A program made the position numbers and the translations under genes. This document shows, in pieces, positions 1 through 64,000 of a stretch of DNA of 64,000 bases; positions within the stretch are counted from its first letter, which is position 1, and each line of letters begins with the position of its first letter. Source of the stretch: the human T2T-CHM13v2.0 reference genome, Homo sapiens; assembly GCF_009914755.1 (NCBI RefSeq), contig NC_060935.1. The stretch is one strand, 5' to 3'. The notes below the pieces were generated by a model. The model saw only the letters and a program-made list of their open reading frames with translations. It was not told the DNA's origin and made no database searches.

Positions 1-1370
1 TCTTTTATACTTTTCTTCCTTATGGCTGGCTAATTACATTAGTACTATTTATTAAGTGATTCCACTACTGAAACATAAATCTCTATTTTGTCATATAACA
101 TGTTTATATATTTTTGTATCTATTTCTGTATTTGTTTCTAGTCTTTTCTCATGCTATTTCATTGTTTTTGTGATAAATTTTAATATCTAATAAAGCAAAT
201 CACCCTTCACCAAGGGGAGAGTTCACCATTGTACATTATGCAATATATGTACATTATGCAATGTATGCAATTGCATACATTGTACATTATGCAATGTACA
301 CAATTGCATAATGTACAACCTAAGAAAGTTTTTCTTACTTTCCTTTTTCTTATAAATTTAAGAACTATATGAACATCAAGTAATTTTTCCAGTTCCCCAC
401 CAACTACCCCAACTAACTATTGCAATTGTGATTGTTGTTGGAGGAGCTTTTTTAGACAATTGTGGAAGGATTAATTTTTTTGTGATACTAAATCTTTTCA
501 TCTACAAATATGCTCTTTTTTTTTCACTTTTTTCAGTTTTTGTTCTATGCCATCTGGCAAAATTTTATTGTTTTCCTGTGGTAAACTATGTGATTTTCCA
601 TTAAGTTTACCCTTAAGTATTTTATACTATTTGTGAAGAATATTAAATTATTTTTCCATTTCTATTTCTGAGCATTATTATTTTGTTATTGCTTTTTATT
701 TATATTCTTGATTTCCAAATATGTCACACTGTTCTTTAAAACCTGTTTTTTTGTGTGTGTGGGGGTGTTATTTGTTTTTGTGTTTTTTCAAAGTCTCTTG
801 GATTTTCTAAACACGTAATACTGTACTCTACAAACAAAGTAATTTGCTGCTTCTTTGCCAATATTTATATGGGTTTTTAGTTTCTTGCCTTATTGCATAA
901 TGTACAACCTAAGAAAACAATATCAACTAACAAAAATAATAGTTCTATTCTTGTCTCATTCCTGATTTTAATGAAATAGCTATAACAACTTACATCTGAA
1001 TTACATTTGATTCTGTCTTTACAGGTTTAGAGCATTTTCCTCTTGTTCCTACATTCATAGAACTTATATTTAGAATGGAGGGTAAATTTTATCTTATTTC
1101 ATTTTTGTCTTTTTTTTTGGCAATTTATATAGTCATGAAATTTTTCCTCCTTTAATTTATTACACTAAAAGATCTTCCGATCAAAGCCATTCTGGCCTTT
1201 CTAAAACAAACTGTTCATGTTCACATCCTTTTGATATACTACCGAATATTTTATTCAGAATTTTTGTATCTGTATTCATAAGGGAATATGGGCAATAATT
1301 CTCTTTTTGTTATTTCCTTGCCAGATTTGGCATTAGGAGCTTTTCATCTGTTACCAAAGTCTAGTATTAA
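1..1370. repeat. Intronic segment paralogous to 62754-64000 (GLYATL1 tandem duplication unit; AT-rich, old L1-derived)
   Basis: Colinear similarity by eye, e.g. tcttccttatggctggctaatt near 14 and 62768, and ttttcatctgttaccaaagtcta near 1341 and 63969. Confidence 0.95.
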
Positions 1371-1431
1371 AGTTATGTGTTTGTTTTTGGCTTATGTAGA
1401 ATTTAAATATAAAATAATCTGATTTTGGCTA

Positions 1432-2046
1432 CTTTTTATTTTTTAATTTCAACTTTCCTTTTAGATACAGGGGTTACATGTGCAGATTTGTTACATGGGA
1501 ATATTACACGTTGATGAGTCTTGGAGTACGGACAGATCTCATCACCCTGGTAGTGAGCATATACCCAATAGTTAGTTTTCTAACCCAGCCCCTTTCCCTC
1601 CACCCTCTAGTAGTCCACAGTGTCTATTGTTCCTACATTTATGTCCATGTATGGTCAAAGCTTAGTTCCCAGTTATGAGTGAGAACATGTGATATTTAGT
1701 TTTCTGTTACAGCATTAATTTGCTTAGGATTATTGCACTGTGGAAAGTAGTCTGGAAATTTCTTAGAGAACTTAAAACAGAGTTACCATTTAACCCAGCA
1801 ATGCCATTACTAGGTAAATAGCCAAAAGAAAATGACTCAATCTACCAAAATGACACATCCTGTTGTATGTTCATTGCTGCACTGTTCACAATAGGAAAGA
1901 AATGAAATCAACCGAGGTGCCCATCAATAGTAGATTGGATTAAAAAAATACTTGGTACATATATTCCTATGGAATACCATGCAGCAATAGAAAAGAATAA
2001 AATATTGTTCTTTGTAGCAATATGGATGGAGCAGGAGGCCATAATA
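1432..2046 (-). mobile_element. 5'-truncated, 5'-inverted L1 (older primate L1PA/L1PB) 3' end
   Basis: T-rich tail then antisense L1 3'UTR to ~1735, followed by a sense L1 piece (cactgtggaaag...ggaggccataat). Confidence 0.85.
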
Positions 2047-3711
2047 CTTGTCCACTTTTTAAAGGGTAGATATTTCATTTAATTTCCAATATTTTCTATT
2101 AGTTTGTTGAGGTTTTCTGTTTTTTTGAAAGTCAATTTTGATAGTTTATTCTTGAGGGATAACATCCATTTCTTTTATCAGTAAATATGTTGCCTTGGAG
2201 TAGTGTATAATCTTCTATTATAATTATTTTTTTCTTTTCTCTGTTTCTGTTCTCATCTCTCATACTCTGTGCTTATTTTTTTATTTTTGCTTTTTCCTTT
2301 TTCTCTTGTATTTCCTTAAAATGACTTACCAGAAGTATGTCCCTCTCTCTCTTCTTCTCTCTCTCTTTTGCCATTTAAAAATGAACTTTTGGCTTTATAT
2401 ATCCTTTGCACTATGTCTTGTTCTCCATTTCATTATTTATAGCTTTCATTTTTATAAATAGCTCCATTTGTTTTTTACTAGTTTACTTTGATATTCTTTT
2501 TATAATTCTTTGAATATTTACTTGGCCATTTTCGGTCACTCCTTTAAAATTGAGTCTTTTAAAACATCTACTCTTTTAAATTCACTGAGATTTTGGTTTT
2601 GGCCATATTCAGGAACTTGCATTTATAAAAGCACCCTCAAATTCTTGAAGGTTTCTTTAAAATTAGTTACACCATTTTTTCTTTTACTCTTTAACAACAC
2701 AATTTCCAACATAATATTAATACATTCACTGCTAAACCTCTCACACTTATTGTTTATATTTCCCCTGAGAAACACATACTGATCTTGCCATGAAGTTTGT
2801 GGCTTACCAGAATGGGATCACAAGTCTCTTTCTTTCAAACCCATGAGTCTAACACTACATAAATTACCCAGAATGCTACCAAAAATTTAGTTACTTTGTT
2901 CTATTTTGTGGGCTTCTGGCTGTAAAGACATTGTCACTATTTGAGTAGGCTGATATCCTGTAGCCTTGGGAAAAGGCAATGTCTCATTAATGTTGGTATT
3001 CACTAAAGTATCTTGCCCAAGCCCTGGATGGACAGATCCCATCACACTGGTAGTGAGCATAGTACCCAATAAGTAGTTTTCTAACCCAGCCCCTTTCCCT
3101 CCACCCTCTAGGACACTACAGATTCTAGGTGTCTGGTGAAACAGTAGGCACTAAAAATTAGAGAAATCACAGTTAAATTTACTTTGAGCCAAGTTTAAAA
3201 ATTTAATCCTAGCAACACAGACTCAGTATAACCCAGAATGTGTCCCACAGGAGGTTACGTGGGGCACAGTATATATAACAGGGGATATGTGTGGCCCAAG
3301 AGGTGAGAGAAGCAGGGAGAGAAGCAATTGTTGCAATCTTGATTGTGCTGGGTGCTCGGTGATGCTGTATATAAAATAAGGTAAATGTGCAGTTGAGTGG
3401 GTAGAAAGAAAGGTGAGGCATCTTAAGGCCTGGTGGAGGGTGACTAATTTCATCCTGTCTTTGTTCTTTATCTAATAAGTAGGTTTATAACCAGTATCTG
3501 TCAGTGAAACATTTAACAAACTCCAGTTACACAGGCAAGTGGTCAGCAGTAGCTTATAGGCCTAGGTTTTATTATCCATGTGCCCAACTGCAGCCATCGT
3601 AGGCCACTGTTAAAATTTTCTTTTGAATTTTCATTTTTCTGATAATTGCAATCAGTGGGAGGTGAAGAAAAAGTTCAAGGGAATGATCTGATCTTTCACC
3701 ATCCTATACAG

Positions 3712-3829
3712 GATATGACTGACAACATGGATTCTTACACAAATGTATATCATATATTCTCCAAAGCTCCTCAAAAATCACAAGAAGTTTTGAAAAATTG
3801 TGAAATCATAAACTGGAAACAGATACTCC
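3712..3829 (+). pseudogene. GLYATL1P2: GLYATL1-like pseudogene exon (DMTDNMDSYTNVYHIFSKAPQKSQEVLKNCEIINWKQIL); 3' end and donor missing
   Basis: Acceptor cag at 3709-3711; peptide matches the recalled GLYATL1 exon EMTDDMDSYTNVY...NWKQRLQIQG; no GT donor at the expected position. Symbol inferred from position upstream of GLYATL1. Confidence 0.85.
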
Positions 3830-4156
3830 CTTGGAGGAGTCTGAAGAAATGGGCTAGCAGTAGTGCTTCTCAAATTGAGTCTTCAGCTAATACCATTAGC
3901 ATCCATTCATTCATTCATTAGTTGAATTAGCATTCAACTAATACCATTAGCAATATCATTACATTGGGAATGTAAATTCACAGAAACTCTGGGGGATGGG
4001 AGAGGTAGAACAATCTGTGGTGTGACAAGGACTCCATCTGATTGTGGTGTAAACTCAAGTCTGAGAATTATTAAGCATTGATGATTAATCATGTGGGAGC
4101 AGTGTAAGTCGAGAACATCACGTCTGACAATATTGCTTTCTTGCCTTTCTTCCCAG

Positions 4157-4334
4157 GTCTTCAAGAAAGTTTAGGTGAGGGGATAAGAGCAGCTGCATTT
4201 TCAAAGTCAGTGAAGGTAGAGCATTCAAGAGCATTCCTCTGTATTATGGAAGATATCCTGAAGCTCAATGCCTGCAATAAAAGCAAGCTTGGAAGTAGGG
4301 ATGAGATAGGCCACCCAGATGATGAATTTGAGAG
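4157..4334 (+). pseudogene. GLYATL1P2: GLYATL1-like pseudogene exon (LQESLGEGIRAAAFSKSVKVEHSRA...GHPDDEFE)
   Basis: tcccag acceptor, 178-nt open exon, ag|gtacaa donor; strong similarity to GLYATL1. Confidence 0.9.
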
Positions 4335-4537
4335 GTACAAAAACAGGTGCTTATCATTTATAATTGCTATTCCTTGTACTTTTTTGTAATTCACATTAAT
4401 CAGTTTTGGAATAAAGAGAGGATGAATTCCTTTCTTGTGATGAATAAAGGTTGTCAATGGTCAAAATACGCAACTTTGCAATGGTAGGTCTTCAAACAAG
4501 AGGAGTGCCTGGGATCTCTTCTTTTTGTTTTCTATAG

Positions 4538-4955
4538 TAAAACTCCCAACTTTAAATATGCCAAGCTGGGTGTCTCTTATTCTGGGCTGGTAAATGACAA
4601 CTGGAGGCGAGGGAAGAATGAGAGGAGCCTTCCTTACATCAAGCGCTGCATAGGAGCCATGCCAGCAGCCTGTATCCTGGGTCCACAGGGGGCCCTGGTC
4701 TCATGGATAACCATGGACTCTTCTTGTGAAGTAGGAATGGCCTACAGCATGAAAAAATACCGAAGGAGAGGCAACATAACATAGGTGAACATGAGATTCA
4801 CGAAATATCTGCGTCATAAGAATATTCCATTTTACCTCTCTGTGCTGGAGGTAAATAAAGGCACCCACACATTTCTGGTGAAGGTCGGTTCCTTTGTGGC
4901 CACCTGTGAGTGGCACCAATGGACCTGCTACCCACAGAATCTAGTTCCATTTTAG
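4538..4955 (+). pseudogene. GLYATL1P2: GLYATL1-like pseudogene terminal coding exon (KTPNFKYAKLGVSYSGLVNDNW...EWHQWTCYPQNLVPF*) with in-frame TAG at 4782-4784
   Basis: Pyrimidine tract plus tag acceptor; hand translation gives the GLYATL1-type C-terminus; premature stop in the same frame as the terminal TAG at 4953-4955. Confidence 0.92.
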
Positions 4956-5315
4956 ACAATGAAGGTGCTTTTCAATCTTGGGCAAGCCATCTCTTAATAT
5001 TAAAGCAGACACCACTGAATAGCTTTCTTCACTTACAAATGTTGATTGAGCATTTATTATATGCCAGGAACTATTCTCACATGGAGACTTGATGTTAAAA
5101 AACACAGCCATGCTATTGAGGAACTTACAATCCAGGCTGGAGGTGGGAAGCAGGGGATATAGTCTTTAAATATGCATAAGTGTTGTAGGGAAGGAAGGGG
5201 TTACCAGTAAACATGTAACTAGAAAGCCAGGCTCAGTTCTTACCTCTGGGAATCAGAACTCTTTATGAAACTTGGATGATAGAATCTACTATCTGGAAGA
5301 TAAATGAAGGACTTT

Positions 5316-5333
5316 AATAAAATTGTCAATAAA
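5316..5333 (+). terminator. Tandem AATAAA polyadenylation signals in the pseudogene 3'UTR
   Basis: AATAAA at 5316-5321 and 5328-5333, about 360 nt after the stop. Confidence 0.5.
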
Positions 5334-6859
5334 GTACACCTAATCTATATGGATACTTTATTTTAAATAAATACCCCTGTTTATGGATTTATGAGGCAAT
5401 GGCTCATAAATGGAATCAGCCTCTTATTTTAGTGACTAGCTAGGTATTAAAGTTAAAGCCTAAGACAAATGGCTTTCCTAGGCTACCTTTCATCATTGTT
5501 ATGCAGAAAAGAATCTCCAGAGAATCAAGTGGGCTGGCCTTGTGGCCTCTGCTATGGAAATGTCACTTGTTGTGCCTCCTTTCTCCTACTCTTTCTTACT
5601 TCCTCGTCATTAGTGAAGCACAGCACAGGGCAAGGTGTTGCCTGCGAGTATGGTTATAAGTTCAGCGCTTGGTGTTTGCAGCACTGCTATCTTAAGGGGT
5701 CAGGGGCATTCCTGGGAGAAGTGACTACTAAGGTGAGGACTGGAGAGTGAGTAGGAGTGAGCCAGATAAAAAAAGCAGAAAATTCAGATGATGGAAAGGA
5801 CACGTGCCAAGCACTATCATAAGAACTTTCTAATTAAATACTTATATTACAATTCTGAATCCCTGATCTTAAAAAAGAATTACACTTCACGAACAAAATG
5901 TGGCTTCCTTTGGCTCTGCTCTGTCACCCTGCCATTGGAACTTGGATTACTGTGAACATTGCAGCTATAGCCAAAAAAAAAAAAAAAAAAAAAGCATTTT
6001 CATTCTTTCTGATAGTCTAGATTTAAAAAAACAAAGGAAATCTTAATGGAGTTGGCTTTGGGAGTAAAGTCTACCAGTATTAACCAACACCTATCCTCAT
6101 CTCTCCATAAAAAGTAAGCCTCCACAAAATTGAATGTTTATATTTGATGTGATTTTAAAGTGTGCAGTTCCAGCAATTAAGGAATTGTGTAGGTCATGGA
6201 GCTTTAAAAAAAACTCCAATTCATCTTAGAAGGCTGTGGTAGATCTGTTACATCTTAGTATGAATTGGACAAATCAGATTTCTAAACTAAGACCTGGCTG
6301 ATTTGGTACATTGACTGAAATGAAAGCATGGTCTGAAAAAGAGAAGAAACATGTCATTTGGAATTTCAAAGGGTGGAAAATTCTTACGTAAAAAATAAAC
6401 TCGGGAACTTGGGGTAATGTGAAAACAGCTATATTTTTCACTCAACATGCAAAAGCTAATACAGATGACAAAAGAAGACAAAGCGAATAAAATTTGCCTG
6501 TTTCAAAATGGTGCCTCGGGCAGGTCCTGTATCCAGAAGAGGATGTTCATCCAGGGTGTGGGACTCAGGTCATCTTAGCACTGTCCACCTGGCAGCTTCC
6601 CTCCTCTGTCCCTTCCCTGAATGCAAGCCAGCTTCCCTTACGTAGCACTTCATGGCCCTGTTACGATAGTGATTCCCAAACCTTAACATGCACTTGGATT
6701 AGAAAAACAACAAGAAAGCGTGGGAAAGAGGAAGGAGGATTTCTTAAATAGAGCACAAGGTAAGTCCAAAATTATCAGTAAACACAATACAAATGAATGG
6801 GGTAATTTTCTTATTAAAATATATGTTTTTCACATTGAGTTAAAAACAAAGTCCAAGAA

Positions 6860-7030
6860 GTATGCATTAATCTGGCCATCATAAAAAATTTCATAGACTG
6901 AGTGGCTTACACAACAGAAATTGATTTCTCACTTTTCTGGAACCTGGGAAGGGACATGACAAAGATCTAGCAAGGTAAGTTTCCTTCTCATTCCTCTTTT
7001 CTCAGCTTGTTGATGGCTGCAATCTCAGAG
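6860..7030. mobile_element. MLT1-type (ERVL-MaLR) LTR fragment
   Basis: catagactgagtggcttacacaacagaaattgatttctcac motif typical of MLT1. Confidence 0.6.
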
Positions 7031-7105
7031 TGCTGGCATCTTGTCTCTAAGTCTAGAGGCTCCTGGTCCCCATCATGATCATCACCTATCAGGGGCCAGC
7101 ACTGC

Positions 7106-8022
7106 TGATATAGAAGCTAAAAAGAAATCATTTAGGCAGTTAATGTGGGTAAGGGAGTTTTCGGTAAGATTTTTCTTTTAATAAAAAACCAGCCCCCATA
7201 TAATTCATTTTCTAACCTAAATCAGCCTGAAAAATCAAGCCTCAAGCATAGATAAGCAAGCCAAAACTTGCATAAGTAAATGCCGGCACCTATGCCAATA
7301 GAAAAGGGATACCTGGAAGCCAGGCATATTCAACATGGAGGTTTCCTCTTTTTTTTTTTTTTGAAGGAGTCTGGCTCTGTCACCCAGGCTGGAATGCAGT
7401 GGCACGATCTCGGCTCACTGCAGACTCTGCCTCCCAGGTTCAAGCAATTCTTTGCCTCAGCCTCCTGAGTAGCTGGGATTACAGGCGCCCACCACCACGC
7501 CTGGCTAATTTGTTTCATATTTTTTTAGTAGGATGGGGTTTCACCAACTTGGCCAGGCTTGTCTTGAACTTCTGACCTTGTGATCCACCCTCCGCGGCCT
7601 CCGAAAGTGCAAGTATTACAGGCATGAGCTACCGCACCTGGCCTCCTCTTTTCTTTTCTGTCTTCACCTGTGCAGGCGACATGGCACCTGCCAGGTAGAG
7701 ACCCCATCTGCATAATAAAAGTTTGGGGTGGAATGGCCAGCCTCTTCATGCATCACCTAAATGGCACACCTGGCACAACCAATCCTCTGAGCCCTATGTA
7801 AATCAGACACTGCCTCCTCAAGCTCATCTATAAAACTAACCGCAACTCGCCCCAAACCCGGAAACCTGCTCAGATACCCTTTCAATGCACGAGGAAACTC
7901 TTCATTCTTTTGCCTATTAAACTTCCACTCTTAAACCCACTCCTTTTGCGTCCACATCTTCAATTTCCATAGTGTGAGACAACAAACTTCTGACATTTCC
8001 CTAGACAAATGATGCTGCTTCC
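7106..8022 (+). mobile_element. ERV1 solo LTR (LTR9-like), interrupted by an Alu
   Basis: Starts tgatatagaagctaaaaagaaatcatttaggcag; TATA (ctataaaa ~7827) and attaaa ~7916; 4-bp TSD ctgc at 7102-7105 and 8023-8026. Confidence 0.7.
7349..7643 (-). mobile_element. AluS (Sc/Sg-like) nested in the LTR
   Basis: Full antisense Alu; TSD tcctctttt at 7344 and 7644. Confidence 0.95.
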
Positions 8023-10043
8023 CTGCCATCTCTAGCCCAAGTGCCAAATGGCATCTTGTCACTTTAGCCTGATGAATGCCACGGCTGCCACCATGCTGCT
8101 TAGGACAAACAAGGACACAAAGATGGAGTAGGGACGGGTTTATTAGAGAGGCTGCAATAAAAGCATATCCTAGGCAACTTTCCACTTCTTAACTTCTGTG
8201 TTTTCAAACTTAAACGTGTTTGTTTTGTTTTGTTTTGTTTTTATTTTAACAGTTTCTATTTTGGCCCAGACTGCTCTTTGTTTTCCTGCTATGACATATT
8301 TACTGTTTTTTCTAAAGTCTTTTCCAACGTTTCATATAGGAATTAAGAAGACAGATATGTGTTTGGTCCACACCTTGATCCCCTCTCCACCTAGAATTCT
8401 CTTTACTCTTTCTCCAAGGAAGATTCCACCTCCTGTTCTGCCAGTTCCCTCATATTTGCCTCATACAGTTGCCCTTGTAGGCAGATGAACCCGGGCCAGT
8501 TTTACTTTACTATGGACACTAACTCCTCTGAAATAACATCTGAGTCTTGGGATTTGCATATGAAACTTCCCTTGACACAGCAAACAGTCTTTCCTTTTAC
8601 CTTCAGTAAAGGCATCCACTTGGGAGAATGGACAGCACTAAAATTCCACAGATTTCAAAACCAAACCTGCTGTGCCTTTCTAGAGTCCTTGGAATGAAGA
8701 AGAGAAAGTAGGTTAGAAGGGATGATTTCCTCCTTCCTTCCTCACCCTGAAGGAGCTCCCATTTTTAAAGGAAAAAATTGGGGACAGTCCAAAAGAAACT
8801 CTTATAAATCAAGCCTTGCCATGCCACCATGAGAAGGGTAACCTGCATGCCCAGGGGTGAAATTTTTATATTTTTGTAATGATGTCCAAGGTCACCCCTG
8901 TGGATAACAAAAATATTTAAAAACCTATAAGGGTGCCAACCTTTTAGAACTGTGTGTCTTCACAAGGACCTACCAAGGCCTAGAGATCACAGCACCCCAC
9001 TAGCAGCCATCTCCAAAGGCTTCCCACCTGCCCCAACCAACACACACACGGACGCACACACACACATAAATGCACACACACACACATCCTCCTGCTATCC
9101 TTTGGCCCTAGATCTCACCTAACTTTATTCTAAATCTTGATCTCCCTGTGCCCCCAAACTCATGTGTTATAGGGCCTTGGTAATCCCTTTGTAAGCATAT
9201 TCCCTGACTTCATAAAAACTATTTATGAAACATATATCTAAGGTAAAACTTTTCATTTCATGCTAGATCAGCACTCTTCTTATTACAGTTACAAACACTG
9301 AACTTTTTAGTTGCTTGGAAAATATATTGAAAAGGAATTATTATTCTTGTATAGCCATAGATTATCCCTGGAAAAGTATTGATTGCCTAGAAAATGAGTG
9401 AAAATTGTTTCCCCATATACATTTTTTTCTTTTGAAAAGGATATCCTGTATATATTCAAGAGATACTGCTTTTTAAAAGAGGAAATTGCCTCCACTATGG
9501 AGTCTTATTAATTCACTTATCCATCAAGTTCTCTTATTAACTTAATTATCCATAATATTCCCTTAGTAATTTTTATTCAATCACTAGTATTTGTTTCTAA
9601 TGCTCATAATTGAACACAAATTTCTTTACTATTATATAAAATAAAGTACCAGTTATTCTCCATTTTCTCCTGTACCCCAATAAGACGACATCTTCCAATA
9701 GATTCATTTCCCTGTTCTGCTGCCTCCTCACATCCAGATGAGTGTGCTAAGTGAGACAAATGTTTTTATTCTTCTACCATTCATCCCCCTGAGACCAATC
9801 TCTGGCTGTTTTAGTTCCAGATGGTCAGAATTTCCCTTGCAGTGTGTCTCTTCTATTTAAAGAACCCTTCTTTAAAGCTTTTATTACACTTCCTGGAGAG
9901 CCTAACATTGTCCATTTAGAGTTAACTTTCTACATAAAATTGGCCAGATTGTTTTTAACTCACTATTGTTTCCTCTTTTTTTTTTTTATCTGCTCTTATC
10001 TGAGATCTCTGTTCCTATTTGATTAGTTAAAATTCTTTCTCTA

Positions 10044-10340
10044 GGCCGGGTGCAGTGACTGACGCCTGTAATCCCAGCACTTTCGGAGACCGAGGCGGGC
10101 AGATCACGAAGGTCAGGAGATCGAGACCATCCTGGCTAACACTGGGAAACCCCGTCTCTACTAAAAATACAAAAAATTAGCCGGGCATTGTGGGATGCCT
10201 GTAGTCCCAGTTACTCCGGAGGCTCAGGCAGGAGAATGGCGTGAACCTGGGAGGTGGAGCTTGCAGTGAGCCGAGATCGCGCCACTGCACTTCAACCTGG
10301 GCGACAGTGCAAGACTCCATCTTAAAAAAAATAAAATAAA
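10044..10340 (+). mobile_element. AluY
   Basis: gagatcgagaccatcctggctaac and gagaatggcgtgaacc diagnostics; TSD taaaattctttctc. Confidence 0.95.
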
Positions 10341-11969
10341 ATTCTTTCTCCAATATTTCCTGGATGTAAATATGCTACTGATATAATATGTGAAGACTTT
10401 CAAAACCACAAATATATTTATTTGACCCTCAGAAGAATATAATTTCTGCAGCCTTATAAATACACAAATATTTTTTCTTTTACACTCAGGGGACTGATGC
10501 CCTATGAATCCACATTTTAGGATGACCAAATTTAATTTTTTCCATTTTATACATAAGGAAACTGAGGTGCAAAGAAAGAAGGTAACCTTGAACCTTCATT
10601 CAAGGTCACAAAGCTAATAAGAAGTGGATGACTAGCGATGAGGGCTTCAGGTTGAGATTAACAACCAAAATCACAGGATATAATAGGGTTCAACCCAACT
10701 TCAAGTTCATAAAATGAATGGACATTCCCTGATCTTCCCTCCACTCCCACCCCCACCTCAGGGGATTTCAGGATGTACAGGGCAAAGCTGTCTCCCTCCA
10801 CTCCCAACCGTTTCTCAGGCAGTGTGGGGTGTTAAGAACTCCTCACTGCCCCTCTTGAAGCTTACATTCTGGAGCAGGGAGGCAGAAACTAAACCAAAAA
10901 TTAAAAAAACAAAAACAGTAAACATATTTCCTATAAACTCAGGTGTAGTATATGAAAAACAACACATGATTTGACGACAGAAGATGATGGAGGGAGAAAG
11001 AACAACAAATAAATAGGAAAAGAGGCCTCAGATACGAGCAGACAAAAAGGAGAGGAAACAGGAAGGGGTTAGGACGGGCCTCCACAAAAGACTGGCATTT
11101 GACAGACAGCTGCAGAAAGAAGGAATAGAGCCAAGCACATACCAGCGGGTTAGGGTTGCAGTCTGAGAAAGCACTCCAGGAATCACCCAAGATGGTCCAC
11201 TAGGGTGAACAAAGGACATACTTGAACCAGCATTTAGATTCATCTTCATCTAAAAAATAAGAAATTAAGTGTGCCTAATATTTATTTAACATGTTAATTA
11301 CAACAGAATATATATATATACACACACATACATATATAGTTGATGCTCAATTTGTTAAAAATTTGGTATGTAAAATTAAAGCTCAGAGATTACTCTTGCG
11401 TACGGCAATAAGCTCCTGAAAGGCAAGGATAGATTTCACCCCTCTCTGTATTTTCAGAGTCCATCGAATTGTGTGGAACAAAATAGGTATCAGTAGTATT
11501 TTGGGGGGTGGGGGGAGATCGAAACCATGCGGAGCACCGGAATTCTGTGTAAATCATTTAAAAAAACCTCCTCTGCTTTACAGCAGAGTCCCTTTTCTTT
11601 TGTATTTTTAGTTGCAACTAGCCCCATGCCTTGTAGATGACCCCTAAGAAATGAATGAGTGAATGAACGCGTGGACAGCAGGATGGATCAGTGAGTGAGG
11701 AGCAGTGATTCGCAGGACCTGCATGCATTGAAATCCTGACAAAGCAGCCTCTGCAAAATAAGAGACCTTAGGCTTTGGTGTCTGACAGAAGATAAAATTA
11801 TTCAAGGGCTGTCCTTGGGCAACTTAGTTGAGGTTTCCTAATCTATGAAACAGAAAATGATTAAATAGAAAGACGATTGCGAAAAAACCTATGGAAGGTG
11901 CGAAAGCAGGATGCCTGGCATTGAGAGACGCTTCACACCTGTTATCTCTCTCCCTATTCTCTCTCCACT

Positions 11970-12710
11970 CCTACTCCCGCCCGGCAGCTCCCCGCTGTCA
12001 GCACCAGAAATACCCGCTAAGAATACGAAAAGCAACGCTGGCCTTACACCGTGACGCTTTTAAAAACTCTAAAAACCCAGCGTGACGGGGGGTAGGTTTG
12101 CCTAAAGACAGGTGAGGCAGCCTTAGTTAACTGAGAAGGTTAATTGACAAAGAGGGTTGAGCCACTATGAGCCGAAGCAACCTTGGACTAACAGGTGTAT
12201 CTTCAGCCAACACATGTCCCAGCATCTCCCACGCCCATCCCTCCATTTAGCACCCAAAATGCAGCCTCCTAAGAGAATGGGAAGCTTAGGGGGGTGGTCA
12301 GCTTTGGCTTTCATGGAAGCTACCATTGGCTTTCATTGATGTCAACCCATTAAGGGAATCTTCGAGTCCAAGAACGGAAGCTACCATTGGCCTTAATGGA
12401 TGTCAATCTTCACCTCCCGCTTTTCTTCCCTGCTTCTTTTCTCCTCCCTATTCCAGTAGGTTAGTTCTCTGGCGCCATCAGCTGGCAGCACGCGGGAATA
12501 TACCAAACGCGGAAACGCGCCTTCGCCTGCCCTGAGTAACTGCAAATCCAGGGCTGAGTGAGGTATTTAAGCGCTTGGCTTGTGTACTCAGGGCGGTGCT
12601 AAAAGGGGGCTGCCTGCGCGGATCCTTTTCCCACAAGATGCAAGTAAAAAAGCACCGCTGACGCCCTGGGAGGGTCACAGAGAGACAGGCGGGGCGGTTG
12701 ACCAGCTGAA
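11970..12710. promoter_or_regulatory. Small CpG-rich promoter/enhancer-like element
   Basis: Locally high CpG content; two inverted CCAAT boxes (attgg at 12325 and 12386); tggcgcca and gcgggaa E2F-like motifs; two cgtgacg motifs; GC box ~12692. Confidence 0.5.
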
Positions 12711-14891
12711 TGGACTCACTTCTAAGAAATGCAAATTACCGAGCCACAGTCCAACCAAAGGTATCAAAACAGGATCTCTACCGATGGAGCTCAGCGATAT
12801 GTGTTTTGACCAGCTCACAATAAGATTTTCATGCATCATACATTTTGCTTGAGTTTCTCAGGTAGTTATGTTGATGTCCGGATTTGTTAAAAGCTGCAGA
12901 TTACTGGGCCTCACCCCAGACCTATTGAACTTAAATATATTTGGGTTCCCAGAATCCCCATTAAAACAAACAAACAAACAAACAAAACACCTATCCAAGT
13001 GATACGGTTGAACTTTAAAGTAAAGAGAATCACAAACTGGCAGATCTCTTTAATTTATACTTAGGGAATGGAGACTTCCCCCACCCCCACCAAGAGGGAA
13101 AGGAATTTGCTCAAGGTCTCCCTGCAAGATCCTAAGAAAACGTGAAGCTCTAAGGTTAAAATCCTACCTGACAGCCTTTCCCTCCCCCAACTAGTCCTGT
13201 GACCTCTAGCAAATTATCCTGTCCTAATCTGTGAAATGGGATCAACAGTCACACCTACCTCAATGGCTGACTGTGAACATCAAAAGAGACCAAAATGAGT
13301 CAACTACCAAGCACTGCCCCACTGGAGGTAGACATTGAACTAAATCTTGATCACTCTACCCCCCATTCATCTCCGAGTACCACTGTATGAGGATGGAAGT
13401 GAAGTCACCCAGCCACATGTTGGTCCCAAACCATGTAAACCTCTACACGCAGCTCAGTGAATATTTCTTTACTTGAAGAGAGAGAGAGGCTCCTTGGAGC
13501 CTCTGGAGTCTGGAGGTGGATGTTACCATCCCCATGAGTGCATTGTCTTCCTAAGATAGGATGGACTACGGGGTCTATATGGGAAGTGTTAGCTGCCAGT
13601 ACTTCAAGGCTGGCTCCTAAGCTGTTGCTGGAGGCTTAGAGACCCCATTTCAGCTATCTATCAATAGGGGCAGGTTGTTAGCAGGAGTGAGTGAGGTGAG
13701 CCCACTATGAACCCACAGGAGGACAGGAAAAAAACCATCTCATCTAAGCTTTCACATACCCCATTGCAAGCTCCATTATGTGGTGCCCAGGCCCTTATGT
13801 CTGACACATCCCCAGAAGCCAATTCTCCTCAGTCCTTCCTGCCACTTCTGCCATTGTACATCCAGACAGTTCCACTCTTTTCTTCTGTCAAACTCCTACT
13901 CATCTCTCATCCATCAAGTCCAAATATAAATCTCATTCTCTGTGATATACTCCCAAGGTAGAGGCAGTGGTGCCTTCCTCTGTATTCCCAGAACATGTTG
14001 TTTGCAACTCTAAATACAGACATCAGCCTACTGTTAGAGTTTAGAAGCATCTTTTAGGGGTTCATGAAGGAATCCCTTTCCATAAACACTGGCCTTACTC
14101 CCTAACTTCACCAGACCTGGCCTTAGTGCTTGATCCATTCCCACCTCACCCGACCATGTGAGGGCTTTTCTTCTTTGTGGGTTTGACTACCACAAAATGA
14201 CCCAACGACCAGTTACTTGGCCAAAAGTATTCTCATCACATTTATAATAAAATCCAGCCAACAAGATGCTTTCTGCCAAGGGAATGTTCTTTTTCAGGGC
14301 AAACACTCTGTCCTCAGGGATGCTGGACAACTTCCACAGCCCCATGTAAGCATTAGCTGAAAGTGAGGCTTCCTTGGTGGCTCAACAGATTCCCTGAGCA
14401 TCCCTACCCTGTCACTGATATCAAATTGCAGTGGATTGCATCCAAGCTCTCAGACCATAGCTGCAAAAGGAAAATCAAAGCTAGAGCTCTACTCTGGACC
14501 TATAGCTCTAGGTAGTTAGTTTCTCTGTGAGGGTCACTTTTATACTTAAGGAAGAAATGGAAGATTGGTACTAAAAATGACGTCAGGTTACTTATTCCAA
14601 TTGTGTGGTTCAGCTGTTACTCCAATGATGAGCAAATGAAGAGGAATTAGAAGCATAGCTATTCCTAGGCTCAAGGAGCAGGGAAGCTCTGGAATTGGTG
14701 TACATCAGTGCTGCTTGGAGTACCATTACAAAGGGACAAGAGTGGTTCAAGGGGAGGTAAAATACAGGGCACCTAAGACACAGGGAATCTGGGAAACAAG
14801 GCAGGATTTTGTATTTATCATTTGCCATGATCTCTCTCTGTGAACTTTCTTCTCCCTTTTAATTTTCCCTGTACTTTAATTATATTTCTCA

Positions 14892-15200
14892 GGCCTGGTG
14901 CAGTGGCTCATATCTGTAACCACAGCACATTGGAAGGCTGAGGCAAGCAGAGCACCTGAGGTCAGGAGTTCGACCCCAGACTTGCCAACATGGTGAAACT
15001 CCATCTCTATTAAAAATACAAAAAGTATCCGGGCGTGGTGACAGGCACTTGTAATACCAGCTGCTCAGGAGGCTGAGGCATGAGAATCACCTAAACCCAG
15101 GAGGTTGAGCTTACAGTGAACTGAGATTGTAACACTGCACTCCAGCCTGGGCAATAAAACAAGACTCTGTCTCAAAAAACAAAATAAAATAAAATAAAAT
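14892..15200 (+). mobile_element. AluSx/Sz-like
   Basis: Full dimeric Alu with cacctgaggtcaggagttcga and an (aaaat)n tail. Confidence 0.93.
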
Positions 15201-15299
15201 AATTCTCAGTTAATGGCCAACATTACCATCATAAGTCCTAGTTTCCCTCTCTTTCTCCTTTTGTGTGTCTTTTATTTTGATCTATGCTCTTCTCTCCCA

Positions 15300-15870
15300 A
15301 GTTCAGCCTCTTGCCCCTTCTTAAGGCTCTCTGGGCATTCACCCGCATGTGTTGAGTGTCCACTTCTCTCCTTATTTTTCAGTTGGAGTGGATTAGTATC
15401 TCCAAGTCAACATATCAAAAGTAGAATTACTGACACACTCATCACTCCTGGCACACACAGCATCTCCTTCCTCAGACTTCCCCATATCACTTAATGCAGA
15501 CTTTATCTTTCTAGTTGCTCAAGTCAAAAGCCCAAGAATCATATTGAGCTCTCTTTTTCTCTTATTTATGGAAAACCCCATTCACAAGCCAATTCCATGG
15601 GCTCGCCCTTCAAAATAAATGTGGAATTCAGCATTTTCTAACACCTCCACCATTACCGTCTGAGGCTGGGCTCCGACATCTTTGCAATCCTGGGATATAC
15701 TCTTAGCCATCTTCTCCCTTCCACACCTCCTATTGTCCTCCTAGAGTTTGTCCCCCACACAGCTGCCAGAGAGATTTTTAAAAATATGTCAGGTTATATT
15801 ACTCCTTGCTACAAATCCTCCATTTAAAATAAATTTCATATTTATAACAAAATCCAGACTTCTTCATATG
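15300..15870 (+). mobile_element. L2 fragment
   Basis: Pyrimidine-rich L2 motifs (ttctagttgctcaagtcaaaagcccaagaatcat; cccttcaaaata). Confidence 0.6.
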
Positions 15871-16561
15871 GCCGACCAGGTGCTTTATGCTAATGGAATG
15901 TGCAGATGCTCCTCCCTAAGGAGCACTTTTTTCCAGGGAAAATTCTCTATCTCCAGTGATGTCAGAAACTTTCGACAATACTATTCTCTACCACCTCTTG
16001 CTTTTAACAGCTTTTTTCCTCCAGATTCTACAATGAAAAGAAGATCAAGTCTCCTTGTGCAATGATTTACTCTCCGATGCATATTAGTGCCAGTCATGTG
16101 CACTGCTTTCAGATGATTCAAGAATAACAGCGATTTGAGAAAGCTGTCTTTACGTTTTTCTCTTCCCTGTTTCTGTTTGATATTATTTTTACAATTACAC
16201 TTCTAAAGTTTGCTCTTTCCAAACACCACAAGACCCGTGTAATTTAAGTGATTTCAGGAGTCTCTGTGTATTTTACATTAAGTTCAGAAACATGCTCATG
16301 ATTCCACCAAAACTATCAACTTTTACATAAACATCTGTCCTTCTATGAGTTACAAAATAATTTTCACCATCATCTATTAATCCACCATCTTCTCCCCTTC
16401 TTTGACCAACTTCTCAAAAATAACACTCAATACTGAAGGCATCTCCTTCTATTCATGTTCTTAGAGAGTAAGACGTTCTGTTCTTAAACAGTAAGATGTT
16501 TTCTCAAGCCCCATGCAAAGCACTTACTTGATTATCACTTTGGAGATACCCAACTCTGGAG

Positions 16562-16689
16562 TCTTCATCCGAAGGGTAAAGTTCCACACCCAGTAATGCG
16601 CCTCCTGGGAAACAGGCCTAAATACTCTTCATCTGAGGGGTAAAGTTCCGCACCCAGTAATGCGCGTCCTGGGAAACAGGCCTAAGCAG
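16562..16689. repeat. Two-copy 64-bp tandem duplication
   Basis: tcttcatc..agggtaaagttcc.cacccagtaatgcgc.tcctgggaaacaggcctaa starting at 16562 and 16626. Confidence 0.95.
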
Positions 16690-16699
16690 TGCTGGCCCC

Positions 16700-17750
16700 T
16701 TCCTCGTCCAGACTGGCATTGTCTGTGTTCGCCAGCCCCTCCACGAAGTTGGATCATTTGCGGAGCAGGCCAAGTCCCTCTAGACCTCACGCAGACGCGG
16801 GTGCAGCCTGCTCTGCGACTTGCAGTCAGCTGGAAGCTGGGCCTCTGCATCATCAGGGTGGAGCTCTCTCTGCTGCTGCCGCTGGATCCCGCCTGGATGC
16901 ACGTCCCGCCACCGCCGCCGACCCATCAGCGGCAGAAGGGCAGCAATGGCCACACACCGAAGCACCTTGGCGGGCTATTCCCCTTGCAGCTCTCCTCAGC
17001 GCGCTGCTCCCACTCGCAATCAAAAGGCGGAAAAAGCGCGAAACCGCCAGGCATCTCCCATACCCACCCGGCTGCCGCGCAACCCCTCCTTGGCTTCCAC
17101 TGGGAGACAGGGGACGCCGATGAGCAGGAAGAAGCAGGGCAGTGACTGCTTAGTTTATCCTGGTACGCGGGAACTGGCTGTGGACCGAGTGGTTCGGGGG
17201 AGGGGATCGCTGGGACCGGGATGGGTCATCTGGACAAATAGGGAGGGTGGGCGGGTGGGCGCGCAGTCCCCTCGGCCTGGCCGTCTGACCTGCCCGCGAG
17301 CGCGTGCGCCCAGGCGTGCACTCTCATCCCTTTTCCTCTCTTCAATCACTGTCTGGAGTGATGCGAATTAGCTTCCAAAGTGGATGAGAGGATGAATCAT
17401 TTCCATCCAATGAGAGAAAACAGCCTCCAGAGACTCTTCGTCCATTGGCCAGCGAGAGTGTCAATTCCCAGGCTCCCTCCCGCGCGCCAGCCTGCTCTTC
17501 CAGGCGGGAAAAGTTCAGCTTAGACAGGCAAGAGAGAAGTCTTCCCAACACCTGCGAATCGGGAGCAGCGGGCACTAGCACGTGCACTGTCTGGTCAGGC
17601 TCGCCGGTTCTTTGAGTGGTTTTTCTGGTTCTGGGTCGGACCCGGAGTTAGGTGGATGGCCGGCAGGGGCAGTAGACAGAAGGATCTCAGCCCAAAACCA
17701 AGGAGGTTTTGGATGGGGAGCTGGGCCCCGCCCGTTGTGGTAATTCCCTT
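16700..17750. promoter_or_regulatory. CpG island promoter with E2F, CCAAT and GC boxes
   Basis: High GC/CpG; GCGCGAAA 17036-17043, GGCGGGAAAA 17503-17512, CCAAT 17407, ATTGG 17444, GGGCGGG ~17249. Confidence 0.85.
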
Positions 17751-19059
17751 CCTGCCTCTCAGCTTCAAAGGCCAAGAGTGTTACTCCTGAAAAGATACAT
17801 GGAGATCGTCTGGGTGTTCCTGAATCTCAAGAGTGTCGTTTGACCCTGGTGGATCCTTTCCTTCCCTGGTGCCCTTTGCACCCATAGAATGAGACCAGGT
17901 TCGGTTAAGCAGAGCAGAAACTTTATTCACTGATCAGGGAATGGAACAGGAGAGCTCCTGTTCAAAGTTCCTGGGGTGTAGTGAGGGGGTGCTTTTTAAG
18001 GTCTTTTAGGACTCCTAGGTGGAGACTGAGGACAAGGATTCCTGGAAAGAGGTGGGGCTTTCCAGGAAGACCTGAATGTGGCAGTCTCATTCTTTCTGTT
18101 GCACCACAGCACTACATGTGCCTAGCAAGGTGCATTTCTCCCCGGGGCAGAGATTTAGGTATGGTAATTAGCAAAGATTCATGTTAGGGTAGCGCTGCTG
18201 AGCTCTTTCCCATCTTGTAGCACGGTGGTTACTGACATCCAGCCTTTGTTTCTGTAAGCAAGCACAGCTGCAAGCACAGGTTACCTTCATAGGTTCTGGA
18301 GTTTTAGGAAAGCATTGAGGTCATTCTGTGGCCACATAGACGGTTGTTTAAACAACGCGGTGCTCATTTGAGGCGGGGGTTGTGGGATGAGGCAGGTAAA
18401 AGTGCAGATTCCATAGCTACACCCCGACATACTGAATCAGAGTCTGTGAAGGTGGGATGTGGAATCCTTTTTTAAAAAGCTCAGAGGAGCCAATTCACAG
18501 GAACAATAAAAGGTTGATCTGAGCCAAACTCCTTAATTTAGAAATGAGGAAATGGGGATCCCTAACAGAGGTACAGGGAGAGGGTTGGAGGAAAGTTACA
18601 CCATAATAGTTTTAGGGTGGTTCTTTCCTGGCCTTGGAAAGTTTTCTCAGCCGGGGCTCTGATCAGTACACAGTTGAATACTTTAGGGGAAACCTCTTCA
18701 TATATCCTGAGTTTTCTGTCTCTCTCTCTCTGCCTCTGCAGGTCACCCGCCAGGTTTGTGGCCTGTGATCTCTTGTCACCTTGGTCTCTCAGCTTTGTCT
18801 TCTGAAATCTGGACTTCCAATTGTCTTTGTCTTGCTGCCCTTCCTTGCGACACTGGCCTGGAATCCCTCACGGTAGTCTGCTGGAGTGGAATTTAGGACG
18901 CATCTCAGTTGTCACCATCTTTAATTGCATGATGTCTAGTTCCTTGCAAACCATTATTTCATGTATTTCGCTCTTTTTTGTTTTGTTTTGTTTTGTTTTG
19001 TTTTCAGGCTAGGGGAAAATCCAGTCCCTGTTACTCCATTTTGGCCAGAAATTCAAGGT

Positions 19060-19945
19060 AATGACTTTTAATGTTCCTGACTACTAGTTCTATCATCTCT
19101 CTCACTTCTGGATCTGTCTCTATTCACTGATGTTTCTAGTCATTGTGGGTCATATTTTTTCCACGTTTTAAATACTTCCTGATTTTTGACTAGATATCAA
19201 GCTTTGTTAATTTCACAACTTTGGGTGCCAAAAATTTTTACATTCCTATCAATATTCTTGAGCTTTGTTCCAGTACGTTGTTATTTTACATGGAAACCAT
19301 TTCATACTTTCAAAGCTTGCATTTATTTGTTAGGTGGGACCAGAACAAGGGCTAATGTTGTCCCACTATGGAAGCAATACTTTCTGAGTAGTCTCCCTGA
19401 TACTTCATGAATTATGAAGTTTTCTAGTCGGATTTTGGGGAACTGAAACCATTTTCTGTCCTGTATGAGCCTCAGAAATTGTTACATCTTCTCCTTTCCG
19501 ATAGTTCTTTTCCTGTTCCTTTTCAACAGTTTCATTATACTCATGCATTGACCAAGCTGAAATCTCAAGGGTTGCCCACTGCACATCTCTGATCCTCTGT
19601 GCTCCTGTGGCGCTCTTCATCCTAGTGCTCTGCCATACAGGCTCCAGTCATCTTGGCCTCCCACAACTCCCAGCTTGTCTTCTCAACTCAGGGAAACTGC
19701 CAGGTTCTGCCTGTTTCCCCTCCCTGAGATATGCCTTGGAAATGCCATACAGTAAGCTAGATAGCCATAGGGGTTACCGCATATGATTTTCTTCTCAGAT
19801 ATCAGAGATGAGATCCCACACAGCCTGATGTCCAGTGTTTGAAAGTGGTTATTTCATAGATCTTGTTTTTTTGTTTTTTTAGACATTTAAGGTGGCAGAA
19901 TAAATTCAATCCTTGGTTCTCCATTTTTTCCACTAGTAGAAGTTA
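19060..19945 (-). mobile_element. Old L1M (L1MC-like) fragment
   Basis: Degenerate L1MC-type sequence; related copies at ~18700-19050 and ~41030-41590. Confidence 0.5.
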
Positions 19946-20309
19946 GTTATATTGTCTTTGAACTCATCATGAATTCCATGAAGACTGAAGGGAACAAGTC
20001 ATTTAGTGCTACAGAGGATGACCAGAGGGCTAGACCTGAAGTTTCAAAGGCATATCTACTTTTTTACAACTCCTCACTGGAGAGATAGTCTAACCGTGGT
20101 GCCAATTCAGATTCTTGGAGATAAATTCCTAAAGAATAATAGTTATAAGTCCTTATCTTAGGCTGTTTAAAATATATTTGGGGAGCTCATACACATAAGT
20201 GCTTGTGTAAAGCAAAATGATAGGGTATGAGTTAACAATGATAAACATGTCTTAAGACAACAAGATGAGTAACAAACAATATGGACACTTAAAATCATGG
20301 AAAGTACAC

Positions 20310-20550
20310 ACAGGCAAAAATAATTAGCTAATGTTTCCTGAGGAAACACTGTGTGCCTAGAATTGTGTTCCATCATTTGAATTATCTCATTTAACACTTA
20401 ATATTATTATGCAGTAGGTAATATTATCATCCTTATTTTCCAAAAAAGAAACTGAAGCTCAGCTTCCTTATAGTTGCAGAAATAACGAACTTCAGAGCAA
20501 GGATCTGAACCCAGGCCATCAGACTGCAGAGGCTGGTTTTTGACCCACAC
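20310..20550. mobile_element. MIR
   Basis: Core attatcatccttattttccaaaaaagaaactgaagctcag. Confidence 0.7.
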
Positions 20551-20689
20551 TATTTTGTTCAAAATATGGAAAATGATAATACTAAATTGAGACATAAACA
20601 AGTGATTTTAGAGTACAGAGAGAAGAATTCTTAATTCAGACTTAAGAAATTAAAGCAGTGTCATATGAGACAGATCCTAATGAATAATA

Positions 20690-21050
20690 AATCTAAAATT
20701 GTCAAACTCATAGATGTAGAAGTGGTTGTCAGGGGCTGGGAAGAGAGGAAAACAGAGGTATTAGTCAAGGGGTACAGAGTTTCCTTATACAAGGTGAATA
20801 AGTTCTCAAGATCTGTACAGCATGGTGCCTATAGTTAACAATATTGTATACTTAAATTATTGCTAAAATGATAGATCTTATGTTAAGTGTTCTTATTACA
20901 AAAGTAATAAATGAGGGCAGAATGGATGAGACTTTTGGAGGTGATAGATAGGTTGATGTCATAGATTCTGGTGATAATGTATCTCCACACTCATCAAGTT
21001 GCATACATTAATTATGTACATTAGTTACGCATTCTGTATGTCTAAAACTA
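20690..21050 (+). mobile_element. L1MA/L1MB 3' end
   Basis: tcaaactcataga...ggttgtcaggggctggg...catcaagttgcatacattaa. Confidence 0.75.
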
Positions 21051-21879
21051 ATTTATTCTTTTAAAAGAATGAATAACATTTCACTTGTGTATCAAGGATG
21101 AAAGAATGGCCTGAATAAAGTCATGTACACGTGAAAATATATTTGGCGAATAAGACAGCTGCATTTGATGGTATATAAGGAGAATTCAATAATGTAGTAG
21201 GCAAATAATGCTTTCTAGACTGGTAAGGTAGTGTGGTGCCAAGATCTCAGAAGACTTTCTATCAATAAGAGCTCTCCATATTGCTGGTAAAAATATTTTC
21301 TAATAATGAAACAATAAAATGGATTCATTTGTTCACATGAGTGGATATTCCAGAATTCAGCAGAGCTCTTAATTCAGTTTTATACAATTTCTTCAAGGGC
21401 TTGTTTGTGTGTTCGGTCTCTATGTTCTGCTTTTCATATTATTCCCTGGCTGGCTTCCTGCATAGTGGCAAACAGAGCTGCAGTAATATCAGATGTTTTA
21501 TTCTCCCAATAATGAGTCTATCCTGGTTTTCTAAGGAAACTTCTCTTGCCATCTAATTGTCCCAACTTAAGTAGCTCACCCATTCCTGCACAAAACCCTG
21601 TGACTGAGAGGGCACTTACAGATATTCTTAAACTGGCATGAATTTATTTCCATACATGTATGGCTCCTAAAAAGTGGGAGAGGGGTAGAATAGCTTTCTG
21701 GAAAATAGCTGCAGTATCTTTTCCTTCTTTGAATTCCATGTGTAGGTTTCTGGATTTTCTTCTGTAAATAAAGGAGACGTGTTTACAGACTTTATCTTTG
21801 TATTGCTTAGGAGGAGTTCTTCAACTCACTTTAGACTTTGTTAAGTTAAATATTAATGATAAAATGCCTAGGCTATTTT

Positions 21880-22085
21880 GTTCAAGACAGTTGCCATAAT
21901 CACATGTGATTATTTAAATTAAACTTAACTAAAATCAAATAATGAAAAAGGTGAATAATACAAATTCTCATTTGCACTAATCACATATCAAATACTTAAG
22001 AAATACATGTGGCTGTGGTATTAGACAATACAGATGTAGAACATTTCCATCACTGCAGACATGCTATTAGGTAGTACTAGTCTAC
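21880..22085. mobile_element. MER3/MER33-like hAT-Charlie DNA transposon remnant
   Basis: cacatgtg...tagaacatttccatcactgcaga motif. Confidence 0.65.
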
Positions 22086-22289
22086 GGCATCCACTTATAG
22101 AACAGAACTAGAGTGTAAAACTGCCAAACTGTTTGTGGAGAAAATAGAATGAGAGGGAAAAATGATGGAGGCAACAAAGCAAGGGAATAAAAATTTAGAA
22201 ACAGTAGAAGTTACAAAAAACGATGATAGAAATGAGCACAAAAATCCCCATGCCCAATTGATTGTCTTACAGATTATTTGAAAGACTTT

Positions 22290-23510
22290 AACTTTTATTG
22301 TTTCGTTTACATTTATTTATTTCATAGTAAAATTCAGTCTTCTGAGTATACAGTTCAATGGCTTATGACAAACACCTACAGTCATGTAACCAAGACCAAA
22401 TTCAAGAAGCAAAGCAGTTTTATCACCCTTACTAATTCCTTGTGTGGTTCCATCACTCTAAATAATTCCCTGTGCTCCCCACTTATCCCCTATTCACCCC
22501 AGTCCCTGGCAACCACTAATCTCTTCGTTACTCTAGTGTTGCCTTTTCCAGAACATCATGTAAATGGAACATAGACTGAATTATACCCTTTGAGCATGGC
22601 TTCTTTCACTCAGAACATTCCATTTAAGATTCATGAGTATTGTTGCATGCATTGATAGGTTTTTCTTTTCTATTGCTGAGTAACATTCCACTGCGTGAAT
22701 GTATCAAAATCTGTTTATCCATTCACTCACTGAAGAACATTTGAATTGTATCCAGTTTGGGGGCTTTGTAAATAAAGCTGTTGGGAACATTTGCATACAG
22801 GTTTTTGTATGAAGGTTAATTTTCATTTCTCTTGAGTTCACCTAGCAGTGGAATTGCTTTCATGGAAAGTGTATGTTTAACTTTATAAGAAATTGTCAAA
22901 ATCTTCAAAATGTTTTCAAAATGGCTGTATAATTTTGCATCCTCGCTACCAATGTGTGAGAGTTCCAGTTGTTTCATATACTTGTCAACACAAAGCTTTT
23001 CTGATTCTTTCATTCTCATAGGTATGTAATGGCATCTTTTTGTGGTATTTGCATTACACTAATGACCAATAATTTGAGCATCTTTTTATGTTCTTATATC
23101 ATCCACATATCTTCTTTGGTGAAATGTCTATTAAAATATTTTGCCCATTTTTATACTGGTTAGTTATATCTGAGTTTTGAGAGGGCTTTACATATTTTGG
23201 AAACAAGTCCTTTGTTATATTGCTTTTCTCATAATATTTGTGATATTTGCTGATTCTTATCTCTCCATGGCTTGTCTTTTCATCCTCTTGGTTCTGTTTT
23301 GGGAGGGAAAAGTTTTCAATTTTGATGAAGTTTACTTTATATGTTTATTTCTCTTTGCGGATCATGCTTTTGTTGTTTACATCAGAGAACTCTGCTAAAT
23401 CTAAGATCACAAAAATCATTTCTAAGTTTTCTTCCAGAAGTTTTATAGTTTTATATTTAAGTCTGTGATTGATTTAAGTTTTTTTTTGTATGGTGTGATA
23501 TCTGGGTCAA
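22290..23510 (-). mobile_element. L1MB/L1MC 3' region
   Basis: Antisense L1 3'UTR and ORF2 end (cctggcaaccactaatct; gagttccagttgtttc; tgagcatctttttatg). Confidence 0.8.
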
Positions 23511-25788
23511 ATTTTGTGTGTTTGTGTAAATTGTGTGTTCATTGTGTAAAAAATTAACTCAATTGTGGATGATTAGCATCTTAAGAATGTTGAGTCTTCC
23601 AATCTTGAACAAGTATATTCTCCATTTATTTTTGTCTTGTTTAATTTCTTTTGCTGGAGGGCATCTGGGAGAATAGGCAAACCTGGTAAATGAAGGTACA
23701 GCAGGGATTGGGGTTTGAAGGGGCAATGTGACTTGTGCATTACTCTCTCCAAGGCCAGGAGACAAGGCAAGAACTAGAAAGATCAGAAGTACAAGGCATG
23801 AGTGACAAAGAAGGTTAGTCATCCTGGCATCATGCAGCTTTAAGATTGTCCAGTCAACTGTTAGTGGCTCCTCCTAGCAGACTTCCTGCTTTTGCTTCTG
23901 GGTCTCTGGAGTGTGTCTGCACTGTCTTGCCCCTTTGACCAGAAACCCTTGCTTCCTCCACACTCCCTAAAATCCTCAAAGGATAAACCTCCAGCACTGG
24001 AATCTCCCTCCCCAGACAAAAGCTCTGCACAGATGTACTCATGTCTCCATCGGAGACCCCCAGACTTAGAGCCCTCTGAAAACTGGATGGTCAAGATAAT
24101 AAGTTATTGGGACTTTTGTATGCCAGATGTGACAGTCTGCCAGGTACTTTATTTACGTCTTATGGGAGTCTCACCACTGGGAGGGAAATGTTTTCCAATT
24201 TGACAGAAAACAGAGGGGAGGTATTTGTTCTGAATGCATTTGAAGCCTGGCCCCTCAGTCAGCAAACTTTATTGACCAGCTCCCACTTTAGGGACTGGGC
24301 ATGTGAAAGAGGGGCAGAGTCCCAGCTCTTGTGGACCTTACGTTTTAAACAGGGAAATAGATTATCCAGGAAACACACAAATAGAAAAGTTTTGCTAGTG
24401 GATCAAGAACATACAAAGGTAAGAGAAAGTGGCAAGTGTGTGCCTGGGAGTGCTACTCTGGCTGGGGAATTTGAGAGGCCTCTGAGGAGGCCCTGAAGAC
24501 ATCCAATGGAAGGCCATACAGAATGGTGAGTACACAAGCCCTGAGACTGGCTAGGGCTTTTTGTCCAGGGCCTGAGTGAGCAATGTAGCTGGGATCAAGG
24601 GGAGAGGAGCTGAGCAGCAGGAGATGGGGCAGAGGGAGGGGTGGACAGGGGCCAGAACACTCCACTCTCATAGGCCTTGGAAAAGAGGGGATGGGAAGAT
24701 GCTTGAAGGGGCAGAGGAGTTGAGAGTGGAGGCTATTCCACAGGCATCCAGGCTAAAAGGGAGGGGGCCTGGAGTGGCCTGAGGCTGGGAGCTGGAGGGG
24801 TAGAGAGGAGCAGATGGAGTGGATGAGAGGTGTGAAGGAAATGAAAGATGGAGGATGTAGGGCTTAAACTGTGGAGGCCAGAGAGGGAGGAGAAATGACA
24901 AGTGGGTTTTGAAACTAAAACCCAAGCACTTTAACACTGACAGGAACTTTGCCTTTTTCTTCCTCGTCTCTCATTGGCCAGCACAGTGGTGAGTACATAG
25001 TAGATATTCAATCACTTTGATCACTTATTCAATGAACACTTCTTACAAAACTACTTGCCTGGTATGTCACAGGCACCAAGGATATACCAGTTAATACAGT
25101 GATATTCATGTTCTCTTGGAGCTGACACCATAGAGGGAGAAGGGAAAAATAAATTGTGTGTGTGTGCATGCACATATGTGTGTCTGTTTTGATATGGGCA
25201 GAAGGGAAAAGAGAATGGAGGAGGCTGTTTTGGAAGTGGTCATAGTTGGCTTCTCTGATAAGGTGATATCTGAGACCTCAAAGGAGTGAGCAGGTGAGTC
25301 TTAGATGGAAATATATTGAGGAAGAACACTGAAGACAGAGGAAGCAGCAAGTACAAAGGTTCAGAGGTGGGAGGGTGCTTGTTGACTGACCAGTAGGTCT
25401 AGTGCTTGTTGACTCACTAATCAGTACCTGTGTCCCTTCCATTAAACTTGGAACTCTCTAAGGAACATGCCTGGGTTTTCCTCATGAGGCAAGAGTGGTC
25501 AGAGGGATAGGATATGGGCCACTTTCTCTCTCTTTATGCTATTCTTCTTTTCCCAACCCTGGCCAGGCTTAGATGTAGGGGTCAGGGAAACACAAGGTTT
25601 GGTTCTGTTACAATCTGGAGAAAAGGTAGAGAAAGCTAAGGAATAGGAAGGTTCTGTGCTGTTCCAGACCCCACCACTCATACCCATGCTGTTTCTGCTT
25701 TTAACACCTGCAGGTCCCACCCTCTCATCCAATTCCACACCTCTGCCACTGTTGTGGCATCCATGACACTAAAACTTTCTGTTTCTTG

Positions 25789-26345
25789 TGTTACCAGCCA
25801 CAAGTTTTTAGTCTCCCATGCAATAGAAATTGACACAAGGCCAAGTGAGTTTCCCAGACAAGGCTTTATTAGGGGCTTATGCTTGAATACATGGGAGTCA
25901 GCAGTAGAGTCAGAGGTCTCCGGATGGCTCCCCAAAGACAGGTCTTTTTGGTGTTTTAAGAAAGTTAACATGAGAAGCATAAGGTAAGCTAATATCATTA
26001 CATGGGTTGGGAGGAGTGTAGAGTGTGCAGGCCCGGTGAGATATCATGTTAGTACTTACATCGCATGATCAAAAAATGGTAGACAAATCCCTCCCTGGGT
26101 GGGGATTTCCATATGATAATGAGGCAAAGGGTAAAGATTGGTCATTGTTCTGGTCCTGTGTGCATGGAGGTGATAGGACTAACTCCCTTGAATGAGAATT
26201 ATGATAGAATGCTTCTTATCTTAGTTTCTTTATGGTATTCCAGCCAGTGAGGATGGCACCAGTGGAAGTTCAAGGTCTGGTAGTCAGTGGGTGGAGAAAA
26301 ATGCATTATGGGGGTGGAGGCAAGTCCTGTCCCTACTCTGTCTCA
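25789..26345 (-). mobile_element. ERV1 solo LTR (MER66-like)
   Basis: TG...CA ends (tgttacc...ccctactctgtctca); tttatt poly(A) signal on the minus strand; near-TSD cttg/ctag. Confidence 0.65.
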
Positions 26346-27039
26346 CTAGGATATGTACCTTCTGGTGCATTATTTGCCTTTCTGGCTATTTTGCTAGGGA
26401 TTGAGAGTAATCTCACTGTGGGAGTGCAGTGGATGTGGTCAATTCCAGCTGCGCCCCAAGGCTTCAAGACAGAGGCAGTATGTAGGAGACTCCAAAATCT
26501 TAGAATCTCAGCTCAGATTACACCTAGGCTCTGGCTCCTGTCCTGGCCCTTAGTCATTTCCCCTTTATTATTCCTCAGTCATTTCTGTTTCTCTAGCTAT
26601 CTTGCTGACAGAACATGTTGCTCTAAATTCTGCTGATTCAAAATTCTTCTATTCTTACCAACAAAGCATAACAATATCTCCAAATATGCCTGCCAGTCAC
26701 ACATAAACTCTTAGAAGGCATACAGTAAGTGCAGATTACCCAATTCAGTAATTTATTCTGATTTTAATTCTAGACAGTCTCCTCCTGGTGAGGTGAAATG
26801 CTGTGTCCCAGAAAGTCCATCCCACAGAGTTTTCTAAGGCTCAGTGAAGGGACCTTCAACAGAGCCGGGTCCTCCTTTCCCATGTGAGCCCCTCTTCTGG
26901 ATCCCAGAGCTATAGATGGAAGAGTGAGTGGATTCTAGAATGACTGAGGGGAAGGTAGTTGGGGGCCATCAAGGGAAGGTCTCAGAGTAGAGAGGAGCTA
27001 AGGTAGCTGGGCCTGGCCAGCTGCTCTTTGCCTTAACTC

Positions 27040-27200
27040 AGGAATTCTCAAAGCCTGGCCCCTGGGCCAGCAAGATCAACACAATCTGAAGACTCACCTC
27101 AGATATATTAAGTCATATCCTGTGGGTTAGGGCTCAGCAATCTGTGTTTCAAGAAACCCCCAGGTGATTCTGATGCAGAATGATGGCAAGAACTCAGACA
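27040..27200. mobile_element. MER5A
   Basis: ttctcaaag...gcaatctgtgtttcaagaaacccccaggtgattctgatgca; weaker MER5-like copies at ~12885-13010 and ~18390-18490. Confidence 0.7.
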
Positions 27201-28203
27201 CCGATTGGGACTGCCAGGCAGGTGGAATCCTTGCTCTCCAATAGATACTGAATGTGAGAGGCCATGAGCAAAGCCCTGCTGGAACTGGGCATCTGTTTCT
27301 CCATTTGTCAAGTCCCAGGATTTTTACCAGGTCTCTGAAGCAGTGATAGAATCAGGTGAACATCTCAGTGGGAGATGCACACACAATTGTAACCGTCCCT
27401 CTTTCTCACTCTAGAGGGAAACGAAACTTGTTAAGTTGCTTTGAATGTCTTTAGGTAAAGTCACAGGTGGGCTGCCTGCCTCTCTGAATGAGCCAGATAA
27501 TTTGATTTACCCTATTTAGTTACAGATCTTGCTATACCTTTAGCAGAAAACCCACCACCACTACCACATACTTTCCCACAACCTTGGAAAGGAAGAGACA
27601 TGTTTTAGTTGGAATTTGCTGTCCCTAGACTCTCCTTCCTCTTCCAGTCTTTTTTGGAATGGGGACTTTTCTGTACTGCCTCCTGTACTGCCACTTTCAC
27701 TCTTTTGGCATGGTGACTTTTCTGTAGTGCCTCCTTAAGATCTCAGGTCCCATCAAACTGTAGAAAGAAGAATTACATTTGTTTGACATGTTTGCTTCTC
27801 TGATAGCTTCTGAGGAGATTAGGAGGAGGGCAGATTTTTACATCCTCCTTTAGGGCTGAAAGTACGATTACCCCATATGGTTCTACTGCCTTCACACTTA
27901 CCAAGTCTCCCCATAAGAGCCTGGCCTTTTACATATATTATCTCACTTACCAAGCACAGCTCAGAGATGTTAAACAAGTAGCCCAAGGTCACACAGTGGG
28001 TGGTAATAGTAGCAGAGCCTGGATGTGTGCTTCCACCCTCTGGACCCTGCTACCTCCCACAGAGGCTTCACAGTGCAATCTGGGACTGGCACTGAATCCT
28101 CAGTCCACCTCAGACCCTGTCCTGGCCCTCAAGGAATCTGCTCCCCAGTCAAAGCCTTCCTCTGAGGTTTGGAAGTGAGGGAGTGACTCCCCAGTCCTCC
28201 TCC

Positions 28204-28701
28204 TGTTACCAGTGGATGGTCTTGACTACAAGTTGTCCTTGTTCTTGGCATTTTAAAGAAAGAATTGGTAAAAAGGTACAAACAAAGCAACAAAAGAATG
28301 AAGCAATGTAAGCATAGATTTATTGATGTGAAAGTACACTCCACAGAGTGGGAGCAGGCTTGAGAAAGGGGCTCGAGAGCACTGGTTGCAGAATTTTCTG
28401 GGTTTTAAATATCCTCTAGAGGTTTCTCATTGGTTAGTTTGTTTACATCCTACATAAATCATATAGTGGCCCACAAGCAGTTTGATTGGTTGTTGAAGGG
28501 GACCATCCAGAAGTACTTTCCGTTTTTCATCTGCAATGCAGTGGAAAGTGGGAATTGGTGGCATGATTTGCAAAAGGAGTAGCCTCTGATCCTTTTGTTA
28601 CTTGATTGTGGAGAGGTGGGATTTTCCTTTTGATTCAGTTCTAGGAAGTGAGTGTGAATCATCCTTAGGTTCCCAGCCAACAGATCCTGTCTTCTACATC
28701 A
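28204..28701 (-). mobile_element. MER51 solo LTR
   Basis: tgttacc...ccttaggttccc...catca; TSD ctcc at 28200-28203 and 28702-28705. Confidence 0.85.
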
Positions 28702-28785
28702 CTCCTTCAGACCTGGGGCATCTCTCTCCTTGCCAGCCTGCTCCTCCCCTTGACTCCCCTGGGGCTCTGCAAGGCTGTCTTTGAT

Positions 28786-29494
28786 TGCTGTGGGAATGAA
28801 GGAGGACCAGAGAGACCACAGAGTTAAACAGGAGGATTTTTACTGAGTGCACTCAGACCCAGCAGATTAACAGCCAAACACTGGTCCCAGAACAAAGACA
28901 GCACTTGACTTTTATACACGCTTCTAAGGTGGGCTAGCTTGAAATAAGTTTACGGTGGCAAAAACGTAGTGGCATGCAAGCAAGGATACAGAGGCAGAAG
29001 AAAGGCAGTTAATCAAGTTGTGACAGGTGTATAACTCAGGATTACATGTGACTCTTGCTATACAGCCTAGATGGCTGTTATCCAGGCTTGCTCTAGTGCT
29101 TTGCATGGGCTTATCTCATAACTTTTGCTATGGTGCCTAGATGGCTGCAGTCCAGGCCTGCCTGCTCAGGCATCTCATGACCTTCACTTGCTGCATAGAT
29201 AAAAACAGGATACTTGAAGTTACTAGTTACAGAAAACAGAAATCTATAAACTCATAAGTTTACTCATATCATGGGGGAAAGGAAAATTTGTTTTCTTCTC
29301 CCTTTGTGGAGGGAATGCTGGAAGTCTCCAGAGCACATTCCTTTCAGTCCTGGCTTCTTAGATAATGTTATCAAGACTTCACCTGGGTCCAGGTTTTGCC
29401 TGTTACTGCCTTTGGGATGATTCAGCCTAATATAGAAAGCATGTTTTGCTCTTTTAAATTTTATTTTTCTTTCTTTCTTTAATTTCCTGCCTCA
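28786..29494 (-). mobile_element. 3' LTR of an ERV3/HERV-E-supergroup provirus
   Basis: Minus strand begins TGAGGCAGGAAATTAAAG directly after the polypurine tract aaagggggaaa at 29495-29506. Confidence 0.85.
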
Positions 29495-32400
29495 TTTCCC
29501 CCCTTTGATGCTTCCTATAAATGGAATTTAATAGAAAGCTTCACTACAATTTTTTTCTTCACTGACAAGGCAGATCTACTCTCTTTGGCAAATGCTGATA
29601 CTTAGTTAGAGCCATTAGTTGAGTGGTGGTTGTTTTGTCTACTAGGACTTCTATGGTTGATTGGATGCTCCTGGTAAGAAGGAGCAAGAGGCAAGGGAGT
29701 CTTAAGCAACCTCCTAATATAGCCAGCACCACTTCTATTAATATTTTAAATCCACCAAAGAATGAAAACCAACCTCCTAAGAGGGAATCTGCAGACCATC
29801 CTGGTTTCCAGGTTTGGACTGTAACATGAGCTAATTTTCACATCTTGGCAGTCATTTCTATAATGGCTTTCCCATTGTCATTGATTTCTAGGCAGCAATT
29901 TGTTAGGTTGTCTGGTTGTGCATGCAGGTTCCTAGGTGGGTTCCTGCACTCATAGTAAGTATGGTATAGTAAAGTCTTAACTACTGTGTTTCCTTTCCAT
30001 GTAGTATGCATGCAGGGAGGGCATCCTTCTATGAGCTCTTCTCCTTATAGCATAGATATGGTTGCCATCAAAGGTAAAGCAAAGATTAGCATTCTTACAC
30101 CCAGAATGGGCAGAAGAGGTGTTTTCCCAGGGGAGGGGGTTGGCCAAAGCAACAGAATAATGGAAGTATAATTAATAATATAAGGAAAGTTATTGGGCCT
30201 AAAATTTCTGGCCACATTTACTCATTTGATGGTGACTCTGCAAGCTTCGGCTGTGCATAGACTAGTCAGCTTCCAGAGTGACTAGAGCAGGGCTTGCTGT
30301 TTTATCAAGGTTTTGCCATGTGTGGAATGGTTAGCTTCTGGAGTGACCAGAGCAAGGCTGTTGTGGTCCTCAGTGACATCTCGGTCTCATGGCATTATCA
30401 GCTGGTTCAGATGGTCTGGGTACTCCTGGCTGGTCCACTTGTCCTGGGCTGCTAGTTTCAGCTAACTGTAGTGGATCCAAGCACGGTTCCTGTAACTTGA
30501 ACAGCAGTTGGAGTGGACAAGATTACAGGATGGGGCCCATCCCATATGGGTCCTAATGTGGTTGGATTACATTTCTTAACCCAAACAGAATCACCAGGTT
30601 TGAAACGGTATACAGTGTCTGTCAGACTTATAGGCATTCTTTCCTGCACCCAGCCATGTACTTTTGGCATGGCCATACCTAAAGCCTGCATTTGCCTCCT
30701 TAAAATTAGTTCTCCTAGCTCACAGAGATCACCTTTAATCTGACATATAATTCAGGTGGCCGGCTGAATAAGTTCTCCTAGGGTGAATACCCAGTTTGTT
30801 TGGCGTGGGCACACCTGACTTGGAGGAGGACCATGGGCAAGACCTGATCCCACCTCAGATGAGTTTCCTAACAAAATTTCTTCAGCAGCTGCTTGAGTGT
30901 CCAGTTCATGTGCTCCACTTTTCTTGAGCTCTGTGGCCGGTAGGCTGTGTGTAACTTCCATTTTATTTTTAATAGCCAAGTTCAGTAATGAACTATTTCA
31001 GCCACCAATGCTGGTTCATTGTCTGACCCCAGAGTCAGGGGTAGTCCAAATCTGGGAATAATGTCTTTTAACAACACCTTGGTTACCTCTCGTTTCTTCT
31101 CTGTCTGGGTGGGGAAAGCCTCAAACAACCCCGAAAAGGTACAAATAAACACCAACATGTACCAATAGCCTCCTGCCTGAAGCAGCTCATTAAAATCCAG
31201 AAGCAAATTTTCACAGGATGTGGCTTAAATTTCTTGAATTCCCGGGGTTCGGGTAGGCCCCTGCTGAGGGTTGTTCTCGGCACAAGTTAGACATTGTTCA
31301 CAAATGGCTCAGGTAATGGCAGTGAGCCATGGCACATAGAAATGTCATCCTAGCAATGTTTCTTGTGCCATTTTTCCCATATGAGTTCCTCGGTGGAACT
31401 GTTTCACAAACCTGGGGGCCACCATTTCAGGTATGGCTAGCTTCCCATCAAAGGTTTTCCACCATTCTCCCTCAATGTATTTCCCAGTTTTTTGGGCAAA
31501 CCAGGCCCTTTCATTTGAAATGTAGCTTGGGGTCTCCGGGAGGAGGATCTCCCAGAGGGGAGGCATAGCTAAGGCTTTCTCTCTAGAAGGCAGAGCTGCC
31601 ATTGCTGCCTGTTTTGCCTCTTTGTCTGCCTTCCTGTTCCTTTAGCTTCTAGTGTTCCTGATTTTTGGTGCCCTTTGTAGTGCAATACTGCCACCTGTTT
31701 CCGGGCCCATACAGTGTCTAAGAGCTGTAGAATTTCTTCCTTGTATTTTAGTTTATTTCCTCCTGCAACTGCAGGAGGAAAGAAAGAGTTCTCTTTCTTT
31801 GTAAATAGTCCCATGAACATGGAAAGTGGCAAAAGCATATTTGGAGTGTGGTTAAAAATTTGCTTTTAGGTATTTTGCTAGTCAGAGAACTCTTGTCAGA
31901 GCTGTCAGCTCTGCCTTCTGAGCAGAAGTTCCAGTAGGCAAAAACTGCACCTCTACTACTGAGTCCAAAGTCACCACTGCATGCCCCTCTTGGCGTACTC
32001 CCTCTAGTATGAAACTGCTCAAATCAGTAAAATACTCAATGTCCGGGTCTCCGAGGGGCTGATCTGTCAAATCTCTCTGGCTTGAGAACACTTAATCTAC
32101 CATATCCACACAGGACTAAAGGGGGCTTCCTGGCACTGACAAGATGGAGAGAAAGGTAGCCAGGTTTAGGGTGTTCACAGTCTCTAAAGCTATGCTGGGA
32201 TTCTCACATAGAAGCCCTTGGTATCGAGTCATTTTTGGATGTGATAACCTAAGGTGTCCCCTTTGGTCCATCAAAGTTATAACTGAGTGCGGTACCCGGA
32301 TTTTCAGTTGCTGCCATAAAGTCAGTTTATTATCTTCTTGCACCAGTAGGGCAGTGGCAGTTAGCACATTGAAACAAGTAGGCCATCCAAGCACCACAGA

Positions 32401-34642
32401 TTCTAGTTGCCTGGACAAGTATGCCACCAGGCGATGCCAAGATCCTATGACTTGAGTCAGGACTCCTATGGCCATTTCTTTTCACTCATGGACATACAAA
32501 AAGAAAGGCTTAGTTAGGTCTGGCAGTCCCAAGTTTGGGGTCTGAATTAACGCTTCTTTGATTGTTTTTAAGGCCTTCTCCTAATTGGCCTCCCAGAGGA
32601 GGGGCTCCATTTCTCCCCACTTTGTGGCTTCATATAATGGCTTAGGCATGAGCAAGAAATTTGGGATCCAGATGCAGCAGAACCCTGCTGCTCCTAGGAA
32701 CTGTCTTATTTGATGCCAGATAGTTGGAGTGGGAAGCGCACAAACAGCTGAGACTCCAGTGGCACCTACAATAGTTTCACAGTTCTTGGATAGTGGCCTT
32801 ATAGGTCAGGTCACTACCAAGTGTTCAGTCCTGGTGTCTACCATAAGGTCCATCAGCTGGCCTTCAACTAGTAATATGACCATACGTTCCTAGGGGCCCA
32901 AAGAGAAGGAGCCCGGTCTGTCTGAGACCTCATATTCTTCAGCCCCTGCCATCCTGATCAGGTCAGTGTCTGGTTCCTCACAGGGTATGGTAGCCCTTGG
33001 CCAGTGGTTTTTTCATACCGTGGCCTTAACCATTCTCCACGTTATTATTCTCTGGACATTCATCCTTCCAGTGTCTTTTCCTTTTGCATCACGCACATTG
33101 ATTTCTCTTTAGCCTTGGCCGGCTCTCGAATCCCTTTCCAGACCAGCCTCTTCCATGACCGCATCCATGACCCCTTGCAAAGCCAGCTTCTCTTCCTGTG
33201 AGGTCTGCCGCTGGCTAATCAGCCTTTTTCCCAAGCCTCCGTTCAGCCTCCTTCTTTGCCTTCTGATCTCAGTTAATGTACACCTTGATAGCCACTTCAA
33301 TAAGCTGAGTAGCATTCATGCCTGCAAAGCCTTCTAACTTCAGCAATTTCCACTTGATATCTCCCTGGTCTGCCCTACGAATGCCATATTCACCACGCGC
33401 TGATTTTCAGCAGCCTCAGGGTTAAATGGAGTGTATAACTGGAATGCCTCACAGAGTCATAAAACTGTATGGGCCTCTCATCTGCACATAGTAGCAGCTC
33501 TGAGATTTTCCCCACATTGATTGCCTTTTTCCTGTCATCTCTTAACCCTTGCAGGATTGTCTCTTGTTAGCTCTGTGGGTGCTGAAACTGGGTTGCATCA
33601 TTTGGATCCCAGTGGTGATCCTCTTCAAGAAATTGGCCCTGTGTATATGCCTGGGCATCAACTGTGCCTGCAGGTGCATTGGCTTCTGGCCAATGGAGGG
33701 CTGCCTGGGTTACTCTCTGGCGCTCCTCAGTGTTAAATAGCATCAGGTTGAGCTGTTTCAGTCTGGCCCAGTTGGATGGTGCGTTAGGAAGATAAACTGC
33801 ATTACATCTATAAGGGCCTAGGGCTTCTCTGTGTCAGAGGGAGTATGATGCTACCAGTTTAGGAGACCAGTGGTTCAAAAAAACTGGTAAATGAAGGTTT
33901 GTTCTCCTCCCTGGACGTGGCCATGCTCATTATAATAGGTGGGTCCTCTTCTTTCCCTGAGAGGCATTTGCATAACTCAGGTGCAGCCAGACCAGAGATG
34001 GCCTGCCTGATGTTCTGGGCCTTCTCCTTTAACTTCCTGAAGCTCCAATTCCTCCCTCTCCGGTGAGACTGGGGACATGTATCCATTTGAGCTTGACTCC
34101 TCAGGGGAAGTTAGCCTTGGTAAAGGGTGGTAGATTGGAACACGTGAGGTGACTGCAAAACTGGCTTTTCTTGCCTTTCCTGTGACTTTGCCTTTGTCTC
34201 TTTACCTTCCTATGCCGTTGATTTTTCTTTCACTTTGGGTTTGGCTTGAGCTACAAGCATTTTACAGTATGCTGCCAGACAGGTTTGCAGCCATGCTGGT
34301 TGAATTTGAATTCTATTTAGCCATAAATCGATATAGGAGAATTTGTCTGGATGCCCTGACTGTCCTCCAACCGTGGTCATCACCTTAAATACATGGCCAA
34401 TTGTTTCCCTATCTATAGTGCCTTCAGCCAGCCAGCCAACACTAAAAGAGAGTCATACTATTTCACAGAGAGTTCTTAACATCTGAGGGGTTACCTTGAC
34501 TCCATAATTCCTCACATAGCCTTTCTTAAAATTTTTTAACGTGCATTCTAATGGGGTGGGTCTCAATAATTTTCTTCCTATTTCCTCCCAGTTATGGCAC
34601 AGCACACTTGCTCAGACTTTTGCTTCAGACCGAATCCCTTCT
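29495..34642 (-). mobile_element. Defective gamma-like ERV internal region (gag-pro-pol-env), ERV3/HERV-E/HERV15 group; 5' LTR and PBS absent
   Basis: Gag MA (PTPLECTLKNFKKG ~34540), Zn knuckle CA*CKRKRHWKDEC ~33055-33100, protease DTRTEH ~32830, RNase H (YFTDLSS, SAQKAEL), integrase ([28 protein letters not shown]), env ([20 protein letters not shown]); many stops and frameshifts. Confidence 0.93.
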
Positions 34643-35254
34643 GAACTTGGGCATCCATTTCTCCATTTGTCAATCCCCAGGATTTTTACCAGGTCTCTGA
34701 GGCAGTGATAGAATCAGGTGAACATCTCAATGTGAGATGCACGTAGAATTGTAAACTTCCTTCCTTCTTTCTCACTCTAGAGGGAAAACAAACTACGTGC
34801 AATTGCTTTGAATGACTTTGGGTAAAGTCACAGGGGAGCTGCCTGCTTTTCTGAATGAGCCAGATAGTCTGGGGTTTAAACGCCCTCTAGAGGTTTCTCA
34901 TTGGTTACTTTGTTTACACCTTACGGAAATGAAGTAGTGGCCCGCAACCAGTTTGAATGGTTGCGGGAGGGGACCAAACAGAGGTACTTTCCCTTTTTCA
35001 TCTGCAATGCAGTGGAAAGCGGGAATTGGTGGCATGATTTGCAAAGGGAGTAACCTCTGATCCTTTTGTTACTTGATTGTGGAGAGGTGGGATTTTCCTT
35101 TTGATTGAGTTCTAGGAAGTGAGTGTGAATCATCCTTAGGTTCCCTGCCTCCAGATCCTGTTCTGCCTCACTCCTTCAGATCTGGGGCATCCCTCTCCTT
35201 GCCAGCCTGCCCCTCCCCTTGGCTCCCAGGAGGCTCCTCAAGGCTGTCTTTGAT
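34643..35254. repeat. Diverged direct copy of 27284-27500 joined to a copy of 28400-28785 (includes part of the MER51 LTR and its flank)
   Basis: Colinear by eye, e.g. ggatttttaccaggtctctga.gcagtgatagaatcaggtgaacatctca and caaggctgtctttgat occur in both copies. Confidence 0.92.
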
Positions 35255-37199
35255 GACTCAGGAGAACCTGAAGTGGGGAAGGCAGCCAGGTCTTGTTTAA
35301 ATTCTTACAATATATTTTAAGACAAAAGTCTGGCATATCTTGTCAGAGTTTTCTACATAGATTACCTGTCACCTGTGAATTAAGATAATTGTACTAATTT
35401 CTTTCTTATCCAGAAGCCCTTTTATTTCTTTCTCTTTTTTTAATTTCACTGGCCAAAACATCCAGTGAGGTATTGCTTCTCACAAGATGGCATTAGCTGT
35501 GGGGTCTGTCCACAGACCCTGACCCAAACGACCTATGAATAACTCGTACGCTGAGACACTGATACTCTGTTTTGCCAGTCCTGCTGAGTGTCCGACCGCC
35601 TGCACACCAAGAGAGGTTTGTCACTGTGGCTGGCCCTGAGCAGCTTGCACTCCAGGCATTTATTTTGTATAGAATTAACAACAGAAGCTTTGAATAAACA
35701 CACTTATGGATAATTAACATGGTTGATTGTAGTTCTACTAACGATTAAAACTCAGGTACCATGGTTTAAAGTAAATTCCATTAGGGGGCAATATCTTTGG
35801 TCAATCTCACCCTGAGAGGGCCATCTGGCTCAAAGATTAGTTAGTGGAGGTAGGGTAATCAGACTTAACCGGGGAAGCCTCTATTGTCCCTAGTATTTAC
35901 CCTATGACCTAATGCTCTAAGGTAAGAACCAGCTGCCTTCAGCCTGTTTAATTATTACAAGCTATGTAACATTTTGGCCTTCCAAAAAGGTTTGTAAACT
36001 ATTCCCTGTTGCTTTCCCTAATGTTTCCCTTTAATATTTCTGGCACCATTCTGAGTGAATCCCAACATTTCCCCGTTTTTGTTTTCGGTATCATGTCTTT
36101 TTGATTTCAGATTGCAGATATGTACAGCCATAGGATTGTCAGGTGAGGTGGTCACTGCTCTTATTCCGGCTTTGCATCCTAGAATTAGCAAATAATACAA
36201 GACAATTATGAGTACAATTAGCAACATTTGTTTCCAGTCTAAGAGTGACCGGTAGTGTTACCTGGCATCTTAGTTTGGTGAGTACTGTTGCTAAGGAACC
36301 CCACTGAGGGTATGTTAACTCCTTCCAGCCAAGCAGTTATGTCATTAGAAGCTGGAAAGGGAGTATTTGTTTAAGTAAAAGGGCTGACAAAAGGCAGATT
36401 CAGAAGATGAGCTTAATAGAGTGTAGCAGGTATAGGTAATAGGCAAAGTGAGAGAATTAAAAATGAGTAAATTATTTGGCTTAGCCTTCTGCTTCCTTAG
36501 CATAATGTGTGAGGCCTGTGCTGTTCCTGGAAGCCACATTGTTGAGGCTGTGGGTCCTTAGGGTTTTTCCTAGGCTGGCTTGAGTTTTTTTTCTTTCCAT
36601 CCTTGGATGAGGATACAGTCTCCAGGCTGGTGCTGGTGTACTGGAAATTCTAGGGGTGGTACCTGTGCTAAGAGATCTTTATAATCTTTAAAGAGCAGGA
36701 TAGTACTTCAAGAAAAACTTGTGCTTCATTTTAATGTCTAGTTTACAGAAAAAAACTGGATACTTTTTTAAATTTAGCCAATATGTTTACATATAGAATT
36801 TTTTACAATTAACATTTTACAACTTGCTTAGACTTTCAAAACAAAAATTATACATTTCCTGCATGAATCCCTTTTATAACATTCTTCACGACTTTCACAG
36901 ACAATTTTTGACATGCCTTAACTTTTTAACTCTGTTTTGTAATCTTCCTTACTAAGGGTGCATTCTTATATTAATAACTTTTTAAATATTTCCTTTTCCT
37001 TCTTCCCACTTTCTTTCCTTAGTCTTTCTTTTTGTGTCTCTTTCTGATCTGTTTCTTCTAGTTTCTTTTTAAATCATTCTTTCCCTTTATTTCTCTTTCT
37101 AGGGGTGGACATATGCACACATTCTTTCTCATGTTAATAATTTATTTGGACCACACCATTTATTACTGTTCACATTTTTCCATAAAACTGCTGGTTTTA

Positions 37200-38130
37200 T
37201 GCCTTGAGAGGTTTTAGCAAAGTGTTTTTCTACAGCTGATTGAAATTTGTCATCTGAATTTAGAAAATTATGGGTAAACAAGGTTTGTGCCAGTAGTGTT
37301 GCAGGGTCTTTACCTATATTCCCCTTTTTCTGATTTTTTACTATTGCTTGACCTTTGGAGTTATATGGGATGCCTGTGGAATGTTGAATATTCCACGTGT
37401 GATAAAATTGTTGAAATTGTCAGCTGGCATAAGCTGGTCCATTATCAGCTTTAATCTTTGTGGGCTATCCTATAAATGCAAAAGTTAAAAGATGTTTAAT
37501 GACATCTTGAGTAGACTCTACAGGCAGAGCATGTGCATTAATTAAATGAGTGTTATTATCAATGGATACACACACATATCTTAGTTTTCCAAATTTAGGC
37601 ATGTGTGTAATATGTTTGCCATAACTGCTTAGGTTCCAATCCTCTAGGGTTAACACTTGTTGAAGGAGGGGACGTGCCTGTGAGCTGGCAATCTGGACAT
37701 TGTAGGATAATTGTTGTAGCCAGCCTCTGAGTAAGTTGAAATTGTTTAGATAAGTTTCTCCAATTTTGGTGGAAAAATTGATGCGATTGGGTGGCTAGGC
37801 CTAGCAGTGATGTCATCACCTGAAGGTCTGCTCGTTCATTGACATAAGCCAATGGGCCAGGCAGTGAGCTGTGGGCTTGAATATGTGTAATAAAAACAGG
37901 ATGTGTACGTTGGTCCAGCAATTGCCGAAGTCAGAAAAAGAGTACACAGAGTGTGCACCAGAGTAAACTTAATTGAGGCTGTAAAAGTTCTTTAACAAAT
38001 ACACAGAGTAACCTGAGCTCTTTGAGTGCCAGTAAACCTAGATCCAGTGATTGGATTATGTGGTCTCTATTAGACTACTGCTCTTCCATGTTTACCAGAC
38101 CCATCAGTAAACAGTGTTAAAGCATTTGGT
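37200..38130 (-). pseudogene. HML-5 pol remnant (RNase H and integrase)
   Basis: FITHIQAHSSLPGPL, HHCC motif HQFFH...CPDC, WQTYYTH, and a frameshift before the catalytic core. Confidence 0.9.
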
Positions 38131-38799
38131 ATGGGGGATTGCAATACGGCTTTGAATTGCATTTTACTTAAAGGAATTTTGATGATATCGAGTCATAACT
38201 TAGCAATTGACTGCATTAATCATTAAGATGGCAAGCTGAAATAAATAACGTGAAGTTTAAAAAGAAAATCTGAAAGCATCTTTAGAAGCAGAGACTTAAA
38301 TTATATATTTTAACCATGTGCTTAAAGCCACAGGCAGAATAGCTTAAATGTTGCAATGGAGTTCTCAGGCTGACCAAGTTTATGGACTTTAATCTGGAAA
38401 ACAGTCTTGAAAACAGTGACTCACTAACTGGGGAACTTAATTTGGGACTCTTTTAGCAAGTATGAATCAAAGACTATCTGTAATCAGTGGGTTAAGACAG
38501 TCATTCATGCATGTTTTGGCTACACTTACATATAACTCTTCTTCACCTTTTGAGAAGGGCACAATATTTTCACCTTTTAATTGAACAAATATCATTTAAT
38601 TAGGTTTAAAGTTCTCCTCTAAGGGTAATGTGTGGTTTTACATGCCTAACTTTTAATTATTCTTTAATTCATGGGCCCTCCTTAATCTCTCTCCCTTCAG
38701 AGGCTACTGTTTTACTTAAACTGGATTTGTAGAGCTACCTCGGGGGTAGGAGAGAGATAACAGCAGTGGCTATTATCTGAAAAGAGGTTTTTCAAATTC

Positions 38800-39751
38800 T
38801 TACATTTTACTTAAATTTTAGCAGAGAATTATAATTTGGGATGTCACTTGTAAACAAGGAGCACAGGAAATTTTGCTGTGGGCTGTCTGCAAAGCTAGAG
38901 AGTCAGGCAGGTGCGTCCTGGGGCTTTGGCTGCTTTGCACTTGTAAAAGCGCTGCTTTTTGCCTGTGCTGGCTCCCTCCCGCAGGCACCCATTGGCTGTT
39001 CCTGGCCAGGGTGGACCCCAGCCTCCCCTTGGGCTGACTTTGTTGTATGTGCCTCTCGCCCCTCCCCTGCAGGCTAGCTCCAATGGTGGCTTAGCTCTTC
39101 GTTGCCTCTGCTGCCATGTGGGCGGAGTTTTAGTTTTTTCTCACTGCTTGCTTGGCAATGCAGCTCTAGCTTCTAATGCCCTTTTTTAACCCTTTAGGTA
39201 TCTGATCGCTTTGCCAATTTTGCGTTACTGGGCAGGCTAAGAGATCTTCTTTTAATTCAGCCTGCTTAAGACGGGAACTGATAACTGTAGTGTATCCTCT
39301 GCCTTTTTTCTTATCTATTGGAGGAAGCTCAGGTAAGACCTCCTTTTCCTCTCTGTTAATTCCGCCTGGTGATTAGGGCCCAGGGAAGACGAGGTGATAA
39401 GGCAGGTAATGTTTCCTCTTCCTGCCCCTTTTTAGGCTTTTCCGTGTGTGACTGAGCCAGGGCTGCTCTAGTTAAAGCCCATAACGTTAAAGCTGTTACT
39501 GGGACTTGCTGCCTTTGCAACTGATGTTTTTAAGATCTCTCCCCACTTGTTTCCCGGAGCTCTATGTCTAGCGTTCCTTCTTCTGGGAACCATGGACTTT
39601 GGGATTTAACAGTTTGCATTACAGCAATTTGTCTAGCATGCATGATTAGGTGCCTTAATTGAGCCTGTGAAACTGAAGCTCCACTAGCCTTAAGCAGCTG
39701 TTGTAATACTTTTATATAATGTTTCTGCTGTGCTAATAACTGTTGTCCCAT
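38800..39751 (-). pseudogene. HML-5 gag remnant
   Basis: MGQQLLAQQKHYIKVLQQLLKASGASV...PWFPEEGTLD matrix N-terminus; disrupted downstream. Confidence 0.85.
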
Positions 39752-40011
39752 GATGAAATCTCAGCTTGAACCAACTTTCCCCAGAACTTGGTAACCTTGA
39801 GTGGGCACCAATGACTTACTAGTTACTCACTGACTTGACCACGCGGTTTTTCTTCACCTTTGTTTCCTGGGGGCCCGTCGCATTCCTCAGGCTTCCTTTG
39901 CAGCTTTCCTCATGAAAGCGGTCCTTACACTTCCTTCATAGCTTGCCTTACAAGGGGCTCCAACTGCGGAAGGTCTGTTTCTGCAGACCCCTGACTGTCC
40001 TCACACAGCTC

Positions 40012-40029
40012 TCCTCACATGGGGCACCA
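40012..40029 (-). other. Primer-binding site complementary to tRNA-Met
   Basis: Minus strand TGGTGCCCCATGTGAGGA, 2 nt after the 5' LTR; near-match to the elongator tRNA-Met 3' end, as reported for HML-5. Confidence 0.85.
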
Positions 40030-42379
40030 ATTGAGGTATTGCTTCTCACAACAGGGCAGTAGCTACCTGTGTCTGCCCGCAGACCCTGACCCAAACGACG
40101 GATGAATAAAATGTACACTGACACACAGATAATCTGTTTTGCCAGTCATGCTGAGTGTCTGACCGCCTGTAAACCAAAAGAGGTTTGTCACTGCAGCTTG
40201 CCCTGAGTAGCTCAGACTCTAGGAGTTTATTTAGTGTAGAATTAACAACAGAAGATTTGAGTAAACACACTTGTGGATAATTAACATGGTTAAGAGAGTA
40301 GTTCTAGGAATGATTAAAACTCAGGTACCCTGGTTTAAAGTAAATACCATTAGGGGGCAATATCCTTGGTCAAACTACCCCCAAGAGGGCCATCTGTCTC
40401 AAAGGTTACTTAATGGAGGTAGGGTAAACAGATCTAACTGGGGAAGCCTGTGTTGTCCCTAGTATTTACCTTATGACCTAATGCTCTAAGGTAAGAAATG
40501 GCTGCCTTCAGCCTGTTCAATTATTACAAGCTTTATAACCTTTCAACCTTTCAAAAAGGTTTGTGACTATTCCCTATAACTTTCCCTAATATTTTCCTTT
40601 AATACTTCTGCCACCATCCTGTGTGAATCCCAACAATCCAGCACAATGGTGAATAGAATCTGCCAGAGCAGACATTCTTGACTTTTTTCTAGTCTTGGGA
40701 ATGCATTCAGTCCTATCCCATTAAGTATGATGTTACCTCTAAGTTTTTCATAAGTGTTCTTCATGAGATTTAAGAAGTTCCCTTTTATTCCTAGGTTGCT
40801 GATATTCTTATTAGAAATAGATATCAGCTTTACCAAACTCTTCTTCTATGTCTATTGAGATGATTCTATGTATATATAGAAATTTTAATTATTCTAATTG
40901 GCTTATTACAGTGATATAATTTTCAAAAGTTAAACCAACCTTGCATAACTGGTATTTACCTGTTAGTTCTTGCATTTATCTTTATATTGGCCTGCAGTTT
41001 TCTTTTTTTGTAATGTTTCACCCGTATATTATAGAGCTAATTTTTCCCTATTGCTGAGCCAAACTTCTTTTTGGTATTGTACTCAATGCCCCCCAAATTA
41101 TGATGTTTTTTTCTAGGTCTGACAGGAACAGCAATATTCCCAGCTCTGTAAGACCTCCAGGGATTGTTCCTTCTACTCTTTTTAGTTAGCTGGTTTCTCA
41201 GACCTAGGTAATTTCCTCACATGCATGTGCAGATCACTACTCATCTAAAGACTCATGGGGACCCTCTCTGTACAGTCCTCTCCTGCCCTTCGAAAGCTAA
41301 ACTCATTGGCTTCCCTGAACTCATTTCCTTTTCCTCAACTCAGTTGCAAATGAGCTTTGCCTGGATTCTTTCACCTGCATCATGGCCTAGAGCCTCTCTT
41401 CAGGCAGTAAGCTGGGGCAGTCTTAGAGTCTGGATCATTTCTTTGTGTTTCTCAAGGATCACTGTCCTTCTTTGACTAATGCTCAATGTCTTGGAAGCCA
41501 TTTTGAATATTTTGTTTATTTCTCCAGGTTTTTCAGGCAGGAGTGCAAATTAGTTCTCTGTTATTCCATGGTGGCCAGAGTAGAAGCTCAGGATGCTGCT
41601 TTAAAAAAAAATTTTTTTCCAAAGTCTTTAGTTTTAATTAGTGGAAATAATGTGCTATAAAGGGCTTACTTTATCTTGGCTGCCCCTATTACTATCAAAT
41701 ATATAAGTATAAACATACCAGAAGGTTTCTTAGGCAGATTAAGGGCAACTTCAAAATCTCACAAGGAACATAATGTGAAATAATGAATCGTTATAAGTAT
41801 TTCCTTTACAATGAGGAAGAATACAGGAGTGCTCACAATTACTGCCTTTATTTAGCTGGTAAATAAAATTTATTTTAGCCAATGCAGTGTGATAAGAAAA
41901 ATTAGTAAAAGATAATATTTGAGGATTGAAAAGAAGGGAACAAAGCATATTCATGAAATATCCACAGATAATATCATTACCTATTTTTGAAACTAAAAAG
42001 ATTTATAGATAAAATATTAGAATGAGTTTAAAGTAGTAAACGGGCTAGGTTTAAGAATGATATTTACAAAACATTGGATTTAGCTTAGTCAACAATATCA
42101 GAAAATGTAATACCCCCCAAATTGTTTTATAATGCCTAGAAAAATATTATTTACCTAGAAATAAATGTAAAAATGATTTGTTAACCTTTTATGGAGAAAA
42201 TTATTTTGTTGAAGACACAAAAATGTGACATAAGTCAATGACAAGGTATACTAATGAGTAGGAAATCTCAAAATTAAGACAGTAGTTGGTGAATATACAG
42301 AAAAATATACCATTGGAACAGAACAGAGAGAGTAGAGACAGACTCACGAATTATAAGAAAATATCTTTGTATTAGTTTG

Positions 42380-42943
42380 TGCTATGGTGTGAATCTTTGC
42401 ATCCCCCACAATTCATATGTTTAAATCCTAATCTCCATGGTGATGGCATTAAGAGATGGGTCTTTGTTGAATGATTAGATCATGAGGGCTCTACATTATG
42501 TATTTTGTTAGAAAAGTTCAGACTAGACAGACTATTAGGGGTAATAATGTACCACAGACTATATGGCCTACACAACTGAAATGCATTATCTCATCGTTCT
42601 GGAGGTTCTAAGTCCAAGGTCAAGATGTCAGCAGAGTTGGAACCTGTTGGTGCTGTGAGGGAAAGATCTGTTCCAGGACTCTCTCCTTGATTTGTAGTTG
42701 GCCATGTTTTTCCTATGGGTCTTTGCGTCATCTTCCCTCTGTGTCTGTCTCTATGTCTAAATTTTCCCCTTTTCTAAGGATATCAGGGGTATTGGATTAG
42801 GGGCCCATCCTACTGCAGTGTGATCACATTTTAACTAAGTTTATCAAGAAGAAATGTATATCCCGATAAGGTCACATTTTGAGGTACTAGGGGTTAGGAC
42901 TATAACATGTGAATTATGAGGGGACACAGTTCAACCCATAACA
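42380..42943. mobile_element. MLT1 LTR fragments (two, opposite orientations)
   Basis: tgctatggt...attcatatgtttaaatcctaatc and ...gggacacagttcaacccataaca. Confidence 0.75.
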
Positions 42944-42949
42944 ATCTTA

Positions 42950-44500
<1,551 letters not shown>

Positions 44501-44949
44501 GTTTCATAGTTTTTTAAAAACACAGTGTATAAGAGGTAAAGGAAGAACCTGAGAAGTATTCACAGGATACTAGCTTGGGTAGTCAAATGGATAATGACAC
44601 CATTGTCAGATTCAGAAACACAGGAAGAGGGGCACAATTAAATTTTATGACTCTGGTTTTGAAGGGGTTAAGAGTGAAATGCCTCTGACATATCCAAGAG
44701 TAGATGTCAAAGAGGCAACAAAATATTAATATCTGGAGGTTAGATGAGAGGTCAGTGCTGCGGAGATAGATTTGAGCAATAAATATTTGAAAACATGAGG
44801 TGACGGGAGAGCATCAAGATAAAAAGGAAATCACTATTCCTATAATCTCAGCTCATTCCATTGTACCTACCTACTAAATGATCCAAGCCCAGCTGTCCCT
44901 CCTGATTTTACTCCCTCCAGGCTTATTCCTCTATTTATATAGATTAGAT

Positions 44950-47127
44950 CCAATACTTCAGGCTTCACAATGATTTCCTTCTGAGTTATGAATATGTATT
45001 ATTTTTCTGATTATTTTTAGTCATCTATCTGGGTTGTCTTATAGCTCACCAAGCTATTCAATGACAATTATTTTAAATTCATTATGAGACAGTTCATAAA
45101 CTATTATTTTTTTAGGTTCAGCTATTGGTTATTTTTTTTTTCCTTTGGTGGTATCATTTTTCTCTGATTGTTCTTGATCTTGATTTTTAGGCAGTGCATT
45201 AGTGTCTGCACATTTGAAAAACAAGAAACTTATTCTAGTTCTTGCATACCGGCTTTATCTGGAAAAACCCTTTCCTAGTCATCCAGCAACTCTTTGTAGG
45301 GTGTCTAGTGTGGTCTGCAGGTGAACTTGTTGCCAAAGTCCTCAGGCAGGCTGGCCTGGTGCCTGTGTTAGCAGATGGTAGGCCTGTTTCCTGGGTCTGT
45401 AGAGTTGGGCCTGAAGCCTGGATCAACTGGGGTGGATCTTTTCATTGGGTATGTGGGGATGAACGTAAAGCCAATTTCTATAAGGGCAGGTACAGAGCCT
45501 GTTAACAGTAGGTGCTGGACTGAGCATGGGTCCACAGGGGCTAACATGGCTCTGAGGCGTGCATTGAGCCTGTGTCTGCAGGGGCTGGCCAGATTTTGGA
45601 ATGAGCATAGTGTCTGAGTCTGCTGGGATAAGCCTGGCATCTGAGTCCATGGGGACTGGCCTGGTACTGGTGCAGGACTGGAGCCGGAATCTGGAGAAAT
45701 GGGCCTGGGATCTTGGTAGACGGGGGCAGACCTGGAGCCTGAGTCTTCAGAGATGGTCCTAGAGACTTTGTCCATGATGGCCAGCCTAGCAACAGGGTCT
45801 AATGAAGTCGGCCTGTACCCTGGGTCTGCTAGAGCACAGCTGGGCCCTGAGTTTGTTGGATGCTGGGTTACAAAAACCAGCCTGGAGTCTGATGCTGGCC
45901 TAGGGCTGTGGTGAGATGGGGCCAGTCTAAAGTTTGAGACCATAGGTGCTAGACTGGTGCTTGTAGCCACAGGGGTGGGCCAAGAATTGTGGAATGGCCT
46001 GGAGGCTGGTTGTGTGAGATCTGTCCTAGAACCAACATATTCAGAAGTGGGCATGGACACTAGGGCCACAAAGGGTGGCTTGGGTCCTAGGGCTGTAGGA
46101 ACTGGACTGGAACCTAAGTCCACAGAGGCAGTACTAGATACTGGGTCTGTAGGCACCTGCCCAATACTGGAGTCAACTGTGATGGGCCTGGACCCTGGGT
46201 CTGCTGGAGGATGGGACCATAGGAACTGGCCTGGAGAGTGGGGTGGCAGAAACTGGCTTAGGCCTCGGGAGGCCTGGAGCCTGGGTCTGCAGATGCTTGC
46301 CAGATACCTGACTAAGGCCTAGGGCTAGGGCTGCCAACCTGGAAATGGGGTGGGCCTGAATCCTGGATTGGTGTGAGCCAATCTAGTTCTGGGCCGGTCT
46401 GGAACCTAGGGTGGACTTGGAGTCTGCGACCACAGGGGCTAGCCTTGTGCTAGGCAGTCCTCGAGCCTGTATCCACAGGGGCCAGATTAGGGGTTGGATA
46501 TATGGACACTGGCATGGTGACTAGAGTTGCAGGAGCTAGCCTGGTCCTGGGGCTGGCTTGAAACCTGGAGTTGTCGAGGCCGGCCTTGTTCTGGGAGCAG
46601 TCTGGAGCCTGGAGTCACTGGGGCTGGCCTGGTCCCAAAGACTGTCTGACATCCAAGGCACTGGGGTAGACCTGGCATGAGGATATACCCAGAAACCAAG
46701 TCCACCAGACAAGCCTGGAGCCTGGGCTGTGTGATCTGGTCTGGCTTAGTGTGCAGGTACTAGCCTGGAGTTTCGGGCAATAGTCGCATACCCATTACTG
46801 GATTTTACTGAAGCAGGCTCTGCGTTGGAGTCCAAGGCAAAGTTCAGTGCTCACTTCACTTTTCTTCTTCGACACAGAGATTGCCTCTCTCTGTGCCCTG
46901 CTGCCTGGTGTTGTGGGAGGGGTGACACAGGAAATGAAAAATTGTTCTTCCTATGCTCTTCAATTAATCTTTTCTTATTTCTCTGCTACACAACATTTCT
47001 GTAACCTTTCACCTGGTTTTCTTAGCTCTTCTGAAGGTATTTTCATGCATAGATAGTTGTTTAAATTGATGTTTCTGTGTGAGGATAAATGCTAGAAAGT
47101 CCCATTCTGACATTTTGCTGATGTCCA
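44950..47127 (-). mobile_element. Old L1M 5' end: ORF1 start, GC-rich degenerate tandem array (45340-46790) and 5' terminus
   Basis: Antisense ORF1-like sequence at 44950-45260; repeated ggcctggagcctgggtcc-type units; terminus cattttgctgatgtc resembles L1M 5' ends. Confidence 0.7.
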
Positions 47128-50100
47128 GTTTCACGGCATCCAATCAGATTTCTATATAACGATTGTCAAAGTGGCTCAGCAGCATCAGAGACAGGTCTCC
47201 TGCTAATTTGGAAAGAAAGATTGCAGATCTTATGTTAAATGATCTTATCAAACACACACATATATACACACAATAATAATAATAAATAGAGCTGTCAAAA
47301 CTTTAGGAGGTGATGAATATGTTTATGGCTTTTGTTGTTGTGATAGTTTCATGAGTATGTATGTATTCACCTCTATATTCATCAAGGTTTATATATTAAA
47401 CACATACAGCTTTTTGTATGTCAATTATACCTCCATAAAGTAGTTCTACAAAAAAATAAATAAACACCATAGAGGAAAAATACTTTTGGCCTCTTTCTCC
47501 ATGAAGTATGACTTCTATTTCAGGTTTCTGGTGGTTACTGAACTTCCAGATTTTCTGATGATAAGTATAATAAGAGAAATAATATGTTAGGCTAGAAAAG
47601 ACAAAAATGCAGGATTTGAGGATGAATCAATCAAATTTTTTCATAACATAATAGGACTTATTGTTCAACATATTCAAGCCAGTACCAGGCTAGAGTGAGA
47701 GAAAGTTTCCAGATCAAATATTTGTGTAAACTAATTCAACTAAAGTCTCAAGAGGAAGAGATTCGTGATGAGATATCTGGAGTCACAATGTGCAAAATTC
47801 ATCACAAAGTGGAAACCAGCATCTTACAATACAAAGAACAATGGCTTGGGATTCTGAGCATCTGGGTTCTGGTCTTGGTTTTGCACATGCAATCATGTGT
47901 CCACTTCCCAGGACTTAGTTTCTTGAAACTAGACAATCTCTACTAAACCTCCTATCTGATTTTCCTCCCTTTCAGGAAGTTAGGCAGGTGCTCAGATCAG
48001 CTTTTTGGTCACAAAGGATGAAGGAAGAAGGCAGGTGTCTTTCTTAACCACAGTTTTGGGACATGGCTTTAGAGAATGCATTAGCAGGGACTAAGCAAAT
48101 AATGAAAGCTGAATTTGGGGTAGAAAAATGGGGAACAGGAGATGAAAGAATCAGAAAGAAAATATTAAGGAGCAACAAAGAGTCCCCTATTGATTTGTAG
48201 TATAGCCAAAGTTTTGTTTTTCTCTTCCTTAGACTCTTAGAGGACTAGAAGACATCAGAGAGCTTTAAAATGTTCTAGGATGCCAAAGCCAAGAAAGCAT
48301 GTCCTGTGGATCCGACACCTTCTCAGTTCCCTGATCTAGCTAAAACCAAATACCACTTGCTGATTTCTCCGGAGGCACTGAAACCTCATCACCAACCCAG
48401 AACAGTTTAGCATGACTTGTTCTCTCCATGAAGTCCCTAAACATCCCCCTTCTTCCTCTCTAAAAGCTTCAAGAATCCACTTTCATGTCAAGTTTTTCTA
48501 CAGAGGCAGATTGTTGTTTATATCAAACTCCAGAAACCCTCATCCTTTTCTGATATTTATTTAAGTTGGTGCTGTCAGTCTTTTCTACCATAAAGAACCT
48601 GTGTTTACTTGGCTCTTCTGTGTCTTGCCACCAGCCACCAGTCAGTTAAAACAGCTTTCTTTTGCTACAGAGAGGTGCAGCCACATCTAAAGCCACCAGC
48701 AGTGCAAGGTCCTCTGACTGCATTAACAACCCCTCCCTGAGTGTCCAGATATGAAGAATCTGCTCAATCACCAAAGCTCCTGAATTAAGAGTTAGGATGC
48801 TCCTTTGGACCTTCAGGAGGAACTTCATTAGGAATTCTGAGATAGAGCAAGCATTGCTGGGGAACCACAGGTCCCAGTGTCCTCCTGTCATCTCAGAAGC
48901 CAGTAAAGAAACCTTCTTCCCTAGAAAGACTTCTGGAGAGAAAAAAATTCCCCAAGATTTGAGAGCATGAGAGTCTCATGGTGAGGTCCCTGGTGAACAG
49001 AAATCAGAAAAGTACTAGTACACAGAAGAGATGTACAAGCATCTAGTCACTGCCTCAAAGTAACTTTGAATTTATTATGACTTAGATTGAGATAGAGTGA
49101 TTCTTTGACTGTTCGGTCCGTGCCTGAAACAAACATGATTAATATCCATAATCTTATTAATTTTATTATCCCTAGGAGGCAAAGTCTCCAAAGTTTTCCA
49201 AATGATCTTGCAAAGGCAACTCTCCTCAGATTCCCTAGGAAGTTTTCAGATTTTATGAATAGGTGCCAACAGCTATCAGATGTCTTCCAACGATGGCTGC
49301 TGCATCCCAGTTTCACATTGCTAAGGGTTAAAGAAGGACATTGATATGAAAGAAGCATCCCAGAGACCCTTGACACATTGTGAGAGTACACAGAGGGTGG
49401 GGCTCCATCAACCTCCCACAGACACTCAGCCATACTATTCCCATTCCCTGCCATGAGCAAGAGTTTCAGGGCCTCACAGGGGTTCAAAGGTGGCCAAATC
49501 ATTGCCACTCTTTGTAGTATGAAGTACACCAACACGTAAAGGTAGGCTAAACATTGATAATATAATAGCTTTAAATGTGTATAAATGTATGCTTACAACC
49601 TCAAAAATGCCATGCAATATTATTGTTCTACTTACAAGATCAGTGCAGGAATTATAAAGCATTAATTCAGAGTGGACTCTTGGCAGTGTGTAATTTATGG
49701 TGCATGTGTTCTCCATTCTGTCTGTGTTTCTGTACCATTGGGTGATAACACTAGAATCTCAAATTTGGGAACTTTTTTGAAAGTGGGGCCATGCCTAAAT
49801 GGTATCCTAGTTGTCTCTTCCACCATGACCCCATGATGGACCTGCAAAGTCCCAAAGATGGAAGAACATTCAGGGGTAGCCAGCTGGAGAGACCTAGAAT
49901 CAGAGATCTCTCACACAGCCTGAAAAGCCCAAAGCAGATGAGCATAACCTCAGCACCTGTGAAACCAGAATTCATTGCTTCCATTCAGAGATCCCATGTT
50001 CATGTCAGAATCCAAGCTGCCACGAGTGTTTCATGAAGTCACTTATGACTAATACTGAGTACAATGGGACTGATATCAGAACTAAGCTAGGCCCGGAGAG

Positions 50101-50516
50101 CCCTGAGGTTGTGACACATAAGGCTAAACCTTTGAGTTTTGATCCACAGAGTAGATACATCAGAGAAGTGGACTTGGAGAATCCCCTGCTGGAGTCCTAG
50201 AGAGTAACCACTCTGTCAGATAGCATGTGTTTCTGAGAGGAAAGCACAGGGGTCTAGTTCCAGCCGTATCCCTCTGCACCCCATATGCACGTGCTGAGTT
50301 CTAGAGAGACTCCAGAGCTGGTCTGAAAGGCTGATGCAAAGGAGTCTGCTCTGGAACTGAAGTGTTATAAGAAACTGGCAAGCTCAGCAGCCCTACAGAT
50401 AGGTGAGGAGCCCAGAGATGGGAGAGGAAGCTATTCTCCTGGCCAAGGTCCTGATTCAGTTTGCCAGAATCATAGGCAGACTTGAGGCCGACTGGAGCTA
50501 GCACTGGCAGTGGAAT

Positions 50517-50958
50517 TGAAACCTCCCCTGTAGTCCCATAGAGAATTTTTTTTGTATAAACATAGAAATTGACCCTTCTGATCTTAATGCTTGAAACTTT
50601 TATTTGTTTTATATGAATTTCATCCTTAGTAAAGGACCCCTACGTCCCTCAAAAAGTATCAAAGAATTGAAACTCACCAGATGATCCCATCCAGACAATG
50701 GGACACCAGACCCCTCATAAATTATGATTGCTTCCTTAGGTCGCCTGAGTTCCTGTTTTTCTACACATTGTTACATTTCTTCACTGCTATGAAAACTCAT
50801 AATTTTAGTTGATCAGCAAGATGGATTTGAGACCGAGCTTGCATCTCCTCTGCTACAGCATCCAACTCAGCCTTCTTCCTTGGCAATTGGTTATATTGAT
50901 TGGCTTTCTGTGTGGTGAGCTGCAGGACCTAGACCACACCCCTGGTGTTTCAGTAACA
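50517..50958 (+). mobile_element. MER4-group ERV1 5' LTR
   Basis: tgaaacc...cctggtgtttcagtaaca ends; followed by a tRNA-Glu-like PBS tggtttcccgaccaggaa at 50964-50981. Confidence 0.75.
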
Positions 50959-52250
50959 GCTTTTGGTTTCCCGACCAGGAACACTTTGGCTCAGTTGCCA
51001 TGGGCCAGGAGTCTCACAGAACTACTAAGCAGCTGCTTACCCAATTTTGGCTGGAGAGATAAGTACCCTCTGGGGCCACCACAGCTGGCCCCAACCATGG
51101 TCCTGATTGCCTTGGAAGAACTGCCTTTGGAATTTCACATCGGCATCCAGATAGGTGACTGTCCTTTGTGGGCCCAGACAGAAAGATCTGCTCCTCTCAG
51201 TTTGGGAAATTTTTAAAGGAATTTCCACTTGCGGGTTGAATAAGCCCAACTGACGAAGAGAGGAAAATACCCTGACTGTTTCAGTATGGACATTCTTGGG
51301 GGCTTGTTTGTCATTGTGTGTGTGTCCAGGCAAGTGAGTGTCTTTTGTGGGTACTAGATAGTGGGATCAGCTCCTCTCCATTTGAGAAATTCTGAAGGAA
51401 TTTTGATTTGCAGGTTGATTGAGCCCAACCAATGGAGAGAGGAATCACCCCAACTGTTTCAGTTTGTAGACTTTTGGGGCTTGTTTGATGCTGCAACAGT
51501 TGGATTGTTTTAGTGATTGTTTGCAAGTGTCTGATATAGTCATCAGAAATCAGAATTTAATAAACTGACACTCTTTTGTAACACTGTTTGACCCCAGTAT
51601 AGTTTGGAATCTGGTATTTGCCCTTGAATGGGAAAGTGGGTTGGAGTTCCATGTATCCAGGCTTTTGTGCTGCTGCTGTTGGGCCAAGTTAGTATGTGAT
51701 ATTCTCCTGTGGTGCTGTTTGACCCCAGTGTTCTTTGGAGTCTGGAGAACTTTGGACTTTAAAAATTAAACTGCCACGGAAACTGTTTTACTGAAAATTT
51801 TGGTTCACAGCCTTCACTGGATTACCTATCAAGGCTAACAAAGTTCAGCCATGTGAACATGTTTGCAGACTGATGAGTTTCTATTTCAATAGCTAGAGTT
51901 CCAAGGTAAAAGCTATTGGATCTTTGGGTGTATGTATGTCTAGATGTGTCTTTGGGTGTATGTATGTCTAGATGTGTTAATGTGTAGGCATATGTATTAC
52001 GTTAAATGTTGTGACTACCCAATTGGATTATAAATAAAAGAGTGCTCATAGATTAAGTAAACAAGTCCAAAGTATTTTTCATGTTCATGCTACTTAAGTA
52101 AATCTTTAGCAAGCTAGCATTAAAATTTTGTAAAATAAAACTAGAAATGTCATCATAGTTGTCAGCATACATTTTTGTCTGGGTTTTGTATTTGTTTCTG
52201 CTAGATATTTTGAGGTATGAGAGTTTGGCACAGAAGTTTATAAAGTTGTC
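50959..52250 (+). mobile_element. MER4-group ERV internal leader (non-coding), truncated
   Basis: PBS, candidate splice donors (tag|gtgact at 51155; caa|gtgagt ~51335), an internal ~180-bp repeat and an AT-rich MER4-int-like tail. Confidence 0.7.
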
Positions 52251-52251
52251 A

Positions 52252-52473
52252 CCAGGAGTTGGAGATAAGCCTGGGAAACAGAGACCCCCTCCCCCATCTC
52301 TATAAAATAAAAATTAAACAATTAGCCAAGCACAGTGATTCATGCTTGTAGTTCCAGCTACTCAGGAGACTGAGATTGGAGGATTGCTTGAGCCTGAATG
52401 ATCAAGGCTTCAGTGAGTCTTGATTCAGCCACTGCACTCCAACCTAGGTGAAAGAGCGAGACCCTGTCAAAAA
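52252..52473 (+). mobile_element. 5'-truncated AluJ
   Basis: ggaggattgcttgagcc and gagaccctgtc AluJ features. Confidence 0.85.
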
Positions 52474-52542
52474 GACAAATAGAGGCAGAGAATGACAATG
52501 GGGCACAGAAGCATTGCAGGGAGACTAGGGGAGGAGTAGTAA

Positions 52543-53073
52543 TTTTTTTTATTATTATTACACTTTAAGTTTTAGGGTACATGTGCACAATGTGCAGGTT
52601 AGTTACATATGTATACATGTGCCATGCTGGTGTGCTGCACCCATTAACTCGTCATTTAGCATTAGGTATATCTCCTAATGCTATCCCTCCCCCCTCCCCC
52701 CACCCCACAACAGTCCCCAGAGTGTGATGTTCCCCTTCCTGTGTCCACGTGTTCTCATTGTTCAATTCCCATCTATGAGTGAGAACATGCGGTGTTTGGT
52801 TTTTTGTCCTTGTGATAGTTTACTGAGAATGATGATTTCTAGTTTCATCCATGTCCCTACAAAGGACATGAACTCGTCATTTTTTATGGCTGCATAGTAT
52901 TCCATGGTGTATATATGTGCCACATTTTCTTAATCCAGTCTATCATTTCTGGACATTTGGGTTGGTTCCAAGTCTTTGCTATTGTGAATAGTGCCGCAAT
53001 AAACATACGTGTGCATGTGTCTTTATAGCAGCATGATTTATAGCCATCCCATTACTGGGTATATACCCAAAGG
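52543..53073 (-). mobile_element. Young L1PA (PA3-like) 3' end with a short 5' inversion
   Basis: Near-consensus antisense 3'UTR (cccattaactcgtcatttagc, non-Ta); TSD ggggaggagtagtaattttt at ~52528 and ~53072. Confidence 0.95.
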
Positions 53074-53094
53074 GGAGGAGTAGTAATTTTTAAT

Positions 53095-54610
53095 AGGATG
53101 GCCAAAGGAGGCCTTATTGAGCAGGTGGCTTTTAGGTGAAGACTTAAAGAAGGTAATAGAGTTTTTATAGGTCTAATAAGAAAACAGAATGCAGGCAGAA
53201 GAAAAAGAACAGCCAAGTGCCTGAAGCAGAGAGGCCAAAGAGAGTGAGGTCTAGGACCTGACTGGACAGATGTCAGGGAGGTGACTGGAGTCTAACTTAG
53301 AGAACTGTTATAAACAATTTGTACCTCTTTCTCTAAATGAGATTGGGAGTTGCTGCAGGAGTTGCACAAAGACATGACAAAATCTGGCTTTTGTTTTAAA
53401 AGGAGCATCCTCATTTGTTATTGACGGAAGACTAAAGGCATTCTCCATCCAGAAAAGACTGCTAAGAACTGTGAAGCATATAAAAGTTTACCCTACTTGG
53501 GGCAATGTTTCATGAATGCTGACAGATAACACAAGCTTTCTGGGTCAAAGACAGAGTTTTATGACTCATTCAACAGGGAGAATGATTTTTGTGTTTGTGT
53601 CAGTCATCCTTGCTCCACAAGTCCTACAGAGGAAATACAGAAAGGCAGATTAATGTTGCAAGTGCAACAGATGTGTGTTGAAGCCAAGGAACCCTGAATT
53701 TAGGTCACCTGGATGTTTTATAATGAACTGCAAGCAAACCTGTCTGAACTTTGCTCCAGAGGGGGACATTATCTTTCTTATACTGATCAGTAAGCAGACC
53801 TACCCTCTGCTTCAGAAGAAAGCAATATCTCTAGCTTCCAAGCTGTCCTCTTTAGAAACATCCTTGAAAAGATAGTCAGGAGAAAAGGCTGTCAATGTCT
53901 CTGCTCATAAGACATACAGAAATGTGAGAGGCCATGAAGAATTTTCTCCCAGCCAGAATTAGCAGGATGTCATAATGGATTGGATGTAAAGTGGGAGGGG
54001 AAAAGATACTTAAGAATAACTCCAAGAATTTTTCTTTGAACAGGTGAAGAAATGGAGTTGCCATCAACTAAGTTGAGAAAGACTACAGGTGAAGTAGGCT
54101 GGGTGGAGAGGGTGGATAAGAAGATTGATTTGAGACATAATGAGTTTGAGATGGCTATTGGAAGGAATCCAAGAGATGTCAAACAGGCCGTTAGATACAT
54201 ATGCCTTGAGTTTGGAAAAAATTTGAGTAGTAATTTAAATGTATTAGTCATTGGCAGGTAGATTGATTTTAAAGCTATGGGACCAGATGGGATCACCGGG
54301 AACTCTGAAGTGATCCAAAATTAAGAAACTGGGGAGGAAAGAAGGGTCCACAGAGGAGACTGAGAAAAAGTAGTCAGTAAAGTTAAAGAAAAAACAAGAG
54401 AGTGTGTTGTCTTGGAAACCAAGTCCATTAAAGGATGATCTATTAAGATGAGAAGCAATAATTGACCACTGGATTTAATAACACAGAGATCCCTGATGGT
54501 TTTAAAAAGTGTTTCAGTAGAATGGTAGCAGCAAAAACCCAATTAGATGAGGTTAGGAGGGGGATTGGAGATAGCATGTATAGACAATCCTTTCAATAAA
54601 TTTTGCTACA
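53095..54610 (-). mobile_element. L2 fragments interrupted by an unclassified LTR-like insert (~53470-53950)
   Basis: L2 motifs aaatggagttgccatcaactaag and aattgaccactggatttaa. Confidence 0.65.
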
Positions 54611-54613
54611 CAC

Positions 54614-55045
54614 TGTTGAAACAAACTAATTACAGCCTGAGAAGGACTCTGTACTTCTTCATTTGAGTCCTTGTGGGTAAACTGTAACGTAGCTTAATCA
54701 TCAGACAAAATTGAAAACCTAATTTAGTAGTGTGCACCTGTAACAATACTCCAGTGTTGGCCAATCCCAGCAGCCATACTTCAACTACTCATAGACTGCT
54801 GAATGTTCAAACTGTGTTCAAATAAGGCAAGCGCCCAGTTGTAACCAATCTCTTTGTTTCTGTACCTGATTTCTGGTTCCTGTACATCACTTTACCTTTT
54901 TTGTCTATAAATTCATTTTGACCACGAGGCACCCCCGGAGCCTCGGTGAATCTGCTGTGATTTTGTAGGCTGCCGGATTCACAAATTGTTTGTTGCTTAA
55001 TGAAACTCCTTTAAGTTTAATTCAGCTGAAGTTTTTCTTTTATCA
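54614..55045 (+). mobile_element. MER57A-type 5' LTR
   Basis: tgttgaaacaaactaattacagcctgagaaggactc start; CCAAT at ~54761 and ~54845, ctataaa ~54905; ends ttttatca before the PBS. Confidence 0.88.
54803..54826 (+). CDS. GLYATL1: Putative first coding segment of the long GLYATL1 isoform (MFKLCSNK), GC splice donor
   Basis: ATG at 54803; AAG|GCAAGC fits the GC-AG donor consensus; in frame with the next exon; matches the recalled N-terminus of the 333-aa isoform. Confidence 0.65.
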
Positions 55046-55930
55046 GATGGTGTCACAAGAAGGATCTGAAGTGGAGCTTCTAGTATCCCCAGGAGCGCGA
55101 AGTGAACACGGAAGGTACCTGCAGGATCCAATTGTGTCCATTGATCTCTCAGAGTGGCTGAGGATAATAGGTAAGCTCCCTCTCGCATTTTGGAGCTTCA
55201 CACGTTGGTGTTTTGAGCTCTCTGAGTTGCTTGGAGCAAATTTCTGATCCAAACTGGGTTTGGAGTCACAACAGGAAACAGACTGGGTCTAGGAACAGAT
55301 TTGATCTTGGAATTAACTGGCCTGGATCCAGTTAGAGGCCTCTTACATCTCACTGGGTCAGAAAGGAACTGGTAGTAAGCAGTAATGTTGCAGGAGTTAT
55401 AAAATTTGGCTTTTGAAAATTCACAGGGATTTTTGTGTTCTACCCCTTTGTTTCTTTTCTTTTCTTTTTTTTTTTGTGCGCCTAGGTAGGAAAAAAATCA
55501 CTGGCTAAGTTCATCAAGAGAACCTAAGAATAAAGACAATATTTTAGATAAAAATGGGATCCTTAATTTCTGTAAAACTGAGTTCCTTCTGGCTTATACA
55601 TTAGGACTGTATACCAAGTCTTACAGAAATGGCAAAACATTACTAAAGATACTTAGAGTGGAACATTCCAAATGAACAACAATGCCAATGCATTTAAACA
55701 ACAATGCCAAGTACATTTATAAATGAGGGCTCTCAGTAAAGTCTCTTTGACTAAAAACAGTTTTGGCACTATTGGATGTCAACTGCTATTCTTTTTGGAA
55801 TAATCTGCCTTGCACTCTTTGTTGACTGCTGTGGGTGACAGGATGAGGCATGTACAGAATTGTGGTGAATGGGGAGCTTTTTCCTTCTCCCTACAAATAA
55901 AGAAACTTGATAGCTGATGGGACTGTGGGG
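55046..55930 (+). mobile_element. MER57-int leader with tRNA-Leu-like PBS (55048-55065)
   Basis: tggtgtcacaagaaggat versus Leu PBS tggtgtcagaagtgggat; strong donor tag|gtaagc at 55171. Confidence 0.8.
55047..55114 (+). CDS. GLYATL1: ERV-derived GLYATL1 exon (MVSQEGSEVELLVSPGARSEHG-R); alternative donor extends it to 55170 as 5'UTR/uORF
   Basis: Acceptor tttttcttttatcag; donor aag|gtacct; 68 nt (phase 2) joins cag|A at 58592 to give AGA ATG in frame. Confidence 0.7.
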
Positions 55931-56339
55931 AAAAAAGAAAAAAATATATAGCATTTATTCTGTTTTCATAATTCTCATATTTAACTATGGTTCCATTGCC
56001 TTCCATGTTTTTTTCAATCTTGCATAAAAATAAAAACATCTCAATGGTACAAACTAAAATTCTCAAATAAGAAATAAATCACACATACTTTCACCACCCA
56101 AAAACAATTTTCATGTTTATTTATTCCCTTCAAGTCCTTGTCCACATGCAAACATAATTTGGGTACATATGTAAAAGTTATATATTTTGATATTTTTACC
56201 CATTATTCATTATAATTGCTTTTCTGTAGTCTTCACAGTGACCACTGACTGTGTGCTACTCATATTTACAGACTGTCATTCACAAATTTATAATTTCTCT
56301 TTAGTGGACATTAAACTTATTTTCCATATATTATGAAAA

Positions 56340-56755
56340 ATTATTTTAGTTAAGGAATGAAATTCTGATACATAATACAACAGATGTGAACCTTGAAAAC
56401 ATTATGCTAAGTGAAATAAGCCAGACCCAAATGGACCAATATCATCGGATTCCATGATATATGAAGTACCCAGAATAGGCAAATTCCTAGAGAAATAAAG
56501 TAAAAGTTACTTTATATACATATATAAAATATATATATTATATATAGGGGTATATATATATATATACCCCTAGCCAGGGGCTAGGGAGAGAGGGAATGAG
56601 TAATTGTGATTTCATGGGTATAGTTGCCATTTAGGATGACAAAAAGGCTCTGGAAATGGATAAGCACCATGAATGTATACAATACCGCTGCATTGTACGC
56701 TTAAAAATGGTTAAACGGTTAGTTTTGTGTTATGTGTCCTTTACAACGATTTTTT
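56340..56755 (+). mobile_element. L1MB 3' end with an internal (TA)n-rich insertion
   Basis: aaccttgaaaacattatgctaagtgaaataagccag...ttaaaaatggttaaa. Confidence 0.8.
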
Positions 56756-58592
56756 TAAAGAAGGTGGGGAGGGGTCTCCCCAGGTTTTTAGCAGCTTCCT
56801 GATTTAGAAAAGAAATGTTGATGGTAGGAATACAGGTAGAGAACACTTTTATTTGGGTAGATGTTAGAAGCTGAGGCCAGGGTGGGGTCACAAGAGCAAT
56901 ATTAAGTATGAGGAGAGGCCCTCAACAAAGGTCATTGCAAGGGGATGGAGTAGGGAATGCACAGGAGGGGTATTTTGGACAAAGATTGGCAGCTGATAGG
57001 TGTGGGGATTGTTCTCATGTATCAGCCCAGGATATAATGTTCCCAGGGCAAATGGAACACAAGTTTTTTTGCGGGGAGTGATATAGCATGGTAGATCTTG
57101 AATTAAAACTTTTAAAATCTTGACCAAAAGCTCAAAGGAGAAGACAATAGTGAAACACATGGGTATGGGCAATTTTAGTTAAATCAGGTGAGAAACAGAG
57201 CAAAGAAAGCACTTGGAGATGGGGGGAAGAAAAAGACCATTTTTTTTTTGACAGCTACAAGAACAGCAGAGTCAGACAGGGGATAGGCTCATGTCAGAGA
57301 TCCAGTTTTATTTACTAAAAGTTCCTTGGGTATTCAAACATTCTGAAATTATGAGATCTTGCAAAAGGATGCCTTTGTTTAAACATTGCTTCATCTAGCT
57401 ACAGAACATAGTTTAACTTTGAGGCCTTTGACCCCAGACAAGATAAAATATGTTTCACCTTGCCTATTACTTAACACATATTTGTTAACTATTTTAACTT
57501 CATGGATAAAAAATTTCAAAAATCTGTGTTAACTGATTTGCAAATGATTGTTTCAAATATCTGATTCGTGGGTTCCTTCTCTTACATTAATTTTGTTGTA
57601 AGTTCTTCACATTTTTAATTATTTTTACATCATTGAATATAATTGCTAAATCTCTATATGACATGTTGATTAATATGAAGTCAATTAAAAAAACTAACAT
57701 ATATTAAAACTTGTTCTTACTTTATTCCAGGCATAATGCTATGCATTTTATACATATTACATTGTGTAATCTCAATCCTTTGGAAAACATGCATTCTAAT
57801 TTCCAGTTCCAAAGTTGTGAGAAAACACTTTGAGGTTCTGATTGGTTAAGCAACTTAACAAAGAAGTATGAGATGGAACTAAAATTTGAAATCAGCCTAA
57901 GCTTTGAACCTATCAGTTGTGATGATCACCTTCTCCAAGTTATTGTTAAATTATTGGCACATTTCTAAGAATTCTGAATGATATTTCAACAAAAGTTTAC
58001 AGATATGTGTTAAAATTTTTCTATCTGTTTTTAATTTTTGTAATGAAACTGGGATAAGTTCCAAAATGGCCGTAGGTTTGAAATATTTGGCCCTGAGAAA
58101 CTAAAGAAAATCTATGCCTACTCCTGCTCCAAGTTTTTTAGTCATACCTGTTCTTAGAGGGCTGATATTTTCTATTGCAGATGAAAGAAGAATTCTCAGG
58201 CATATAATGACCAAAATACAGGAAAAAACTTATGATGGTAGTGGTGGAGTGTTCTGTTACAGGCATTTGGGAAGCTCACAGAACTCTTAATATTCACTTT
58301 TAATTCTTTCCACAAGGGAGGAAGGGCATGGGTTTTGGAGCCAGTCATATATGGTTTCAAAATCTGACTCTGGCATTTATCTCTAAGAACTTGAGAAATT
58401 TACTTAGTCCCTCTGAGATTTGGTGTATTCAGAATGAATATGATACTAACAGTACCTACATCACGAGTGTTACTTGAATGGAGATGTATAAAGTGCATTT
58501 TAAATTCATTTGTTTCCTTAACATTTTCCCTTCATTTCTTATCTTTTCAGAGTTTCTTCTTCAAGGTCTCAAGGTCTGAAGCATCCCACAGA

Positions 58593-58670
58593 ATGATCCT
58601 ACTGAATAACTCCCATAAGCTGCTGGCCCTATACAAATCCTTGGCCAGGAGCATCCCTGAGTCCCTGAAG
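58593..58670 (+). CDS. GLYATL1: Glycine N-acyltransferase-like protein 1, first canonical coding exon (MILLNNSHKLLALYKSLARSIPESLK)
   Basis: Recognised N-terminus; acceptor ttttcag at 58550 (exon from 58551); donor aag|gtcagg at 58671. Confidence 0.96.
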
Positions 58671-59362
58671 GTCAGGGAACAGTGGGAGGTCAGGGTATGG
58701 GAGTAGGGGTGTTGAGGATGAGAAAATAGCAGGCTTGTGATTCTAGTCCTTCCTGACTGTTTGCAGAGGGTTGGAGCTGGGAAACAGGATGGGACTGGGG
58801 GCACAGGCTGCATATCAAGAGCTGCTGCTTCTCTTTGGGAAGAGGCAGCTAGGTCCACTCTGCAGGTTTTGCCACTCATTTGGAGAGGCAGTGGAGCATG
58901 GTGGCTACGAACATGGTTTGGAGCCTGTCTGAATGGATATGCATTCCAAGGCTGCCATTTTCTAGTCAGATGGCTTTGTGGATGTTTCTTTCCCTTTCTC
59001 TGACTTTACGTTTGGTTTTTCCATCAATGAGATGGGAATAACGTTAGCACCTACCGCTTAAAGTTGCTATGGACACTGAATAAATCTATACAATATAAAT
59101 GCTAAGAGCATTGCCAAGTGCCCAGCTAGTACACAGTAGCTCTTTGGTATCACAAGGACAGTCCTACCTGTGAGTTCTGCCTGCTTGCTGGTAACTTCAC
59201 GTCCATCAGTATGGTCCTCTCCAGGACCATACTGCTCATCTCACCATCACTGACTTGGTCTCAGTACCTTCTCTTAATCTCCATTTTTCTCTTCCTCTTC
59301 ACAACCAGATCCTCATCTCTGGGGATCTCAACCTCTCCTGGTCCCTTTCATCCCTCCTTCAG

Positions 59363-59470
59363 GTGTATGGCTCTGTGTATCACATCAATCACGGGAACCC
59401 CTTCAACATGGAGGTGCTGGTGGATTCCTGGCCTGAATATCAGATGGTTATTATCCGGCCTCAAAAGCAG
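59363..59470 (+). CDS. GLYATL1: GLYATL1 coding exon (VYGSVYHINHGNPFNMEVLVDSWPEYQMVIIRPQKQ); gene continues beyond the window
   Basis: ccttcag acceptor, 108 nt phase 0-0, cag|gtaggc donor; conserved glycine N-acyltransferase motif. Confidence 0.97.
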
Positions 59471-59860
59471 GTAGGCACACAGACAGGGACTGGTGGAGCC
59501 AGGCAGGTCCACAGGGCCTGAGGAACTGACCAGTTCAGACACCAGGGCTGCTTTTATAGGGTGAAAGGAAACGTGAGTATTTTAAAACACTCCTTCAGTA
59601 CTGGGCACCTTGCATGAGTGCCACGTGTTCCCACCCTTCGTGTAAAGCATAGGACCCTTCTGGGAAAGGGGGTGGAGGAGGAAAGGGAGGAAAAGGACAA
59701 GGCTGACACTCACAGATTAAGGGCCCTATGAGGTGGCAGGGGTCACCTGCAGGGGCTGAAAGGAGGCCAATTTACAGGGAAAGTTGGGTGTCTGAGATAT
59801 CAGAACAGTGGCTTAGAAACAGAAACCAAGGCATAAGTCTACCAGTAAAATTACCTCTCA

Positions 59861-60171
<311 letters not shown>

Positions 60172-61442
60172 GTTACTTCTTAGGAACCAGGGAAGGGACT
60201 CATAATTACTGTGTGTCAACTGTGTGGAAGCACTTCTCTCGTTAGTGAATGTTATCATCAGAACAATCTTATGAAGTGAGCATTAATATCTCCAATTTAC
60301 AGATAAGGAAACAACATTGAGAAATATTAAGTCATGTAGCGGCTGGATTCCTGATGTTAAAGCATTGCCCAGTCTGAATTCAAGTGCAGTGGACTCTACC
60401 ACTTTTACTAGCTATATAACCATAGGCACTTCTGTGAGTTTCATCATCCGTTAAAATGGGGAAAATAAGAGGATCTTCTTCAGAGGATTACACAAGGTTT
60501 AAATGAGATACTGTATGTTAAACACTTAGTACATAGCACATAACTGTAAATAGTGTTTACAATAATTAGCCATTATTGGCTGAGGACACACAAGGAATAA
60601 ATGATGGAGCTGAAATGGTAATACAAACCTAGGTGTATTTTTTTCCTAAATACTTCCCCTTTGTGTTTGTGTGTTTCATACACATCTGGTTAGTAAACTG
60701 AAGCCTCATTGCCAGCCCAACTTCATGTAGGTGTAAACGCTGAGCCCCCAAATAATAATAAGCCACACCAGGTCAAGACTAGTTTGCAAACTGGGTCAGG
60801 ATTCGGATGCAGAAAGTGACAAAGTGACCCTAGCTTGAGGAACAAAGGGGTAAAGGGGATGGGAACCAGGCTGAGCCTAACACCTTCCTCAGGGATGTTC
60901 TTTTGATCTCCTGGCTTCCTGACAATTTGGGATCAAAGATTAATGTTTAGTTTATTTAATCAATGGTCCAATTTCTTCAAAGTGTGGTATGCTAGATAAC
61001 TGTAGGAAGTCAAATAGTTCCTTTTACTTCAGTAACTTTGTAGTTATTATATGTATTTTAGCAACGTAACTATAGCATCAAGCCATACCTTCATGTATGC
61101 ATTGCTTTGAACAAAGTTAGTTTTTACAGTGAGTCAATAAACAAAAATATGAAAATATAAAAGTCCCACACCACACATATAAGACCAAAAAAAAAACAAA
61201 AAGGAAAGAATGAAATACGCTGCAATTTACTTGGAAGTGCATTCACCTAGTCTGATTCCATAGCATACCATGTTTCTTTCAGTATTGAAAGTCAATCTGA
61301 TTTTGAATAAGAGCTTTTCAGGGTGGGATGCAGGAGAATTTATCTAGAAAAAAATTAATTTTTTCATTGTTGATTTTTAATCACAAAGATAATCTATGTT
61401 GATTATACAAGTAAAAAAATCCAACATGATTTTAAAAAGTTA

Positions 61443-61888
<446 letters not shown>

Positions 61889-61899
61889 TCACTTTGGGT

Positions 61900-64000
61900 G
61901 AATCAATACAGCACTAAAGTATTCGTTTTAATAACTGCGGCATTTCATAGAGTCAATGCAATGCTATTTAGTCAATCATTCTCCTGCTGTTGGGTTCAAA
62001 CTGTTCATACTTCTTTGCCACTACAAACAAGCTTCAATAAACATCTTCATATACATATCTTTATATCCTGGAAATTTTTCTCAGTACAACTGATTTCCAA
62101 AAGGAATATCTGCAAGTTACAGTTTATCTTATTCTAAGCAGGCAATGCCAAATTACCTTCCCAAAGGATTCCACAATTTTATTTTTATTAGCAATGTATG
62201 GAAGAATTGTTTCCCCACATTCTCACGAGCACTGAATATTATCCCTCTTTTAATTTATCCCAAACTGGTGGGTGAAAAATGGCATCTTATTGTGGATTTA
62301 ATTTGCATTTCCCTGACTAGCGATATTGAACATATTATATTTTCATGTTTCTCGGTCATTTGGTGTTTACTTTTGACCTGTTTATATTCTTTGACCACTT
62401 TTACACTGGGGTTTTGTGTCATTCTTAAAATTTTGTAAGTGTTTTGGAAACTAGGGATACTAAAAAAAGGTGTATGCTACAAATTTGTTGCCCAATTTAT
62501 AATTATTTTCTATTTTATTGATGGAGATTTTGACATTAAGAAATTTTTTATTTTCATGTAATCAAATATATTATCTTTTTCACTATGACTTCTGAGGTTT
62601 TGGGTTTTTTTAGTTAATAATTAGGAAGATTTTTGCTACTCGAAGATCATACAACTGTTTTCTCATTTTGTCTTACAGTGAGTTAATTGTTACTTTTGAC
62701 ATTGCAAACTTCATTCTATTTGGAATATATTTTTGAATAGCATGAATTAACATTCTTTTATATTAATCTTCCTTATGGCTGGCTAATTATGTTAGTACCA
62801 TTTCTTAAATAAGTCATTCCCTACTGAAATATAAATGTCTATTTTGTCGTATAACATGTTATATATTTTTGTATCTGTTTCTGTATTTTTTCTAGTCTTT
62901 TCTCATGCTATTTCATTGTTTCTGTGGTAAATTTTAATATCTAATAAAGCAAATCACCCTTCACCAATCTTTTTTTACTTTCCTATTTCTTATAAACTTA
63001 ATAGCTATATGAACATAACTAATTCTTCCAGTTCCCCACCAACTATCCCAAATAACTATTCGAGTTGTGATTGGTATTGGAGGACCATTTTTCGACAATT
63101 TTGGAAGAATTAATATTTTTGTGACACTAAATTTTTTCATCAAGAAATATGGTCTTTTTCTCACTTTTTTTCAGTTTGCATTCTATGCCATCTGGTAAAA
63201 TGTTAGTGTTTTCCTGTGATAAACTAAGTGATTTTTCCATTAAGTTTACCCTTAGGTATTTTATACTATTTGTTAAGATTATTAAATTATTTTCCTGTTA
63301 TATTTCTGAGCATTATTATTTTGTTATTGCTTTGTGTTTGTAGTCTTGATTTCCAAATATGTCCCACTGTTGTTTAAAATCCTGTTTGTGTGGGGCATTA
63401 TTTGTTTTGTTTTTTTGTCGAAGTCTCTTGGATTTTCTAAATGTGTAATACTGTAATCTACAAACAAAGTAATTTGCTGCTGCTTTGCCAGTATTTGTAT
63501 GGGTTTTTAGTTTCTTGCATTATTGCATAATATGCAACCTAAGGAAACAATTCCAACTAATAATAATAATAGTTCTATACTTGTCTCATCCCTGATTTTA
63601 AATAGCTATAAAAGCTTACATTTGGAATTACATTTGATTCTGTATTTGCAGGTTTAGAGCATTTTCCTGTTGCTCCTACTTTCATAGAACTTATATTTAG
63701 AATGGAGGGTAAATTTTATGTTATTTAATTTTTGTCTTTTCTATTTGGCAATTTATACACTCATGTAATTTTTTTCTCCTCTAATTTATTACACTAAAAG
63801 ACCTTCCAATCAAAGCCATTCTGGCCTTTCTAAAACCAACTGTTCATATTCACATTTTTTGTATATGCTACTGAATATTTTATTCATAATTTTTGTATCT
63901 GCATGCATAAGGGAATGTTGTCATAACTCTCTTTTTGTTATTTCCTTACTAGATTTGGCATTAGGATCTTTTCATCTGTTACCAAAGTCTACTATTAAAA
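61900..64000 (-). mobile_element. Old L1M(E) antisense fragments in the GLYATL1 intron
   Basis: aaaatggcatcttattgtggatttaatttgcatttccctgac and T-rich ORF2-like sequence. Confidence 0.7.

What the first reader, a model, noticed from the sequence alone, without database searches (positions are those of the whole stretch)
54803..58595. Retrovirus-built 31-aa N-terminal extension of GLYATL1: LTR ATG, GC-AG intron and a translated primer-binding site
Seen: 54803-54826 (in the MER57 LTR, GC donor), 55047-55114 (acceptor formed at the LTR end; the exon reads through the tRNA-Leu PBS) and a second acceptor one base before the ATG (cag|A ATG, 58592) join without stops to give MFKLCSNKMVSQEGSEVELLVSPGARSEHGR-MILLNN. 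This matches my recollection of the annotated 333-aa isoform; its origin from non-coding ERV sequence is the notable part. Inference: de novo protein sequence that could alter localisation or stability of the enzyme.
Basis: partly seen in the sequence, partly recalled or inferred. Interest (0 to 1): 0.8.

Follow-up and report, generated by a model that had tools for sequence, protein, structure and literature searches.

The report
Retroviral exons at the GLYATL1 start
An old retroviral fragment supplies a start codon and two 5' exons to the human GLYATL1 gene, but the long isoform it builds most likely swaps out the enzyme's first 26 residues rather than extending an intact enzyme.

Summary
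There is an ATG at 54803. A GC donor sits at 54827 and an AG acceptor at 55045-46, exactly at the end of a 432-bp LTR. A decayed tRNA-Leu primer-binding site (55048-65, 15 of 18 matches) is read as codons.

The key junction, 55114 to 58592, is not supported. Neither boundary is in the RefSeq exon table. Both splice sites are weak.

The listed exons 54753-54826, 55047-170 and micro-exon 58551-573, joined to 59363, also give 333 aa. In that route 57 new residues replace the first 26 residues. Of 1024 chains of listed exons, all 128 that give 333 aa use this route.

Orangutan, snub-nosed monkey and macaque protein models have this architecture. A human fragment reads exon 2 to its annotated end.

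These isoforms lose positions 1 to 20-22 of the conserved Gly_acyl_tr_N domain. When full exon 3 is used, the same ATGs open a 50-58-codon uORF. Its stop codon lies inside the alternative donor.

The new peptide changes between species at about the neutral rate. This is an ordinary, already annotated case of ERV exonization with tidy anatomy. The "MER57" name could not be tested.

The parts
54614..55045 (+). 5' LTR of a truncated endogenous retrovirus, sense to GLYATL1. It begins TG and ends CA. The family name MER57 is not verified.
   Evidence: 35 dispersed matches at 83-85% identity start at query positions 47-76 (most at 52-57, i.e. window about 54611-54616) and end at 477-487; the 7 LTR-only copies stop at 55043-55046, 5 of them at 55045; there is no second LTR in the window.
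54753..54826 (+). Annotated alternative first exon, wholly inside the LTR. It carries ATG 54803-05 in a weak context (tgctgaATGt).
   Evidence: Hub exon table. Position 54753 is not preceded by AG, so it is a transcript 5' end and not an acceptor. The ATG is present in 4/4 paralogous, 7/7 LTR-only and 5/25 LTR+leader copies.
54827..55046 (+). 220-nt GC-AG intron, made of LTR sequence (54827-55045) plus the first spacer base (G 55046). The donor is aag|GCAAGC. The acceptor AG is the last A of the LTR plus that spacer base.
   Evidence: GC at 54827-28 is inherited from the family (20/25, 7/7 and 4/4 copies). G at +5 (54831) is found in 0 of 36 other copies. AG at 55045-46 is present in 23/25 dispersed leader copies.
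55047..55170 (+). Exon 2, a 5'UTR exon of the selected transcript. It is the ERV spacer base, primer-binding site and leader, up to a GGTAAG donor at 55170-75. It opens with ATG 55047.
   Evidence: Hub table; 41 matches listed from 40 of 798 candidates scored; 40 of them span the LTR/leader junction region, one is a 48-nt piece; GT at 55171-72 in 22/25 dispersed and 4/4 paralogous copies.
55048..55065 (+). Decayed tRNA-Leu primer-binding site. It is read as part of codons 9-15 of the LTR-ATG frame.
   Evidence: The window matches 15/18. Dispersed copies match 18/18 (6 copies), 17 (5), 16 (11), 15 (1) and 14 (2). The tRNA-Leu(cag) gene is at L058:124-206 (ARAGORN).
55047..55935 (+). Extent of the ERV internal fragment (leader and beyond). 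It is truncated at about 55935.
   Evidence: homology to the dispersed copies ends at 55922-55939 in 16 of 25 copies. None reaches further, although the loci would have allowed it.
55115..55120 (+). It is unannotated and is ancestral family sequence.
   Evidence: hub table (no exon ends at 55114); GT is present at this place in 20/25 dispersed copies.
58551..58573 (+). Annotated 23-nt short form of exon 3, using the alternative donor aag|GTCTGA at 58574. This is the piece that puts the ERV frame in phase with exon 59363.
   Evidence: Hub table.
58577..58579 (+). TGA that ends the ERV-initiated frame when full exon 3 is used. It lies at +4 to +6 of the alternative donor and 13 nt before the main ATG.
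58590..58592 (+). It is unannotated and has a poor pyrimidine tract.
   Evidence: hub table (no exon starts at 58592).
58593..58670 (+). Canonical start codon and first 26 codons of GLYATL1. These are skipped in the 333-aa route.
   Evidence: Hub table. They align to Gly_acyl_tr_N profile position 1 onward in the canonical monkey protein P0011.
59363..59470 (+). Next coding exon (phase 0), to which the micro-exon joins.
   Evidence: Hub table.

Best explanation
A truncated endogenous retrovirus lies in sense orientation in the 5' region of GLYATL1. It consists of a 5' LTR (54614-55045) and about 0.9 kb of leader, with a tRNA-Leu primer-binding site. It was already there before the GLYATL1 segmental duplications.

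The retrovirus supplies two exons.
1. An alternative first exon (54753-54826) inside the LTR. It has a weak-context ATG and a GC donor. A change unique to this copy (G at +5) completes the GC-donor consensus.
2. Exon 2 (55047-55170). Its acceptor AG is formed at the LTR/spacer boundary. Its first codon, ATG, is the spacer A plus the TG of the primer-binding site. Its donor GGTAAG is inherited from the virus and is probably the viral splice donor (inferred).

Exon 2 is part of the selected mRNA's 5'UTR. What follows depends on exon 3.
- With full exon 3, the ERV ATGs open a uORF of 58 codons (from 54803) or 50 codons (from 55047). It ends at TGA 58577, 13 nt before the true start codon.
- With the alternative donor at 58574, the TGA is spliced out and the frame fuses to exon 59363. 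This gives a 333-aa protein from ATG 54803, or a 325-aa protein from ATG 55047.

In those proteins 57 (or 49) new residues replace residues 1-26. Of the 171 new coding bases, 148 come from the ERV and 23 from the exon-3 5'UTR.

Shown: the anatomy, the copy comparisons, the frame arithmetic and the primate models. Inferred: the swapped isoform is a minor product under little or no constraint, it has lost the native N-terminal fold element and any N-terminal targeting, and the main effect of the ERV ATGs is uORF-like.
For: - LTR and leader are multi-copy. The boundaries are set by the LTR-only copies. The fragment is truncated at about 55935.
- The primer-binding site matches tRNA-Leu: 15/18 here and 18/18 in 6 of 25 copies.
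- Four chr11 copies with matching flanks show that the insertion predates the duplications.
- The splice sites and frames of every route are printed.
- In one search, all 128 of 1024 chains of listed exons that give 333 aa contain 54753-826 + 55047-170 + 58551-573.
- Protein database: P0007 (Pongo, 333 aa), P0009 (Rhinopithecus, 332 aa), P0010 (Macaca, 325 aa, starting at the exon-2 ATG) and P0008 (Macaca, 387 aa) all read exon 2 to its end. They then read the micro-exon and continue with VYGS.
- The human fragment P0003 reads exon 2 to its annotated end.
- Pfam: the 333-type proteins match Gly_acyl_tr_N only from profile position 21 or 23. Canonical proteins match from position 1. Solved GLYAT 7pk0 aligns from residue 1.
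- uORF geometry and ATG contexts are. After the LTR exon, the exon-2 ATG sits in aataagATGg.
- Weak constraint: human versus Rhinopithecus is 47/57 identical in the new part, against 36/36 in the next exon. The canonical 26 aa are 26/26 identical to macaque P0014.
- Net charge is -2 for the new 57 aa and +3 for the canonical 26 aa.
Against: - I never saw the human 333-aa record itself. The database is clustered at 90% identity and no human full-length long isoform appeared as a representative. The human architecture therefore rests on the hub exon table plus arithmetic, a 73-aa human fragment and other primates' models.
- Three of the four monkey and ape models carry NCBI predicted-model isoform labels (isoform X1 or X2). 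The fourth, P0009, is listed only as a UniRef entry and I did not check its basis. An ORF-seeking pipeline would favour any open route.
- No RNA-seq, Ribo-seq or mass-spectrometry data were available. The usage of each junction, and whether any ERV ATG is translated, are unknown.
- That the 55171 donor is the virus's own splice donor is inference. GT retention in 22/25 copies is not clearly above the ~82% per-base background.
- The neutral-rate argument uses a recalled human-Old World monkey divergence and only one or two comparisons.
- The structure model of P0007 was too poor (pLDDT 43) to say what the new N-terminus does.
Confidence: 0.78

Rival explanations
1. The long isoform is the intact 302-aa enzyme with 31 extra ERV-derived residues, made by splicing 54826^55047 and then 55114^58592.
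For: The three pieces join without stops and give 302+31 = 333 aa. GT at 55115 and AG at 58590-91 exist.
Against: - Neither boundary is in the hub table of all RefSeq exons.
- The donor lacks the +4 and +5 consensus bases. The acceptor has 9/18 pyrimidines and lies 41 nt after a strong acceptor.
- None of the 24 database sequences I read carries this junction. Four primate models and one human fragment read past 55114.
- The length match is explained by the annotated route.
Confidence: 0.06
2. The N-terminally swapped 333/325-aa protein is a selected, functional isoform, for example a non-mitochondrial or regulatory form of GLYATL1. On this view the open frame is kept in catarrhines because it is used.
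For: - The frame is open in the human gene and in 3 of 4 human paralogous copies.
- The protein models from Pongo, Rhinopithecus and Macaca carry the same N-terminus. Rhinopithecus differs by a whole-residue deletion rather than a frameshift.
- The donor-improving G at +5 is unique to the GLYATL1 copy.
- The charge changes from +3 to -2.
Against: - The new part is 82% identical between human and Rhinopithecus, while the flanking exon is 100% identical. That is about what neutral drift would give (my estimate).
- The frame is also open in copies next to annotated pseudogenes, so openness can simply be inherited.
- Database models are chosen for having ORFs.
- The isoform lacks the first 20-22 profile positions of a conserved domain.
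- No paper on it was found.
Confidence: 0.12
3. The LTR ATG matters mainly through a different transcript. The LTR exon would be spliced directly to full exon 3, skipping exon 2. That route is in frame and would give a true 22-aa extension of the intact enzyme (324 aa).
For: - The route is open and in frame. 128 of 1024 chains give 324 aa (I did not list which chains these are).
- The 42 nt before the main ATG are read in frame in macaque P0014 (324 aa) and Aotus P0017.
Against: - I cannot tell from the hub table whether any transcript joins 54826 to 58551.
- P0014 starts from a different first exon, not the LTR one.
- Exon 2 has a strong acceptor and a strong donor, so skipping should be the minority outcome.
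Confidence: 0.08

Closest known systems
LTR/ERV-derived alternative first exons and promoters of human genes (general class; examples recalled, not looked up here)
   Same: A sense-oriented LTR supplies a transcript 5' end and a splice donor that joins host exons. The chimeric transcript is annotated.
   Different: The annotated 5' end (54753) and the donor lie upstream of the LTR's TATAAA (54906-11). That motif is present in 14/25, 5/7 and 4/4 copies. The exon therefore sits in what should be U3 and does not start at the expected viral transcription start (inference). Promoter activity was not tested.
Transposable-element exonization that alters a protein's N-terminus (known kind; recalled)
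   Same: Non-coding repeat sequence becomes a spliced exon and is translated in frame with a host gene.
   Different: The exon is exactly the retroviral segment from the LTR end to the leader splice donor. Its first codon is built from the spacer and the primer-binding site. The result replaces, rather than adds to, the conserved N-terminus.
Upstream ORFs that end just before the main start codon
   Same: With full exon 3, the ERV ATGs open 50-58-codon frames that end 13 nt before the main ATG.
   Different: The uORF stop codon lies inside an alternative donor site. One splice choice therefore converts the uORF into the N-terminus of the main protein. Translation was not tested.
GC-AG introns (minor class of U2-type introns; recalled)
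   Same: GC at +1/+2 with otherwise consensus donor bases (aag|GCAAGC), and a normal pyrimidine-rich acceptor.
   Different: Almost the whole 220-nt intron is LTR sequence. Only its last base, G 55046, is spacer. The GC is ancestral to the repeat family. Only the +5 G is new.

Membership tests
LTR retroelement (endogenous retrovirus) 5' end | Dispersed multi-copy repeat with sharp ends, beginning TG and ending CA | tested here: met
   Searches show sharp ends in the dispersed copies. TG at 54614-15 and CA at 55044-45 are visible.
LTR retroelement (endogenous retrovirus) 5' end | Primer-binding site complementary to a tRNA 3' end, a few bases after the LTR | tested here: met
   The site at 55048-65 lies 2 nt after the LTR. 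It matches 15/18 positions of tRNA-Leu(CAG) from L058 plus CCA. Six of 25 family copies match 18/18.
LTR retroelement (endogenous retrovirus) 5' end | Internal gag/pol/env homology | tested here: inconclusive
   Four stop-to-stop ORFs from the first ~1.5 kb of two family copies gave no retroviral Pfam match. The window's fragment has only ~0.9 kb of internal sequence.
LTR retroelement (endogenous retrovirus) 5' end | Second LTR and target-site duplication | tested here: not met
   There is no second LTR copy in the 64-kb window. The element is truncated at about 55935, so no duplication can be sought.
MER57 (Repbase LTR family, ERV1) | Match to the MER57 library sequence | not testable with these tools
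No repeat library is on hand. (passages of PMC5753468) only lists MER57 LTR names and their internal parts in its LTR-retrotransposon table.
   The hub table lacks both boundaries. In one search all 333-aa chains use the micro-exon; none of the 24 sequences I read has it.
N-terminal replacement isoform (annotated route) | Exons 54753-826, 55047-170 and 58551-573 joined to 59363, in one open frame | tested here: met
   The same architecture is seen in P0007, P0008, P0009 and P0010. The human full-length record was not seen.
Gly_acyl_tr_N domain (PF06021), complete | Match from profile position 1 | tested here: not met
   P0007 matches positions 21-201 and P0009 matches 23-201. Canonical P0011 and P0014 match 1-201.
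uORF | Upstream ATG with an in-frame stop before the main ATG in the selected transcript | tested here: met
   ATG 55047 opens 50 codons that stop at 58577-79. Translation is not testable here.
GC-AG intron | Annotated exon boundaries with GC at the donor and AG at the acceptor | tested here: met
   Hub exons 54753-54826 and 55047-55170, with the sequence. Junction reads are not testable here.

The most novel reading that the evidence does not exclude
The retroviral leader cassette works as a splice-operated translational switch for GLYATL1. The ERV-derived ATG at 55047 is present in the selected mRNA. It either opens a repressive uORF that ends 13 nt before the true start, or it becomes the start of the protein. 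The second outcome follows use of the alternative donor whose own sequence contains the uORF stop codon. That protein has a swapped, acidic N-terminus and would probably not reach the mitochondrion. Because most copies of this ERV family carry the same acceptor-ATG...GGTAAG cassette, the family would be a general source of 'exon plus start codon' modules.
Probability: 0.1. Interest if true: 0.55.

Novelty: new member of a known kind. Interest (0 to 1): 0.3.

Why it matters
This is a clean, fully dissectable example of how retroviral non-coding parts become host exons and codons. The parts used are the LTR end, the spacer, the tRNA primer-binding site and the leader splice donor.

Correcting the architecture matters for anyone expressing or interpreting the 'long isoform'. 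It is not the enzyme with a tag-like extension. It is a protein that lacks the first conserved residues of the acyltransferase N-domain.

The ERV-derived ATG in the main mRNA's 5'UTR may also dampen GLYATL1 translation. The gene is studied in liver, kidney, prostate and breast cancer. The general phenomenon, however, is well known, and no sign of selection on the new peptide was found.

Tried and rejected
- **Structure.** An AlphaFold2 model of the Pongo 333-aa protein from a 19-row alignment had mean pLDDT 43 and pTM 0.32. It was too poor to say whether the new N-terminus replaces the lost helix. I drew no conclusion and did not use the second job.
- **ERV class.** Four ORFs from two family copies gave no retroviral Pfam domain. 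The ORFs in the window's internal fragment were only listed, not scanned.
- **Family name.** No repeat library is available. Papers gave only lists of names.
- **Literature.**
  - GLYATL1 + MER57: 0 papers.
  - The three peptides: 0 papers.
  - GLYATL1 with ERV/LTR/TE terms: the one listed paper that mentions GLYATL1 (25 papers listed of 20,153 matching at least 2 terms) concerns a different provirus, HML-2_11q12.1.
  - GLYATL1 with uORF, Ribo-seq or N-terminal extension terms: none of the 10 listed papers (of 1,317 matching) mentions GLYATL1.
  - Accession terms: two gene-list papers seen in the listing only.
  - The 2007 cloning paper is not held. A citing paper says it reported 302 aa (passages).
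  - Supplementary tables were not opened. TE-chimera or proteomics supplements may list this locus.
- **Human long isoform.** It was not found as a database representative.
- **First copy comparison.** ignored strand and failed for minus-strand loci. It was redone.
Full report
**1. What is in the sequence**

- ATG 54803-05 opens MFKLCSNK and runs to 54826.
- The next bases are GCAAGC, so the donor is aag|GCAAGC.
- 55045-46 is AG behind a T-rich tract (ttttatcag|ATG).
- The frame runs open from 55047 through 55114 and on to 55170.
- ATG 58593 starts MILLNN...

**2. The retroviral identity is real, although the family name is untested**

*The LTR is a multi-copy repeat.* A search of the window's own genome with 54560-55046 gave 1714 first-look candidates. 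Forty were scored and all matched.
- One match is the window itself.
- Four are chr11 copies that also match the 5' flank (84-88% identity).
- Thirty-five are dispersed copies at 83-85% identity. They begin at query positions 47-76, most at 52-57 (window about 54611-54616), and end at 477-487.

*The LTR boundaries.* Seven LTR-only copies lose homology at 55043-55046, five of them at 55045. The LTR is therefore 54614 (TG) to 55045 (CA).

*The leader follows the LTR.* A second search across the boundary (54960-55330) listed 41 matches from 40 of 798 candidates scored. Forty of them span the boundary region and one is a 48-nt piece. So 55047 onward is the element's internal leader.

*The element is truncated.* Homology to 25 dispersed LTR+leader copies continues to about 55935 and then stops (16 of 25 end at 55922-55939). 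There is no second LTR in the window. This is a truncated 5' LTR plus about 0.9 kb.

*The primer-binding site.* A 20-nt motif for tRNA 3' ends found 31 sites in the genome against 0 for the reversed control. ARAGORN calls tRNA-Leu(cag) at L058:124-206. I compared copies with the reverse complement of the last 15 nt of that gene plus CCA.

| Copies | Matches out of 18 |
|---|---|
| 25 dispersed copies | 18 (6 copies), 17 (5), 16 (11), 15 (1), 14 (2) |
| Window, 55048-65 | 15 |

So 'a translated tRNA-Leu PBS' is correct. The exon-2 ATG is the second spacer base (A 55047) plus the TG of the PBS.

*What could not be settled.* I could not test the name MER57, because no repeat library is available (searches gave only name lists). 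Pfam found no retroviral domain in four ORFs from two copies.

**3. Which features are inherited and which are new**

Counts are over 36 non-self copies. Dashes mark positions beyond the LTR-only copies.

| Feature | Dispersed LTR+leader (n=25) | LTR-only (n=7) | Paralogous (n=4) |
|---|---|---|---|
| GC at 54827-28 | 20 | 7 | 4 |
| G at +5 (54831) | 0 | 0 | 0 |
| ATG at 54803 | 5 | 7 | 4 |
| AG at 55045-46 | 23 | - | 4 |
| ATG at 55047 | 21 | - | 0 |
| GT at 55171-72 | 22 | - | 4 |
| Exon-2 frame open and in phase | 1 of 23 alignable | - | 3 |

- The G at +5, which completes the GC-donor consensus, is found in no other copy. It is specific to this copy.
- Among the alignable dispersed copies, the commonest exon-2 length is 125 nt (14 of 23). 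It is 124 nt here.
- The coding potential therefore arose in the GLYATL1-family copy before the segmental duplications.
- The four paralogous copies sit at window-equivalent positions of about -10.7, +81.6, +152.1 and +195.7 kb. I computed these from the places. At least two lie just upstream of GLYATL1P pseudogenes in the hub table.

**4. The key junction is not supported**

The hub table lists every exon of the 18 RefSeq transcripts. It includes variants that share one boundary, such as 58551-58670 and 58551-58573. It contains no exon ending at 55114 and none starting at 58592.

Both sites are weak.
It has no A at +4 and no G at +5. The annotated donor is tag|GTAAGC.
It lies 41 nt behind an acceptor with 16 of 18.

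The table does list 54753-54826, 55047-55170 and the 23-nt form 58551-58573. Joined to 59363, these give one open frame of 57 codons (24 + 124 + 23 nt) in phase with the next exon. The product is 57 + 276 = 333 aa, the same length as 31 + 302.

I enumerated all 1024 ordered chains of the listed upstream exons with either form of exon 3. All 128 chains that yield 333 aa contain exactly this trio. Papers give the canonical length as 302 aa (passages).

**5. Independent protein evidence**

I searched 5.8 billion clustered proteins with the 41 residues of exon 2. This returned 6 hits among 10 candidates. A second search with P0007 returned 23 hits among 942 candidates.

I read 24 of the 27 distinct proteins. 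P0020, P0021 and P0026 were not read.

| Protein | Source and length | What it reads |
|---|---|---|
| P0007 | Pongo, 333 aa | LTR peptide, all of exon 2, micro-exon, then VYGS... |
| P0009 | Rhinopithecus, 332 aa | Same as P0007 |
| P0010 | Macaca, 325 aa | Starts at the exon-2 ATG, as predicts |
| P0008 | Macaca, 387 aa | Enters the same frame from another first exon |
| P0003 | Human fragment, 73 aa | Exon 2 to its annotated end, then joins exon 59363 out of frame |

None of the 24 has ...SEHGR followed by MILLNN.

Two caveats apply.
- P0007, P0008 and P0010 carry NCBI predicted-model isoform labels (isoform X1 or X2). P0009 is listed only as a UniRef entry, and I did not check what it rests on.
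- The human full-length long isoform did not appear as a cluster representative, so I did not see it directly.

**6. Consequences**

*Loss of the domain start.* Pfam places Gly_acyl_tr_N from profile position 1 in the canonical proteins P0011 and P0014. In P0007 and P0009 the match starts only at position 21 or 23. Solved GLYAT 7pk0 aligns from residue 1. The long isoform therefore lacks the first conserved element of the fold.

*Charge.* The new 57 residues have a net charge of -2. The 26 residues they replace have +3. I infer, but did not test, that any N-terminal mitochondrial signal is lost.

*uORF with full exon 3.*
- The ERV-initiated frame ends at TGA 58577-79. This lies inside the alternative donor GTCTGA and 13 nt before the main ATG.
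- The uORF is 58 codons from ATG 54803 and 50 codons from ATG 55047.
- Exon 2 is in the selected transcript, so the 50-codon uORF belongs to the main mRNA.
- Behind the LTR exon, the 55047 ATG has a strong context (aataagATGg). ATG 54803 has a weak one (tgctgaATGt).

*Constraint.* The new part is 47/57 identical between human and Rhinopithecus, and 44/57 between human and the Pongo paralogue. The next exon is 36/36 and 34/36 identical. The canonical 26 aa are 26/26 identical to macaque P0014. This looks like drift rather than constraint. It is a rough judgement that rests on a recalled divergence.

**7. Comparison with what is known, and verdict**

LTR-derived first exons, TE exonization into coding sequence, GC-AG introns and uORFs are all established kinds. 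This isoform type is already annotated.

I found no paper describing its retroviral origin (searches; supplements not opened). The overlap would, however, be visible in any repeat track.

Three details are neat:
- Exon 2 is exactly the stretch from the spacer and PBS to the leader donor.
- A start codon is built from the spacer and the PBS.
- The uORF stop codon sits inside an alternative donor.

Interest is modest.

Noticed in passing
L018-L042 (dispersed copies of the same ERV family), aligned to window 55037-55176: Most copies carry a ready-made cassette. It consists of a T-rich tract with AG at the LTR end (23/25), ATG as the first three exon bases (21/25) and GT about 125 nt later (22/25). 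Any sense-intronic copy could be exonized in the same way. I did not check whether others are.
   Followed up: partly
window 50992-51154 with 55047-55170 and 58551-58592 (5'UTR of the selected transcript): The 329-nt 5'UTR has three upstream ATGs, at 51000 (20 codons), 51097 (26 codons) and 55047 (50 codons). The first two have G at +4 and C at -3.
   Followed up: partly
P0003 (human 73-aa database fragment): This fragment joins exon 2 (ending at 55170) directly to exon 59363, skipping exon 3. It reads the latter out of frame. It looks like an incomplete transcript model.
   Followed up: no
GLYATL1 gene; position in the window not determined: A paper names an HML-2 (HERV-K) locus, HML-2_11q12.1, on the sense strand inside GLYATL1. 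It reports co-expression with the gene in colorectal cancer (PMC12922068, passages). This is a different element from the one studied here.
   Followed up: no
G000:C1:160578689-160733822 (L043-L054 and further hits): Twenty-two hits of the tRNA-Leu 3' motif lie about 7.4 kb apart on one strand. L043 holds tRNA-Gly, tRNA-Asp and tRNA-Leu together. This is a tandemly repeated tRNA gene cluster.
   Followed up: no
L055, L056, L057: Three sites with the ...ACTTCTGACA 3' end are not called by ARAGORN. Rfam's tRNA model matches them over 105-107 nt (50.7-50.9 bits). They are presumably intron-containing tRNA genes. Their anticodons were not determined.
   Followed up: partly
window 58551-58592: The 42 nt of exon 3 before the main ATG are open and in frame with it. 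Macaque P0014, Aotus P0017 and Chlorocebus P0012 models read them as N-terminal extensions from other starts.
   Followed up: partly
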